From Klebsormidium nitens (taxonomy: Eukaryota; Plantae; Klebsormidiophyceae): a stretch of DNA of 64,000 nucleotides. The DNA lies in the NCBI GenBank assembly GCA_000708835.1, contig DF237103.1:105185-169184 (forward strand). The letters run 5' to 3'. Within the stretch, counting starts at the first letter, position 1, and each line of letters opens with the position of its first letter. This document shows, piece after piece, positions 1-64,000 of this stretch. Under the pieces are notes generated by a model. The model was not told where the DNA came from, did no database searches, and saw only the letters and a program-made list of their open reading frames with translations. The position numbers were made by a program, and so were the translations under genes.

Positions 1-1639
1 GCCTCCGTTCGCACGTCTGGGAGCGGTTTGAATCGATTGTTGAGACTGTCCTCTAAATGGACGTCAAACCTGCAACACATCAAGGATCAGTCTCACTGAA
101 TTTGGTCTGGATTGGTTGGATAACGCTTTTGCGTGAACCCGGAGCAGCAGGAGGCTTTCACAGTGTGACCTCGCTCAGCAACTGTAGGGGGATAGGAGGT
201 GCAGCAACTTTGATGAGGGGAGGGGCCTCCTTTTCCAGACCGCTCTTGACCTACAGTCATCAGCGCAGACAATCCCCTGGAAAACATAGATCACGGACGA
301 CATCTCCAAAGAGAGCCACAGACTTTCCCCAACACAACACGAAAAATGACTGCTTGTGGCCAGGCTATCCAATGCTGGCAGACTTGAACATACAAAAGCA
401 ATCTTTGTTCTGCTCAATTGACTCACTTCACTTCCACACTATCGTCACTCCCAGGCATGCCCCTATCCGCCGTCAAAAAGGATGCAACATCCGCAGGCGG
501 GGGGTCTGCTTCACTCCACTGCACTCGGATAGCGTCAGCCCGGTTGCAGTGTCCGTAGTGCTCCAAGCTCCGCTTGAGCAGGTCGTGCCGCTTGAATGTG
601 TTCACCACTATGGTGTACCTGCAGCCCGCATACGTGTTGACATGAGCACATGCACTATTCTAAGTTGATGTGGGAACCTTCAAGTTGGGACTGGATAAGT
701 TTCCAGGCAGCTTGGAAGAAGCTAATATGAGCGCGGTCCGATTGGCCTGTCAAGGCAAAGGCAGGTTAAAGCGCCCGAAGAGCGGCAATCCTTGGAGTGT
801 TTAACTGAAGCAAAAGCAATGGTACACTATGCAGGAGTGAGGTTGTCAATCTGAGTCGCAGGATTGCTGAAGAAAGCAAGATACAAAGATCGCAAGGGCT
901 TCCTCGTCAGAAGCGCTGATTCAGGGCCTAAAGCAACGCTGAAGCGGCCTGGCAATTGGACAACTGGCTGGCAGTATGTCTCTTTGGAGCCTAGAGTTGA
1001 AGCAGGCATAAATTTACAGTTGATGAACACATCGGGTATTGAAGACATCCCAAGGAAGTCCGTTTACGAGTCCTTAAATTGGGTGTAATGTGGCCACTTG
1101 AGAATCGCAGGTCCTCAGCAATCCCTTGAGCTCAGCATGGTGGCATGAGGATTGTGGGTAAGCTGTTTCCCAAATAAGAAGATATCAGCTTACTGAGCGA
1201 GCTGCAGTCATGAGATTTGAGGAAAATAGATCTGCTTGACTATATTGAGCCTCACAATCAGAAGTTGCACACCAAGGTGACAACACTTCTCCAAGACTCC
1301 CTGCTTTGAGCGGTCATCCTCAAGTGCTTTTTCTTCCTTTACTTTCTGATGGCCCAGTAGAAGGAGGAGAAGAAAGGAACAAGGTGCACAGTTCTGCACC
1401 TACCGTTTCTGCTTTCCTAGCTCAGTCAAACCCGGCGCCTCAGCATACCACGTATCCTGCCCCGTCCACCCTTTGCAAATCACAACCAGCGTGGCTGAGA
1501 AGGCAAGGATGGAGAACAAGATGCTGAAGCGGACACTTTGGCTCATGCTCTTGTAGTGCCATCCCCGCGACTTCCCCTTGTACCAGCATCGAGGAGAGTG
1601 CATCTTGGATCGACGCTTCGACCAAGCTGGCTTGAGCAT
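1..1639 (-). CDS. EPC1: Glycosyltransferase family 64 (EXT2/EPC1-like glycosylinositol phosphorylceramide mannosyltransferase); 3' end runs off the window
   Basis: Exons 1639-1404, 618-427 and 69-<1 join in phase via GT-AG sites. The protein has an N-terminal TM segment (FSILFSILAFSATLVVIC), then RYTIVVNTFKRHDLLKRSLEHY...VQWSEADPP...FDVHLEDSLNNRFKPL, matching the GT64 family. Confidence 0.9.
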
Positions 1640-3889
1640 CCCTAGGTAAGACTCTCCATGGAAGCTGGCAGCGCAACCCCCCGCTGTCCTCCAGAATGAA
1701 CTCGAGGCGCTTGATACTGTCGCATAGTCGGGCTGCTAGCTGATATTAGATCACTGCCAGCGCAATCTGGCTTGCCTACCGTAGCTAAATGCTGCACAGT
1801 GCACAGCTACCTGATGCTGCAATGGCATCCATCGTTTCCTCGCAACAATGGCCGCGGCGCCCATATGATCCTCGATCTAACAGATCGCGAGCGCAACTGT
1901 TGACATCAACACCTTTCCTCAAGGAGGGGGGGGGGTTGGAATCTTCGCGGGAAGCTCGGAGCGCTCCACGACAAACTTTAACCGATTGAAGTCAAGAGCA
2001 AAACAGGAACCGTCGATTGGGATTTGACGGCTCGATGAGTGGTACCGAAAGTCGGAACCTTACCGGTTTTAAACGCCAAACTCAAGTGGTACGGTCAAGT
2101 GGGTATGTATCGTAACCTTCTCGGGCGCCGGTTTCGACGATACATTTTCCTCCCCGCTTTGAATTTGAGACGTATCGAACACCCGTCGAAAGCAACATGT
2201 TGTCCCTGCGTTCGAGGGGCCCGAGTTTGCATGAGTGATCCTAATCTTTCACAGTAGGTACGAAGTTTGAAATTTCCCGTGGCGCGGATCGATGCGTACG
2301 GTTTCGAAAGGTCCAGATTCAACCTCCTTCTAAGTCCAAATAGGTACCGGTATGCTATATTGCAAGTCTTCTTTTCACCCCCCCCTCAGACTGACGGCCG
2401 CCTGAAAGGACGGACTCTCCGAGTCCTCATCAACGGTGCAAATCAAATTCATCTATTAAATGTTTCCAACTTGTCTGATGTTCCAATCAAATTCATCTGA
2501 AGTTAGCCTGCGACTTGGCATGTGTCGGCGCCAAGAGTGACATGGCAACGGATGGCAACTAGGTACCTACCTAGAGGGATGTCTTGTTCTGCAGTTTTAG
2601 CCGGATTTGATGCAGCTGGTCCAAGTCCTGGCGCGGGCAGGAGCAGCATCCTAGCAGCATATCCTCATGTTAGAGCCAGTAGATCCAACCGTCCTGGAGT
2701 ACTATCCTGCCAGACCGAAGTTTGACATACGGTATCTAAATCCACTGCCTTGAATTACACGTGTGCATGTTGAACCGTCATTCTCCGATCCACACATGTG
2801 TCTCAGACGTCTTCAGAACTAAGAGGTGGAAGAGATTGGCTCACCATAACCTGACGCTTAAGAGGGTTTTTGAGGGGTGTGGAACATTGGCCAATGTTCT
2901 CCACATATAGGGTCTTCAATACTCGAATATATACGTATTATGTTTGCATGCAGATACACAAGTGTATCCTGCCGTAACCTACAGATTGTCAGTCTTCATT
3001 TGAAAGATAATTGTTTCAAGCTCCCACATATGCATTACAATTTTCATATCAGAATGATTCCTATATAATCGAGTTTGTGTGCTGGATGGTCCCGGTTGGA
3101 TCTGCCAGTCGTGCTGTATTTTGCCAGTCGTCGATATAGGTGATTCAATACCCGACGGTACAAGTAGGTCTCGTTGCTACCCGTCAGTGAGCGCCAATCA
3201 GATTTACCGTGTACCGAACCTGCGTCGTTCAATATGACTTCAAGTAATTTTGATGACCAGAAAAGGCTGAGACTTTATAGTTCCGACTTCGCCGATGAAT
3301 CTCAGAGCGAAGAAGTGCCACTCGACCGCGGAGACAATCTCTTAATTATACGCATAGAGGTCGATAACGAGTGTGGGTTACGACAGACATAGCGAGCAAT
3401 CATGCAACCAAATATAACTACATGCGGTGATGAACGATCGAGCGAGGAAAAGTTTTCAGAACTTCTAAACGTTCTGTAGCACCCACAGGCACATGCATCG
3501 CGCTGGCACTCTCTTCCGTGGATTTTTGCGCCACCCAGACCAGAGCCTTCGGCTTTGAACTAACTTTCGAACCCGATGCCAGGAATGATGCACATGGAAT
3601 CTGCTCTTAAGCAAGCATCTAACCCACGTACTAACATCTGACGCCATGACACTCGGACAGCACCGTTACATCAGGCTTTACTCCAACCATGTCCACCTTT
3701 TAGTGCAGGCTAAGAAGTTTGAGAACTTTTGGCAACAATTGGTGCCACTATTGTGCTTGGTCATTTGACACTTAGCAAAGCTTTGCGCTGATAAAGCTTC
3801 TCCACACAATAGCGGGAACTTTGAATCCTCCAATCAGTAGCGGGAACTTTGAAATGAATTACTGGCATAAAGAATCAGTATAAATGACG

Positions 3890-6800
3890 TTACTCTATCC
3901 TCAACCCGGGGACCCCCTTGAGCCCCATCATCCCCACGGTCCTCCTCAAAAGGGCGGGCGGTTCCGACATGCCGAGGCACTCTGTCGCATAAAAGTTCGC
4001 TTGTTGCACGAGATCCGCCTTGGACCAACCCAGGTTCTTGCAGAAGGTATTGTAGAACCCGAGCCATGCCACGTACGCCTGCACCAGAGTCTTCTCCTCC
4101 AAGCGCGACATGCCGCGTTGCACCTGGACGGAGAAGGTGCGGGTCAGAGGAGCAAACAATGCCGGGAGAGTCCGCTCAAGATGACTGGTGAATGATTGGT
4201 TGCTGAATAACTGATTCTGAGCGGGAGAACGCAGTCTTTCGAAATCTGCACAGGCATCGTCACTACATAACGAGAGGTGCTGGTCATTGAAACAAGTTAG
4301 AAGCCGAGCAGACTTCCCGCTGCCCTCTTCTGTTGTTCTTGCTTCTTTGCTGCCCACTTTTGGGGAGGTCTGATCGGTTGGCAAGATCCAATTCTGGGTC
4401 GAAATTCGATGTGTAAGTTACTTGCGATGGTCGGCTGCGGTTCTCACCACATCAGCAGGGCCATTGAGAGGATTCAATATTGCCTAACAGAAGTGGGGTT
4501 TGGTAACCCTTAAAGCAGGTCGCAGGGCTGCCTCTCGAGCAGTACGGTCTTGAGTATGCCGAGATTGATAGTTACGAATCTCAGATTGGGGCAGAAAACT
4601 TGGGGATGATTTGGGAAAAGTGACCTAAATTCTTTCCATGGTCGGAGGTGGCACAAGAAGGTTTCTGGTAGTCACCATTCTAAAAACCCATCAAACCAAA
4701 CGAAAAGCCAAAACTGGTGCTTCTGCTCACCTCTTGTCGGATGTCCGCCTCGATGGGCACCGGGCCGTATTGCTCCAGAGGCAGATCAGCGACTTGTTTG
4801 AGGAAGTACTTCTCGTAGGGCGCCAGCATGAGAATCCCCTCGCCCTCCTTCCCAGCACGGGCGGTTCGGCCTAGCCGATGGATATACTGGGCTTTGTCGG
4901 TTGGTAGGCCCACCTAGAGGAAACGAAGGAGCGGCTCAAAAAAGCTGCAAGAGCGTTAACGAGAAACACGTCGCACCGCGTTTCTATCTGAGCTGCCTGA
5001 GTCTAGGACACGGTGAGTTGCTGATCAATGGGGATCACAATCGCCTAAAATTTCCGCCTAGAGCGAACGAACGAGCGACTTAGCTGAGGTGAAAGGAACA
5101 ACGAGGGTGACAGGAAGAGAATCACAACGTCTACCTACTTGGACTGCCTGATTCTGGGACTTAGTGAGTTTTTTTAGGATTCGAATTTGCTGCTTTTTCT
5201 CGGGACAAAAAGACAGATGCGAAGAAAAGACGGAGCTTCAGATCTGGATCTTTGGGAAAAGGTTCAGAGAAGCTGACCGTCAAATACACAAGCTTCCCTG
5301 AGCACTCAGCTTGCACAAGTCACCACAGAAGCGCAGGAGTCAAGCGCCCCCTCATAGGGCATTCCAAACTCCTATCAAACGGACTCCACTCCCTAAATCG
5401 CTACCTAAGGGTCAACGGCTTCGAAGAAAGGCAATTGTTTTGGGCAACAGCAATCTTCACACGCCCTCCTTGGAGCACCGCAGAGCCGCCTACTGAAAGC
5501 CCTGTCTCTGTCCACTGATCAAAACACACAACCACCCGCACGTCAGTTCACCTGTAGCACCATGCTGACGTCAGGGTAGTCGACGCCGCGCGCCGACACG
5601 TCGGACGTGAAGAGTACGACGCGCGAGCCCTTGCGGAACTCCTCGGAGGTGCGTGTGCGGGCGGCCTGGCTCTTGCGCGAGTGGATCTCGAGCGCGGGGA
5701 AGCCAATGCCCTGGAACAGCTGCGCGTACAGCTGCGTGGCGCGGGCGGTCGTCAGGAAGACGAGGACCTGCGGGGGCGAGGTGACGTAAATGTCAGCAAT
5801 AACGCCGCAGTGTCTGGAGGTGACGTCATGGTGGTTGAAACCAACAGGATACAGAAAGCAATCGTATGGTGCGCGTACAGCTGCATGGCGCGTGCGGTCG
5901 TCAGGAAGACGAGGACCTGCGAAGTGACGTCAGTGTGTTGATAAGTGACGTCGATGGTTGTGCGCATTTGGGGCCATGATGAGAGAAGCTGCGCATACAG
6001 CTGCGTGGCACGGTCCGTCGTCAGGAAGACGAGGACCTGCGGGGTGACGTCACAGTGATAGAAAGTCACGTCCCCGTTCGAAAGTAATATCACAGTGGTT
6101 GTCAGGATGATTAGGGAGTGACGTGAGATCAACAAGAGAAAATGGAGGCGAAGGGGCCTGCCATCGGTACAAGGGAGCGCCAAACGTGTTCCCGTGCACT
6201 TTGAGAGGCCTGCGCGTGATCAACAACCGTCGAAGTGCTAGTCCCAGAACCAAGAGCGGTTATCTAGTCTGCACAATTGGGAGGCTTCGGGAAATTGGTT
6301 CTGTCAGAGAAAACAGAGCTGACAATTGGGAATTTGGAACGAGAAGAAAGAGGTCGAAGAGCTGAAAACTTCTCACCTTGAAGTTCCTCTCCTCCCGGAT
6401 GTGTTGGCGCAGGATGTGGAAGGTGGCGCCGATTTGATCGGCCAGAGGAATGACAGCGTACGATTGCTTCACCTGCGGCAGAGCAGCGCACACAGTAGTT
6501 AGTGGATAACCCGATGGTAACCAGACACGGTTCGAGGAAGATTGGACGGGAAGGCAAGAAGTCGAACAGTTAACTCGTCGCCTGCACAGCTGTGAACAAG
6601 CCCGATGGCTGATGCCAAGGAGGTCGTGCGCATGGACGAGTCGAGTGCAATGCAAAATCGTCAACGGCCAACAAAGCGCGATATGGTGCCGGGCTCTCGG
6701 TATGCCCAACTGCTTAGTCAACGCTGTAAAATGTACGAGGCCCCTCCAAATACATCAAAGCACAACCGCAAAACCAAGGGCAGATTATTCGGCTGAAATA

Positions 6801-9800
6801 ACTCTAACCAAGATTCCGGAAACGTTGCTTTCAACAGAGACCGGACTCGAACCAAAGAAGCCAGGACCTGACTTCTCTTCCTCCCGTATCCTCAACTCCA
6901 GCAGAACGAAGATCCGAGGCGACACATACAAGTCAAAGTCGACGCATTCACAAGAGATTCAAAAGCACAGAGAGACCGCGCAATTAAAAGGAGACGCATC
7001 GCTTACCTGAATGTTGGTCTGCTCCGTCTCCTCCCCAACAGTGTCAATGAACGCGTGGTTGGGCTTCAGCGCCAACTTTGACACCGTGTGAACTTGCGGG
7101 GGAATCGTGGCAGAGAACAGGAGTGTCTGCCGCTGACCCGGCAGGTAGCGCAAGATCTTCTCGATGGCGGGGCGGAAACCCATGTTGAGCAGGTTATCGG
7201 CTTCATCCAGAATGAGCACTTTGAGGCCCTTGAGGCGCTGCGGGACGGACGGCGTGTTGTCCAGATGGTCTTGGAGGCGGCCCGGGGTGCAGATGAGGAT
7301 CTGCGGAAAACAAGGTGGGGGTACACGAGTTAGAGAAAGACTGGGGGGGTCTCTAGCCGAATCCATAAGGATGTGAAAGAAGAACAAGTTGGAAGTGTTG
7401 ATGGAGCTGCCTCGAAGGGGGCCTGCGTTGCAGGCGGTGACTTCCAAGAAGCGAGAGGAAGGCTCAAACAGAACAATCTAAAGACTGAGGTTCATCATTT
7501 CAACCCCTCCAAAGTAAAAAAAGAAGCAATGAACAATTCGAATGCCCCGACGAGCAAACGCATTGCGAAGTCTGTTCATGCTGCTCCATAGCTGGCTGCT
7601 TTTGCGATTCAGAGACAATAGCATGTCAGCATAATGAGGTTTCGCAGTTCAAGCTTCACGACGTGGACTTTTTACCCCTTCCATGAAGACCGAATGGAAA
7701 CCGCAAGAGCGTAGGTCGTGATCGCCTTCAAAATTCGTTCCATGTTTCCCCATGAAAAAAAAATCGGTTGAAGATAGAGCAGAACATTTCCAAATTGACG
7801 TCATCAGGGTAATCCGTTAGAGTGGCCGTAGGATGTGCACGTTCTCATTGGGTGTCACGATGTCGCAAGGCCCCTCCACAAGGCTCCTCCGGATGGCATA
7901 CTGTAAGTTGCTAAGCGAGTGTGACGTCCACCAAATGCCGACGCTTACTTTAGAAGGGTGACCGGACAGACCAGCAGAATGGTTGAGAAGGCTCACTTCT
8001 GCCGGCTGACTCTCCAGCCTGCGCCGGTCGCTGTTGATGTTGGAGCCTCCAAAGATGATCTCGGACCGCAGCGGGTGATACTTGAGCAGCGCCTTTGCCT
8101 CCGCCTCGATCTGCTGCGCCAACTCGCGTGTCGGCGAGATGACCAGCACCTCGATATCTGGGTTGGAGCTGCGCCGGCCCCCGCGAGCGAGGATCCTCTC
8201 GATGGCAGGTATCTGCCGGGAAAGAAGGGGGGTGAGTCGAGTCATCGCTGAATTCAGGTGGAGTGTCATTCAGAAACCTGGTTGGAGCCTACTTGAGCTG
8301 CTTGTCCGCATCAGAGGAACATAGCATTTTGTGTGAACTACTGACGAGGTTGTCGAGGCGGACTTAGACACTCACAAGGGAAGGCAGTGATAAGCATTTG
8401 ACATTCAAATGCAGTCCACCCCAACGTGCGACTTTGACAGGCTGACAGCTCTTTAAACTTTTGCTGGGACCCAGGTCTCAAAACACACCCCCTGCACAGC
8501 CCTATAGACCAGGTGAACAGAATCCGCCCAAGCCAAGTGAAGAAGACTTCCGCCTATGCCAATTGAAGGAGACTTCCCGATCTCCAATAAATTTGGGCCA
8601 TCACCTTCCAACTGAACGACCTCAGCTTTGTACGGGCTTGACGGGGCGCATAGGCAGGTTGCAATGATGTCTTCGGAGACATCTTTTGCCAGATCTCAAA
8701 ATCGGCAGCAAAAACCTTCATTCTGTGTGTTGATAAATCAGCTGAAGGAGCTCCAAAATAGAAAGTAATGGAAGCCCCAGCTTCATCACGGTTCTAGCAA
8801 ACCTTTTAATCACCACCTTGACAAGGGCAAGCTGGCAGGGAACAATCTTGGGGCCTAAGCATGAGCTGTCCGCTCAACCACGTAAGAAGGTTTCAGGAAT
8901 TGACTTGAGCTGATCTCGCACTCACCAAGAAACCAAGCGTCTTTCCAGTCCCGGTTTTGGCTTTGGCCAGCACGTCCTTCCCATCCAAGCACGCTGGGAG
9001 AGTCGCCTCCTGAACTACCGTCATCTTCTCGTATCCAAGGTCCTCGTGCAAAGCCTTGATTGTGGGGGGTGAGAGGTTGAAGGAATCAAACCTGCACACA
9101 CACATGCCCACAATTTGAGTATGTCAGTACAGGCCCCCAAGCTGCTAACACACCCTTTCTTCGCCTACAAGATCTCCTGGCGGTTGATAAGCCATAGTTT
9201 TCATATCTGCAATGATGCCATTTTGGTGAGATCTGCTGATGACGCTGAAGTTGACCAACCGTGCGAAGGAGTCTGGTAATGGTAAAACCCTAACCCTAAT
9301 TTGGCACTAACATGCATTCCTGCACCACACCACCCTGCCATCGCAGCTGAAATCACATACTGACCAGCTTTAGACCCAATTCCTACACAGCGTAACCAAC
9401 TCCTATTGTCTCTGATTCATAAGATATTGTCCCTCACCTTGTCTCTGTTATGAAAGCTGGGTTGCCCCCGCTCCCCCCTGTGGTAGATCTCTCTGCATCA
9501 ACTGCAGGGCGGTCTTCCTCCCCCTCTGACTCTGACAGTGTCTCGTCAATCAGCTGGCTTTGCGCTGGAGGCCGCCTCGAGACTGGCGGAGCTCTTCTTT
9601 GGTGCTGCTGAACAGCTGCAGCTGACATCGAACCACCTGGCGGCCCTCGTTTCCTCTCCCCAGACCCCCCCCCAACAGCACGTCCATTCCCCCTTTCTTC
9701 AACCATCCCCGAGCCTCGCCCGTTTCTTCCCCCGCCCCGACCGCCACGCCCAAAACCATTGCCCCCTCTCTCTACTCCAGCCCCATTCCTTCCATACCCG

Positions 9801-10255
9801 TTGCCTTCCTGCTCAAAATTCTCCTGGTAACCTCTCCCTGGGTTCTGCATTTGAGGACGGCCCCCATGGTAGCTCCTCTCCTGCTCAATTGTACGGGTGC
9901 CGCCCCCTCTCCGTCCCCGACCACCACCCCTCCCCCCTCGGGAAGAGCCAGAGTCACCCCCATATCTGGCCTGGGTATTCCGCCCATCTTGGCTCGTTCC
10001 TGCCCCTGGCCAAGGAGCCGACATAGTACTCGGCTGATCTGACGAACTGGTATATGCTGCGGAAGAGGAGAGTCGTTCTGCAGCAGCTACTGGGTCTACC
10101 AAGCTGTTGGACAGCGACCAGAGGGAGCGCAGCGGCCCGAGCACCCGAAGTCTGGCAACCAACATGGGGCTGGAGAAGGAGGCTGTTCTCGACAGGGAGG
10201 CGCAGCTCGCGAGGGCGGCGTTAGCGAATTGGAGCTGCGAAGTGCAGAGAGCCAT
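3890..10255 (-). CDS. DEAD-box ATP-dependent RNA helicase, plant RH25/RH26/RH31 (yeast Mss116-like) family, with a probable organellar targeting peptide and RGG-rich N-terminus; about 740 aa
   Basis: Exons 10255-9438, 9091-8926, 8212-7997, 7300-7007, 6472-6377, 5767-5552, 4913-4731 and 4123-3890 total 2223 nt, in frame. Motifs seen: Q motif (GYEKMTVVQ), AKTGTGKT, SPTRELA, TPGRL, DEAD, SAT, SARGVDYPDV and HRLGRTARAG. Confidence 0.93.
4510..4548 (+). pseudogene. Inverted remnant of DEAD-box helicase coding sequence (LKQVAGLPLEQYG) in the last intron of the helicase gene
   Basis: Translates to 12/13 aa identity with exon 7 (LKQVADLPLEQYG, 4802-4764 on the minus strand); 29/39 nt identity, and 8 of the 10 mismatches are silent. 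Confidence 0.6.
5869..6036 (-). repeat. Two intronic partial copies (acceptor plus about 48 nt) of the start of helicase exon 6
   Basis: Copies at 6036-5989 (44/48 nt identical) and 5916-5869 (45/48 nt) match the true exon start at 5767. Each is preceded by GACGTCAC...CGCAG. Confidence 0.9.
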
Positions 10256-10639
10256 ACTGAAAAAGAGAGTTCAGAGATGGCTGCTTGTGGAGCTTGACAT
10301 TGTTGAGCAGTGGTTGAGAGAACTTAAGCGGATTACGCGGAAGATCAGATTCATACTTCAGCCCTAAGAAGATTTAGAAAGTAGAAAGTAGAAAGTTCTA
10401 ATTTCTGAAGGTTCCGTTTCCAGTGGGCGTGGCCTAGTGCCAGCTGCCCAGCTGCCTGATGGGAAGTGGTGCAGTGCTGTGCAAGTGTTGGTGGCATTGC
10501 ATTTGTGAAACGAGACATTGTCTTCTGAATCTTTGAAGATTGAAATTGACTTCAGCCCCAGCTTTGTTTTGACTTCGTGAACGCGCCCATTGCATTCGGC
10601 ACTCCCAGCAATTGCACCAACTTCGTTCTACCAGGCAAG

Positions 10640-12670
10640 ATGTTGAGGCGCACAGGGCTTCAGGCGCTTCGCAATGCTCTGAAGGCGGCTAGAGCGAGTG
10701 CCACCATTACCAGCCCGAGTGTCAGCGGCCGCTACGCCGCAGATCTGCCAAAGGGTTTCGCAAGCATTGCAAAGAGGTCAATTTCGGGAGCAGATGTGAA
10801 TGTGAACCCAGGCTTTGCAGTGGGGGCAGTTCGTTACTTCGCAAAGGGCGCAAAGTCAGACGGTTTGGCGCGGGCACTGGATCTCGAGATACAAGACCAA
10901 GAAAAGCAGTATGTGTCACCTAATGTGAGCAGAAGTCTGTCCATTATTGTTGTCTGTGGGCTCGCAAAAAGTTCAAATCACTTTAGCAATACAATTCTGC
11001 TGCCTTTTGGCGACTATCAGGAGAAACAGAGAACCTTGTGAATCTCAGAAGTTGTTTGTGCTTGGTCAAACTTCGTCCACTTTATTTTTCGCTTCTGAAG
11101 GCACAGCGTACGGTGAAAAGTCCGTTGCGTTGTTAGTTGTAGAAAAGGTGGTGCAGCAGGTGCAAAATCAGATTTTGCGGGAACCCTTATGCAATCACGG
11201 CTTCCCCAATCTGGAAGTTAAGACTTCCGCTCCACACTTGCAGACCAACTTTGTTTTGCGGTTCAAAATTCAGCAGCTTCCACTCTGAAACCACACTGTC
11301 ATGGTCCTGCTTTGCAATCTTACAAGTATGAGGCCTGTACTTTCGTGTTCATGAGCTTGTTATAAGTTACAACGCGAAGCCTTCAATTTCCTGGTCATGA
11401 GGAGTTGCAAAGAACCTGCTCTGTGGCACAACTTTTCCCCTGACTGCATGCTGACTTGCCTGCTTTTCACTCCAGTTTCATGTCCCACAAGAAACCAAAG
11501 CAGTTCTGTGAGGCTCGCAGGTGGAGCTCCCCCATGGCTACAAGGTCGTCGAGAGCCCTGGTAGCAGGAAGCTGACAGTGCGCAAAATGCATGGGAACGA
11601 AGAAATCGAGCTCATGACATACGTCGATCCTGAGATGGATGCTGCATACGCGGAGAGCGCTTACAATGATCCTGATGAAGAGGGAGATGGTGAAGAGAAT
11701 GCTGGGACTCCCCTGCACTTCATGGTCAAGGTTACAAAGGTACGCACCTGAGTTGCACTTTCTGTTTCTGATTGAGGGACTTCAATCCAAAACGCCGTTG
11801 CATTCTCCACTCTGATTGTCTGTCTGTCCAGTCAAAAGTGCAGATCTTATCTGTCATACCAGGCGAGAAACAGGGTGGGCGCCTCTGACAGTAGAATGTC
11901 TTGCTGAGCCTTGTTCTGCCGGGAATGTGAGCATTCAGCGATGGGAACTCCTGAGGTGGCTGGACTCTGAAAGCTCCTGCGTTGCTCATTCACAGACCTC
12001 CCGGCCTCTTCATTCGACAGTGATCTGTGTGACGAGTTGCGTCGGGTGTATCAATGGCTCTGCCGGAAAGTTGACTTTGTGAGGAGGCAGGTGCCTGACA
12101 GAAGACGCTCTTACACAGGGTGGCGAAGATCGTACCCTGGTCTTCGATTGTTCCTTCGAAGGAGGAGAGATCAGCATCGACGCAGTGCATGTTGAGGACC
12201 CCAGCATAAACGAGAGCGATGCCTATCCGGGACCGGAGTACAGGTAAGAACGTATCTTGATTGCTTGGGTGATGCGTCAGCTTGATTTCCAGGCGGTTGG
12301 TGCATACAACTGCACAGCTCTGAGCGGTCTGTACTCTGCTTCAAATGACTCCCGAACAACCATGCCCTACAGTTCCTTCACGGCAGAAGCAACTCGAGCA
12401 CCTTGCAAGCCCCTGTTTCTGCGCTGCTCTGCCCGCCTATCCTCTTCATTTGTTGCTTGCAACTGCGCTGCCGTCATGTGCTGACGTTTCAATGTTCAAT
12501 CGTTCAACAGCGAGCTGGACGAGCGACTGACACAGAACCTCAAGAAGTATCTGGTAGATCGTGGTGTGGACAACGACACTATGGAAGCCTTTGCCGACCT
12601 TAAAAACGACAAGGAAGAGAGAGAATATGGCAGATGGCTGAAGGAGGTGAAGAGCTTCGTCTCAAAGTGA
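10640..12670 (+). CDS. MAM33: Mitochondrial glycoprotein family (MAM33/p32/C1QBP-like) acidic matrix protein; about 262 aa
   Basis: Exons 10640-10924, 11521-11739, 12119-12243 and 12511-12670 total 789 nt. Arg/Ala/Ser-rich presequence (MLRRTGLQALRNALKAAR), then LDLEIQDQE, TLVFDCSF, YPGPEYSELDERLTQNLKKYLVDRGVD and KEEREYGRWLKEVKSFV. Confidence 0.9.
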
Positions 12671-13644
12671 TCGCTGTCGAGCAAGAGATAAGCGTTTGCA
12701 AACAAAAACAGTCAAACTTAAAAGGCAGAAAAGGAAGGTATGTCGTGGTGAGGGAGGAAGTGGGCAACTTCAGTAAGGGGTTACTTTGCGAGAATCTGTC
12801 TTAAGTCACTCGCTGTGTGAGATTGGCACCTTTGACGGTAGCTTCCAACCGGATTGGCTGCAAGATATGATGGACAAACATCGAGATTTGGGAACGTTAC
12901 TGCAAGCTACCGTCGAGCAGATTATATGCAATCTATAGACAACACTATCATATCAGTGTCTACTGATCTGTTAATCTGGTCAGCCCTGACCGTCGCTTCC
13001 GGGACAACTCAAAATGCGTATCTGATATCTCATGGACGGTCGAGACACAATGTTTTATAATTCTCAGCGTGGATCCAGAACTTTGCAGACACGGCCGAGG
13101 CTCCTTCCGAAAATCTAGCTCATTCTTATTCTTGCCGCTTGCGATGTAAAGCTTCAAATCATGTGTCTGACATGACCCTTTCAAGATGCCTCTGCCGCTT
13201 TCTAACAAATGGCAATGAAATGCAACCTCGCGCGACAGCTTTCCATTTGCGCGCGTGCTCAAGAATCGCGTATATGTCGGGTTGCCTGCACATCGTGTGC
13301 ACTTTTACACTTTGCGGGTTGTAGTCATAATAGACCCCCAAGCTCATAATTGAAGGCCACACGGCCTGGTTCATGCACCTTGATGTAATTGGACCGTGGC
13401 GCGGTACTGCGTCGGAGTAGGCTAATCAAAATGCACAAAAAGATTGAAATGCATTCGGAAAAGGCCTCAGGATACTGAGATGCATCAGCATGCTCATTAC
13501 ACTGAGAAGGTCACGTGAAGCTCCGGGCGTGACTCACAGGTCAAAGTTCTCAGATTTGGTCGATGCTCAGTGATTGATGCGCAACATCAGATCCGATGCA
13601 CCTTGAAGGATCAACAAGTAGACTCTTGTTCACGGCTATGAATT

Positions 13645-16432
13645 CTAATCTTCCATCGGAGTCACAAGTTGCTCGTCGTTCGCCTCTGCCGCAGTGCAAA
13701 GCGGTCTTGCGGCAGCTTTGAGCTCGTATTGGTGCCCGCAGGAGGGGCAATCCAGCACCTGGTCAGCCTGTATAGGCACCAATAATAGAGGGTGCTCAGC
13801 AGAGACCATATCTTGGAGGAATCTCGAAGACAACCCACCATCGGCAGCTCCTGAAGACGGACTGATTGAACTTTCAGAGCTTCCAACTAAGCCTTCTCGC
13901 ATGTCCCTTGTCAATGATTGTCTTATCTTATCATCAGCGGGGGCCGTAACGCTGCGAGCCTGAGCGCTTTGTGACACTTACCTGCAGCACTTCGAGGCGT
14001 TGGCGGCAGTCTGCAGCGTACTGCTTCTCCTGGCCTTTGTCCTCCGCCACCCCCTCCATCTCTTCTAGCAAGGCCGCCGTTTGATCATCGCTGGCAAACA
14101 TCCTGACGTGGTCCTGCCCAAATAGGATCAGCCGTTGTGAATCTAATAAGCGCTGGCGTCTGCGTAAGTGCTGACTACTATAAGGCTTCGATACGGTGCC
14201 TTTTTATGCCTTCTACAGTCTCTCTCGGAGAATAAAAAGAGGAGAATTTTTTTAAGAAGTGCTTCCTACGAATCGCATCCAATAAGCAAAGAAGCTACGC
14301 TGGAACGAAGGTGCCTTACCGGTAGACCATCAATCTGCCTGATGACTTCGATGACATCCACGTTCACCTGCGCATAGGAAAAATATGGATGATAACCAGA
14401 CTTTCAGCACAGCCTCATAACAGAAGACGTGTTCCTCATTTGATTTCCAACCCGAAGCGAAGGCTTTCTTAGTTTCAATGCGTCACAGAAGAGTATGACT
14501 GCGGATTCAGGTGGAGGCATTCTTGACATTCGTCCTCACCTCCTTCATCTGCTCCTCAAGAGTTCGTGCGTCCTCCTCCAAATCCTGCAACTGTTTTTCA
14601 ACCGAAGCCTTCTCGCCGGTCGCTCGAGCTTGTTCGCTTCGCGCTCTCCTTAGCTGCAAAGAACCACTTTTTGTATCTGGGTCTGCTTAACAATAAGATT
14701 TGTTACCTCGCAAAATGATTATGATGCAGCTGTGTCTCGTCATGATTTGCAGTTGGTTGAATTCCCTTCAATACACCATTAAGATTTGACTCCTGATCGC
14801 ATGATACCCCGCGGAATACATTACCTGATCTTGGAGTTCCTTGGACGAGTCAGCCAAAGCTGTGTTCCCGCCATCGCTTTCTGCATAGGCGGAACACGAC
14901 ACGTCTTATATAACCTGTTACTCAAGCGACTTCTCGCTTCCCTGGAACCATTACAGCCGAAGCAGAATTACACAGGTTTTGTAAGGAGAATACACATGAC
15001 TCACCAGAGACATTGCTCGTCAGGTTCTCAATCACTTCATCAATCTGCGGACATCAAAAGTAGATTCTGAGCAAATGATACAGTTGTGTCAAAGTGGAAA
15101 ATTATACTCGCACAGTGTTATGGACTAGAACACCAAGTGATCGTACTATTTCAGCACAATCACTTACAGAGTTCCAACTGCAGACCCTCACGTGCAGCTA
15201 GGTTTGATTGTGAACATTGCTGTGACTCCCCGAAAACGATACTCTCGCGCCATGCGAAAGTCCAAATCGTTCATAGTTTTACCTTGCGGACTGACAGTGC
15301 CAGTTCTCGTGACATGTAGTATCTCTGCAATTGAAACAACAAGAAGCTTCAGTACGGCAATGAAGAGCATGCAAAAGAAGTCAAGAAATCAGTCCGCAAT
15401 GCTGGAATACGGTATGCCAAGGAATGGTGATGAAGCATTGGACAGAGGGTAGGTCGTCAAATTCCATTCCGTTTCTTTCGACAAGCATTATATTCTGGTC
15501 TGACCTTGTAATCCTCCAGCTGGGACAACATGCCATCGTAGGCCGTATCCAACTCTTGTTCCTTCGAGCGTTGCTTGATCGCATCAGCTTCAAGACCCGT
15601 CTTCATCAACTCTATTGCCTGCGTGTTGAAAGAGGGGGAGGATAGCTCATTCACGAATTGCCGTTGAAACATAGCTAGACGCGTATGCTATAGACATGGT
15701 CAAACTGGTACAAGTCGAGGTCTTTGCAGAGCTTTCCTACCTGGTCCAAAGATGCGACATCCAGATCCGCCTGCAGCTGCTCCTGCTGTGCCGCCAGGAT
15801 CGTGCGGCCGATGGTCCCAGAATCGTTCAACAACTTCTCCGTTGTTTGTGAACACTCCTTGATCTCCCATGAGACTGCACTTTGAAGCGATTCAAAGCAA
15901 GCACTTCTGGAGAGAAATATTGTAGCTTTTGAATGAGCTGGTTGATACTTTCTATTCAATCCACTCCGTATTGGACACTCGACAAGCTTCCTTCCTTTGA
16001 ATAGAGAGATACTGACAATGTCAAATCGCAGCAGATTCAAATCACGATTCGATGATTCGCTGTCCCTCACAACTATCATGTACCGTGCCCAGACAATGAG
16101 AAACTACGAAGTTAGAAAAATATTGGCTTTGATTCTCTCTTTCAGGGCGTCGGAACACACGTGTCTGGATGTATGCATGTGATTGAGGAAAAGGAGATGG
16201 TCTGCTCAAAGGATGGTTTTTGCTACGTGGTCTTAAAGTTTTGGCCGCTCACTTCGATCCAAGTCCCGTTGGATTGAAGTTATTTCGGTCTGCTCCTGCT
16301 GCTTTCTGGCGCTGATTTCTGCCGCCTTGTCCTCATACTCTGCAACAAAAAGAGAAGGCAGAAACCGAGAAGGCTTCGCATCTGGCACCTTGGTTGTATC
16401 TTTGACATTTCTTGGGAATCAAAAATCCAACG

Positions 16433-16481
<49 letters not shown>

Positions 16482-16708
16482 TTGGTCAATTCGTAGTAAT
16501 CTGCTTCAATTCGAGGACCTCAGAGTCGCGTTCTAAAACGTACATGCATTCAGTCAACTTTCTTGAATGTGATTCTACTTAATTATGCCGGTCCTTTATC
16601 ATGGAGATGTTGATATGTCTTGCTCGGCAGCCACCGTCGGTGGCACCGAGTACCCTTACCTGAGATCTGCATCCGAAGAGACCTGACATGCTGGAGAAAA
16701 CCTTCCAT
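13645..16708 (-). CDS. SCEP1: Coiled-coil protein with C-terminal CxxC, similar to the Arabidopsis synaptonemal complex central element protein SCEP1 (At1g33500); about 312 aa
   Basis: Eleven phase-compatible exons: 16708-16660, 16339-16253, 15874-15741, 15618-15505, 15324-15283, 15044-15005, 14880-14825, 14653-14540, 14367-14320, 14113-13982 and 13767-13645 (939 nt). The N-terminus MEGFLQHVRSLRMQISEYEDKAAEISARKQQEQTEITSIQRDL and the C-terminus LEEMEGVAEDKGQEKQY...LDCPSCGHQYEL resemble my recollection of At1g33500. Orthology is unverified. Confidence 0.7.
16438..16479. repeat. (CT)21 microsatellite in intron 1 of the SCEP1-like gene
   Basis: Perfect dinucleotide run seen directly. Confidence 0.97.
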
Positions 16709-18131
16709 TTTGGCGGAGTTGCAAAACACAAAGCCTGCCGGCCAGACAACAAATTTCCTTACAAGCTAGACGTCAAAGCAAGCTGGGGCCTATTAGAGAA
16801 TCCTTGTCGCACAGACTTGGCAAACGAGGCTGCAGTCTGATCGTGGCAAAGAGCCCGAGAGCTGATCTAAGCTGCCTTCGGGGCAAGAAGGTCTGGTGCT
16901 CGTCTTTCCAATCAAAGCGTTCTATCGTGATTTCAGCGAAACTTTGCTCATGAAAGACGTAAACTCAATCCGACTCTGCTTGTTGAATCCATTGGATGTT
17001 TAGCTGCAAGTGATCTTGTATAACCTGACCTAAGGTGCAGATGCATCCTCCCGTCCAAACAGTTCAAGCTGCTAAGTTATGACTTGAGTCATAGCTTATG
17101 ACACATACGGTACCTCTTACTCGCGTTGACTTCGAAAGGGGCTTCGATCAATCTTGTCCAGAGAAATAAATCCTCGTATTGCTTTCAAACCTGAGCTGAT
17201 TTTATAACGAAGGGCTGTATACGTAAGGCCATCGATGGATCTCGAGGGACGGGTGGGGTTACCGTGTTCCTCAGGGCGGGCTTGGGTGCAAAGCGCTTCG
17301 GTGTTCCGGTTACTATGGTGTTGAACCAGGCTGTTGCACCTGGGCACAAGATTGAAATGATCGTACCTGACGATCAGACATAAGTATTAGAAAATAGCCT
17401 ATCATCAACAGGTTTTATCATAGGCCATGCAGAAAGGATTTTGCGCAGTACCGCGATATCTGCGATTAGCTTCTAAAATGTGCCGGCCCGGCCCAACATC
17501 TGTGTTATGATGACCCTCGAATGGGGCTATATAGAAGAAGGCCAATTAAGTATTCCTGCTACTTGCATTGCAAGCGCTCAGTGATCAGTTGATGCAACAT
17601 GCAAATCTTGTCAGCACGTTTTGTTCGCAATCAAATCCCATGGGCTATGGGTTCGGAACGATCAGACAACGAGAGACTTCAAAGGGCATCCAACAGGTCC
17701 CTGGCCCGGCGACGCATTATGCAGTTACCTCATATATGACGATCGGAACTGATCGAGCCTGCCACCATACATTTAGGAGATTGAGCGTTGCGTACGAAGA
17801 AGCACGCAGTCCGTGAGCCCAGGCTTGCGACGCTCTTGCATGCTTGATCTTATAAGCCATTCAAGTAGGAGCGCGAGAGGCATAAGACTTATTCCTTGCA
17901 TGCACCAATGCGAGGTTAAAACATTCTGAGCACGTATAGCTCACAGGCGTGCCGCAAACATTTAATGGACGAAAAGCTTCGACAAAGTCCCCGACACCAT
18001 CAATCAACACGTTTGTGAGAATCTACAGCGCTTTAGTCGCCAAGAACGTACGCTCGGCTCAGTGGCAATTGAGAAGCTGCGGATTGTGGGAAGCGTGCCT
18101 ATCAAACGAGGCTCAGTGGCCAGCTTCTCGA

Positions 18132-21100
18132 TCACGTTGACAAGTCCTGAGGGCTGTTTCTGGATTTATCATACTGCAGTACCGCCGCTGTACTTTGGAT
18201 GAGCAACACCGCCTGAAAAGAAAAGTACGTTCACTGAGTAGGCACAATATTGGCCTCGTCAGAGCTGCCCAACATACGGCACTCCGATTCAGACTGCTGA
18301 AGCTACTGGCCAGATGCCAACGCGCTCAGAATCATGCGACTCCGTCCGATCGAGAAGGTTCATCAGAAGCCGTTCACAACATCGACTAGTGCCCCCACTA
18401 AATCTGGTTTATGGTCCCATGGGACTTTCCAGAAGAGCGATACACTTGCTCAGCGTTGATGACCTAAGGGACGCTGCAGAAACGAACTGCCTTAGCGCCT
18501 GTCTGCTGAGACATGAGGGTCTCCAAACCCCGCGGGTCATATAAAGCCCGGCCCAGTTGATGGACCAACAAACAAGGCCTGAACAGTAAGTCGAGCACAA
18601 GCCTTTAGATCGATCGACGCCGGCCCTCACCTGCGCGCATGCGTAGACGAGCGTCATGGCATAGAAGAAGTTCGCGTTCCCCACGTTCTTCCAGATCCAC
18701 AGGTTGTACATGACCGGCCCGATGACGCTAGCCACCAGGAGCCCGTTCACACCGACAAACACGAAACGCATCTGCCGCAGCTCCCGGGCGAAAGCGGGGA
18801 GCAGCCCCAGGTAGAGGGCTGCGTCCGAAACGGACGGGTACGATTTGAAGATGGACGTCAGGCCGAGGATGACGTAAGCGAGGAAGAGGGGCCGGTGGTG
18901 GAATCGGATGGTGAGGGGGGGGAGCATGATGACCAGGACCAGGTAGTGGAAAACGAAGAGGAAGAAGGTGCGGAAGTGGTCGAAGACCTCTGCGAAGAAG
19001 TACCTGGCAGGGAACAGGGAAGGAAGGATTCAAGGAACGCCGGACCAATTCTTCGACGCAAGCCCGGAAAGAAACAACTCCACCAGCACCTAGAGCCTTA
19101 GGAGTCTGCGGATCGGCTCTGATGGGATGCTAGTAACGAGAGCAGGGCCGAGAGAACAGAGGCGTAGAGGACGCCACTTCATTAGTGAAACCTCAAGAGG
19201 CATACGCTCTTCCAGACCAATTAGTTTCGGTCGGCAAACAGGCGTAGCATCAAGTTGGTTGGAGAGGAGGCGTAATCGTGAAAAGTTCGCCAGAAAAGTT
19301 TGACGGTCTCTGGCAGCCTTCATGGAGAAACTGATGATGGATACAGCAGACTACACGAGCGGCACCGCCGAGAGAAGAAAACGCCTCGCAACATGTCCTG
19401 GGTCCGATAAAGCATCAAGAGAATCTTCAACGGCTTAGTGGGTCATTAAGAAGCCTGGATTCGCGCCACGGAGGCCTGGCAGAAGGAATCTGCGAGACGA
19501 GATAGATACGCCCCAAAAAGGGGGCCATCGTTCCTCACTGCAATGCACGTCGTATTCCGAGCGAGAGAGTGTTGAGGAAGTATTTTGAGCAAGCTATCGA
19601 ACAGCACTTCGTCACTATTCAACCAAAACAGGTATGTGAACCTTTTATAAGGTTGTCTCACTTTTTCGTTTTCGTAACTCTGGACGATTCATTTGATATC
19701 AACGAGTGGTTGAAATGCAGTCGGTCTAAGAAGAAGGATGACGAAAGACAGCCTGGCTACTGCACGTTGTAAGAAGAGTTGTCCCTTTCTTGTAATATGA
19801 CAGCCGTGATGGAAGATCGCCGAATCGTTTTAAATCATCAGCAAGACTCGAAGTTGAGACCAACACCAAAGACTGAGATCATCGAGACCACCACGGAAAG
19901 TCGAAACGGTTTCTGTCTTGGAGGCTTACCAGAACAGGCCGATGTTCGGAGTGAGGTCATCAGCGGCCAGGATGAAGCCGTGGGTAGCTTTCCACATTTG
20001 TAGCAGAGACCCCCGCTCTCCGAGCAGGACCTTGCAGAGAGCCAGCAGAGCAACTGTCCAAAAACCTAACCCGATGGAGAAGAAGGCCGCTAACAAAATG
20101 ACGCCTGAGCCTGTCCTGGATTCTCTGTATGTGCTGATGTCAACCATAGCGGGACGCTTTTTAGTAGGGGGCTCGTTCTGGTTACGAGGAGCTATGTCTA
20201 TGGTGTCGGAGGCAGGCGGTGGTTGGCAAGGCTTTCGTCGATCCAGACCTTGGTGCAGGAGAAGGAAGCATGGAACAATGAGCAGGGCTGGATGTAGTGT
20301 GAGATGACTGGCTAGGACGAGTCCAAAAGTGGCTAGGGGGATGCTCCCTGCAACACACAGAGTGAAAAGGTCTAGGAATGCATGCTGTGCTTCCGTACAA
20401 GAAGAGATTGTCAAGGGAGTCTGGCTAGAAAGGAGCTCAGACTCCAATCCCAATGATTGCAAGAACAGTCCTACGTTAGCAAGGGTTCGGGGGTGTTCAG
20501 ATTGCCACTAGTCCCTCTTCATTGTTGTGGCAAACCCCTATGCTTACATTCAAGCAGGATCTCTCTTAGCTGTACTTTTGATTGTACTCCTTGCCTCTGG
20601 TATCTAAGCTTGCCCACCAGAAAATGCTAGGCTTAAACGATAGACTGGGGCCGCTTGATAAAGGCAGAGGAGGCACCAGACAGAAAGGAAAAGTCGGAGG
20701 AGGTGGAGTCTTTTGTTTCAGACGTTTTCTCACGATATTAAGAAACACCTTGGAAGGGCAAAGTATACTGCACTCACCATTTACTGAGCCATACAACGCC
20801 AGAAGGACAGCACAATTGTCAATGGAACCTGTTGAGCCCCCAATGCAAGCAGCTATTGTGTACGGATTCAATAGATATAAGATTCCAGCCAAGTCATTAA
20901 ATGGGGCGTCACCGCTGGCGCCGTCGTGAACATATGCGCTCTTCCTCTCTTCAGGTGAGGTCAAGTCTAACTGCTTTGCTCCATGAGCTTCTACAGCTGA
21001 ACAGCTTGGCACATCTTGTCCCGATGCTGACTCGAAGTTTCCTGGCTTGCAAGCTCTAAAAACAATAGCTTGAAGGAGGACTGCTGCTAGAAGATCAGCG

Positions 21101-21729
21101 GCGATGCAGAGCAAGGTGCCTGAGATTTTTGACAATCTTGCATCTTGTCTCTGAATGGCGCCAATGACAGGCTGCAGCAGATACACATAGCAAGGAGATG
21201 CATGATATGCCCAGCCTGCAAGGACAAAGAAATTCGATCAACCCAGCTTCAGATTCGAACAGCAGGGCACAAGCATAGAATGCACGGCAGCCAATTCAGT
21301 GCCAAATGAGCGTATCTCAGCTGTGACACATGAAGAAGTGTCTACAAGCTGTTCACCCTTCATTAAGCAGAGCGCCCATCAAGTGGGCTCAGAATGAAAA
21401 GAATTGCCTTAAGCCCATCAGATTTTCTTGAAATATCTGATTGGAGAGATACGCAGGATCAGATTCAACACACCACTCAATCACAGCTTTGAAGATGTGT
21501 CTATTCATCGCAACCAGCTCAAGTCACAGTGCAATGGAACATCACCTTCATAAGGAGACATCCCATTGTCAATCAACCATCGGGCTTCCGCAAGCCTCTT
21601 TAAGCTGTTGGTAGGAGTCACCACTTCCACTCGGTGCTGCAACACCTTGGAGGCGCCGCTCAGACTGAATGTCAGTCGGATTGAAATGGCTGCGACAAAG
21701 CCTACTAAATGAAACCACTTTGATGCCAT
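18132..21729 (-). CDS. PIGU: GPI transamidase subunit PIG-U (GAB1); about 497 aa
   Basis: Exons 21729-21546, 21215-20778, 20347-19930, 19003-18631 and 18212-18132 total 1494 nt. Motifs: [68 protein letters not shown] and NANFFYA. Confidence 0.93.
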
Positions 21730-22298
21730 GGGTTGAGCACATCGTCCAGCCTCAATTCAACCCCAAAGCTTTCAATGTCCAGTGCGCCTGTTTCAACTTC
21801 AACTTCAAGGTGAGCATCTCGTCAAGCTTCTGCTGCTACTGTAGAATTACGTTCAACCATTTGATGCCAGCCCGGCCCGCCCTGGCGTTTGTGCTGCATG
21901 AGGAGTTCCAACTTCAACTCAAGCAGGCCGCGCCGCGGCTTGTAACTTATAGGCGATAGCTTCTCGGCCAGATCCTGCCGTGTCTAGTTGCGCGCAAAAA
22001 TTTGAATCGAGATGTTCGATTTAGAAGGCGGCTCATCAGCTGATACGAACGGAAGTAGATTCTAGATAAATGCAAGGCCCACACTCGCATTGTGAGCATT
22101 ACCGCTCTCAACCATTAACGCAACATTGAACACTCAGGAGGCAAAACGGACAAAACTTGTGAACTCCTTTCGATTTTTCGGACGCCGGACGCTTACTTTC
22201 CACTCAATCGGAAGGTACCGCGTACGATAGAAGTGCCTAAGCGTACGGTATATACCCCGTCAGGTACCTGGCCAGGCAGCCGGGCACTCACTGTGACA

Positions 22299-22439
22299 TT
22301 AGGGTTAACTCACAAACTAGTGATGGTGTGTTAGGGTTACGCCACTCCCTCTGACTGTTTGTTAGGGTTACACCCCTTCCCTGTGACTGCTCTCAGATTA
22401 GGGTTCCCACTAACGGCCAAGCCATTGTTCTTAGGGTTT
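22299..22439. promoter_or_regulatory. Array of five telo-box-like TTAGGGTT motifs in the PIG-U/UBP6 divergent intergenic region
   Basis: TTAGGGTT occurs at 22299, 22331, 22362, 22398 and 22431. A regulatory role is inferred from plant telo-box biology. Confidence 0.55.
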
Positions 22440-22811
22440 TGTTGTGTTCAGGGCTACCCGACTGCTGGAACAGAGGTAGGTACCGCTGTTTGAAAGCCCC
22501 ACCGTCCGGCGTCCGACAAAACGAAAGGAGTTCACAAGTTTTGTACGACAGTGACTGAGTGCGGCGGGAAATACGGAGACTGAAGTCTCTAGTCTGCGTT
22601 CGGATCGTCTTCTTTCCAGTTCAATATTTGTCCAACTTTGCGACCAGGACTCAGGAGGCGGATGATGGTGGCTTGAATAGGTACTGTGTCCCTTGGTACT
22701 TGTTGTAGCGGCGCCTTCTGAGGAGGAGACTCATTTTGGACGTTTTCTTTTTGGATTGGGTGTGATTCTAGGTGGTATCGTTTACCTGGAGTTGCAGTCA
22801 AGTCAGCCAAA

Positions 22812-25800
22812 ATGGTGAAAGGTAAGGCAGAGCAATTCTCCATGTGTTGCTATTCTCTCTAGGAGGAGACGTTCGCTTGTCTTCAACATGCGCGGATGCA
22901 GGATGGAGAAGAAAACGTTAGCCAGTTCTGGCGGACATGTATTCGTACGTTGGTTATTTCTTTGTGGTTCAGCAATTGTCTTTGGAGTCTTTCGTGCGCG
23001 TGTAAAGTTGGCAACAAGGACCTGACCGTTGATGAGGTATTATTGAGCATTTCAAATTAGCGTGACGTACCTTCTGAGTGTTGGTCCACTCCTTTTCTGT
23101 TGGATTGCAGTGTCCGTCAAATGGCAGAAGGAGGAGTTTGCGCTGGAGGTGGACGAGACGCAGCCACCGGTGGTCTTCAAGACACAGTTGTTCAGCTTGA
23201 CAGGAGTACCACCGGAGCGCCAAAAGATTATGGTGAAAGGAGGATTGCTTAAGGTCAGCAATTAGCAGCTTCCTGGGCAGGGTTCCTTGTGGCTTTTCAT
23301 GCTCTCTTGTAGGTGTAGACGAGCTGCTCAAAGTCTAGGGTTTCTTATCGCTCCCTGCTTACAATCTCCTGGATGAAGGGAGAGTTGGGTGAAGGTTTGT
23401 TGGCGGAGGACAGATTGGCAATGTTTCTGATGTCGTGTGGGCGTCCTTTGTTCCAGGATGATGGAGACTGGAACAAGGTGGGGCTAAAGGCTGGGCAGAA
23501 GTTGATGATGATGGGGACTGCCGACAAGCTACCAGAGGCGCCGAAGGATGCACCTGTCTTTGTTGAGGATCTGCCGGAGGATCAACAAGAAGCCGCGCTT
23601 ACGGTGAGCAATAGAGGGATTTGAGTGCAAGCCGATCTGGTCGTTATGGCAATCCTTTTGGGAACCAGTCTTTCATGTCATGGTAAAAATCAATCGAAGC
23701 AAAGATGGCCGACTCATGGAAAAGGCGTATTGCAGCCCTTCAAGCTTCCCGAAAGGTTTCATCTTTCAGCAACTCTGCATTCCTTGCTTTTGCACCTTAG
23801 TGACTGTGTTCGACCAGCTTAGAATTAACCCGGAATATACTTCTTGGTGGCCATGAGGATCTCAAAGTGCTCGGATTTAACGTTGTAGCAAAGTCCTGTT
23901 TCGCATGTTGTTCTTGGATACGCAGAATTGCGTGTTTACTGATTTGTCTTGCCGTCATACGCTGTCGCAGAAAGATGCATCCGTCGGGCTCATCAACCTG
24001 GGCAACACGTGCTACATGAACTCCACCATCCAGTGCCTGCACTCTGTGCCGGAGCTCAAGGATGCGTTGTCCCTCTACAAGCCACAGGATGGCATCGGCG
24101 CAGACAACAACCACAAGCTGACTCTCGCAGCCAAGGCCCTCTTCAAGGAGCTTGACACTAGCTACAAGCCAGTGATGCCGTTCAACTTTCTGATGGTGAG
24201 TATTACAGTAGGAGAATGACGTTGGACGTCGCTATCTCGCTTCATTGCTACATGAAGCAAGATAGACAATCTCTTAACAGCATTCAACCCTTTGAGCGAA
24301 GGGTTCGCAAACTTGGGACTTACGTAGACATATACGCTGTATGTTCATTTGTTTTAAGGTGCACCTGGTGGATGAAAGTCTGTGCTGCCAGGAAGCTGTA
24401 CGAGATCTATCTAATTGGTGCTCCTGTCTCCGCAGCTGTTCCGCCAGTTGTACCCTCAGTTTGCACAGACGGGCGAAGGTGGCGCGTACATGCAGCAGGT
24501 ATGTTGCTAGCTTGAACTTTGAGAGTATAGCTGGGGCGTCATGTTGCGTGCTTTTCTTTGTCAGATTGATATGTCGCTTGACCTTTCCAGACCATTTCAA
24601 AGGCGCCAGATTGCACTCCAAGGATTCAGCTCAGTCTGTGGCTGTGCCTCGACCGAGCCAAGTTTCAGCAACGAGTGCGGGAGTGATTTCTTCCTAGGTA
24701 GGAACGATGCAGTGCCCAAACCTTGTTCGCGGGTGTTGCCTCGTCAGTTCGTGCGGTTTTCTCAGTCGTCGGTCTACTTGTTGCAGGACGCCGAAGAATG
24801 CTGGTCGCAGTTCATCTATGCGCTGTCTACTCGGCTCCGAGACACTCAGGGTGGCGGGTTAGTCAAAACTTGTCCCTCGCTCACAGTCTTTTGGGCTGCC
24901 TGGAATTGCTCTTCCTGCGGTTATGCACTTCTCGAAGCAAGGAGGCTCATATGCTTTCTTTTTGCAAAGCCCGGCTTGAATTATTTTCATGTTCATGAGT
25001 GCACTTGTCTTTTTAGCGGGTCAGATGGTTGGTTGAAGAGGCTTTGTGTTCTTCCTTCCGGCGCAGGTCAAGTGCCGTAGTGAACGACCTGTTTGGTATC
25101 GACATGACGAGCACTTTGAGGTCGGAGGAGAGCGGGGAGGAGAGCACAGAGGCGGAGACGGTCTACAAGCTGGGAGTGCACATCTCATCGGAGGTCAACT
25201 ACGTCCATGAAGGCATCAAGCATGTAGGTCACAGTGTTCGTCACACTGTTCGTAAAAGTTAATCGTAACACTGTTCGTCTTCGCTCCTCCACACAGAGTT
25301 GGTTGGTTACTTCGGGTAGGACATGGGAAGTTTGTATCCGACCGCTGGCATCCCGGTGTCCTGAAGCATCGAAAGTCCTTCCCCTTTTAAGGCAGTTCCT
25401 CGACTAGAGTCAGGATTCCAGTTGTGTCCATGTTTCTTGTGCGCTACAACATTCAGATTTGCTTTGATTGGTAGTCTGCCCCGATGTGTCCTTTCGTCGT
25501 GGGTCCCCTCGACACTTCGAGCTACAAGCGGTTGGCGACTTTGAAGACGAAGCAGCTTCGTCCCGTTGCCAAATTGCTCATTATCCTTCCGAAGCTCGGC
25601 AGGCTGATAAAAAGGGAGCTGCCTGCTGAAGATAGTCGGCATCCCTTCGCCAGCGACTTGCGTCGCAACATTGTTGAAAACTGGTATCAGGTGTTGGTGT
25701 CGATTTGAGTATACGTAGAATTTAAGAACTTCGAGAAGAGTCCTGTTACTTGGGTAGCCTTGCGGGAAGAAAGGTCTCTCATATATAAGGTCTTGACCTC

Positions 25801-28666
25801 TTGACGTTCCAGAATCACTAATATTCACCTTATCACTGCTTCTACAGGGCTTGAAGGGTGAGCTCGAGAAGAACTCGTCGGTACTCGGGCGCAGCGCAGT
25901 ATTCCAGAAGACGTCCCGGATCAGCAAGCTGCCGCAGTACCTGACGGTGCAGTTTGTGCGCTTCTTCTGGAAGAAGGACACGCAGAAGAAGGCCAAGATT
26001 CTCAGGGTGAGCTACATTGGCGAGGCTCTGGTTGGGAATTGGTGCAATCCTCTCGTGGCAAAGGACTTCAATGATTGAGCTCGCAGCTCAGACTCAGGAC
26101 GCGTTCACTCAGTTCGTTTGAGAAGCTTTTGAGAAGCGCATGTCAGTACAACAGTCGTGGTCTCTTGTTGTCAACGTCATTGTCTTCCGTGCTGGGGATT
26201 GAGTCATCGACCAAGAGGAGAGGGGGGCACCTTTTAGCAGTCCGCTTCTATTTGTGTGCGCTTGAATTGTGTCGCTGTTGATCGCGAGATGGTCTGCAAA
26301 GTCTCTGGGAGTCACAGAGGATCCGAAAGCCGGCCGGAGACATATGACGATGAGATGCTTGTTGCGTTGACTGCTTTTATGTATTCATGGGCTCAAGGCC
26401 TAAGGCTCGGCGTCACCCTTTGTCTTCCTTAACCGTATGCAGCCCGTTCATTATCCGATGAACCTGGACGTGTTCGACTTCTGTACGGAAGAGCTGCAAG
26501 AAAAGTTGAAGCCCGCTAGAAAGGTGAGTCGTCGTCCGATGCGGGCATCTCGAGCAAGCGCTTCAAAGACGCTAGTGCCCGATCCTCAGATCTTTCCACT
26601 GAAAAGTGGTAGATGCCTGAGAATTGGCAGGTTGCCAGAGTGCCGGGAGACTTTCAACAGTCCGTCAGTGCGATGTCACAGTTGTCACGCAATCTGAGAG
26701 CGCCACAGGAAGTTTGAGCTGGGGCTGTCTGCACAGGCGTTTCGTAGGTTGAGAACGCCATCACTGTTCTGCAGAAGCTACGCGAACAAGAGGACTTGAA
26801 AGCGGGCCTCGAGAAGAAGAACAAAGGAAAGGGGATCGAAGGGGCAACCTCAGCAACGGATGCGAAGGAGGAGAAGGTGGCCGGAGACACGGAGATGAGC
26901 GAGGCGCATGTAAGCGTGAAGATTGCATGTTTTCCACGTTGGGCGTGCATCCCGGTCGTCGAAACGTGTTTGCCTCTAGTCCTGATGTATGAGCAAGTAG
27001 GAAAAGGTAGTTGGGGACGTTGTAGAAGGTTTCAAGCGCGATCATCTGCCCTCTTTCCTACTTTTCAGCGCCTGTGCAAGTACTTCCCGACAAATCTTGC
27101 GGGGAAACATTGCGCCGCGTAGAATATTACTTCGTATACTTAGAGTTGCTCGTGCAGTTCGTTTTGCAAATTTGCACGATTTGTGCTGTTCCCGCATTCT
27201 TCGAATTTGCTCTGCTCATTTCCTCAGGGCCAGGAAGGTGCAACTCTCTGTTCTCAAGTGGTTGGTCTGTTGGCTTGTGCAATATCAGGTCATAAAGTTG
27301 CGTTGATTGAACATCGTGGTTGCAAGCCTTCACGGAACTCTGTGCATTAAAACTTCGTATTGGTTTTTCCAGGAGGTTGCGACTGCGGATGCCCCGAAAG
27401 AGACGTCTACAGCAGACAGCAAAGGTACGTGAATGTCTTGAAGCGTTCAAGTGCCTGTATCGGACTGAAAAGCATTGCAAGTTCACCCCGCTGTTTCATA
27501 TGAAGCTTATATCTTCTTCTGTGTTGTCTGGCATCACGTTCTTCGTGCCGTGTTCTCGAACTGCATGATGTTTCGCTGTGGTGAAGCTCCGACTTCGCGA
27601 CATCGTACTTCGTGAAGCACATTTGCGAGCAACTTCGCTGGCACGTCCACCAACGCCTTGGTCCTATGTTGACGTACTCGAGACCTTGTCGCAGGCGCGG
27701 GGCCTTCTTCGTCGTCATCGGAAGCAGCGGGGAGCAGCAAAGAACTGACAGGCATCTACGACTTGTGGGCGGTTCTCACGCACAAGGGGCGGAGCGCTGA
27801 TTCGGGACACTATACTGCGTGGGTAAAGCAAGACAAGGGTAAGTTGTTTAGTCGCGCGCTGTCATCGTTGTTTCCAGTTGTTGCTTTTGACGACAGCTGG
27901 TAGACGTGGCAGCGTATTTAGCTGTTTACTGTACAGCGGAGCTTGGACAAGGGTCTCGGTTCTAATTGCAGCATCTGGAACGAGGATACGAACCATTCCA
28001 GCTGTGCGTGCAGCCCTCTTTGCACCATCTGCATCCGTCTCTCTGCCAACGTTAAGGTGCTTGAGTCATTTGTTCCGGATACAGATACAGAAGTTGTCAG
28101 AGGCGGTTCCTGTTGCGTTTTTGTTTTGGAGCATTGCTTTCACATACTGTGTGTGTCTCACCCTTCTTCAATCCAGTAGCTACCAAACTTGGTTGGCTTC
28201 AGGAGATTTCAAGGTTTTGGAAGCAGTCGGCAGAGCAGTAGGTAAGGCCGGCAGGTTTTGCCGATAGCAGCCTAGGAGAGTTCGCTGCTTGTTGATATCC
28301 ATTTACATGGAAATCATTCAGGAGGGTGGACGTTGTTTGATGACGACAAGCCCATACCGCAAAGGGAGGACGACATCCTGAAGCTTGCTGGAGGAGGTGA
28401 GACTGCCTTTCGTTCAGCCTTTGAAGTCTGTTCCAATCGTCAGTTCTGTGTTTCAAATCTTGCCTGAAGGAAGGTTGCTGAGCACGTTCCGATTCATTGG
28501 AAAATTTGGCACGCTGCTAGATAGGGAGTGCTGCAGCCTTGCTGAATTGACTGATCATCCTCCCAATCTATACCCAGAAAAGCTTGACTCGGTCCTGCTT
28601 TATCATGCAGGTGACTGGCACATGGCTTATATTTGCCTCTATAAAGCCCGAGTGCCCTCAGCTTAG
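22812..28666 (+). CDS. UBP6: Ubiquitin carboxyl-terminal hydrolase 6 (USP14 ortholog, UBL plus USP domain); about 491 aa
   Basis: Exons 22812-22821, 23111-23253, 23457-23603, 23971-24195, 24436-24498, 24787-24857, 25067-25223, 25848-26006, 26443-26523, 26775-26909, [27228-27237 candidate], 27695-27838, 28322-28396 and 28611-28666. Motifs: VSVKWQKE, TGVPPERQKIMVKGG, Cys box GLINLGNTCYMNS, QQDAEECW, His box HKGRSADSGHY and GGGDWHMAY. Confidence 0.94.
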
Positions 28667-29910
28667 ATTAGCGATGGATCAAGGCAGATTCTTTCCGGAA
28701 GGTTGGACATGCGCTGATTGATGCTTCTTCTCAATGCCGCTTCACAAGATTGGGGAAGTCACTTTCGGCTTTCGATTGTCAGCGCTAAATGTTTCCATCA
28801 TGATGCGGCGTTGACCCGTTTGTGTTCGAAACATGAGCGGTTGATGGCGCGGAGATGCGCATGGAGCTATCTGAACTTCCGCAAATTGGTGTACACAAGA
28901 AACACATCATACAAAAGCATAATCATCATCGTGACTTTTTGTGACCATCATCAATGATAATCAATCTGCTGGGCCGGTCGTTTGACTTCATTTAACCAGC
29001 AGCCAGAGCCTGAAAAAATTGCCGGGATTTGTTACATGAGTGCTTATGCTGCACGTGATCTTTCATTGTGCTTCAACTAAGATTCTGACGGTGCGCATGC
29101 GAGTGTAAAAACGAAGGTATTCGTCATGTACGAGCAGTCGATCTTACAGAAGCTTACCCGTCTATGCATTACCTGCTATCTAGATAGTAGGCGCCGGGCG
29201 GCGTCGCGGGGGTCTTCAAACACAAATTGAACCTGCGCTTGCTGGCAGCTAATCTCGAGGACCTAGATAGGTGATTCTCTACTAATCTCTAGCCTGCTTT
29301 GTACCATTGTACTTCAAGAACCTCGCAACTTACTAGCTGCGCTGGGCTGGCCCAAGCCGTGCGGCGGCCGCGCAGCATGCTCAGCCATAAGCCTGCGTTG
29401 ACGGTCGTGAAGACCAAAACGCGCGCGAACCTCCTTTTACCTCCTCTGCAAAGTGAGAACGCTGTGTGCTGCAACCTGTGGTCTGAATCGGCCTCTTGGG
29501 CCGTTGACAGGCAGAGGAATATGGTTGATGTTGCAATGGCGCAAAAGCGGTTGCCACCAGCTGAACACTCCTCTCTATTACTTGGCTCATTGAAATTGCT
29601 GGCGGCATCAGCTCGGGACTGGTGTTGCAAGGTTTGAGTTTTTCTCATCCTCAAGAGAGTCTGGAGAACCGTAGGTAGTCCTAGTCCTAGTCCTACAGGT
29701 AGACAAAGAGCCGCAATTTGTTGGTGGAAGCGGCTCACACGCTGTTGATTTGTGGGAGCAGTTGAAGCAACTTTGATTGCAGAAACTCAGCTGAAGCGTT
29801 GCCTACATTGTCATAGCAAGTCGTAGTCAGCTGGCAAGAGGAGTTCGTGCTTTTGCCACCTGCACCTACCAACAACGCCTACGCTTTCTCTACAGTCCGC
29901 CACCGCCAAC

Positions 29911-31365
<1,455 letters not shown>

Positions 31366-32543
31366 TTTACGCAATTGTTATATAACTGCCTATTTGGGGG
31401 AACGTTCAAGGACTCTTTGGCTGAGTTGATGGGTGTCACGTCCATCATGTAGGGCAGAGTGCTTTGCTAATACACTGAAGCTTGTCGAGATCAGAGATCC
31501 GCTTGAGATATTGAAACTTTGGTGGTTCTCAGTCCTTCTTTGAAGTGACTGATCGCTTTTATTGGGGGCATCCCATGAAAGCAAGGGCAGTGAACGTAGG
31601 AAGCATTCCAGCGGAAAACTGTCCTGGAAAAGAACAGTGAACAAGGACGACTTGGCAGCATCGACCTCAGAAGGTAACCTTGCAAGCATCTGTACACAGT
31701 GATTTGTCTGTGGCTTGAGGCTATGACAGGCTGCGGTTGGCCAGTCAACCGCTTCATGCGCAAAGAATGTTTTCCTTTACATGCCGCAGCCAACGTTGGG
31801 TCCACATGATGATTAACCGGCAGCTGCTCACATGTCCCTACCGTATACATGATTACAAAAGACAATCCCACTGGGCATGCCACTCAATGCTTACCCCAAG
31901 CTTCCCATCTCTGATGTTCTCTTTTCAGACGCCGTAGCCACACGGGCCATAGGCTTCCATGGCATACATGGGAATCAAAGTTCTGATTGCATGCTCTGCT
32001 AGCACATGTGGAAGTTCAAATTGCATGTTCACAGACGGTTCCCCTGCAATAAGATCGTGTACACAATTTTGATGCTTTTGCATGGTGAATCATTGCAGAG
32101 TCGCCACCAGTGCATCAAGATGAAAGGCATGCATCTGCACTGAGCATATCATGCATGCATGTCATGTTCAATACTTGCGGTTCTGGCATGTAACAGCTGC
32201 TCCACGCGCACCGCGCTCAGTCGACATCTCAAAAACCAGTTGTTACGACCTAGCTACCATAGTGGCAAATGCAGAACAGCAATCGCCATATGACAACCAA
32301 CGCGTGCGAAAAGTCAAGCACATGGGCTCCGTTTCTGAAGGAAGTCCTTCTCTAACCTCACTCACTCCAGCCATGCGCCCATAGAATGGTCGCTGCCATG
32401 TCGGCTTTACCTTCGTGTCAAAATCACGAAAAATGCTTCCCCACAAGCCCCTCTCCAGAACTGACCGGTACCAAATAGGGTAGAAGACAACTGAACGCAT
32501 CAACGTCGAATGTTTGCTCCTGTTCTAGCTACAATTACCCTGC

Positions 32544-35500
32544 TTATTCCCCAACAGTCGCGAGCTCGGGCGCCAAGCCAAAGACCCTCAGGTTACGATC
32601 CATGGACGTGACGGCTAAATAGCTGGCATCCTTTCCAAACTTGGCGTTCAGGATCTTGCTTGTTCCTGATAAATCCGGGAAGGTTTTGACGGTGTTCCAC
32701 TCCTGCTTCACCGTCCCAACAGCGTAGATCCTGCAAACAAGATTAGCAAGCTCAGCAAGTCAAACGAACTAAAGCCACCACCAAGCCCCGGATTTGTGTC
32801 TTCGTGAATCCTTAAGGCACTTTGGCGGGAGGGATAATCCTAGCGGCCAAATAAAGGCTTATTACGCTTGCACGAGTTAGCTTTTTGGCTCAGAATCGGA
32901 TTTGAAACACCTGGCAGAAGTTCAAGACCTGCTTGGAAAGTCTGCTCAAGTATAGCCCTCTGCTCTGCACCAGGGCAAACACGAGGACGTTGCCAGCCCT
33001 TCCCGTGCCGGATCGGCACGAGTCAACTTATGGTGGCGACGAAGCAATCCAGCAGACAAGTCGCCGAAAATGTGACTCAGAAGTTCACGCCAGCTCGCTG
33101 ACCTGACGTCCGCTCCGCCGGCGGCCAGGTAGCTCCCGCTGTGGTCGAACTCGACCGTGTTGCAGTCTGTGTCCGCGTCCCAGGGCGCGAACGTGCGGAA
33201 GTTCTTGAGCTTGCGCAGATCCCAAAGCTTGACGCCGTCCCGCGCGGCGGTCGCCAAGAAGTAACCGTTCTCGCTGAACGAGATCGCGTTCACGGGGCCC
33301 GAGTGGCCCTCGAACTTGGCCACGTTCGCCTGCGGGGAGAGCATCGACCATACTAAGTCGTGGTCTGGTAACATAGTCAAGCAATTTGCAAAGACTAGGT
33401 TGAGGGAGGGACATGCGCTGACTGCTAGGTCATCCCAGTCAATGAGCAGGATGATGATTCGGTATAATTATAATCCCATTACAATCGGTGATTTAGAAGT
33501 CAAACACGAAGTGAATCAGTCGGCCCTTCTTCTGAGGCTTCATTGTCCAATGCCAAAGAAATTCAGGCTAAAGGTCCAGCACATGATAGATGACCGACCC
33601 CGCTGCTCCAGTTAAGCCCCCAACCTAGGGCCACATACGCTCGGCTCACCTGCGATTTGACGTCCCAGATCCTGACCAGAGACTCGGCGGTCCCCGTGCC
33701 GAGGATGAGGCCGTCGGGGTGGAAGGAGGCGCACGTGTATCCGTCGGTCACTGACGGGTCAGCGACCTGCGCACACAGGAGTCATGTGAGGCCGTATACT
33801 GGGACCTCGTGTTAACGGCTGAGCCGCTGAGGGGGCCTAGGCACGTACTTATCGAAAGCAGACGCTGATCATGGTCCCAACGAACGTGAGAACCCTTTGA
33901 CCTAAAACTTTCACCCTTTGACCTAAAACTTTCTGTACTCCGAAGAGTGACAAAGGAGGGGGATTCCTTTCTCTAAAAGCGTTGAAGCCAGCTCCGATCT
34001 GATTGTTTTCCAGACACTCAGCGCCTGTTGTGCCCACTTTTGAGTTTGTTTCTCTGCAGCTTCAAAAGGAGTCTGCAGTTTTCTTACCCCTGCCAGAATG
34101 TGCAGATTCAAAGGTAACCTCAACGACGTGATAGACTCAGATGGCAAGCAGCAAGCCACCTTCGACTTTCTTTCTCGTCTCAACCTGGAGCATTCCAACA
34201 CTGAATAATCATCGAAAACCAGAGCGTGCCACCGTTTCGCACCTGAGTGAGGCACAGCCCCGAGGCGAGATCGTAGAAGCCCCAGGTCTTGTCGGAGGAG
34301 GCGGTGACGAAGTAATGGTTGGTCGCGTGCAGAGTGAGGGCTCGGACGTCTGACGCGTGATCGGTCAGCACGTGGACGCATTGGTACTTTCCCTCGTCCG
34401 AACCCTTCCACACGCGCACCGTCTTGTCTGAGGATGCGGACAGGAGAAGGTCCGTCTGGGGCACGAACTTGACGGCGTTCACCTAAAAAGGAGGAAAGTT
34501 TGAGAATCATACGAAAATTTATATCAGAGGCAAGACAGTCGGAAGTTGGTCTCGACTAGTTGTGGGGCGCCTTCTTAGAACACGTCCGTCTGGGGCATGG
34601 ACTTGACGGCATTCACCTGCGAAGAAGGAGAGGACTGGAAACTGCGACGGGAGATTTGTGTAGGCGACGAGGAAGTCAGTGGGTGAGCTAGACTAAGAAG
34701 TGCAGGAATGACTTGGGGGATGAAAACTCCGACGGACAGTGAGAGGGAAAACCGCACGTCTCAGCTGTGAGTCGCAGCCTTTGCATGGTCGTGCACCAGA
34801 ACTTGCAATAAGAGCAGAATCTTGCAAAGGAATAACAGATGTAGAAGACAACGAGGGAGTAAGTCTAAACCCAATTGATCATTTTTCTTCGGAGCATTGA
34901 TCTGAGAAGTGCTCCAAGCTCGCATACAACGACGCTCCTGGAGTGCATCTGACACTCCGTTTGAAAAAATCCCTTTCCTATTGATTGGTCCTGGCAGGTT
35001 TGAAAACCAAAGGGCGCACTTCTTGGGTCGAAGTGAAACGGACGGGAAGGAGAGATGAATGCTATTCGAACGAAGCACGGAGGCACTTTCCTTCTTCCTG
35101 ACAAAATTTTCGAAGCAAATCTGCGAAGCAACTTGTTAAGCCCTGTTCAAACTCTGCGCTCACCTTCTTGGTGTGGCCCGCCAGCGTGGCTTTGATCTGC
35201 CCCGCCGGCCGGTCGAACACCACCACTTGGGCGTCAACACCGCCCGTCAAAATCCAATCCTGCATCGAAACAGGCCATCAACATTTTTAGCGGCAAATAT
35301 TCCGTCCTTCTTCCCAAGCAAGAGAAAACATAACCTTGTGGTCGAAAAGAAGAGGCAGAAGGTCCGCTCGAGGAAGCGAAGCGGCTACGAAACTACGAGA
35401 ATATCTTCCTGAACACCTCTAAAGTCCACGTTTTCCACCTCGCGAACGAACGCAGATTACGCCAGGGTTTCTCGTGATGCGACCGTCCCTGATTTCAACC

Positions 35501-38500
35501 CCACCTTGTCAGAATTGATGTCGCACGCAATGATGCCTGGCTTCGCGGTTTTATGAAGGGGGTGGCTTGACAGCTGGGTGTATCGCTCGAGCGCGTCTGC
35601 GCTCGCAAGAGTGGCCGGAATCTGCAGACCAAAACACATTTTCCGTCAAACCGGGTGAACTCGGGTGTTTGGCGGGTGCCATAACCTGGGCACCCCCGCA
35701 AAACGGTTGCAGGACTTCGTAACATGCCAGCGTCTGCTTTGCGTCCTTCAAGTTGCTATCAGCTTCGCGGCACGCCCGCAAGGGCGCAGGGTACTCATCC
35801 TGTACAAACAGACCGTGCAAGCAATCCAAGAGCGAGAAAAGAACGATACGAGGCCTCGCGAAAGTGTTGATTGGTTCGCCGGTTAGCGGAAAGGATGGAG
35901 AGACAGAGACTCCCGAATCTCCAAAGCTCGCAACAAGTTCCAAAACTTGACTTACATGCGCAATAGCAAACATTCAGCATAAAATTCAGGCAGGCAGGGC
36001 CTCACTTGTCGCTTCTTCCTGCTCTGCGAGAGCTCCACGTTGCACGCAGTCATCTCGGCAACAATCTCCTGCGTAATGCCGGCCTTCGCCTTTTTCGTGG
36101 GCGCCGCCTCCGCATGCTCCTCAGGAGCTGCGCGAAAACGGGACAGACTGCGGTTAGAACGCGCGCACGGCATTCCGGACAGGACCACTCTCGAGCAAAG
36201 CATATCCAGGTTTGATTAGTACACTTGCAAGAAACTCAGAGACTTGTCAGTGGTCAATGTGTTCGACCTGGTCACGGATACAAAGTAAGAAGCAGCGTGT
36301 TTGTTCGACTTTGCTGCCAACGCGTGATGGCCTGCAGCAGCCCGGCCCAGAAACCTGAAGAAGGCCCGCCTCAACCTTCAAGCCGGTTGTGAAACGACGA
36401 AAAGGGGTCAGAGAGACGCCCCTCGACCATCAGAACGCCTTAGGTCCTATCGGCTTCCAATCCAACAAATGTTAGTTTCATATTCGAACAACCTCGGCCC
36501 GTAACAGTTCTCCCTCGTGGTTGCTTTACTTGCTTCGATTCGTTATAAGTTTGCGAGGGATAACTCTCCCCCTGAGAAAGGTCTGCACGCTGCCTCACCC
36601 CTTTTACCGTTGGCCACGTCTGGCCGATGTGGCGCCACCTCAGCCGGAGCTGCAGCGGCCCTGGCCTCCGTCTCCGCCAAGAGAGCACGCGCCTCGTCGC
36701 GCTCTTTTTTCAAGCGGGCAATGACACGGGTTGCGGCGTCGTGCTGTGTGGCCATGCAAAAAGAGCTCTCAGCAACCAGCAAATGATTCTTATTGAAGTG
36801 AATGGAAGCTTTGAAACTTCATATTTAGGAGGCAGAACCGCTATTTAGCAGCTGCGCAAGCTTCTCGATCAGGATGACAGTGTTCGGAGCAATCTGGCCA
36901 GCAAACCTGGCTAGGGCTGCAAATAAGTGCAATGCAAGAGACATTGAAACGAGGAGCGTTTGAATTTTAGACCATGCAGAGCTGGTGATTGTGGGCCCCT
37001 GGATAAAGAACGAGGCAAAACGTAGGACATGGTACCTGGTACAAGGAATAGCTCAGCTCTTGTCGCGCCGTGTGCAGCTGTTGCTCGAGAGAGTAGGTGC
37101 TCAGCACAAACGCATCCCATTCCTGCAAACACAGGGGCAATTGTTGATTGACACATGCAGGTCCTCTTCAGCAAAAGGAACATGCCTTTGCAACTCACAG
37201 GGCCCGAATCTATGCTGCAAGTTCGAGGAACACAAAGAAAGCTTTGAGACGATCCATGCACTCAACCTTCAGACCAGATTGGAGCATGATCAAGTATCAG
37301 CATCGAATGCTCATTTGTGTGTGAATCCCAACGGGGCACAATCAAGTAGTCCTCATGTGCAAATCGTTTCATGCAAAGTAACTCAGTCCAGCAGCAACAG
37401 TGAGAACTCACGTTCTGAAAAGTGGCCAGCATGCCCGGAATGCTGGCACCCGACGCAAGCCGCGGCTTGACGGCCTGCAGGGAGCATGGAGCACACGGTC
37501 AGGCGCAGCCTTGGTCGTTGACTCTTTGACGACATGGATTCCAAAGCAGCTCACCCTGAAAGCTACGAAGTTTTGTGCGCCCCAGTACTTTGCTTTTTGG
37601 TCAAGCGAGCTGTCCAGTAACAACTACCACCATCTAAGGATGGTGCACAGCATCACTGCACATCCAAGGGCGTATGCACTTGCACTTGAGACACATGCAC
37701 CACTAAGTCATGAAACATTCCCTGCACCTTGCAAGTTCTTCCCAGCGCCTAGCATGCATCTCATATACAGCTCTCCTTGAGCATCACCTCAGCGTACAAG
37801 AGGGAGGACCTGAGCTAGTTCTGCTTGTAGGTAGGATCAGGCCCCTGATGCACTGCACTGCAACTTCAACCCACGAGATGTCGCGCCTGCTCCAGCGCCT
37901 TACCTTGTTACTCTTGATCTCGAGAAGGTCATCTTCCGTAAGGGGGTCTTGACTAACCGGATCCACGCCGATATCCTGCATAGGAAAGGCGTATGGTTAG
38001 AATCCGTCTAGAGTTCCGCGCCTACGCTGAGCGAGAACAAGGGCACTCAGTGGGCGTCAATACTTGCTACACATCTGTCGAGCAAGAAAACGTCTGGTTG
38101 CCGACCCAAGGAGTGAGGCCACCTGGAAGTTGGGCACTGGTACAATCCAGGGTGCCATGTCATTTTCTGCCGTCAGTTTGAGCACAAGTCTGGAGTCTGT
38201 CGATGCACTTGGGCGCTGAAGCAGACAAATACAGATCGCACACCAATTCCTCAAACAACCTCAGCACTTTTGCACGGACCAAGCCTCACACCACCGCACT
38301 CAGCTTTCTAGATGCATCGCCCCAACAACTCACACATGTCAAGTACCGGAGCTGCCCTCACCTTGATGTGCTTGAGTATCAATCGCTTCTCAAACAGCGC
38401 CCCCGACTTTGTTGAGACCACCGGCTCTTGAGGAGTCACCCCGGATACTACACAAACATCGCAAGACCAAGTTGCCTACAGACTGAAAGACTGCTTCTCG

Positions 38501-39319
38501 GATGCTTGGCAACATCCATGGAAGACAAGGTTGCTCAGACAAAAATGAGCGCTTTTGCTTGGCATCTGCAACTTTTCCTTGAAGTGGCCGTGCTGTGTAC
38601 CCTGGCTTGCAGCGGCGTGGCTAAATGAACTAGCATCCTCTGCCTGAATTACGCCAGCCATCGTTTACAGACCAAGAGAAGCAAATAAGGCCCCTGATCC
38701 GCCAAAGCAGTGTAAGCAAGTACGGGCATCATAAGCGAGCATGCAGAATCAAAGCAAGGCCGTTGAACTGAATAGCCAAAAACAACCTATTCTATTCCTT
38801 AAAGCAGAACAAATGTGCACACGATGGGCTCTAAAATTCCTGCGAACGGAGGGCCGACAGACAGCAAACAACATGCGATCATTACCAGGTTGCGCCGGCT
38901 TTGCACATGGAAGCATCTGTTGCAACCATTGGAGCTAAAGTAGCTGTAGGTAAACACATTGTAGCAAACAAAACTCCGAGCAAGAAGGAAGCTTCATCGA
39001 TTGAACCCCAACCAGTGAAGCAATCTGACCAGAAGATGAAACACAAGATCACCCGACATGAACCACTGGACAACACTCCCTCTTCACACACCAGGGGGAT
39101 GTGCCTGATACATTCCATTACCGCCAGGAGCGATTTGAGTGAGCCTGTTCATCTGAATTGTTCACCCGCATTGCTTCAAAATATGCCGAACGACCCATGG
39201 CTCTCGTCTCTGCTCTCTTGACTTTGTTCAGCATATAAGGGATCAGGAAAAACATGGCCCAATTCCTCCAGATTCATCAGAATCACAAACATATGCGAGG
39301 ACTCACTTGAGCAAAACAT
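32544..39319 (-). CDS. PRP19: Pre-mRNA processing factor 19 (MAC3; U-box, coiled coil, WD40); 523 aa
   Basis: Thirteen exons: 39319-39307, 38447-38362, 37975-37904, 37474-37412, 37122-37036, 36743-36599, 36127-36006, 35621-35505, 35259-35164, 34482-34243, 33766-33650, 33329-33103 and 32730-32544 (1572 nt). Motifs: MFCSISG...[61 protein letters not shown] and [11 protein letters not shown]. Confidence 0.95.
34575..34616 (-). repeat. Intronic partial duplicate of the PRP19 exon 10 start, with its own acceptor and an in-frame TAA
   Basis: GTGAATGCCGTCAAGTCCATGCCCCAGACGGAC versus the true exon GTGAACGCCGTCAAGTTCGTGCCCCAGACGGAC (30/33 nt), preceded by CCTCTCCTTCTTCGCAG. Confidence 0.88.
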
Positions 39320-40146
39320 TGTGCCTGATTGTTAGGCGGTCGACCAAGTTGCTTGAAAAGTTCCCCCACCGCGTTTTTCCGTCAGCAAACCCCTGTACCT
39401 ACCACAGTAATCTACCACCCTGACCCCGCCTTGATCCTAAAACCCTCCTCCCGTATTTATGCCTGCATCAAATGGGTATTCCCTTCTTTAAATGCGTGCA
39501 GCTCGTACCAGTCCTACCAGGCTCTTGTGACGAGAGTGCCGACCTTGATCATACGGGCCTCCTTGCTGAGAAGTTCTGCATTTCTCTTCCCTCTGAAGCT
39601 GGAACAGCACAGCAGGTGTCACAGTTCACAACACTTGTCATACCGTTTATTTTCCGTGACCGCGACCGCGTATCTGACCGGTGAATATTAGATTATAGTT
39701 ATCTGTAGTGCTAATATGTAGCTCTTCATCCGCTACTGGGTACAGAATTTGTCTGTTGTCTCTATCTACTTGGGGAAATACCATTCTACATACGTATATT
39801 GACAGAATTGAACAAACTGAGATACTGCCAGAGCGCCCGATTATAACTGCACGACATGCATAAACTAGGTATTGGAGAGAGAGCACTGCGACTCCCTCGT
39901 CTGTGCAGTCAGAACTCGGACCTGAAGAAGTTGGAAGGCGCGGGGGCAGGCATGGGCGCTGAAGCCCGTGCAGAAGCAGGTTGGATTGGGCATTTTGGGG
40001 GAGCTCTCGCATCGGTCTCCTTGAGAATGCATTGATTGCTGTAGCTGTGACTTGAGCCTTGGAACTGCACGCCGCAAAAGTAGTGTGCGCAGACTGCAAG
40101 CAGCTAAGCTGAGGAATTTGGCACACTGTTGCAGTTGCCCGCAATC

Positions 40147-43100
40147 ATGGATGCATTCAGGAAGCAGCTGGATGATTTGATGGGGGCGAATCGAAATGGA
40201 GATAGCCGGGAGGTTGACCACAAGTATTATGACCGGGCTGTGTGTAGATTGTACCTGTGCGGTCTCTGCCCCCATGAGCTCTTCGTCAACACGGTAAACA
40301 TCAGCCTCCTCATGTGTTGTCAACTCCTTACTTCTGCGCCTGGACACGTGATTCGCAAATGTCAAGGTTTTCCTGGGCAGCTGTTTGATTGGAGTGGTCT
40401 TCCTTGTACGAATGATGTTCTGTTCTCAATAATAATTGTGGTAAAGGTCAATAAAATGTGGGGCTTTGATTGGGTTGCACGAGGAACGATTCTAGCTGTG
40501 GCCTAGTGTGGGTTGTGCTGACTGGATACACTCTACATGCAGTGCGTAATCCAGCCCACCTTAATGTTGCATCGTGTTGGTTTGCTCATGACCAATTCAA
40601 AGTTGTTCTCTGCGACTTACATGGAAATTCACGCTTGTCATCTTCAACTTGTCCTTATGGTAAATTCTTTATGATCGGCGCATATCTGTCTGCTTAGCAA
40701 ATTTGTTCACATCAGGGTGCTCTTTTCTATACCAGAAGTCCCTTCATTTCACTGAGGTTGTGGTCTTGAAAAGCAAGGACCTGAAGAAACCCTCGAAAGT
40801 AAAGAAGGGGGCATGTGTCCGCACGCTTCCTCAAATTGAGTACCGGCTTTGTACAGAAAATGGACATGGGCCCATGCCCAAAGGCGCATTCCGTGAAACT
40901 GCGCCGTGATTACGAGGAGGCGCGGAAGAAAGGCAAGGAAAATTACGACCGGGAGTTGGAGGATGCGCTGCTCAAGATCATCGACGAATGTGACCGCAAA
41001 ATTCAGCGAGCTCTCAAGAGACTCCAGGACGAGGACACGGGTGTGGCTACGGCAGTCCCGGTATCCAGGTCGACTAAGGTCAGTCAAAGTGCAGCACACG
41101 CACATTATTTTACGACATCTCGTACTGGTGCACTTTTTGAGATCTACAGAGCACGGATTGTCTCTCTGAGAGCGCAAAGGAGATAGGTACTAGAGTTTCA
41201 CATCGGGAGCGCATTTTGGAATGCGGCTGTCCAAGGAGTCTAGAGAAGAGATTGAGGGTGGTTATGAGCCGGATTGGTCAATGGGAAGAACAGGCTTCTA
41301 TCGACCTATTTCCTGCTCAGAGAAGAGCTAAGACATCGTTGGTTGTCGAGTCCCTAAACCAGTGCAATGTTCTGCGGATGCCAACTCTTGCTTTCCACCA
41401 TCTGCCAGTCCCGTCTTGTCCCCCAGGGAGTATGGTATGGGAGAACGTATGCGATATATCTCTTTGATGATCAATGTTTTGCTCTCTCTTCGCAGACTCC
41501 CGAGTCCCTGGAGATCAGCAACGAGATCAGGAAAAAGCAGCAGGAGGCAGAAGAGTGTGGTACGTTGGCTCATTTCTTTTGTAAATACCCACTTTGCAGA
41601 CCTCTTTTAGCAGCGCTTCAATTCTTGTATACCACGCTTAGAAGGACGATTTCTTCTGGCGTCTGTGGATTACCAGCTGACAAGTGTACATGGCCTTCCT
41701 ACGAGTGTTGACATACTGACGCTCATCAATTGTCTGCAGAACTGGCGGGGAAGTCTGATGACAAGCTTAAAATGATGGACGTGATCGAGGCGCTGAAGGC
41801 AAAGAGGGCAGAGATCCAGGTACTTACACTCCCTACTTTCAACAAGAGCCGCCACAGTAGCTTTTTGCGTAAGAAAAATGTACATCAGCACTCCATGCTC
41901 CAGTTTGTCTGTTCTGGTCACGCAGTATTTACGAGGGCTTCAGTGAACAGGCCAAATCTACTTCAATCCGGTTTTTGTAAGGGTCCACTCTCGTTTTTGC
42001 AGGCTGCCGCCCTCCTGGAAGCTTTCAACAAAGACAAGCAGCTGGGAGTGCCTGTCCCGCCCCCTCCCCCTCCCCCGCTGCCCTCCCCCCCTCCCCCTGA
42101 CCCCAGTCAAGCCCCCCCCGGTGGACCCCTTGATCCAGCAGCACATTGACGAGAAACTGAAGCAAGCAGAGCAAGCCGGTATGGTTTCATTCTATGTCTC
42201 TTTGCAAGTTGATATCAATGACTACCTCGTACAAAGTCCGGGAAAGCATCCATTGCTCGTTCCTGGTCCGACACAGAGAGAAGTCGTTCCTGGTTTGACA
42301 CAGAGAGAAGTTTTGAAGAATTGTGAATGTGGGCTACACAAGTCTCGAATCTGAAAAGGGGGTGGTTGCTGCAGGTGAGTCTGGCCAGGTGGATGAGGCG
42401 CAGCGCTTGATGGACGAAGCAGAGGCCCTCAAAAAGGTAAGCAGCTCCGAATCCAGAGTGAACAAGCAGAAACATCATTCCCTGGCATGGGCCCGAAAAT
42501 GTGCATTGTTCGCAGAGTGCATTGATTCTGCAACACTCTCTGTTTAGTGCTCAGTGATTGTTGCGCTCCTGCTCGGGACTGCTCCGGTTGATCTTTTCTG
42601 TCAACTGGTTATGCCAGTTTCTCTGCCAGGACAACCAGAGATGCTGAAAGCAAGCGCAGGGTTGCAAGTCGAGGCTTTCGGTTTGCATAGGTTTTGGAAA
42701 TGCAGTAAGTGTCATGTTTCTCCCCGCCTACTAATTGTCCGTGCTGCTTTTGCAGAGAGCAACGACTGTGGTTGTACCCGAGCCTCCTCGTGTACTGCAG
42801 CAAGTGGACAGCCGCATTGTAAGTTTCGTCACTCTTCGTTTTCAACCCTGCGTTGCCTCGCTTCGCTCGAGGCTATTTGCTGTTGCTTGTGGCCAATATC
42901 CGTCAAGATTGATGTTTTGCATGCCTCGATTGATTGGACGCTCGCGCTTCAATCCAAGGTCGCTTCGAACTTTTTTCTATCTTCTGAGTTACCAGGCTCT
43001 GGCAGAATCGTCAGATTGGGTGTTCACTGACGTACCTTGGTGCTTGCAGACGGATCAAAAGCTGCGTGTCTGTGACATCTGCGGAGCCTTCCTCAGCATC

Positions 43101-45625
43101 TACGACAAGTAAGCCGGCACCCTTGCTTGATGTCATCGAGAGTACTACTTACGAGATTCGAGTTGCGCACTTCCGGTCGCATTTGCATATTGAGCTCACA
43201 AACCCTGCCGAAGTTGACAGCAGTGAAGGACACACCATCGAGGTTTAAGTCAAGCAGCTGCGCACAGAGGGCACGAAGTATCAACTCGTTTCGATGCACA
43301 GAACGTGATTTGCGGTTCAGGCTTTGTTGATTCTTGAGAGAGTTGTTCTTAGCCACACAACGACCTCTGGAGTGTGCGTTTTACTTGATCTTGGTAGGCT
43401 CTGCTTTCTTCTTACTCCCGGTTTCATCGATCGGGAGCGATGGCATGGTGACAGTGCATCTCCCCCGCAAGCTTCTTATGTTCGAGGCAACACGGCTGTG
43501 GGGCATACTTCTCTGTGTCTCAGCATTTTCCGGCAGATGGGTCGGAGCCAAAACTGACACGCCAGTTGACTATCTAAAGTCAAGCAAAAGTTGCCCCCCC
43601 TGCAAAGCTCCTCTGATGAGGGCGCCTGTCCGTCGCTGCAGCCACCAGCGCCTTGCTGACCACTTTGGGGGGAAGCTCCACATCGGTTACTGGGAGCTAA
43701 GGGAAAGACTCTTGAAACTCAGGGTGGGTGCACGTTTTTCTTGCTCGCGTCTCACCCCGTCTGAGCCTGTCCTATTTCTGTGTTGCCTGTGAAAAGGAAT
43801 GCGAACACGGGGCTAACGGACCACCTGGGGGGGAAGCTGCACGTGGGCTACATGGAAGTGCGCAACAAGCTACACGCGATCAGGGTACGCGCAAAGAGTA
43901 TGGGACGGTCCCGTCGGATCTCGCTCACGAGCTTTTGACGCTGTTTGCTTGATGACGTCCGGTCTGCACTTGTTGGGGAATCGTTACAGCGTTGAATGCT
44001 GGTGGTTTGTTTCATTTGACCGATAAACCATGCAACTGTTCTGGAACCGTGCTATTTTTCAGGAAGCGGGATATTGAGAACAACATGTTCTTTTTTGCAC
44101 TCGTCTTTTCTGCACGAAGTTCGTCCTCGTAAAGCAAGAGAAGGCGTATGTCTTCTCTATAGTTCACTACATCCTCGTGATTCTGTTCTCCAGCGTTTAT
44201 AGGTCCAGGCAACATAACTGCCCGTCTTTTGAGGTGGTCGTAAAGGCTGTTGCGGAGCAGAGATTGAAGACAGGCTGGCTGACTCTTCGAAATTTCGGTT
44301 ACAAAACGCTCGCTCTGCACGTTTCGTCGCCCTGTTTGTTAGGGCATCATTCTTCTCAGTCTTCGTTCACCCGGTTCCCTGTGGGCAACTCTTTTCTTCA
44401 GATTCCACGACCCGCGCAAACTGGCAGCCGTAAATGCAGAGAAATGGACGGTGTGCCTTTTTGCAGGACGAGCGCTTGAAGGGCAGAGATGAGCTTCCCC
44501 CGCCGCCCCCACCTCGAGAGAAGGAGCGCGAGCGAGACCCGGAGCGCCCCCGCGACAGAGATAGGGAACGGGACAGGGAGCGCGACAGAGACCGGGACAG
44601 AAGGAAGCGGGAACGGTGAGGCTTTTTTTTTCACGGACCTGCTCCTATGAATGACTGTAGCGCCAGTTGTAGAGCTTAGACAGCGTGCTCAGTTGGAAGG
44701 GGTTTGCATGCAATTCATAGCGCGATTGCAATCTGCTGGCATGCGGATGAAAAGGTTGTGTCTCATCCTGACAGAAGCTTCATTGAAATTCATATCAGGA
44801 AACGGGGTAGCCCGGCATTTTGTAGAGGTGATTCGAAACAGAGTCTCTGATCCGACTCTCTAGGGAAAGATCGAAAGCCAGTAAGTGAAGCGAAGCAGCT
44901 CTCCAGATCAACGGCTTTCTGTTTTTTTTGAAGTAACAACCTATGACTGAACATCTGTTCCTCTGGTCAAGCAGCATTTGAAAGGTTTGCAAATTAACGT
45001 TTTATTTTCTGGGCGGCTCTTGAAATGGTCAATCGAGCCTCTTCCAAGGTTCGGCTAAAGAATCTCAAGCTTTTGGGACATTCTAGCATGCATCTAGGCT
45101 TTAGATGTCATTCATGTTATCCTGGAAAAGCGTCTTTTCATGTTAGCCCGGAACAGCGTCTCTTCCCTTGGGCCGGAATTCTAGTTGTGTTTGAATGCGC
45201 ACTCCAAATTTCCAGGTCGAGATCCCCAGTACGGGAGCGCGAGCGACACAGTCATCGTGAGAGAGACCGCGACAGGGACCATGAAAGGTACAGGTAAGTC
45301 TATTTTGACTTTCTCTAACAAACCATTTGTGATGGCCCAGTCGCTCGCCTTCAGTTTTTACCCAGAACATCAGCATCGATTTGTCAAGCGTCCTTAGTAA
45401 CTTACTGCAGATTGTGCAAGCGGGTTTTGCAAAAAGTGGCTCCAAGCTCGTGTTGCCATCATGTTCGTTTCACATTATTCTGAATTCAGATCGTTGTGAC
45501 CGTAGCATCCATCCTGAACTGGTCCCTTTATGAGTTCATCTCGGTCTACCTCATTCTGGTAATCTGCTCATTGTTGCAGGGATCGTGATGATAGAGGAAG
45601 AGGTCGTGATAGAGATCGTCGGTAG
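40147..45625 (+). CDS. LUC7: LUC7 U1 snRNP auxiliary protein (two zinc fingers, RS/RD-rich tail); about 408 aa
   Basis: Exons 40147-40293, 40857-41078, 41496-41559, 41740-41819, 42003-42178 (apparent +1 frameshift in a poly-C run), 42375-42436, 42756-42818, 43050-43108, 43642-43723 (or alternative 43797-43884), 44467-44615, 45216-45293 and 45580-45625. Motifs: MDAFRKQLDDLMG, VCRLYLCGLCPHELFVNTKMDMGPC and QKLRVCDICGAFLSIYD...RLADHFGGKLHIGY. Confidence 0.93.
43797..43884 (+). CDS. LUC7: Candidate alternative (mutually exclusive) LUC7 exon encoding the C-terminal half of zinc finger 2
   Basis: 88-nt segment with an AAG acceptor after a pyrimidine-rich tract and an AGG|GTACGC donor. Same phases (2 to 0) as exon 43642-43723; translates (K)NANTGLTDHLGGKLHVGYMEVRNKLHAIR with no stop. 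Confidence 0.65.
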
Positions 45626-45963
45626 GACTTTCAGTCCGTTTTTTGGCAGACTTTGTGAGCAGTTGTTGGGTACAATGAAAGATCCGGCACACCGTTCGGA
45701 GATCGGGAATGCAACCATACTTCTTTGCCTGTGCAAGCTGAGATGAAGCTTGTTTGTGCATATTGAACCACGCAGTGGTGCATGCAGTTGACTTCACACA
45801 ATGCCACATGCAACCGAGCATTGAGTTGGGCTTGAAGGAGACTTTGACCGGGCTTGTCGGACAAGATTGTGACTCTGTCAGATCGGAAGAAACATCACCT
45901 TCGGTTCTCGGCGAATTGACCAGAAGTTCACCCGCTCTGTGTGTTTCTATAGACCCCAAGTAG

Positions 45964-46009
45964 GTACTACCGGTACTTAGAGGCTAGGATTGGTACCGTA
46001 CTACCGTAC
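45964..46009. promoter_or_regulatory. Cluster of five GTAC cores (two as CCGTAC), possible SBP-box/SPL binding array
   Basis: GTAC occurs at 45964, 45973, 45993, 45998 and 46006. Function is inferred only. Confidence 0.3.
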
Positions 46010-46923
46010 TCGGCCCGTAGCCTATGTGCCATGTGGGCTTGAGAAGTTGAGCCTCATTCTTGCATATGTGCATTTGTCCATGAGCTCCTGAATCTTGACG
46101 GCCGCGGGCGCCGGGGCGGCGTGCATATGCCGGCTGGGTTTGGTCTGTCCTGTTTATTGTATCATCACCCAGCCGGTCGGAGCCCTGTTTTTGTGTTGGA
46201 TGTCATGCGCTGGTTGTATCCTTACCAGTTTGAATATCCTTGACACCCATTTTTGGGAGGATCGATTTGCAAGTAAACCACATTTGCAAACCAGAAACGG
46301 ATCTTTCAAAGGGATTGCCTGGATTTCCAGTCTGGACTCTGGAGTTGTCCCGACTCCTGCATGGCACTGGCAGCAGTGTGAAGGAGGTGGTCGCTGATGA
46401 CAATGTTCTCGAATCTCTTCTCATGTGGCCGGTGCCCATGAAAGGCATAGGGCTGATTGCTTACTCTGCTGAGACGCAAGTCGATCACGATGCGTCCTAG
46501 GTTTGTGTCAAAATCTCCCTCTCTCAGCAACTAGGTAGATAGCAGTAGTTGTGGTAAGGCGCTAGATTGCGGTGTAGTGGCAAGCACAGCAGCTCAATGA
46601 AAAGGTTGCGAGGTCCCATGCAGAGTTCAGCTGGCATCTGCAGCGGACGTTGAAGAAGGGGTACCCTCCCTTGTGGCCCGTGCGCTGATTGGTGGTGAAA
46701 TTCTGCACTCTCGTGAAAATTGGGGCCTCATCTATCATGGTAGAATGGGGCATCATCTGATGTGATGCAGATGAAGGTGGACCTGGCATGGCTGCCGATA
46801 CAGCGTTTGGAAAGGGTCAATGTTGCTATCAGGCGCTTTCCGGTCGCTGACAAGAGGGGTTCTTACTCAGCAACGTAATCATAGAATGAGGTGCCTCAGC
46901 CCCCAGCAGACTTTCTTTTGTAG

Positions 46924-47482
46924 AAAGGCACCATGGCTGTGCCGGTGACCCTTTTCCTGGTGCTCTTCGTCCCTGCCCTCCTCATCTTCTTTACCTGCCT
47001 GATGAGCTGCTTCATGATGTTGACTCCAAACCGGCTCTCACATTTTGGAAACCGCCAAAAGCCATCAGCCCGGCACAAACCACCACTCAGCCTAAGCATT
47101 GGCGCTGGGGGCGCCGTCGAGTCGGATCTGGATGGCCCGAGAGGGCCGGAGGCAGGTCTGAACAAAGGGGTCGACGTTCGTGTCAACATAGAGCCAAACG
47201 GAGAACTGCTGGCAGATGAGAGGAGTAGTATAATGTCCGCAGGGGTTCTGTTAAGCGATGGCAACCGGGCAGGGACACCGGGGGGTGCTTCTGACGGAGA
47301 GGGGCAACGGACACCAAAAGCCAAGGTCAAGATGCCGAGGGGATCTGGAAGAAGCTCGCCACGCTTCCTGGATCTGGGCCCAGGAGGTGGCCTCGCTAGA
47401 GCGACCAGTGCGCCTGTTCCTGAGCTTGAAATTGTGGACCTTCTACTACTCGAATCTGTATCAACAGAGGGAGGAGGTGAAC
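46924..47482 (+). CDS. Exon of an uncharacterised protein with one hydrophobic (TM or signal) segment followed by a Gly/Ser/Glu-rich disordered region; full gene model unresolved
   Basis: Strong acceptor CTTTCTTTTGTAG at 46923 and GTGAGT donor at 47483. Open frame (ORF 46933-47808) with VPVTLFLVLFVPALLIFFTCLMSCFMM, in which third codon positions are mostly G/C. Confidence 0.4.
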
Positions 47483-48942
47483 GTGAGTACCGACGCTCTG
47501 CCCTTCATTACGATAGAAAAGGTGGCCAATCATCATTTCTCCTTGTACATCTGGGAAGAACCGGAAGGCCGGAAAAGTCGTTGATTGGCAAGATCTTTTC
47601 CATCTCAGCTGCCTTGAAGACGTGTCGTCTGCGTTTGCCTTATGGACCACTTCAGCGTAGAGAATGCTCTTTGCTGCTTGTCGGTACTTCAGTCTGTCCA
47701 AAAGAGACCTGCTTATCTGCCAATAATACAATTGCATCAAGGTCACGCCGTAGGAAAAAAGCTGTCGGCATTTGCAATCACTCCTCAAAAGTGTTTCCCC
47801 TACCATGAGAATCTTTTCCTTTCTCCTCCCCCATTATTAGGCTGGTTCTATATGGAGATTGCTTGTATCAGTCTGATCGTTGTTCTAGAACCAAGCCTGC
47901 TAATGCATAAGATAACCGTAAAGAATATTGTAGAAGCACGTCCCCAACTTTGGGAATGCCCTGCGAAATGTGCTCAAGCATCATGCCTGGTGCAGAAGTT
48001 GAGAGCCTCGATGTGCCCGGTCTTGCATGCAGGAACGGTATGATAGAAATGAGGAAGTGGAATTTTTGCTCGAAAGAGCAAATCCAAGATGAGTATACAA
48101 GAGTTTGACCCCGATCAGGTCAAGCTTGAGGATTGGCATCGCCGAGATGCTGATGATGATTCGCGGTCAGCTTCAGCAATTAATTGTTGCCTGGCAAATG
48201 AAAATCGCTGGGAGTAGTTTCGAGTGCAAGCGCAAGCGACAACGCGTCTGAGTTCTTTTTGAGAGGCTATACATTCACTTTCCTTCTTAATGAGATCTGA
48301 TCTGCAATTCTCGATTTCCGATCCGATAAACAATTGAATACTGATGAGAAAACAGTTTTCTATATCTTGTACTCGTCCGTGAAAAGATTGATTGGTCCAT
48401 TGGCCAAGTCAAATGTCGATTCCTGCGCTACTCCAAGTAGTACAGCCTCAGTGCCAAGCAAGGAATATGCATGCATCAATGAGCGACGTATACTCACAAA
48501 GATCGCACTGTAGTGGATCCAAAGTCCATAAAGCATCATCCTCATAAGATCCTGTTGGTTCAGAAACACCGTACCAGGACTGATATTTTTGACGGCCCGA
48601 CTTTTGTGGCTTATATATATAAGGCCGGGCCGCCGGCCACCCTCCCGATCTCTTCTTCGAGGAGAGGAGCGTATAGCGCATTGATTTGGAAGCAATGTTC
48701 TTCATTGCTGTGGTCCTACTTCCTCAGTGAGCACAATAACTTGACTCGGTCCAGCCATGCATCAACTCATGGGGCACCATAGTGCAGATTGAAAGTATTG
48801 AGGGCACACAAGAAATGATAAGAGGTGTCGTGCTCCACTCGGAAAGTGTCATGATGCCGACACTTGTTTCAGGACGCAATTATCATACAGTACGCAATCA
48901 TCACACAAGTTCCTTCAGCCCTCTTCGAAGCCCACCTAACAA

Positions 48943-51847
48943 TCAATCAATGCCAGCATCCCGCATCTCGACATCTCCATCCTCGTCTCTGCCCGTTTCC
49001 CTCCTTCTCCCCACACCACCACCCCCTTGCTCCGTCCCTCTGTCTTGCGTTCCGCTGCCACTTGCACCTGCGGTTCCTCCATTTGAACCCGCACCCGAAC
49101 CCGAACCCGACCCAGATGTCGAAGGCCCCCCCTGCCCTCCCCTGTTTCCTCCAAACAGATTCGAGAAGAATCTCATGTTGTTCACAAAGCCCCCCGACGG
49201 TTGGTTCGGCCCCCTGGATGCGCCCCCCGCTTGTCCTGCTGCTGAGGTGGACGGCTGACCGGGGCCCCGTCCGGCCTGCCACTGACCCCCCTGGCGCGCT
49301 TGTCGAATGTTCTCGTAGTCAGGGTCCTCTGTCGGAAGTTCGTATCTGCAATTATCCAGGATCAGGCTCAACGTCAGCCTCCATCATGATAGCAAGAATT
49401 AACGAGTTACACACAGGGAGGCACGGACAAGGGCAGAACCTCCTGCTGGTCTGTAATCGTTCTCTTGAGTGTTCATGAAGAGATTGAGGTCAACACTGGG
49501 CGCGAAGATCGAATGGTCACCGAATCTGCCCAAAAATTGAGAATCTGCAACCGAAGATGTTGACCTGCGTGTCTATACTTAGCTTCAATCAAAGCCGGCT
49601 CCCTACAAACCCGTTAACAAAACAACAATTTTCACAAGGTGCTTACTCTACTTGAAACGTGTAACTACGGAAGTGGGCACAATCGCGAATATGGCTCGGG
49701 TTGGGAAGGGCCATAATCAGACCTGTCGCAATTGGCTGGTGTCAAGTCCAAACAACTTCCTGCAACTACGCCAAAATGCTCCAAACCGAAACCCGTTTTG
49801 AAAAGCTTGTCACAGACCTGCAGACGGGACATGTGTTGTGCTGCTTCAACCAGGGCAGAATGCAGTCGGGATGGTACAGGTGCTTGCACGGCATTTCCTT
49901 GGCATCGTCCCCCAGCTCGAACGTGTCCTTGCACACGGCGCACTGCTTCTCCTCTGAACCGCTGGCCAAGACCTCCTCTGTGATTTTGAGCGACTTGAGT
50001 GCAGCCACTGCGGAGGCTGAGGCGGGGGGTGGCCCGTGCCGGTTTGGGTCCTGCAAGGTGTGAAAAGTAGTGTCAAATACCTAGTACGGAACTTGCCTTC
50101 ATATTCAAATCCTGCACACCGAAACCACCCCTTGTGTGAAAAGGTATCCAAAGTGGGAGTAGCGCCTGCAGCAAGGAGCTCACAAAGGCAAACCATGAAT
50201 TCTGCACGACTATTTAGTGCTCAAACACATTGCCTTCCAACACATTGACGAAGCAAAACAGGGGCAATGGGAGCCTGCCAAACTGTAGCAACGGCCTCTT
50301 TGAAACTCAGTGATCAATTCGAAGTGACGCAAAGCAATCAGAGAATGCCCTCTCTACAGCGCCTCCATCGGCGTTGTTTGCCGCAGCAAAAATCCAGATT
50401 TTTGCTTAGTCCGCTACTTTTAACCATGAAACTCCTTTAATAAGGCTTTGCAAGAAAAACGTGGTTGCAAGAAAAACGTGGTTGTTTGGAAAGCCACTGA
50501 AGATGCTTTGGGCAAAGACAAGACAGCAGAGGCGGGCCTTTGATCCTCCGTCCTTGACGCTCTGACCATCCATAGTGAAAACAACGCACGAAGCTCTAAG
50601 ACTTGCTTGAAAGGCACCATAGTACAGTTCGAACAGCAAGTGTCAAACAAGCATCCACTAGGCAGGTTCCAACAGGAGCTCAACAGACAGGCAAAAGAGT
50701 CTACAGAACTGCCTGATGCTAGCTTGTCCGTCAGCAAATGTAAAAATGGTCACATCACAGACGGTGGCAACATCAAAATGGGTCTAAGTAAACACCATGC
50801 TGTGTGCCTACTTTCGGAGGACCTTGAAGTCTGTGGCCTTCGCAGCACAGATGAAACTTCTTCATCAGAAACACTAGCCTTCAATGCCCCAAAGAAGCAT
50901 GCAAATAAGCATGGCCATACTTAGCATGGACGTGCCTCTGCTTGTCCAATGAACCAACCAGCCTTACTGCATGCTCCAAACACAACTATATGATGCACAC
51001 AGATCACAGGACAAGTGCCGTGATGAACAGGCCCTCTCATGGTGTTTCTTCTTTTTGAAAGATGCAATGGGATGCTACTCACCAGTGGTTCCGGAAACTA
51101 AAAGAAGACCCAAACAAAAACTCCAAGAAGAGGCACCAGTGCATGACAAACGATGGACCAAAAAGCAATCAAGAAAAGAGCCAGCTCTGCAAGCTGCTGC
51201 ATGGCCTCTTCAAGCATGGAGAACAGGATTCAATGATCAAGCAAGTGACAAGGATCACACCAGCACAGCGTTATGGGGTTTGGCAGTGAGCATACCTGAG
51301 CTGCAAGCTGCTCCAGCAATTGCTCCATATTGCCCCAATGGTAATCCCCCATCTGTCCAGGTACTCTGTTCCCAGTGCCATCGTCAACCACTACTTGAAT
51401 ATTCCCGCCCAGAAGTCCAAGGATCGCCTGAAGTGGGCTCGGCGCGTTCAGAGGCTGTCCTGACTGCCCCCTGCCCATGTTTGGAGGTGCCCCCATCCCT
51501 GCCAGCATCTGCGAAATGATGTCAATGGGATTGTCTCCAGGTCCAAACCCAGTCGCGTTGGTCTCCACTCGGAAAGTTCCTCCTCCATGGCCGGAGTCGT
51601 ACCCAAACCGAAAGACTGCAGGCCCAGGATCAAAAGGGTTTAAGCCAGTGCCAAAAGGAGGGGCCATAGGATTGGGCGGCTGTTGCGCTGCGCCGCCAGC
51701 TTGAACCCCTGGCGCTGGTTCGGTCATTTCCTCCATAAAACCTCCCCCGCAAGTTGGGCAAACGAGCTCGCCATCGGACGAAGGCGCAACGCGGACCTCC
51801 TGCATGCACTGGTGACACCAATACCGGGTAGCTGCAGCTGAAGACAT
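48943..51847 (-). CDS. RING-H2 E3 ubiquitin ligase with N-terminal zinc ribbon (RNF126/RING1-like); about 395 aa
   Basis: Exons 51847-51296, 50050-49818 and 49345-48943 total 1188 nt. Motifs: RYWCHQC...LVCPTCGGGFMEEM, MGDYHWGNMEQLLEQL, GPPPASASAV and [46 protein letters not shown]. Confidence 0.93.
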
Positions 51848-51986
51848 CCTGGGCGCCGTAAGGACGTTGTTCCTGGAGGAAAGTACTTGCTGTGGAGGGG
51901 GTGCCAAGCGCCTCTGAGTCTTGGTGCTGAGGACAAGTGGAAAATTTCCAGCCTGATCGCGAGAGTTCGTCTCCCTTGGCCTCCGA

Positions 51987-52002
51987 TTTTAGGGTTTTAG
52001 GG
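51987..52002. repeat. (TTTTAGGG)2 telomere-type/telo-box motif upstream of the RING E3 start codon
   Basis: TTTTAGGGTTTTAGGG seen directly. A related AAAACCCTAACCCTAA lies at 9284-9299 in helicase intron 1. Confidence 0.6.
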
Positions 52003-52363
52003 TAGCGAAGTTCGAGTGTTGGGTGGCGCCATATCGACGGTCATGATTTGCAGGCGGACGCGCGCACACGCACATCACTTCACGCTGTTGCACTGCACAC
52101 CTCCCTGTTGAAAAGCATGCGGCCGGATTGATGCCCCTTCTTTCTTAGAAAACAGATTTGGACAGAAATGGACAACACCCAACAGTCTTTCACACTTTTG
52201 ATATTTTCACGTCAGCCGCCCCTCCTTCGTTGACGGCAGAGGTGCTGCGACGAGCTCCTCACATATGTAAGTAAGACACTCCCACAAGACAAGGAGCCAG
52301 TAGTTTACACACCCTGATCAAGCTTGGTGGCTGCTTCCAGCTCACTTGACACCTACCTCAGCT

Positions 52364-55300
52364 ATGCGTGCTAAGCGGGTTCGAACGGTGGGCCTGCGGG
52401 CCCTCCAGGTCTGCGCCCTCTTCCTAGCTGGGGCGTGTGGCGCCTCGTTTATCAAGTCTGCACGCGTCGCAGAGAAGACATTTCCGGGCCAGTCCCCAGC
52501 TGCTGTGTTCCAAGATGGTCAGCAAGATGTGAGCTCAACAGTTCTGGCTGGTGCCACTTTCGGAGCTCACCACCGAGAGCTCCATAGAGCAGCTCAGAAG
52601 GTGGCTTTGCAAGCAAGGAACGAGACGAGGGCCTTCGTGGATGCGCTCCATGCTGCCATGATTCGGGGACAAGCAGGTCAGTGGAAGTTTAGTGCCATTC
52701 TTCAGTGCAGATTGTTTCAAGAAACCCATACAAATGATCGCTGAGCTTGTTGCCTTGCGGGGCATTGCACAGTTGCCGCTGGTGTCTAAGGATTCAATCG
52801 AGTTCGCTAGGATCACTCAACGACGTCAGGATCAAGCATAGATGCGTTTGGTACGGCTCGAAGGTAAACCAAGTAGAGACACTTTGTTCTGAACAGTGAA
52901 TGGAGCAGGTGAAGAGAACGTGCTTGTAGCTGAACAGCGTCGAGACGAAAGCTAGTAACATGGCCAGTTTTCTGGCTGATGCTGATCAGGCAAAAGGTTT
53001 GCAAGGATGCTGTTGAAAAAGCTGACCAAACAGAACTCTTATAAGTGCTTCTCTGTTGCGAGATTCGCCTCACCTCCAGTCACATACACACAACGCTTAA
53101 GGCCGGACCTGACACTACAAAGCGCGCCCGCCAGTTTGAGGTCGTAGATTACTCCAGACTTCAGGCTATCCTCACATAGGTGTGTCCAACGCCAGGACAG
53201 ATTTGATTAAAAATCAAGAACCAAGACGAAACATTAAGACTTTTTAAAGGGCCCACAACAAAGTTCAGAGATTTATGATACTTTGTAGAACCACTGCAAT
53301 CCCTTGTTTTCACAGGCTAATGCAAACAGAATACTTCATGCAAAAGAACATTCTTGGCACCCATAAATAATCAGTTTCGCACATGAGCGTCTCCTTACAG
53401 AAGCGGTGGGCGCTTCGATCAACAAAAACCTGGGGGCCAGGCAGAGCTCTCAGGGCAAGTCGCAGAAGTCTAGTAAGCACAGCCAGCGCAAGCACGCCAA
53501 GGCCAAGAAGCAAGATGCGCAAGTGAGGGGGACCCACTTAGACGTGCCACTGGAAGAGCTTGGACTGTCGCCCCAGGCGGTGATTGAGCTGAGGGCCAAA
53601 AACGAGCAAGAACGACAGGTGAGCTCTTGATGGTTATTAAGTTGAGGTGCATTCTTCTTGTCTCTTCACTGTGCGGCTGGTCGAGAATCCAAACATGCTT
53701 TTCCTAACCCCTTTCTTCATTAAAGGACACTCGATTCGACACCGCATCAATACACAGATGCTTTGCTTGATGCCTTGAGGACTTTCTTCATTGCTACCCC
53801 TGACCATTTGAGAACACGTCCCCTGCTGCAGGCCCGTCTGGCAGAAGTGCGGGCCCAGTTCTACAAGCGGCGTCCAGGGCTCTCTGATGCGGAGCCCGGC
53901 TCCCTGCGGGGGGACCACATGGTTCAAGAGGAAGTGGCCACAGCTCGAGATGCGGAACTTTTTAAGGTGGGCTTAGTTCCATCTTTTGCAATTGGCCGTC
54001 GATCCTGTTGCTGCTAGTCGGAGCAGGGTGGGATTCCCGCTGTGCTTCATTCAGATCTAGAAGCGGAGAAGGCAGCTTGCTCGGCAGCTTGCTCGCTGCA
54101 AAGATTTCGACTTCGTACTGATTTTCAGGCCCATATGTGATCGGTTTGTTTCGGTTTCAACGACGAGTTTTACGGATTTGGGCTCGCTCTCATGATCGCG
54201 TCGCCTCTTAACATGAGAAGGCTCAGAAAAAAAACAGCTGCTGTTGCATCAGTTCTCAACTTGCTCCACCCGTCGCTCGGCCGGCGTCGAGGAGCATATG
54301 AAGTTCGCTTTGAGCCCATCAACCCAGGGTGTGGGGATTGACCCTCACAATCTGCCCTAGATCCATTGAAGCAACAACCGATCCATGACTTATGCAAACA
54401 CCTGGTTTGGCTTTCAAACCACTGCATACGTCTGCACGGTCTTGTTCTCGTCCACTACGCGAGTTTGCAAGGATCTTTTCATGATGAAGCTTGCCCTAGT
54501 CCGTTCAATATTCAAGCTGTATACTCTTCTCTTCCAGTCCGACTAGAAACCCCTATCTCTCCAGCTCTTCTCCAAGAAGCACGGCTTGTCCTACATGCGC
54601 CGCCAGCAGCACGCAAAGCGGCCTGAGACGCTCCGGCTAGAGGAGACGGCAGTCGGGAGGGAGGCCCGAACGCTCATACAGACGGTGGAGGCAGATGCAA
54701 CGTAAGCTTCTCACAATGTTTCCTCTGATTCGTGAGCAATATGGCGCCTCGTTGAAGTGCTGGACTTGCGGTCCTAGTAGATCAACGTGGGGCAGCCCCG
54801 TCGGTTTTCGCTGGAAGCGATAGCCTTCCAAAACAATCGAGCGGCTTGTAGGGGTCCGTCACTGGAGATGACCTCGGCCCTTTCTCGGGCCATTTCGTCT
54901 GCAGACTGTAGCCCGCTATTTTGCCATCTCGCTTGAGAATTCTAGAAGAGTCTACAAATTCGACCAACGAAACATACAAGACGCTGACAGACATCGCGAG
55001 GGGTCGCCGTTCATCATTTCAACTCAAGTGAAGATCAGATTCCAGTCTATATCTGCATACGTGCCAACCATCGTTGTTCGCGGGTCTTTTCGAGCGGCCT
55101 GCCGTCTTCTGAAGGCTCACTGAAACATCTGCATACATCTGCAAACATCTGCAAACATCATTGGCAAGACTCAAGAAATCGTGTGCCAAGCCAACAGGTC
55201 TGTGCTTGCAGGCGGTGTGCCAAGCTTTCGGACCGCCGAAGTGTCCGAGTGGTGGTGGCGGGCATGTCCGAATCGGGGCGGCTTTGGTTGTTAACGGCCG

Positions 55301-57135
55301 TAAGGGCGCTCCTCGGAGCAGCGTATGGGGAGGAAGAGCTGGCTGAGAGCCGGAAAGATGGGTCCGTCGCAGTGAACGGGACCCGGGCTCTCGAGGTAAG
55401 TCAGCTTCTCAACATCTGGGGTCCTCTTGAGTACGAGCAAGGTTCTAAACAACGTTCCTGGTATCACGGGTGGTATGACGGGTTTTCGAAATGACCGTCG
55501 TGTATATTGAGAGCTGGTCAAATCGCAACAGTCTGGTTTGACGGCTTCAAACTCAAGTGGCCGCGAAGTATCTGTAGTGAGGTCGATGAAGCAGGAAATT
55601 CCGAAAGTGTCTGCTGCCGCAGTCTCGTCGATCTGGACCACGGAATATCCAGGAACCCGTACCGCAGCGCCCAAGGTCTCTGACTATAACGCCCTGGACA
55701 CGGAGGAATCAACTAGACTTGCTGAGAACATTCCGACCGGTAAACGTCGCCCCGAGATCAGAAATTTTCCAACCCGAGCTTCTGATAGCTTGTAGACCGA
55801 GTTTCGAAAATTGACAAGGCGTCTCACGGCGCGACAAGCAAGTAATCAAATGATTGGATTCTGCGTGCAGATCCTGTCGAAGAGCCCGTACGCCATTGTG
55901 GCTGTGGAGGAGTTCGACGCGAAGCTCCTGGCCGCGGCGGACTACGTCTTCCTCACGCACCAAGACCCTCGCAGCGAGTTTGCAGAGCGCGCGCAGAAGG
56001 GCGACGGAAAGCGCGCGCCAACGCTGCACCGCGCGTTCCAAGAGCACGGCAGGTGGCTGCAGCACGCGTGCGCGGACAGCGCGCACGAGCGCGCGGCGGG
56101 AGATGCGGTGAGAGCGCCGGGCCATCGCTTGCAGTGGACGTTAATCGAGGCGTCGGTAATGACGCAGTGGTGCATAAGCAGGCGTTTCTTCGTGAGAAAT
56201 TCGATCAGGCTAGTTCATCAGCAACGGTATCTCCTCACAAAGGGTGCTCCAGTTCGAAGATTCTGTAAGTTGTGCTTCAGCTGACCCTTTACGCCGCGGT
56301 GCAGAGAAAGTCATGTCGCAGTTTCTGCGGAGAGCACAGCGAAGCCTTCTCAAGACTTGGCCTTGCATCTCTTTGAGGCATGCTTTGTAGGACTTTCGGA
56401 AAATATATCGATTTGATTTGCCCCAGCATCCATGTCTGACAACGGCAGAATGGCAACGGAAAGACAAGGTCCTAATGCAGCAGCATGAGATGCTCAACAA
56501 AGCGATATTGATATCCACTTTGAAGTTCCAAGTCGGCTGCTCCAAAGTGGAAGCTGTTGAAAATTGACCAGCAGCAAAAGAATAAATGGTTTTTGACTTT
56601 CACTTTCAATTCTACGATTCTCTGATCCATCTTGATCCAGTTGATCTTTCCCGAGACGCCTCTCTTTTCGCTACCCTGACATATAGAGGACCCTTTATCC
56701 GGCATCGAAGCGGGTCCCCAGACAAAATTCTCACCTTTCGCGGCCTTCCAATCAACTTCAACGTCCAAATCCCTGATTTTACGTCGTCCATCCTGACAGT
56801 TGGGTGAAATCAGCCGGCTGACCACCCTGCTCTGCCTCCCGGGCATCGATCCCGGGGAAATTGCGGGGGTGATACAAGAGGAGCTCGACCGGTCGGGGTA
56901 CGAGTCCCCGGTCACAACGGGGTCGTCGGACGACGTGTCTTACCGGAAAGTTGTGCTCCCGGGTGAAATAACCGAGCGCGTCGAGCAGGCGTTTGGAACG
57001 TGGATGGCTCTGCACGGATACCGGGTGAAAAACCAGGCGGGGCAAGCGGGCCTGATTGGTGCGAGCGAGTTGCTTTCGGGTACTGTGCTTCGTGTGCAAA
57101 ACTGTCCCCGGCGGCCGGAAGCGGTCTCCTTGTGA
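52364..57135 (+). CDS. Type II membrane protein with a degenerate sulfotransferase-like (P-loop fold) C-terminal domain; about 519 aa
   Basis: Phase-compatible exons 52364-52676, 53401-53618, 53832-53966, 54565-54701, 55212-55395, 55871-56107 and 56800-57135 total 1560 nt. N-terminal signal anchor (ALQVCALFLAGACGASF). VVVAGMSESGRLWL resembles the 5'-PSB loop, VFLTHQDPRS resembles the 3'-PB motif, and ERVEQAFGTWMALHGY resembles the C-terminus of sulfotransferases. The exon model is firmer than the function. Confidence 0.6.
55124..55159. repeat. Short intronic tandem repeat (AACATCTGCA-like, about 3.5 copies)
   Basis: AACATCTGCATACATCTGCAAACATCTGCAAACATC seen directly. Confidence 0.8.
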
Positions 57136-58390
57136 GTAGTCGGTATTAGAATGTTAGAAAAGTCCGAACTCTACAGAAGTTTGCAAGATAACGGTCAGGC
57201 TTCCAGAAGTCTTCCGATACTCTGTCGACATGCAGAGTTTCGTGGCAGCTTGAGTCTGAGATGCTCTGTCTTTGTTACTAAAAGGGCAGACGGCTGCAAA
57301 CTTATGCGGCGCTCGAAAAGGTGCTGGAGACATGAATACTAGCGATCACATTGAGCTATGATTGCTATTTTTGGACTAGCACGATGCCACGCAGTTGATG
57401 TGCTCAGACAAGGTGCAAATAAGAATACAATTTTCGCGGGTTATGAAACAGCAGAGCCAGCAGCCCAGAGAGCCCTTGCGAAGAACAGGATGCCTTCAGC
57501 ACTATTTTTTATGTGCCTTACATCTTCGAGGATCAGAAGCCATTCAGAACTACGATAATCTGTTCCATATGCTCAGGAAGCACAGCGCTCCAAGGTCTGG
57601 GCACTTATGGGCGCCGAAGCTGATCATGCTGCTACCCTGGAAATGAGGATGAGGCGAAATTACTTCGCCTTCAGTTGCACCATAAGGAAAACTTGACGTA
57701 AAGATTTTCTGATCACGTGTTGTCAACTTAGGGTTAGCAAACGTCGTAATAAACTATAACGAGTGACACCGTTTGCATGGTATAGCACGACGTCATGCTT
57801 CAAGCAGCTGAGATTGCCTTGAAGGATCTCTGATCGGCAGGCCGCTAAGCTGCAGTACTCAGAAGTACGTTCACGCTCTCTGACCGTCCCGTGTACTTGA
57901 AAGCGTTTCTCGACCGTTCGATAGGGCCGAGGGCTAAAAAGAGGACATGAACATCGAGCTTGTCGCAAGGTTTATGATCGTCAGTAAGCCATGCATAGGG
58001 CCGCCTATCGCAGTTGTGGGATCGCGTTGTGAACGGCATGAAAGAATCATTGGGTACGATGCGGTACAGACCGGAACAGTGGATCTGGTTCAATCATCTC
58101 ATCGGTGATGTGACGGCATGTCAAAGCTCGTTTTAGACCATGGCCATATGCAGTACAGACCGGAAAAGCCAGCCTCAGGACTCGGATTTTAGGTTTGGTT
58201 CGAGAAACCCGGATCGGCGCCTGCTCAAACCCAGCTTTTGCATGCATGTGAAGGAAGGGGCAGCAATGGAAGAGGTGGAAGTTGTGGCATATTTATGATC
58301 AATGTAAGACTTAGAGGAGGCACGCCTTGAAGAGCGGCGGCAATCTTGAATTTCGTTCTAATCACATCGCTAAAAGTCTCCTGCAATGCA

Positions 58391-60230
58391 ATGATGGATG
58401 AAGATATGGACTCCACCGTAGAACGCTGTGCTGCTTTGCTGATTTCGGACGACGCAGACCAGGTCCAGAGCGCTGTTAATCTCTTGAAGAGCGTCTATGC
58501 GTCTGGAGATGGAGGGGTGGACACATTTGCTACAATTGTCCAAGAGATTGCTGAATGTCAGGGAGGCAGTGTTTTGTGGCAACTTCTGCTGCTAACGCTG
58601 GGCCAATCTTACGCGGAAGTTCTGGAGAAAGGATTCAACCACTTTCACTCCTCCACCCTGGCGCTTGCGCTGCTTACATCGAGCAAAGTCGTTGTGGAGA
58701 GCTATTTGAGGGAGGGGTTCGGTACAGACGAGAAGGAGAATGCTCGGGAGATCTTGACGCGGCTGGTTCGGCAGACTGTCGGAATTGCGCGCATGCAGTT
58801 TCAAGAGAACAAGGTATCCAGGGCTTTCGGCACTCTAGTGATCGTTCCTTCGTTGGAATGCCTGGCCAACTTTGCACGGAGATCCAAGGTCTTCCGAGAC
58901 GCCATCAAGGAGTGCGCTGAAAATGGCAGCATCTTCGACCAGTACAAAACCCTTCTTTCAGCTGAGACTCTTGCAGCTGTGTCGCCTGCCAGCCAAACCG
59001 TGAGGGTCCGGTTTCACCTTGCCAGTATAGCTGTATCTCTGGCATTCTCAGCGGACAGTCAGATGTGGGCCATTGACATGGGCCTCCTCAAGCTGTTAGC
59101 GGCAATCTACGAAGCAACACCTCTGCGGGAGCTTTCGAAACGGTCCAAGCGGCACAAGTCTCCCGCATTCCGCTGCAACAAAATCCTGCTCCGCTTGCTC
59201 GACTCGGACGCGACGGCGGAGAAGCTGCTCGCGCACAACGCGCTCTCGGGTTTCCGGCCCCACAGGCGGAAGATCAACGGCGCGGAACCGGAGTTCGTTG
59301 CTTGGGCATTCTATCAGCGGAGGTTCCAGGGCGAAAAAATACCTATAGGCACCGTAATGTCCGCTGAGGACTGGAAACTGGCAGAGCAAGCCTGGAACGG
59401 AGATCTCCAGGTCCCTGTTATGTGCTCGTGGAGGCTGTGCGCGGCCGAGCGGGAGCCGGTGGTGGGGAAGGGGTTCAGCAAGTGCGGGCGCTGCCATACT
59501 GCGCGATACTGCAGGTACGTTCGACTTTTAGGAAGACATTAAGTGAGGGACGGGGCTTCCAATCCTGGCGGCAGCTCCCTTTTCCCCTTTCTTGCAGTGT
59601 CGACACTCTAGACTCCTGACGCAGCAGGCTTTCTATTTCACTTCGTCCGACGATCCCTTCTCTTCAATGGGAGCTTCGTACAATTAATTAAGCGAACGCC
59701 CGCAGTGGAGCGGGTTTGAGGTCTCTATATCGTACAATACAAAGCCTCGTCGGGCGGAAGGAAACAATCCTGTAGCCTTGATGACTGCGATTGTCTGAGC
59801 CATTGTTCTTTCTGCTTGATTGAAGCTGATTGAACATTATACTTGAATTCTCTGCAATTTTGCCTTCCTGTCCAAGTTTGGTACTCAAGGCGCCACCAGT
59901 GAGCCCACGATCAACGCGATTAAAGTTTTGTTGGCGAATGTTGAAGTATCATCATTTCAAAACGTCATCCAATATGAAGACGGTGAATCTTAGCGGGTGC
60001 TGTGTTCCCACTTTGCAACTAAATATTAGCTTTTCTTGACTCAAACGTTTATGATCATGAAAAGCCTGATAAATTATGAGAAGCCTGAATAAGCGAGAGG
60101 CGCAGAACTTCTGGTTTTCTGCAGCAAGGAGCACCAGAAGCTGCACTGGCGGACGCACAAAGTCCACTGCGAGGCAAACCAGGCGACCGCGAAGGAAGGG
60201 GTCTCAGTAGAGCCGGGCGCGTCAAACTAA
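58391..60230 (+). CDS. MYND-type zinc finger protein, paralog 1 (helical N-terminal domain plus C-terminal MYND); about 409 aa
   Basis: Exons 58391-59514 and 60125-60230. C-terminus CSWRLC...KCGRCHTARYC|SKEHQKLHWRTHKVHC. Confidence 0.85.
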
Positions 60231-61612
60231 CTGTTGCACTGTGGTACAAGTAGGGCAAGATTTAAGATGGTGTGGAGCAAGACGAGCTATCGACGGTGAC
60301 GATCAACATTGGAAAACAGCTGGATCTGGTGTGTCACGGACAAAGCAGATCAGCAAGAGATGGATCGCGCTCATTAGGCGCTGATCGAAGCAGGGCGTCC
60401 TCGTAGATCGAAAGGACTCATCAATCCTGTGTCATTGCGGGCTTTGAGGGTTGGTCCAAGTTTGTATGTACCGTTCAACGGGCCCATTGGAAGCAGATTT
60501 GCCATTGTACGTGTATCAACGCTTCGAAATGATGAAGCATGATGTCTTGACTTCAAGAGGTCACACAGAGGTCAACTCTGACCCGCTCGAAGCGTCTCGA
60601 TGCATACATGCCTCAAAAGCCTTCCTCCTGAGATAGCTTACAATCACACCATTGTATCAACACGCACGAAGATCAAGAGTTTGGTGCTACCTGACTCTGA
60701 GCATGCTGTAGCTAATATTCTCGGACTTTATAATAGGTCAGGCTGATTCGGTTTACCCAACAATCATCGAGAAAGAAATCCTCAGCTGATAGCAGGCTGT
60801 TTGCTTCTGAGACTGTAAATAAGGTTGTTCACGTCCTGGGTTTGGATGTCTGAGCTGCAAAGCACAGGGTTACCGTGTCTGAACAAATAGGGGAAATCGA
60901 GTCAATCTTGCAGGTGATGTGGCAAGCGATGAGAATGATACGATACTCAGTCAGCTTCACTTTTAAAAGGCAGGCTCGACAGCTCTTTTGACCACATGCA
61001 AAATGAAGCAAGATCTTATGTTCATCAAATTTTGTCATAGAAAGTCTTGTCTTGGAAAGGGTTGTTAACCACTCACAATTTCGACTTGCATGATCACTTT
61101 AGCCTACCAATCACGTTGCGTCAGAGTCGATACACATACCGGCAGCGCAAAGCTGGCGCAAAGCTGCGGTTCTCATTCAAATGACCGTCCGTTTAGTTGA
61201 AAGCATCTCTCACCTCTTTGATATATTTTACGGCCGTAGGATTGAGTGCACCAGTACGTTGACGCGATCAACAACGGCGATCGTCAATATGCTGCAATCA
61301 GCGGGCGGCGCTCAGTTCGCCAGTCGCATCGCATCGAGGGCTTGAATTTATGGTGTGAAGTCCAGTTCCAGGAGTGCCACTTGCCAGTACAGATGATTAC
61401 AAATTAGAAGAGCAGAGCTCGATCATTCGACTTCATCGGCGCGTGCCAGGGGCTTGCATGCATGTGAACCGAAAGAGCAGCGGCAGAAAGAGCTGAAGCA
61501 GTGGCGCATCTTATTGTGGCGCATCTTATTTTTCGAGGCAAACAAGAGGCATGTCCCTGGAGGGCGGCGGAAGGTTGGAGTATCTTTTCAAGAACACCTT
61601 TCTTTGTTTGCC

Positions 61613-63348
61613 ATGATGGAAAAAATCCTTGACCTCACTGTAGAGCGCTACGCTGCGTTGCTTACGTCGAACGACGCTGACCAGCTCAAAGTGGCATACG
61701 ACCTGCTGCCCGAGCTGTATGGTGGATCTTATAGAAATGGAAGGGGGGAAGCATTCGCTAGGGTTGTCCAGGAGATAGCTGCGTATCAGGGAGGCAGAGT
61801 TCTAAAGCGACTTCTGCCTTCAACGCTAGGCCGATCCTTCGAGACTTCTTTGACGGAAGGACTCCGTCACTTCACCTACTCCATTCTGGCGCTTGCCATG
61901 CTTACGTCAAGCAAGGTCGTTGTGGAGCGCTATTTGAGGGAGGGATCTGGGCCAGACGAAAAGGAGAACGCTCGGGAGATCTTGTCGCGGCTGCTTCGGC
62001 TGACTGTCAGGATTGCCCGCACTTTGCAAGGGGACAGGGCATACAGTACGTTTCGCACCCTGGTGATAATTCCTTCATTGGAATGCCTAACGAACTTTGC
62101 GCGAGGATCCAAGATTTTCCGAAACGCCATGAAGGAGTGCGCTGAAAATGGCAGCATCTTTGAACAGTATAAAGCCCTTCTCTTTGCGGAGAGTTCTGCA
62201 GATGAGTCGCCTGCCAGCGAAACCAAGATGGTTCGGTTTCACCTAGCCAGTATGGCTGTCTCTCTGGCATTCTCAGCGGATAGTCAGATGTGGGCCCTTG
62301 ACATGGGCCTCCTCAAGCTGGTAGCGGCAATCTACGAAGCAACACCTCTGCGGGAGCTTTCGAAACCGTCCGAGCGGCGCAGGTCTCCCGCGTTCCGCTG
62401 CAACCAAATCCTGCTCCGCTTGCTCGAATCCAAAGAGACGGCGGAAAAGCTGCGCGCGCACAACGCGCTCGCGGGTTTCCGGCCCCACAGGCGAAAGATC
62501 AACGGCGCGGAACCGGAGCACAATACTTGGGCTTTGTTCGAGCGGCGGTTTCAGGGCCTGGATGAACCGTGGGGAACGAAGCTGTCCGCTGAGGCCTGGA
62601 AAGACGAAGAGCAGGGGTGGAACGGTTATCTTCGAGTCCCGGTCGTGTGCTCGTGGAAGCTCTGCGCGGCCGGTCGCGAGCCGCTGCTGGGGAAGGGGTA
62701 TAGCAGGTGCAGCCGCTGTCAAGTTGCGCGCTACTGCAGGTACGACCCCAGCGTATCTGCAATCAACCTCTCCAATTCTCCAAAACTTTTTACAACTGTA
62801 GGGTGCACCTTCTTCGACCACACTCATACGATCTGCGGAAGCCATGTCGGGCGAGACGAAATAGGATTCCAATCCTCAGTTTGAAGCCTTGGCGATAGGT
62901 TTGTCTGGCCAAATCCGGGTCGGCTTGATCATCCGTACTGCGTTTTGGCCACGATTAGCTTCTCAGTCAATTTCCCGGTCATCCTGGTTCTCAGAGCGTC
63001 ATCAGGTGAATCTACGATTGATGCGAACAGTGCTGTTCTTATCAAGAAGATGCCGAATATTGTCCCGGCATGTTCGAAATCGTCGAAGATCCGACGACTT
63101 TCTTTGCAACGGAACCTTCATTTTAAGCAAGTACTGAGTACTCAAAACTTTGCAGAACCTCCCTTTAGCTTTGGCGCAATCAAAAGTGGGAATAATTAAG
63201 AAGCGCAGATATTCTTTGTTGTTGCAGCAAGGAGCACCAGAAGCTGCACTGGGTGACGCACAAAGTGCACTACGAGACGAAGCAGGGGAAAGAGGTCGGT
63301 GGAGTCGGAAGCGTCAGTGTAATACCTCACTGTGGTATAAGAGTATAA
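61613..63348 (+). CDS. MYND-type zinc finger protein, paralog 2 (tandem duplicate); about 415 aa
   Basis: Exons 61613-62739 and 63228-63348, with the same single intron position and phase as paralog 1. Long near-identical stretches (AFSADSQMWA.DMGLLKL.AAIYEATPLRELSK); C-terminus RCSRCQVARYC|SKEHQKLHWVTHKVHY. Confidence 0.85.
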
Positions 63349-64000
63349 GTAGGACGATATAGAAGACGGTGTGGAGCAAGAGTGATTTAAGGATGACAAA
63401 AGCTGGTTTTCCTGCGCGAGGCACAAAGCAGATCAGCGAGCGATAGCTATCAAAATGGTAATTTGTGCTGACTTCGACGCAGGGCGTCAGCTTGTGAATT
63501 ACAAAAATTCTGAAGTCCGGCGTCAATAGCTGTATGCAGCGCGCGCTTGTCTCTACCATCTGATCGGCAGATCGGAAGTAGACTCATGTGTCTCAACGCT
63601 TTGCAAGGACGATATGAGAGATTTTTAATTTTAGCTACAGAAATAGAGTCTGCCCCGCACGGGAAGCGCACCGTTCCTCAGCCCATACATTGATACATAC
63701 TTCGAATACTTCCAATTAAGGTAGCCTACAATCACATCATTGTGGTCGGCGCGCGCACGAACATGTACGTAGGAGCAGCCAGCTGTACGTGGCTAGAATG
63801 TTGCGCTGCCACCCGCGATCGAGCTGATTGTATGACCCGGGAGGACAAGCACCATGCACTTCCTACTTTTGGACCGTCCCCTATTATCAGATTATGGGGC
63901 GGTAGATCACGCTAGCTTGACCTCCGGCCAAATCGATCATTGTGTTTGCTCTGAATGCTGAGTGCACATGCATGAAGCTGCTCATCTATCTGGTACGCGT

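Follow-up and report, generated by a model that had tools for sequence, protein, structure and literature searches.

The gene lying at positions 16708..13645 on the minus strand of the window (the whole stretch of 64,000 nucleotides of Klebsormidium nitens DNA analysed in this work) is, as judged from its sequence and from its exon-intron structure, a true homologue of Arabidopsis SCEP1, and very probably its orthologue. We also consider it likely that this homologue does the same central-element job in the alga, in the course of an as yet undescribed meiosis. In Arabidopsis and Brassica, SCEP1 (Vrielynck et al. 2023, cited by PMC12283363, PMC12711579, and PMC13170185) and SCEP2 form a pair located in the central element of the complex that joins the chromosomes at meiosis, the synaptonemal complex, and without this pair the transverse filament ZYP1 fails to polymerise between the homologues (PMC12283363, PMC13170185). 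The algal protein would do the job of SCEP1 in the synaptonemal complex during K. nitens meiosis, and it might accordingly be expected to bind SCEP2, to localise to the synaptonemal complex, and to be used meiotically. To our knowledge, no sexual cycle has been described in Klebsormidium; the sequence may point either to a cryptic meiosis or to a non-meiotic role of the protein in this alga.

The gene is split into 11 short exons (40-134 nt each), which were rebuilt from the raw sequence and which join in frame to give a predicted coding sequence of 939 nt, that is, 312 aa followed by a TAG stop; all the introns (122-378 nt) are bounded by GT..AG, with CAG at every acceptor. The chain that the first-pass annotation had proposed, 11 short exons and about 312 aa, was thereby reproduced exactly, its start and end coordinates included, and the peptides that it had quoted were found in the translation. 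Read along the minus strand, the first four exons are exon 1 (16660..16708, 49 nt, with the start ATG at 16708 and an end phase of 1), exon 2 (16253..16339, 87 nt), exon 3 (15741..15874, 134 nt), and exon 4 (15505..15618, 114 nt). A variable middle region follows, made up of exon 5 (15283..15324, 42 nt, 14 aa), exon 6 (15005..15044, 40 nt), and exon 7 (14825..14880, 56 nt), none of which has a counterpart in Arabidopsis. The remaining part comprises exon 8 (14540..14653, 114 nt), encoding the second long coiled-coil helix, exon 9 (14320..14367, 48 nt), exon 10 (13982..14113, 132 nt), and exon 11 (13645..13767, 123 nt including the TAG stop), which holds a C-x2-C-G-x2-Y motif. The protein consists of 128 conserved N-terminal residues, a lineage-specific middle, and a short conserved C-terminal Cys/Gly/Tyr knuckle.

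The exon chain lies beyond chance, since all 11 exons, together with their splice sites and with identical lengths, recur in the genome of a Klebsormidium-like relative, where the order of the neighbouring genes is also the same. Identity between the two genomes is 75-97% in the exons vs 36-55% in the introns; exon 4 (97%) and exon 3 (93%) stand at the upper end and exon 7 (75%) is the least conserved. The dN/dS ratio is 0.18 at a dS of 0.43, and falls to 0.065 across the N-terminal 127 residues: the 312-aa gene is intact and under purifying selection. Such strong selection in two genomes of the Klebsormidium lineage, despite the lack of a described sexual cycle, is also what would be expected if a true SCEP1 homologue worked outside meiosis in these algae (e.g., as a chromosome or coiled-coil scaffold), the synaptonemal role having been acquired later or lost; the 46 residues of the middle region (exons 5-7), being without an Arabidopsis counterpart, speak in the same direction. 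However, K. nitens keeps a SCEP3 homologue as well, which has already been reported and used in alignments (PMC12283363, PMC12711579), and the keeping of several synaptonemal-complex-specific proteins is explained more simply by cryptic meiosis. We therefore regard a non-meiotic role as unlikely, and a meiotic SCEP1 remains our preferred reading.

The comparison with Arabidopsis was carried out on the SCEP1 locus, which the first-pass annotation identifies as At1g33500, and the protein compared is a model made here from genomic DNA (nine GT-AG exons, 238 aa). The locus was pulled from a metagenome contig with the forward cloning primer published in PMC12711579; the primers of that paper give protein ends MEEYLQYM... 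and ...EYSVGLD for SCEP1, and MAGIDTQ... and ...NSVQVLT for SCEP2. The Arabidopsis peptides quoted in the first-pass annotation were nearly right, in that the internal and C-terminal ones are present in the locus, the true ends being those given by the primers. The N-terminus of the algal protein resembles MEEYLQYM and not the MAGIDTQ of SCEP2, which is likewise a small coiled-coil central-element protein but has termini unlike those of the algal one, both of which agree with SCEP1. As had been claimed, the similarity to SCEP1 extends along the whole length: the two proteins, both small, all-helical, and coiled-coil, are collinear from residue 1 to the C-terminal motif, with a blastp E value of 1.4e-12 when adjusted for composition and of 4.5e-20 when unadjusted (aa 1-288 vs 1-235), a phmmer score of 35 bits, and a Smith-Waterman score of 184 vs 57 +/- 9 for shuffles (z 13.7, none of 1000 shuffles scoring as high). 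Residues 1-128 align without gaps, 35 of them being identical and 71 similar (about 27% and 55%), with a z of 9.3, or 7.4 when the shuffles preserve the heptads, and with no rival offset. The C-terminal 100 aa taken alone give a z of 5.3. For the exon 11 region, lined up from the last intron that the two genes share, p<5e-5 is obtained; here the Cys/Gly/Tyr motifs are aligned, CPSCGHQYEL in the alga and CGCGEEYSV in Arabidopsis, so that the Cys pair is C-x2-C in the former and C-x-C in the latter. The algal protein differs also in its length, 312 vs 238 aa, and has 46 extra residues in the middle and a tail about 21 aa longer.

The first-pass annotation had suggested a comparison of intron positions as a check, and this comparison revealed that seven of the eight Arabidopsis introns are shared with the alga in position and phase. 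Those after nucleotides 49, 136, 270, and 384 of the coding sequence are identical in both respects, and three further ones are equivalent. Exons 1, 2, and 3 equal Arabidopsis exons 1, 2, and 3 in length and phases, and the 48-nt exon 9 has an Arabidopsis exon of the same length, place, and phases; the lengths common to the two genes are 49, 87, 134, 114, and 48 nt. The 114 nt of exon 4 correspond to Arabidopsis exons 4a and 4b (59+55 nt), which are split by the one extra intron of the Arabidopsis gene. Exon 8 aligns loosely with a 105-nt Arabidopsis exon, and the last 30 aa of exon 10 align without gaps to the end of a 120-nt one.

The exons taken one by one are less telling than the whole. 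In ungapped comparison with its counterpart, exon 2 gives p<5e-5, also with heptad-preserving shuffles, whereas the values for exon 3 (p=2e-4), exon 4 (p=0.003), and exon 9 (p=0.012) become 0.04, 0.08, and 0.37, respectively, with such shuffles; in these three exons the heptad pattern supplies much of the SCEP1 signal. When the Arabidopsis exons were searched singly by tblastn against the whole 64-kb window, only exons 1 and 2 picked their algal counterparts as best match (exon 2 with E 1.4e-4), the others being too short, and in the tblastn search of the algal protein against the Arabidopsis contig no single exon beyond 1-2 stood out. It might be argued, on this basis, that the likeness is due to chance or composition and links two unrelated small coiled-coil proteins, most single exons being inseparable from noise, E, Q, L, and K being abundant in both proteins, many coiled-coil families appearing among the sub-threshold Pfam matches, and the animal CCDC172 and SYCE1 clusters being listed by Atlas too. 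This explanation appears very unlikely, because the composition-adjusted E value is as low as that given above and no shuffle of any kind equalled the observed score; moreover, the alignment begins at residue 1 and continues gapless for 128 residues, the C-terminal motif is independently significant, and four introns coincide to the base, with the three equivalent ones in addition. Even less credible is the view that the lineage has become asexual and that its meiotic gene is now a relic in decay, an idea that could appeal to the lack of known sex in this alga and to a public annotation differing from the 11-exon model, but that clashes with an open frame and splice sites all intact in two genomes and with the dN/dS of 0.18 at that dS of 0.43.

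Returning to the SCEP1 homologue itself, the 312-aa protein is predicted to be almost entirely an alpha-helical coiled coil. The AF2 model places helices at residues 2-82, 86-127, 129-142, and 148-209, with a pLDDT above 90 for residues 1-70 and a pTM of 0.25, and a heptad scan concurs with the coiled-coil prediction; a small beta hairpin is predicted at the Cys pair of exon 11. Word-index searches of 5.8 billion proteins, run with the whole protein, with residues 1-130, and again with the whole protein at E up to 10, retrieved only the protein itself; an exhaustive search of 1.84 billion proteins with exon 10 brought up GAQ83600.1 together with a fragmentary sequence of the relative, and no distant kin. 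No Pfam family was assigned to six exon peptides or to the public protein, the matches listed being sub-threshold coiled-coil and zinc-ribbon ones (weak zinc-ribbon ones for exon 11), such as the BRE1 coiled coil (PF08647, 20.6 bits vs a cut-off of 27.9, residues 6-59 only) and the HP0958-like zinc ribbon PF02591 (E 0.13, 12.8 bits vs a cut-off of 29.1); of the Cys and His residues, no more than three and one, respectively, are conserved with the relative. A sequence search of the PDB gave nothing (3na7 at E 6.3). In Atlas, the clusters closest to the protein belong to Streptophyta: three families without a name, 221-291 aa long. As for OsBVF1, which is described as a 283-aa OmpH/coiled-coil protein without which double-strand breaks do not form, and which shows only 13% identity with its homologue in Klebsormidium (PMC5447885), this description led us to take it as unrelated to SCEP1.

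A further question concerns the age of the family. SCEP1 and SCEP2 have been described in Arabidopsis, and the original paper is said to have found homologues across angiosperms. A homologue in Klebsormidium dates SCEP1 to early streptophytes, close to where the lineage of the land plants begins. We lean, if only slightly, towards the broader reading that SCEP1 already existed when Klebsormidiophyceae and the land-plant lineage parted and that K. nitens keeps a full plant-type central region, SCEP1 and the published SCEP3 included, with a cryptic meiosis that includes synapsis; the gene would be one more synaptonemal-complex-specific protein speaking for hidden sex in this model alga. SCEP1/2 are called absent from Marchantia and Taxus (PMC12283363); the distribution of the family is therefore patchy, and the algal homologue suggests that these absences reflect either real losses or a coiled coil evolving too fast for sequence searches to find it. 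K. nitens is among the species in the presence/absence table of that paper (Extended Data Fig. 4), so the algal homologue may already be marked there. A bolder proposal, in which plant SCEP1 and animal SYCE1 would be connected through the less derived sequence of the alga, seems to us quite improbable, because its basis is the language-model feature scores of Atlas (0.90 and 0.86 for the SYCE1 clusters). SYCE1 is alike in size and coiled-coil nature and has its role in the synaptonemal complex, but the SYCE1 family (PF15233) is absent from the best 25 of the 37 Pfam families matched with an E of 10 or less, the poorest of those 25 having an E of 3.9. The algal sequence can serve, in any case, as a distant anchor for improved SCEP1 profiles.

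Lastly, the same gene is present in public databases as GAQ83600.1 / A0A1Y1HY49 ("hypothetical protein KFL_001540180", 298 aa), an entry of K. nitens, the kind of host that the first-pass annotation had suspected, with no functional name, in which ten exons are identical to those of the 312-aa model and the 42-nt exon 5 is missing. In the relative this exon has the same length and is flanked by AG/GT sites, and its identity is 83% vs 45% for the flanking introns; the public gene model is corrected here by restoring this conserved exon.

Judging from its sequence, the minus-strand gene of 11 exons at window 16708..13645 is a homologue of Arabidopsis SCEP1 and very probably its orthologue; it is already public, as a hypothetical protein. 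In Arabidopsis and Brassica SCEP1 and SCEP2 form a heterodimer in the central element of the synaptonemal complex, and this pair is needed for the polymerisation of ZYP1, its loss leading to the absence of synapsis and of crossover interference (PMC12283363, PMC12711579, PMC13170185). By inference, the algal protein would play the same central-element role, as supported by the strong purifying selection on the gene and by a published K. nitens homologue of SCEP3 (GAQ79536.1 / A0A1Y1HSJ6; PMC12283363, PMC12711579); a non-meiotic role is also conceivable. No link of this gene to SCEP1 was found in the running text of the literature examined. PMC12283363 reports that Marchantia and Taxus lack SCEP1/2 homologues, and the algal gene may already be marked in the presence/absence figure of that paper, which covers K. 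nitens.

The gene model was obtained by translating window 13400-17000 (minus strand) in three frames and splicing together, at canonical sites, the segments that looked coding. The chain of 11 short exons proposed in the first-pass annotation was rebuilt exactly (49, 87, 134, 114, 42, 40, 56, 114, 48, 132, and 123 nt); it opens with the ATG at 16708 and closes with the TAG at 13647-13645, a continuous frame of 939 nt that encodes 312 aa, and, as had been remarked, the gene is absent from any list of the window's ORFs. The introns (122-378 nt) are all of the GT..AG type, every acceptor ending in CAG after a pyrimidine-rich run. Within intron 1, at 16437-16480, there is a (CT)n microsatellite with about 22 repeats. 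Single exons, or the public protein, were the queries in database searches, while dN/dS and pairwise alignment used spliced translations, all derived from DNA, of the K. nitens gene, its relative in another alga and the Arabidopsis locus. Exon 10 alone retrieved two matches among 1.84 billion representative proteins: the K. nitens protein GAQ83600.1 (A0A1Y1HY49, “hypothetical protein KFL_001540180”), 100% identical, which agrees with the earlier guess of Klebsormidium as host, and a 91-aa ORF fragment from a related alga (93%).

The Arabidopsis sequence was reached through the SCEP1 and SCEP2 cloning primers that Seear et al. list (PMC12711579, supplementary file 3), from which the SCEP1 termini (MEEYLQYM at the start, EYSVGLD at the end) and the SCEP2 start (MAGIDTQ) were read. 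The K. nitens protein begins with MEGFLQHV, and thus its N-terminus matches that of SCEP1. Scanning metagenome contigs for the exact 24-nt gene-specific part of the SCEP1 forward primer revealed two JGI contigs (Ga0041059_1003115 and Ga0041060_1000742) with the SCEP1 start codon region, evidently plant host DNA: L002 (8616-10527) and L003 (1-1513). Since L002 carries the forward primer at 8616 and the reverse-primer core at 10504, with a stop codon after the latter, it contains the SCEP1 locus of Arabidopsis, whose DNA is in the metagenome as that of the host. Plant loci can thus be retrieved from this collection with exact patterns taken from primers. The model built from this genomic DNA between the primer-fixed start and stop has nine GT-AG exons (49, 87, 134, 59, 55, 105, 48, 120, and 60 nt; 717 nt, 238 aa), stop codons leaving little freedom in the choice of splice sites. 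The three Arabidopsis peptides quoted in the first-pass annotation do occur in L002, apart from three incorrect letters, two of them N-terminal and the third at residue 16.

The comparison of the 312-aa and 238-aa models upheld the proposed similarity along the whole length, terminal motif included. Blastp gave E 1.4e-12 with composition adjustment (residues 1-108 vs 1-111) and 4.5e-20 without it (1-288 vs 1-235), and phmmer 35 bits; the Smith-Waterman score was 184, whereas shuffling globally or within 15-residue windows yielded 57 +/- 9 (z about 13.5, 0/1000). Residues 1-128 can be aligned without gaps because the first four algal and the first five Arabidopsis exons each total 384 nt; they share 35 identities and 71 positives (z 9.3; 7.4 if shuffling is confined to heptad positions), other offsets scoring far lower. 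The C-terminal 100 residues alone reach z 5.3, and a 46-residue block spanning the last shared intron, which takes in the terminal motif's Cys, Gly and Tyr, p<5e-5. When exon boundaries were used to set the alignment, plain and heptad-preserving shuffles gave p <5e-5 and 0.005 for exon 1, <5e-5 in both cases for exon 2, 2e-4 and 0.04 for exon 3, 0.003 and 0.08 for exon 4, and 0.012 and 0.37 for the 48-nt exon; this rise implies that much of the conserved signal in the middle exons is coiled-coil register. When each Arabidopsis exon is searched by itself against the window, exons 1 and 2 alone find their counterparts, and reverse tblastn of the algal protein against the Arabidopsis contig is likewise weak per exon. 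This accounts for the failure of ordinary database searches to detect the relationship.

The positions of introns, whose comparison had been proposed earlier, point in the same direction. They fall after coding nt 49, 136, 270, 384, 426, 466, 522, 636, 684, and 816 in the alga and after 49, 136, 270, 329, 384, 489, 537, and 657 in Arabidopsis; four are identical in position and phase, and three more (both flanks of the 48-nt exon and the last intron) are equivalent by alignment. Arabidopsis has one intron of its own, whereas the alga has three around exons 5-7, in a 46-residue stretch without Arabidopsis counterpart. By our own estimate, four exact coincidences would arise by chance with a probability of the order of 1e-8, given about one intron per 94 nt, and a chance similarity to SCEP1 is very unlikely.

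Pfam gave only sub-threshold coiled-coil matches for the exons and the public protein (the best, BRE1, at 20.6 bits, below the cut-off) and faint zinc-ribbon matches at the C-terminal Cys pair; a PDB sequence search gave no match, and word-index searches of 5.8 billion proteins, even at E up to 10, returned the public protein alone. In the ESM Atlas, whose clusters lack sequence identifiers and are treated as leads, the three nearest are unnamed and all from Streptophyta (221, 270, and 291 aa; feature scores 0.94, 0.92, and 0.92); by structure, too, two clusters from Streptophyta rank nearest or near-nearest; animal SYCE1 and CCDC172 clusters follow (0.86-0.92). A single-sequence AlphaFold2 model is nearly all helix (2-82, 86-127, 129-142, and 148-209), with very high confidence at residues 1-70 and a small hairpin predicted at the Cys pair. 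Three Cys and one His (C-x14-C-x2-C-G-H; residues 250-270 of GAQ83600.1, exons 10-11) are kept in both algae, whereas a fourth Cys further along is not; Arabidopsis has C-x-C-G where the algae align C-x2-C-G. This group might possibly form a small metal-binding knuckle.

The related alga is represented by a 36-kb contig (L001; Logan assembly of run SRR23617307), reached through the 91-aa fragment. All 11 exons align gap-free with it, AG and GT being retained at all boundaries, and identity is 75-97% in exons vs 36-55% in introns. The two proteins are 85% identical, with dS 0.43, dN 0.076 and dN/dS 0.18 (0.065 over the first 127 residues), the fastest-evolving part being the 46-residue stretch missing from Arabidopsis; that the gene is a pseudogene is very unlikely. 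GAQ83600.1 (298 aa) equals our model without the 14 residues of exon 5 (15283-15324, minus strand, 42 nt), which L001 keeps with intact splice sites; the exon is 83% identical while the introns on either side are 45% identical, its changes being three synonymous and three conservative. Either, then, exon 5 is coding and the annotation incomplete, or it is a cassette, in-frame since its length is a multiple of three.

In L001 the gene is preceded, on the same strand, by a PIG-U gene (domain calls at 2870-5988, 5' of it), and past its 3' end a MAM33 domain was called (11969-12346). By position, these correspond to ORFs at window 18409-21186 (minus), on the 5' side, and 10577-11041 (plus); matched by place in this way, the neighbourhood appears to be conserved between the two Klebsormidium-lineage genomes. 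About 5 kb past the 3' end of the gene, ORF fragments with DEAD-box helicase motifs (6959-8269, minus) suggest another multi-exon gene.

Follow-up and report, generated by a model that had tools for sequence, protein, structure and literature searches.

Alternatively used tandem exons encode two versions of half of the RNA-facing zinc finger in an algal LUC7 gene

The gene for LUC7, a protein that helps the splicing machinery pick where introns start, was found to hold two alternative versions of the exon for the second half of zinc finger 2 (ZnF2) in the green alga Klebsormidium nitens (assembly GCA_000708835.1, contig DF237103.1, positions 105,185 to 169,184; this 64-kb stretch is referred to as the window and all coordinates are given relative to it). 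In the spliced RNA contigs examined, the two exons were joined to their neighbours individually and never to each other, and both have been kept in related genomic lineages. The pair had been pointed out in an earlier note from the sequence alone, with its borders, 73-nt spacing, AG acceptors and GT donors, phases, zinc-binding His residues and the frame shift upon inclusion of both exons, and this observation was confirmed to the base. The interpretation given there, i.e., that a single gene provides two versions of ZnF2 and may thereby switch 5′ splice-site (5′SS) preference by exon choice rather than by the use of paralogues, was supported in part: the structural claim held, with corrections given below, while the switch in preference remains a plausible inference.

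The LUC7-family gene spans 40147–45625 on the forward strand (CDS from ATG to TAG) and comprises 12 exon positions: exon 1 (to 40293), exon 2 (40857–41078), exon 3 (41496–41559), exon 4 (41740–41819), exon 5 (42003–42178), exon 6 (42375–42436), exon 7 (42756–42818), exon 8 (43050–43108), the alternative exons 9A and 9B, exon 10 (44467–44615), exon 11 (45216–45293), and exon 12 (from 45580). Membership in the LUC7 family was supported by exons 1 and 2, which alone scored 57.2 and 58.0 bits against Pfam LUC7 (PF03194; cutoff 33), and the best PDB match was yeast Luc7 (5zwn_Y). Constitutive exon 8 encodes TDQKLRVCDICGAFLSIYD, carries the Cys-x2-Cys half of ZnF2 (CDIC), and ends with two bases (AA) of a split codon. 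Exon 9A (43642–43723, 82 nt; acceptor ...GCTGCAG, donor AGG/GTGGGT) encodes N-HQRLADHFGGKLHIGYWELRERLLKLR, and exon 9B (43797–43884, 88 nt; acceptor ...GTGAAAAG, donor AGG/GTACGC) encodes K-NANTGLTDHLGGKLHVGYMEVRNKLHAIR. Both exons start in phase 2, end in phase 0, and are 1 mod 3 in length. The products of 408 aa (A) or 410 aa (B) are both in frame with all four zinc ligands intact (C-x2-C...H-x5-H; DHFGGKLH in A and DHLGGKLH in B) and differ only in about 28 residues, comprising the loop before the first His, both His ligands, and the following helix. Hence, only the C-terminal half of ZnF2 is swapped, rather than the whole finger as worded in the earlier note, and the Cys pair in exon 8 is shared.

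The similarity of the two exons exceeds chance. In tblastn searches, either peptide retrieved the other exon at an E-value of about 1e-7 (58% identity over 24 aa) and nothing else in the window better than an E-value of 0.3, so that no third copy is present in the window. The central 38 nt are 79% identical, and both exons matched PF03194 at the same profile positions (about 200–237) with 26.3 and 26.5 bits, respectively, and aligned to yeast Luc7 residues 215–235.

Spliced RNA contigs from four public runs of four studies (X1, X2, X9, and X10) confirmed every intron of the gene as a GT..AG joint. The joints of exon 8 to 9B and of 9B to exon 10 were present in all four runs, the joint of exon 8 to 9A in X2 and X10, and the joint of 9A to exon 10 in X10 only, so that a complete path from exon 8 via 9A to exon 10 was documented in a single run. 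Neither a joint of 9A to 9B nor one of exon 8 to exon 10 was found. As assembled contigs show presence only and drop rare variants, joints of 9A to 9B or other rare forms could exist, and the A:B ratio can only be read roughly; nevertheless, the diverged exon 9B appeared as the main form in every data set and is thus not a side copy, whereas the canonical-looking exon 9A was the minor, variable one. Inclusion of both exons leads to a TGA at 44490–44492 and skipping of both to a TGA at 44477–44479, both in exon 10, which encodes the start of the Arg/Asp/Glu-rich tail and is followed by two further exon junctions. An alternative reading, according to which the pair is mainly a dosage device that feeds unproductive mRNAs (both exons, neither, or retained intron 8) to nonsense-mediated decay and thereby autoregulates the LUC7 level, as poison exons do in many splicing-factor genes, would agree with these stops. 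It would also agree with intron 8 upstream of 9A being represented at roughly 5–10% of the depth of the exonic contigs (more than most other introns of the gene, although depths are rough), and with the ultra-conserved exons and flanks, which resemble the conserved poison cassettes of splicing regulators. This reading was considered unlikely, as both single-exon forms are in frame and both peptide sequences are under strong purifying selection including every zinc ligand, which would be unnecessary for a mere poison element; the absence of joints including both exons or neither also speaks against it, although decay could hide them.

Both exons, their lengths, all four splice sites, and the short intron between them were kept in three related genomic lineages (designated L001, L002, and L003/L004), while other introns of the gene (180–600 nt) were scrambled by indels and about 60% identical or unalignable. 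The peptide of exon 8 is identical in L001, L002, and L003. Between the window and L001, constitutive exons had a dS of 0.52, and the proportion of synonymous differences (pS) was 0.065 in 9A and 9B together against 0.378 in constitutive exons (P 4e-6). Between the window and L003, constitutive exons had a dS of 1.49 and a dN of 0.055, and pS was 0.10 in 9A and 9B together against 0.65 (P 2e-12), i.e., synonymous sites of the pair were about six-fold more conserved. Exon 9B showed two synonymous and no non-synonymous changes against L001, and two synonymous and one non-synonymous change against L002/L003 (dN 0.015 against L003). Exon 9A was 97.6% identical to L001 and 93.9% to L002/L003, with three non-synonymous changes against L003 (dN 0.047). 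Thus, none of the outcomes named beforehand as refuting the pair was encountered: exon 9B is used, is intact in relatives, and carries 0–1 non-synonymous changes against a gene-wide dS of 0.5–1.5, and a decaying duplicate was rejected for either exon on these statistics. That exon 9A is an occasionally spliced, non-functional relic, its function having been taken over by 9B, could be argued from the absence of its junctions in X1 and X9, its minor share elsewhere, and its larger number of amino-acid changes (three against one). However, this is very unlikely, since a neutral 82-nt stretch would be unrecognisable at a divergence where synonymous sites of the same gene are near saturation, whereas 9A has kept its length, frame, acceptor, donor, and upstream branch/acceptor block, its dN is no higher than that of the constitutive exons, and its changes are conservative and lie at the ends (H->Q, L->I/V, L->F). 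A search for exon-9B-like open reading frames retrieved only that of L001, two metagenome scans (by peptide patterns and by a 44-nt invariant exon-9B string) returned nothing, and a profile built from a conifer LUC7 plus the exons of the window returned only land-plant proteins among the top 120 of 4130 hits.

Conservation extends into the flanking introns. A block just upstream of 9A (43600–43641), holding a branch-point-like CTGAT (43613–43617), a GC-rich tract, and the acceptor CAG, is 97–100% identical to L001 while the rest of intron 8 is about 60% identical, and its core CCTCTGATGAGGGC and CTGCAG are also invariant in L002/L003. The start of the intron after 9B (43885–43899, GTACGCGCAAAGAGT) is identical in L001, and its first 9 nt are identical in L003. 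The intron between 9A and 9B (43724–43796) measures 73, 74, and 67 nt in the window, L001, and L003/L004, respectively, and holds the invariant GTCTGAGCCTGTC with a putative branch-point A at 43764, 41 nt from the 9A donor and 32 nt before the 9B acceptor (38–42 nt from the donor across lineages); this branch point was inferred from a consensus-like CTGAG only, and a literature search for the intron-size distribution of the organism yielded nothing usable against which the distance could be judged. Competing RNA structures of the docking-site/selector type were not supported. A 13-nt perfect inverted repeat (43162–43174/43854–43866, P about 0.03) is not kept in L001, the C-run upstream of 9A is shortened in L002/L003, and helices predicted from the alignment lacked covariation. 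The predicted helix between the 9A acceptor and the 9B donor had one compensated and three broken pairs and was no stronger than shuffled controls (z −0.5 to −1.5), and the cassette as a whole was not unusually stable (z +0.5 to +1.5). RNA-structure explanations for the silent-site conservation likewise found no support.

The two versions were compared with the LUC7L/LUC7L2-type ZnF2 motif D-x-D-R-R-L-A-D-H-F-G-G-K-L-H-x-G-Y by motif only, i.e., without a tree and without LUC7L3-type sequences. Version A (DNHQRLADHFGGKLHIGY) keeps the invariant Arg and RLADHFGGKLH, and its Cys-to-His spacing of 15 residues equals that of the other family members retrieved. Version B (DKNANTGLTDHLGGKLHVGY) keeps DH-x-GGKLH-x-GY, but Thr-Gly replaces the Arg pair equivalent to yeast R215/R216, and a loop longer by two residues increases the spacing to 17. 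The R216 position is Arg in 148 of 148 LUC7L2-type proteins retrieved, while version B has Gly there. As both versions carry the signature DH-x-GGKLH-x-GY, the pair does not, judged by this motif, recreate the LUC7L2/LUC7L3 paralogue split. The swapped segment spans the positions of yeast D214, R215, R216, and D219. In yeast, D214A, R215A, R216A, and D219A weaken the U1:5′SS interaction, bypass Prp28, and impair a non-consensus 5′SS (PMC4986886), replacing yeast ZnF2 with the human version changes the use of +3/+5 variant 5′SS (PMC11251517), and ZnF2-containing regions set the 5′SS class preference of human LUC7 paralogues (Kenny et al. 2025, PMC11842720).

Taken together, the gene is best explained as encoding a U1 snRNP protein of LUC7L/LUC7L2 type (by motif), in which the exon for the second half of ZnF2 was duplicated in tandem long ago and the copies are now spliced in a mutually exclusive way (probability roughly 0.85). 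The gene model and junctions, the intact products, the conservation of the exons and their cassette architecture, and the unusual residue of version B rest on the analyses above, whereas the mechanism of exclusivity, the regulation, and the function are inferred. Two things would likely act together in exclusivity: the short intron may place the branch point too close to the 9A donor for both sites to be occupied at once, and mRNAs with both exons or neither, reaching a stop upstream of two junctions, should be removed by nonsense-mediated decay. A comparable steric arrangement is that of alpha-tropomyosin exons 2/3, where the branch point lies about 40 nt from the upstream donor so that the two sites cannot be used together, although the algal branch point is only predicted. 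A comparable frame filter is that of FGFR2 IIIb/IIIc, whose joint inclusion or skipping creates a premature stop upstream of later junctions; decay of the algal forms is presumed by analogy. The near-total conservation of synonymous sites and flanking intron sequence points to dense cis-regulatory elements that set the A:B ratio. By inference from yeast and human work, the swapped segment corresponds to yeast Luc7 residues about 213–241, which lie against the U1 snRNA:5′SS duplex, and the two isoforms should therefore stabilise U1 on 5′ splice sites to different degrees or on different subsets. The net charge of the two segments is similar, however, and since yeast single Ala mutants at R215/R216 are viable, the effect of version B may be subtle.

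ZnF2 of LUC7 has recently been shown to set which class of 5′ splice sites is favoured in humans, Arabidopsis, and yeast, with the variation residing in separate genes or engineered mutants. The LUC7L/LUC7L2 and LUC7L3 paralogues of animals and plants share with the algal pair the protein family, the domain at stake (ZnF2 next to the U1:5′SS duplex), and the idea that alternative ZnF2 versions tune 5′SS choice, which for the algal forms is an inference, but they are separate genes that split before plants and animals diverged (PMC11842720), whereas here two versions are exons of one gene chosen by splicing; and whereas the yeast variants were engineered (PMC4986886, PMC11251517), the alga makes a natural variant lacking both arginines and uses it as its main form. 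Full-text literature searches returned no paper describing duplicated or mutually exclusive exons in any LUC7 gene. The pair thus offers a natural experiment on this loop, as the two 28-residue segments can be dropped into the existing yeast and human chimera assays, and adds a well-supported case of mutually exclusive splicing in the plant lineage, where the mode is considered rare, within the splicing machinery itself. More speculatively, and rather unlikely on present evidence, exon choice in this gene could act as a genome-wide switch of the splicing regime: a shift of the A:B ratio, e.g., with stress or life stage, would change how firmly U1 snRNP is held on weak or non-consensus 5′ splice sites and re-tune hundreds of introns at once, with the ultra-conserved cassette as the sensor, possibly regulated by the two isoforms themselves. 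This would be a splicing factor that reprogrammes its own RNA-recognition module by alternative splicing, a job that animals and land plants give to separate paralogues.

It is also possible, though doubtful, that the isoforms differ in a protein–protein contact rather than in contact with the U1:5′SS duplex. The swapped segment covers the yeast peptide DRRLADHFLGKIHLG (residues 214–228), reported to bind Prp40 FF1 (cited in PMC4986886), and the helix after the second His differs as well (WELRERLLKLR in A against MEVRNKLHAIR in B). However, the residue reported as critical for that contact (yeast K224) is kept in both versions, and the residues that differ most (214–216) did not matter for the peptide–FF1 interaction but did matter for U1:5′SS stability (PMC4986886).

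The region was read directly and translated to examine the exons around zinc finger 2 (ZnF2) of the LUC7 gene. Exon 8 (43050-43108) encodes TDQKLRVCDICGAFLSIYD and ends with two bases of a split codon. It is followed by exon A (43642-43723, 82 nt) and exon B (43797-43884, 88 nt), which lie 73 nt apart, have AG acceptors and GT donors, and both enter in phase 2 and leave in phase 0. With exon A, the junction codon is AAC (Asn) and the peptide is HQRLADHFGGKLHIGYWELRERLLKLR, whereas with exon B, it is AAG (Lys) and the peptide is NANTGLTDHLGGKLHVGYMEVRNKLHAIR; both keep the two His ligands. Including both exons (170 nt) leads to a TGA at 44490-44492, and including neither leads to a TGA at 44477-44479. 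The two exons were each other's only significant match in the 64 kb window (E about 1e-7), share a 38-nt core at 79% identity, and both match Pfam LUC7 at the same profile positions. The description in the earlier note of two homologous, frame-incompatible tandem exons was therefore exact.

A search of public runs returned 20 holders of the sequence in 7 studies, under two organism labels with identical sequence. Contigs of four of these runs from four studies (X1, X2, X9, and X10) were aligned to positions 40100-45700. The contigs are spliced and hence derive from RNA, and they confirmed a gene of 12 exon positions with an ATG at 40147, a TAG at 45623-45625, and GT..AG borders for every intron. 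Presence of the individual exon joints, proposed beforehand as a check of the pair, was then determined. The joints through exon B (43108->43797 and 43884->44467) were present in all four runs on high-depth contigs, the joint into exon A (43108->43642) in X2 and X10, and the joint out of exon A (43723->44467) in X10. Neither a 43723->43797 joint nor a 43108->44467 joint was listed among these contigs. Where both paths were present, the word depth of the A path was roughly a quarter to a third of the total, although contig depth is a poor measure and contigs drop rare variants. Evidence at the contig level is thus limited to the statements that B is the main form everywhere, that A is used in some data sets, and that forms with both exons or neither were not seen. 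Intron 8 (43109-43641), upstream of exon A, was represented at a few per cent of exon depth in all four runs, more than most other introns of the gene, and in X1 and X9 such contigs run on through exon A and stop exactly at its donor. This may reflect slow removal of the intron upstream of the minor exon.

Joining the exons yielded proteins of 408 aa (A) and 410 aa (B), each with the LUC7 N-terminus, ZnF1, a proline-rich insert, ZnF2, and an Arg/Asp/Glu-rich tail. One correction to the window was necessary for this. The RNA contigs of X1 and X2 as well as all three related genomic lineages lack one base of the C-run in exon 5 (42086-42100, at 42093), and with the extra C of the window the reading frame breaks in exon 5. 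The additional base is most likely a homopolymer error in the assembly, and it could have damaged the public gene model.

Related sequences were identified by an exhaustive profile-free search with exon 2, which returned a 94-aa ORF (P0001) 99% identical to it. The contig of this ORF (L001, from a Logan assembly of SRR23617307) carries the whole orthologous gene. The same 90% cluster held ORFs from two JGI metagenomes, which yielded the contigs L002 and L003/L004, and from ERR10900065, which yielded L005 with exons 1-2 only. Every lineage that reaches the region has both exons, with exon A at 82 nt and exon B at 88 nt, the same four splice sites, and an A-B intron of 73, 74, or 67 nt. The exon A peptide reads HQRLADH...RERLLKLR in the window, ends in RERLIKLR in L001, and reads QQRLADH...RERLVKFR in L002/L003. 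The exon B peptide ends in NKLHAIR in the window, is identical to it in L001, and ends in NKLLAIR in L002/L003 (one change).

Selection was assessed by Nei-Gojobori counts on the projected exons. Between the window and L001, constitutive exons had a dS of 0.52 and a dN of 0.009, while exon A had 1 changed codon and exon B had 2 synonymous changes; the proportion of synonymous differences (pS) was 0.065 in A+B versus 0.378 in constitutive exons (binomial P 4e-6). Between the window and L003, constitutive exons had a dS of 1.49 and a dN of 0.055, exon A had 2 synonymous and 3 non-synonymous changes, and exon B had 2 synonymous and 1 non-synonymous changes, with a pS of 0.10 in A+B versus 0.65 in constitutive exons (P 2e-12). 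About 60 nt inside exon A (43651-43708) and the first 78 nt of exon B (43797-43874) are identical in all four lineages including silent sites, whereas silent sites elsewhere in the gene are near saturation. Other introns are about 60% identical to L001 and effectively random against L003, but the A-B intron is 93% identical to L001 (pairwise alignment) and 76% to L003 (multiple alignment), and about 40 nt upstream of A and 15 nt downstream of B are also kept. Hence, neither exon is decaying, and both the encoded peptides and the RNA sequence itself are constrained, which is the usual signature of regulated alternative exons. For L002 versus L003/L004 (JGI samples 3300060284 and 3300060285), the same metagenome holds two versions of the whole gene that differ at dS 0.12 in constitutive exons but are identical in exons A and B; these could be two strains, two haplotypes, or two recent paralogues.

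Two features of the sequence suggest how exclusivity is probably enforced. First, both exon lengths are 1 mod 3, so that transcripts with both exons or neither would stop in exon 10, 120-140 nt before the next junction and with two junctions downstream; such transcripts are the classical substrates of nonsense-mediated decay. Second, the intron between A and B stays at 67-74 nt while all other introns of the gene are 180-600 nt and vary freely. It holds an invariant GTCTGAGCCTGTC, whose branch-like A, a predicted branch point only, lies 38-42 nt from the A donor and 29-32 nt from the B acceptor. This is the geometry of the steric block of alpha-tropomyosin exons 2/3. A mechanism based on competing RNA structures was tested as an alternative and not supported. 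The one statistically notable inverted repeat, a perfect 13-nt repeat between the start of intron 8 (43162-43174) and the inside of exon B (43854-43866), was reached in about 3% of dinucleotide shuffles, but its intronic arm is not conserved in L001, so it is probably due to chance. The G-runs in both alternative exons (43666-43671 and 43827-43833, coding Gly-Gly) are complementary to a C-run upstream of exon A (43594-43600) and to a C-run in exon 10 (44496-44501). However, the upstream C-run is shortened in L002/L003 and the exon 10 run shifts in L001, so conserved pairing is doubtful. Consensus folds showed no convincing covariation, and duplex and cassette energies did not differ from those of shuffled controls. 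No RNA structure explained the conservation of the silent sites; protein-binding splicing enhancers or silencers are, by inference, its likeliest cause.

The swapped segment aligns to yeast Luc7 residues 215-235. In yeast, the ZnF2 ligands are essential, while D214A, R215A, R216A, and D219A are viable but weaken the U1:5' splice-site complex, i.e., they bypass Prp28, are synthetically lethal with other U1 defects, and impair splicing of the non-consensus SUS1 site (PMC4986886). Replacing yeast ZnF2 with the human LUC7L/L2 version changes the use of +3 and +5 variant sites, and the LUC7L3 version is lethal (PMC11251517). In humans and Arabidopsis, the LUC7L2-type and LUC7L3-type proteins favour opposite classes of 5' splice sites (PMC11842720). 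Full-text searches for LUC7 together with mutually exclusive exons or exon duplication returned nothing relevant, and searches on Klebsormidium and mutually exclusive splicing returned nothing specific. Tandem-duplicated mutually exclusive exons and the LUC7 family are each known, but their combination is new: a splicing factor that swaps its own splice-site-facing module, with the non-canonical version dominant and conserved.

Among 148 LUC7L2-type proteins collected here, the residue before L-A-D-H (yeast R216) is Arg in all, and the one before it is Arg in about 95%. Version A has Gln-Arg at these two positions, whereas version B has Thr-Gly, a loop two residues longer, Thr for Ala218, and Leu for Phe221; both versions keep Asp219, Lys224, and Arg233. 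The main isoform that this alga makes from the gene therefore lacks the most conserved RNA-facing arginine of the family, while the minor isoform keeps it. The exon structure, the observed joints, and the constraint on both exons are results of the present analysis, whereas the branch point, the modes by which exclusivity is enforced, and any difference between A and B in the strength or selectivity with which they hold U1 on 5' splice sites are inferred, the last being a reasonable inference from sequence and from the yeast and human work. The interpretation in the earlier note, that this one gene may switch 5' splice-site preference by choice between two ZnF2 exons rather than by using paralogues, was thus partly supported, with support for the exon pair itself and the switch standing as a hypothesis. 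Both versions are LUC7L2-type by motif, so the pair is not a one-gene copy of the L2/L3 split.
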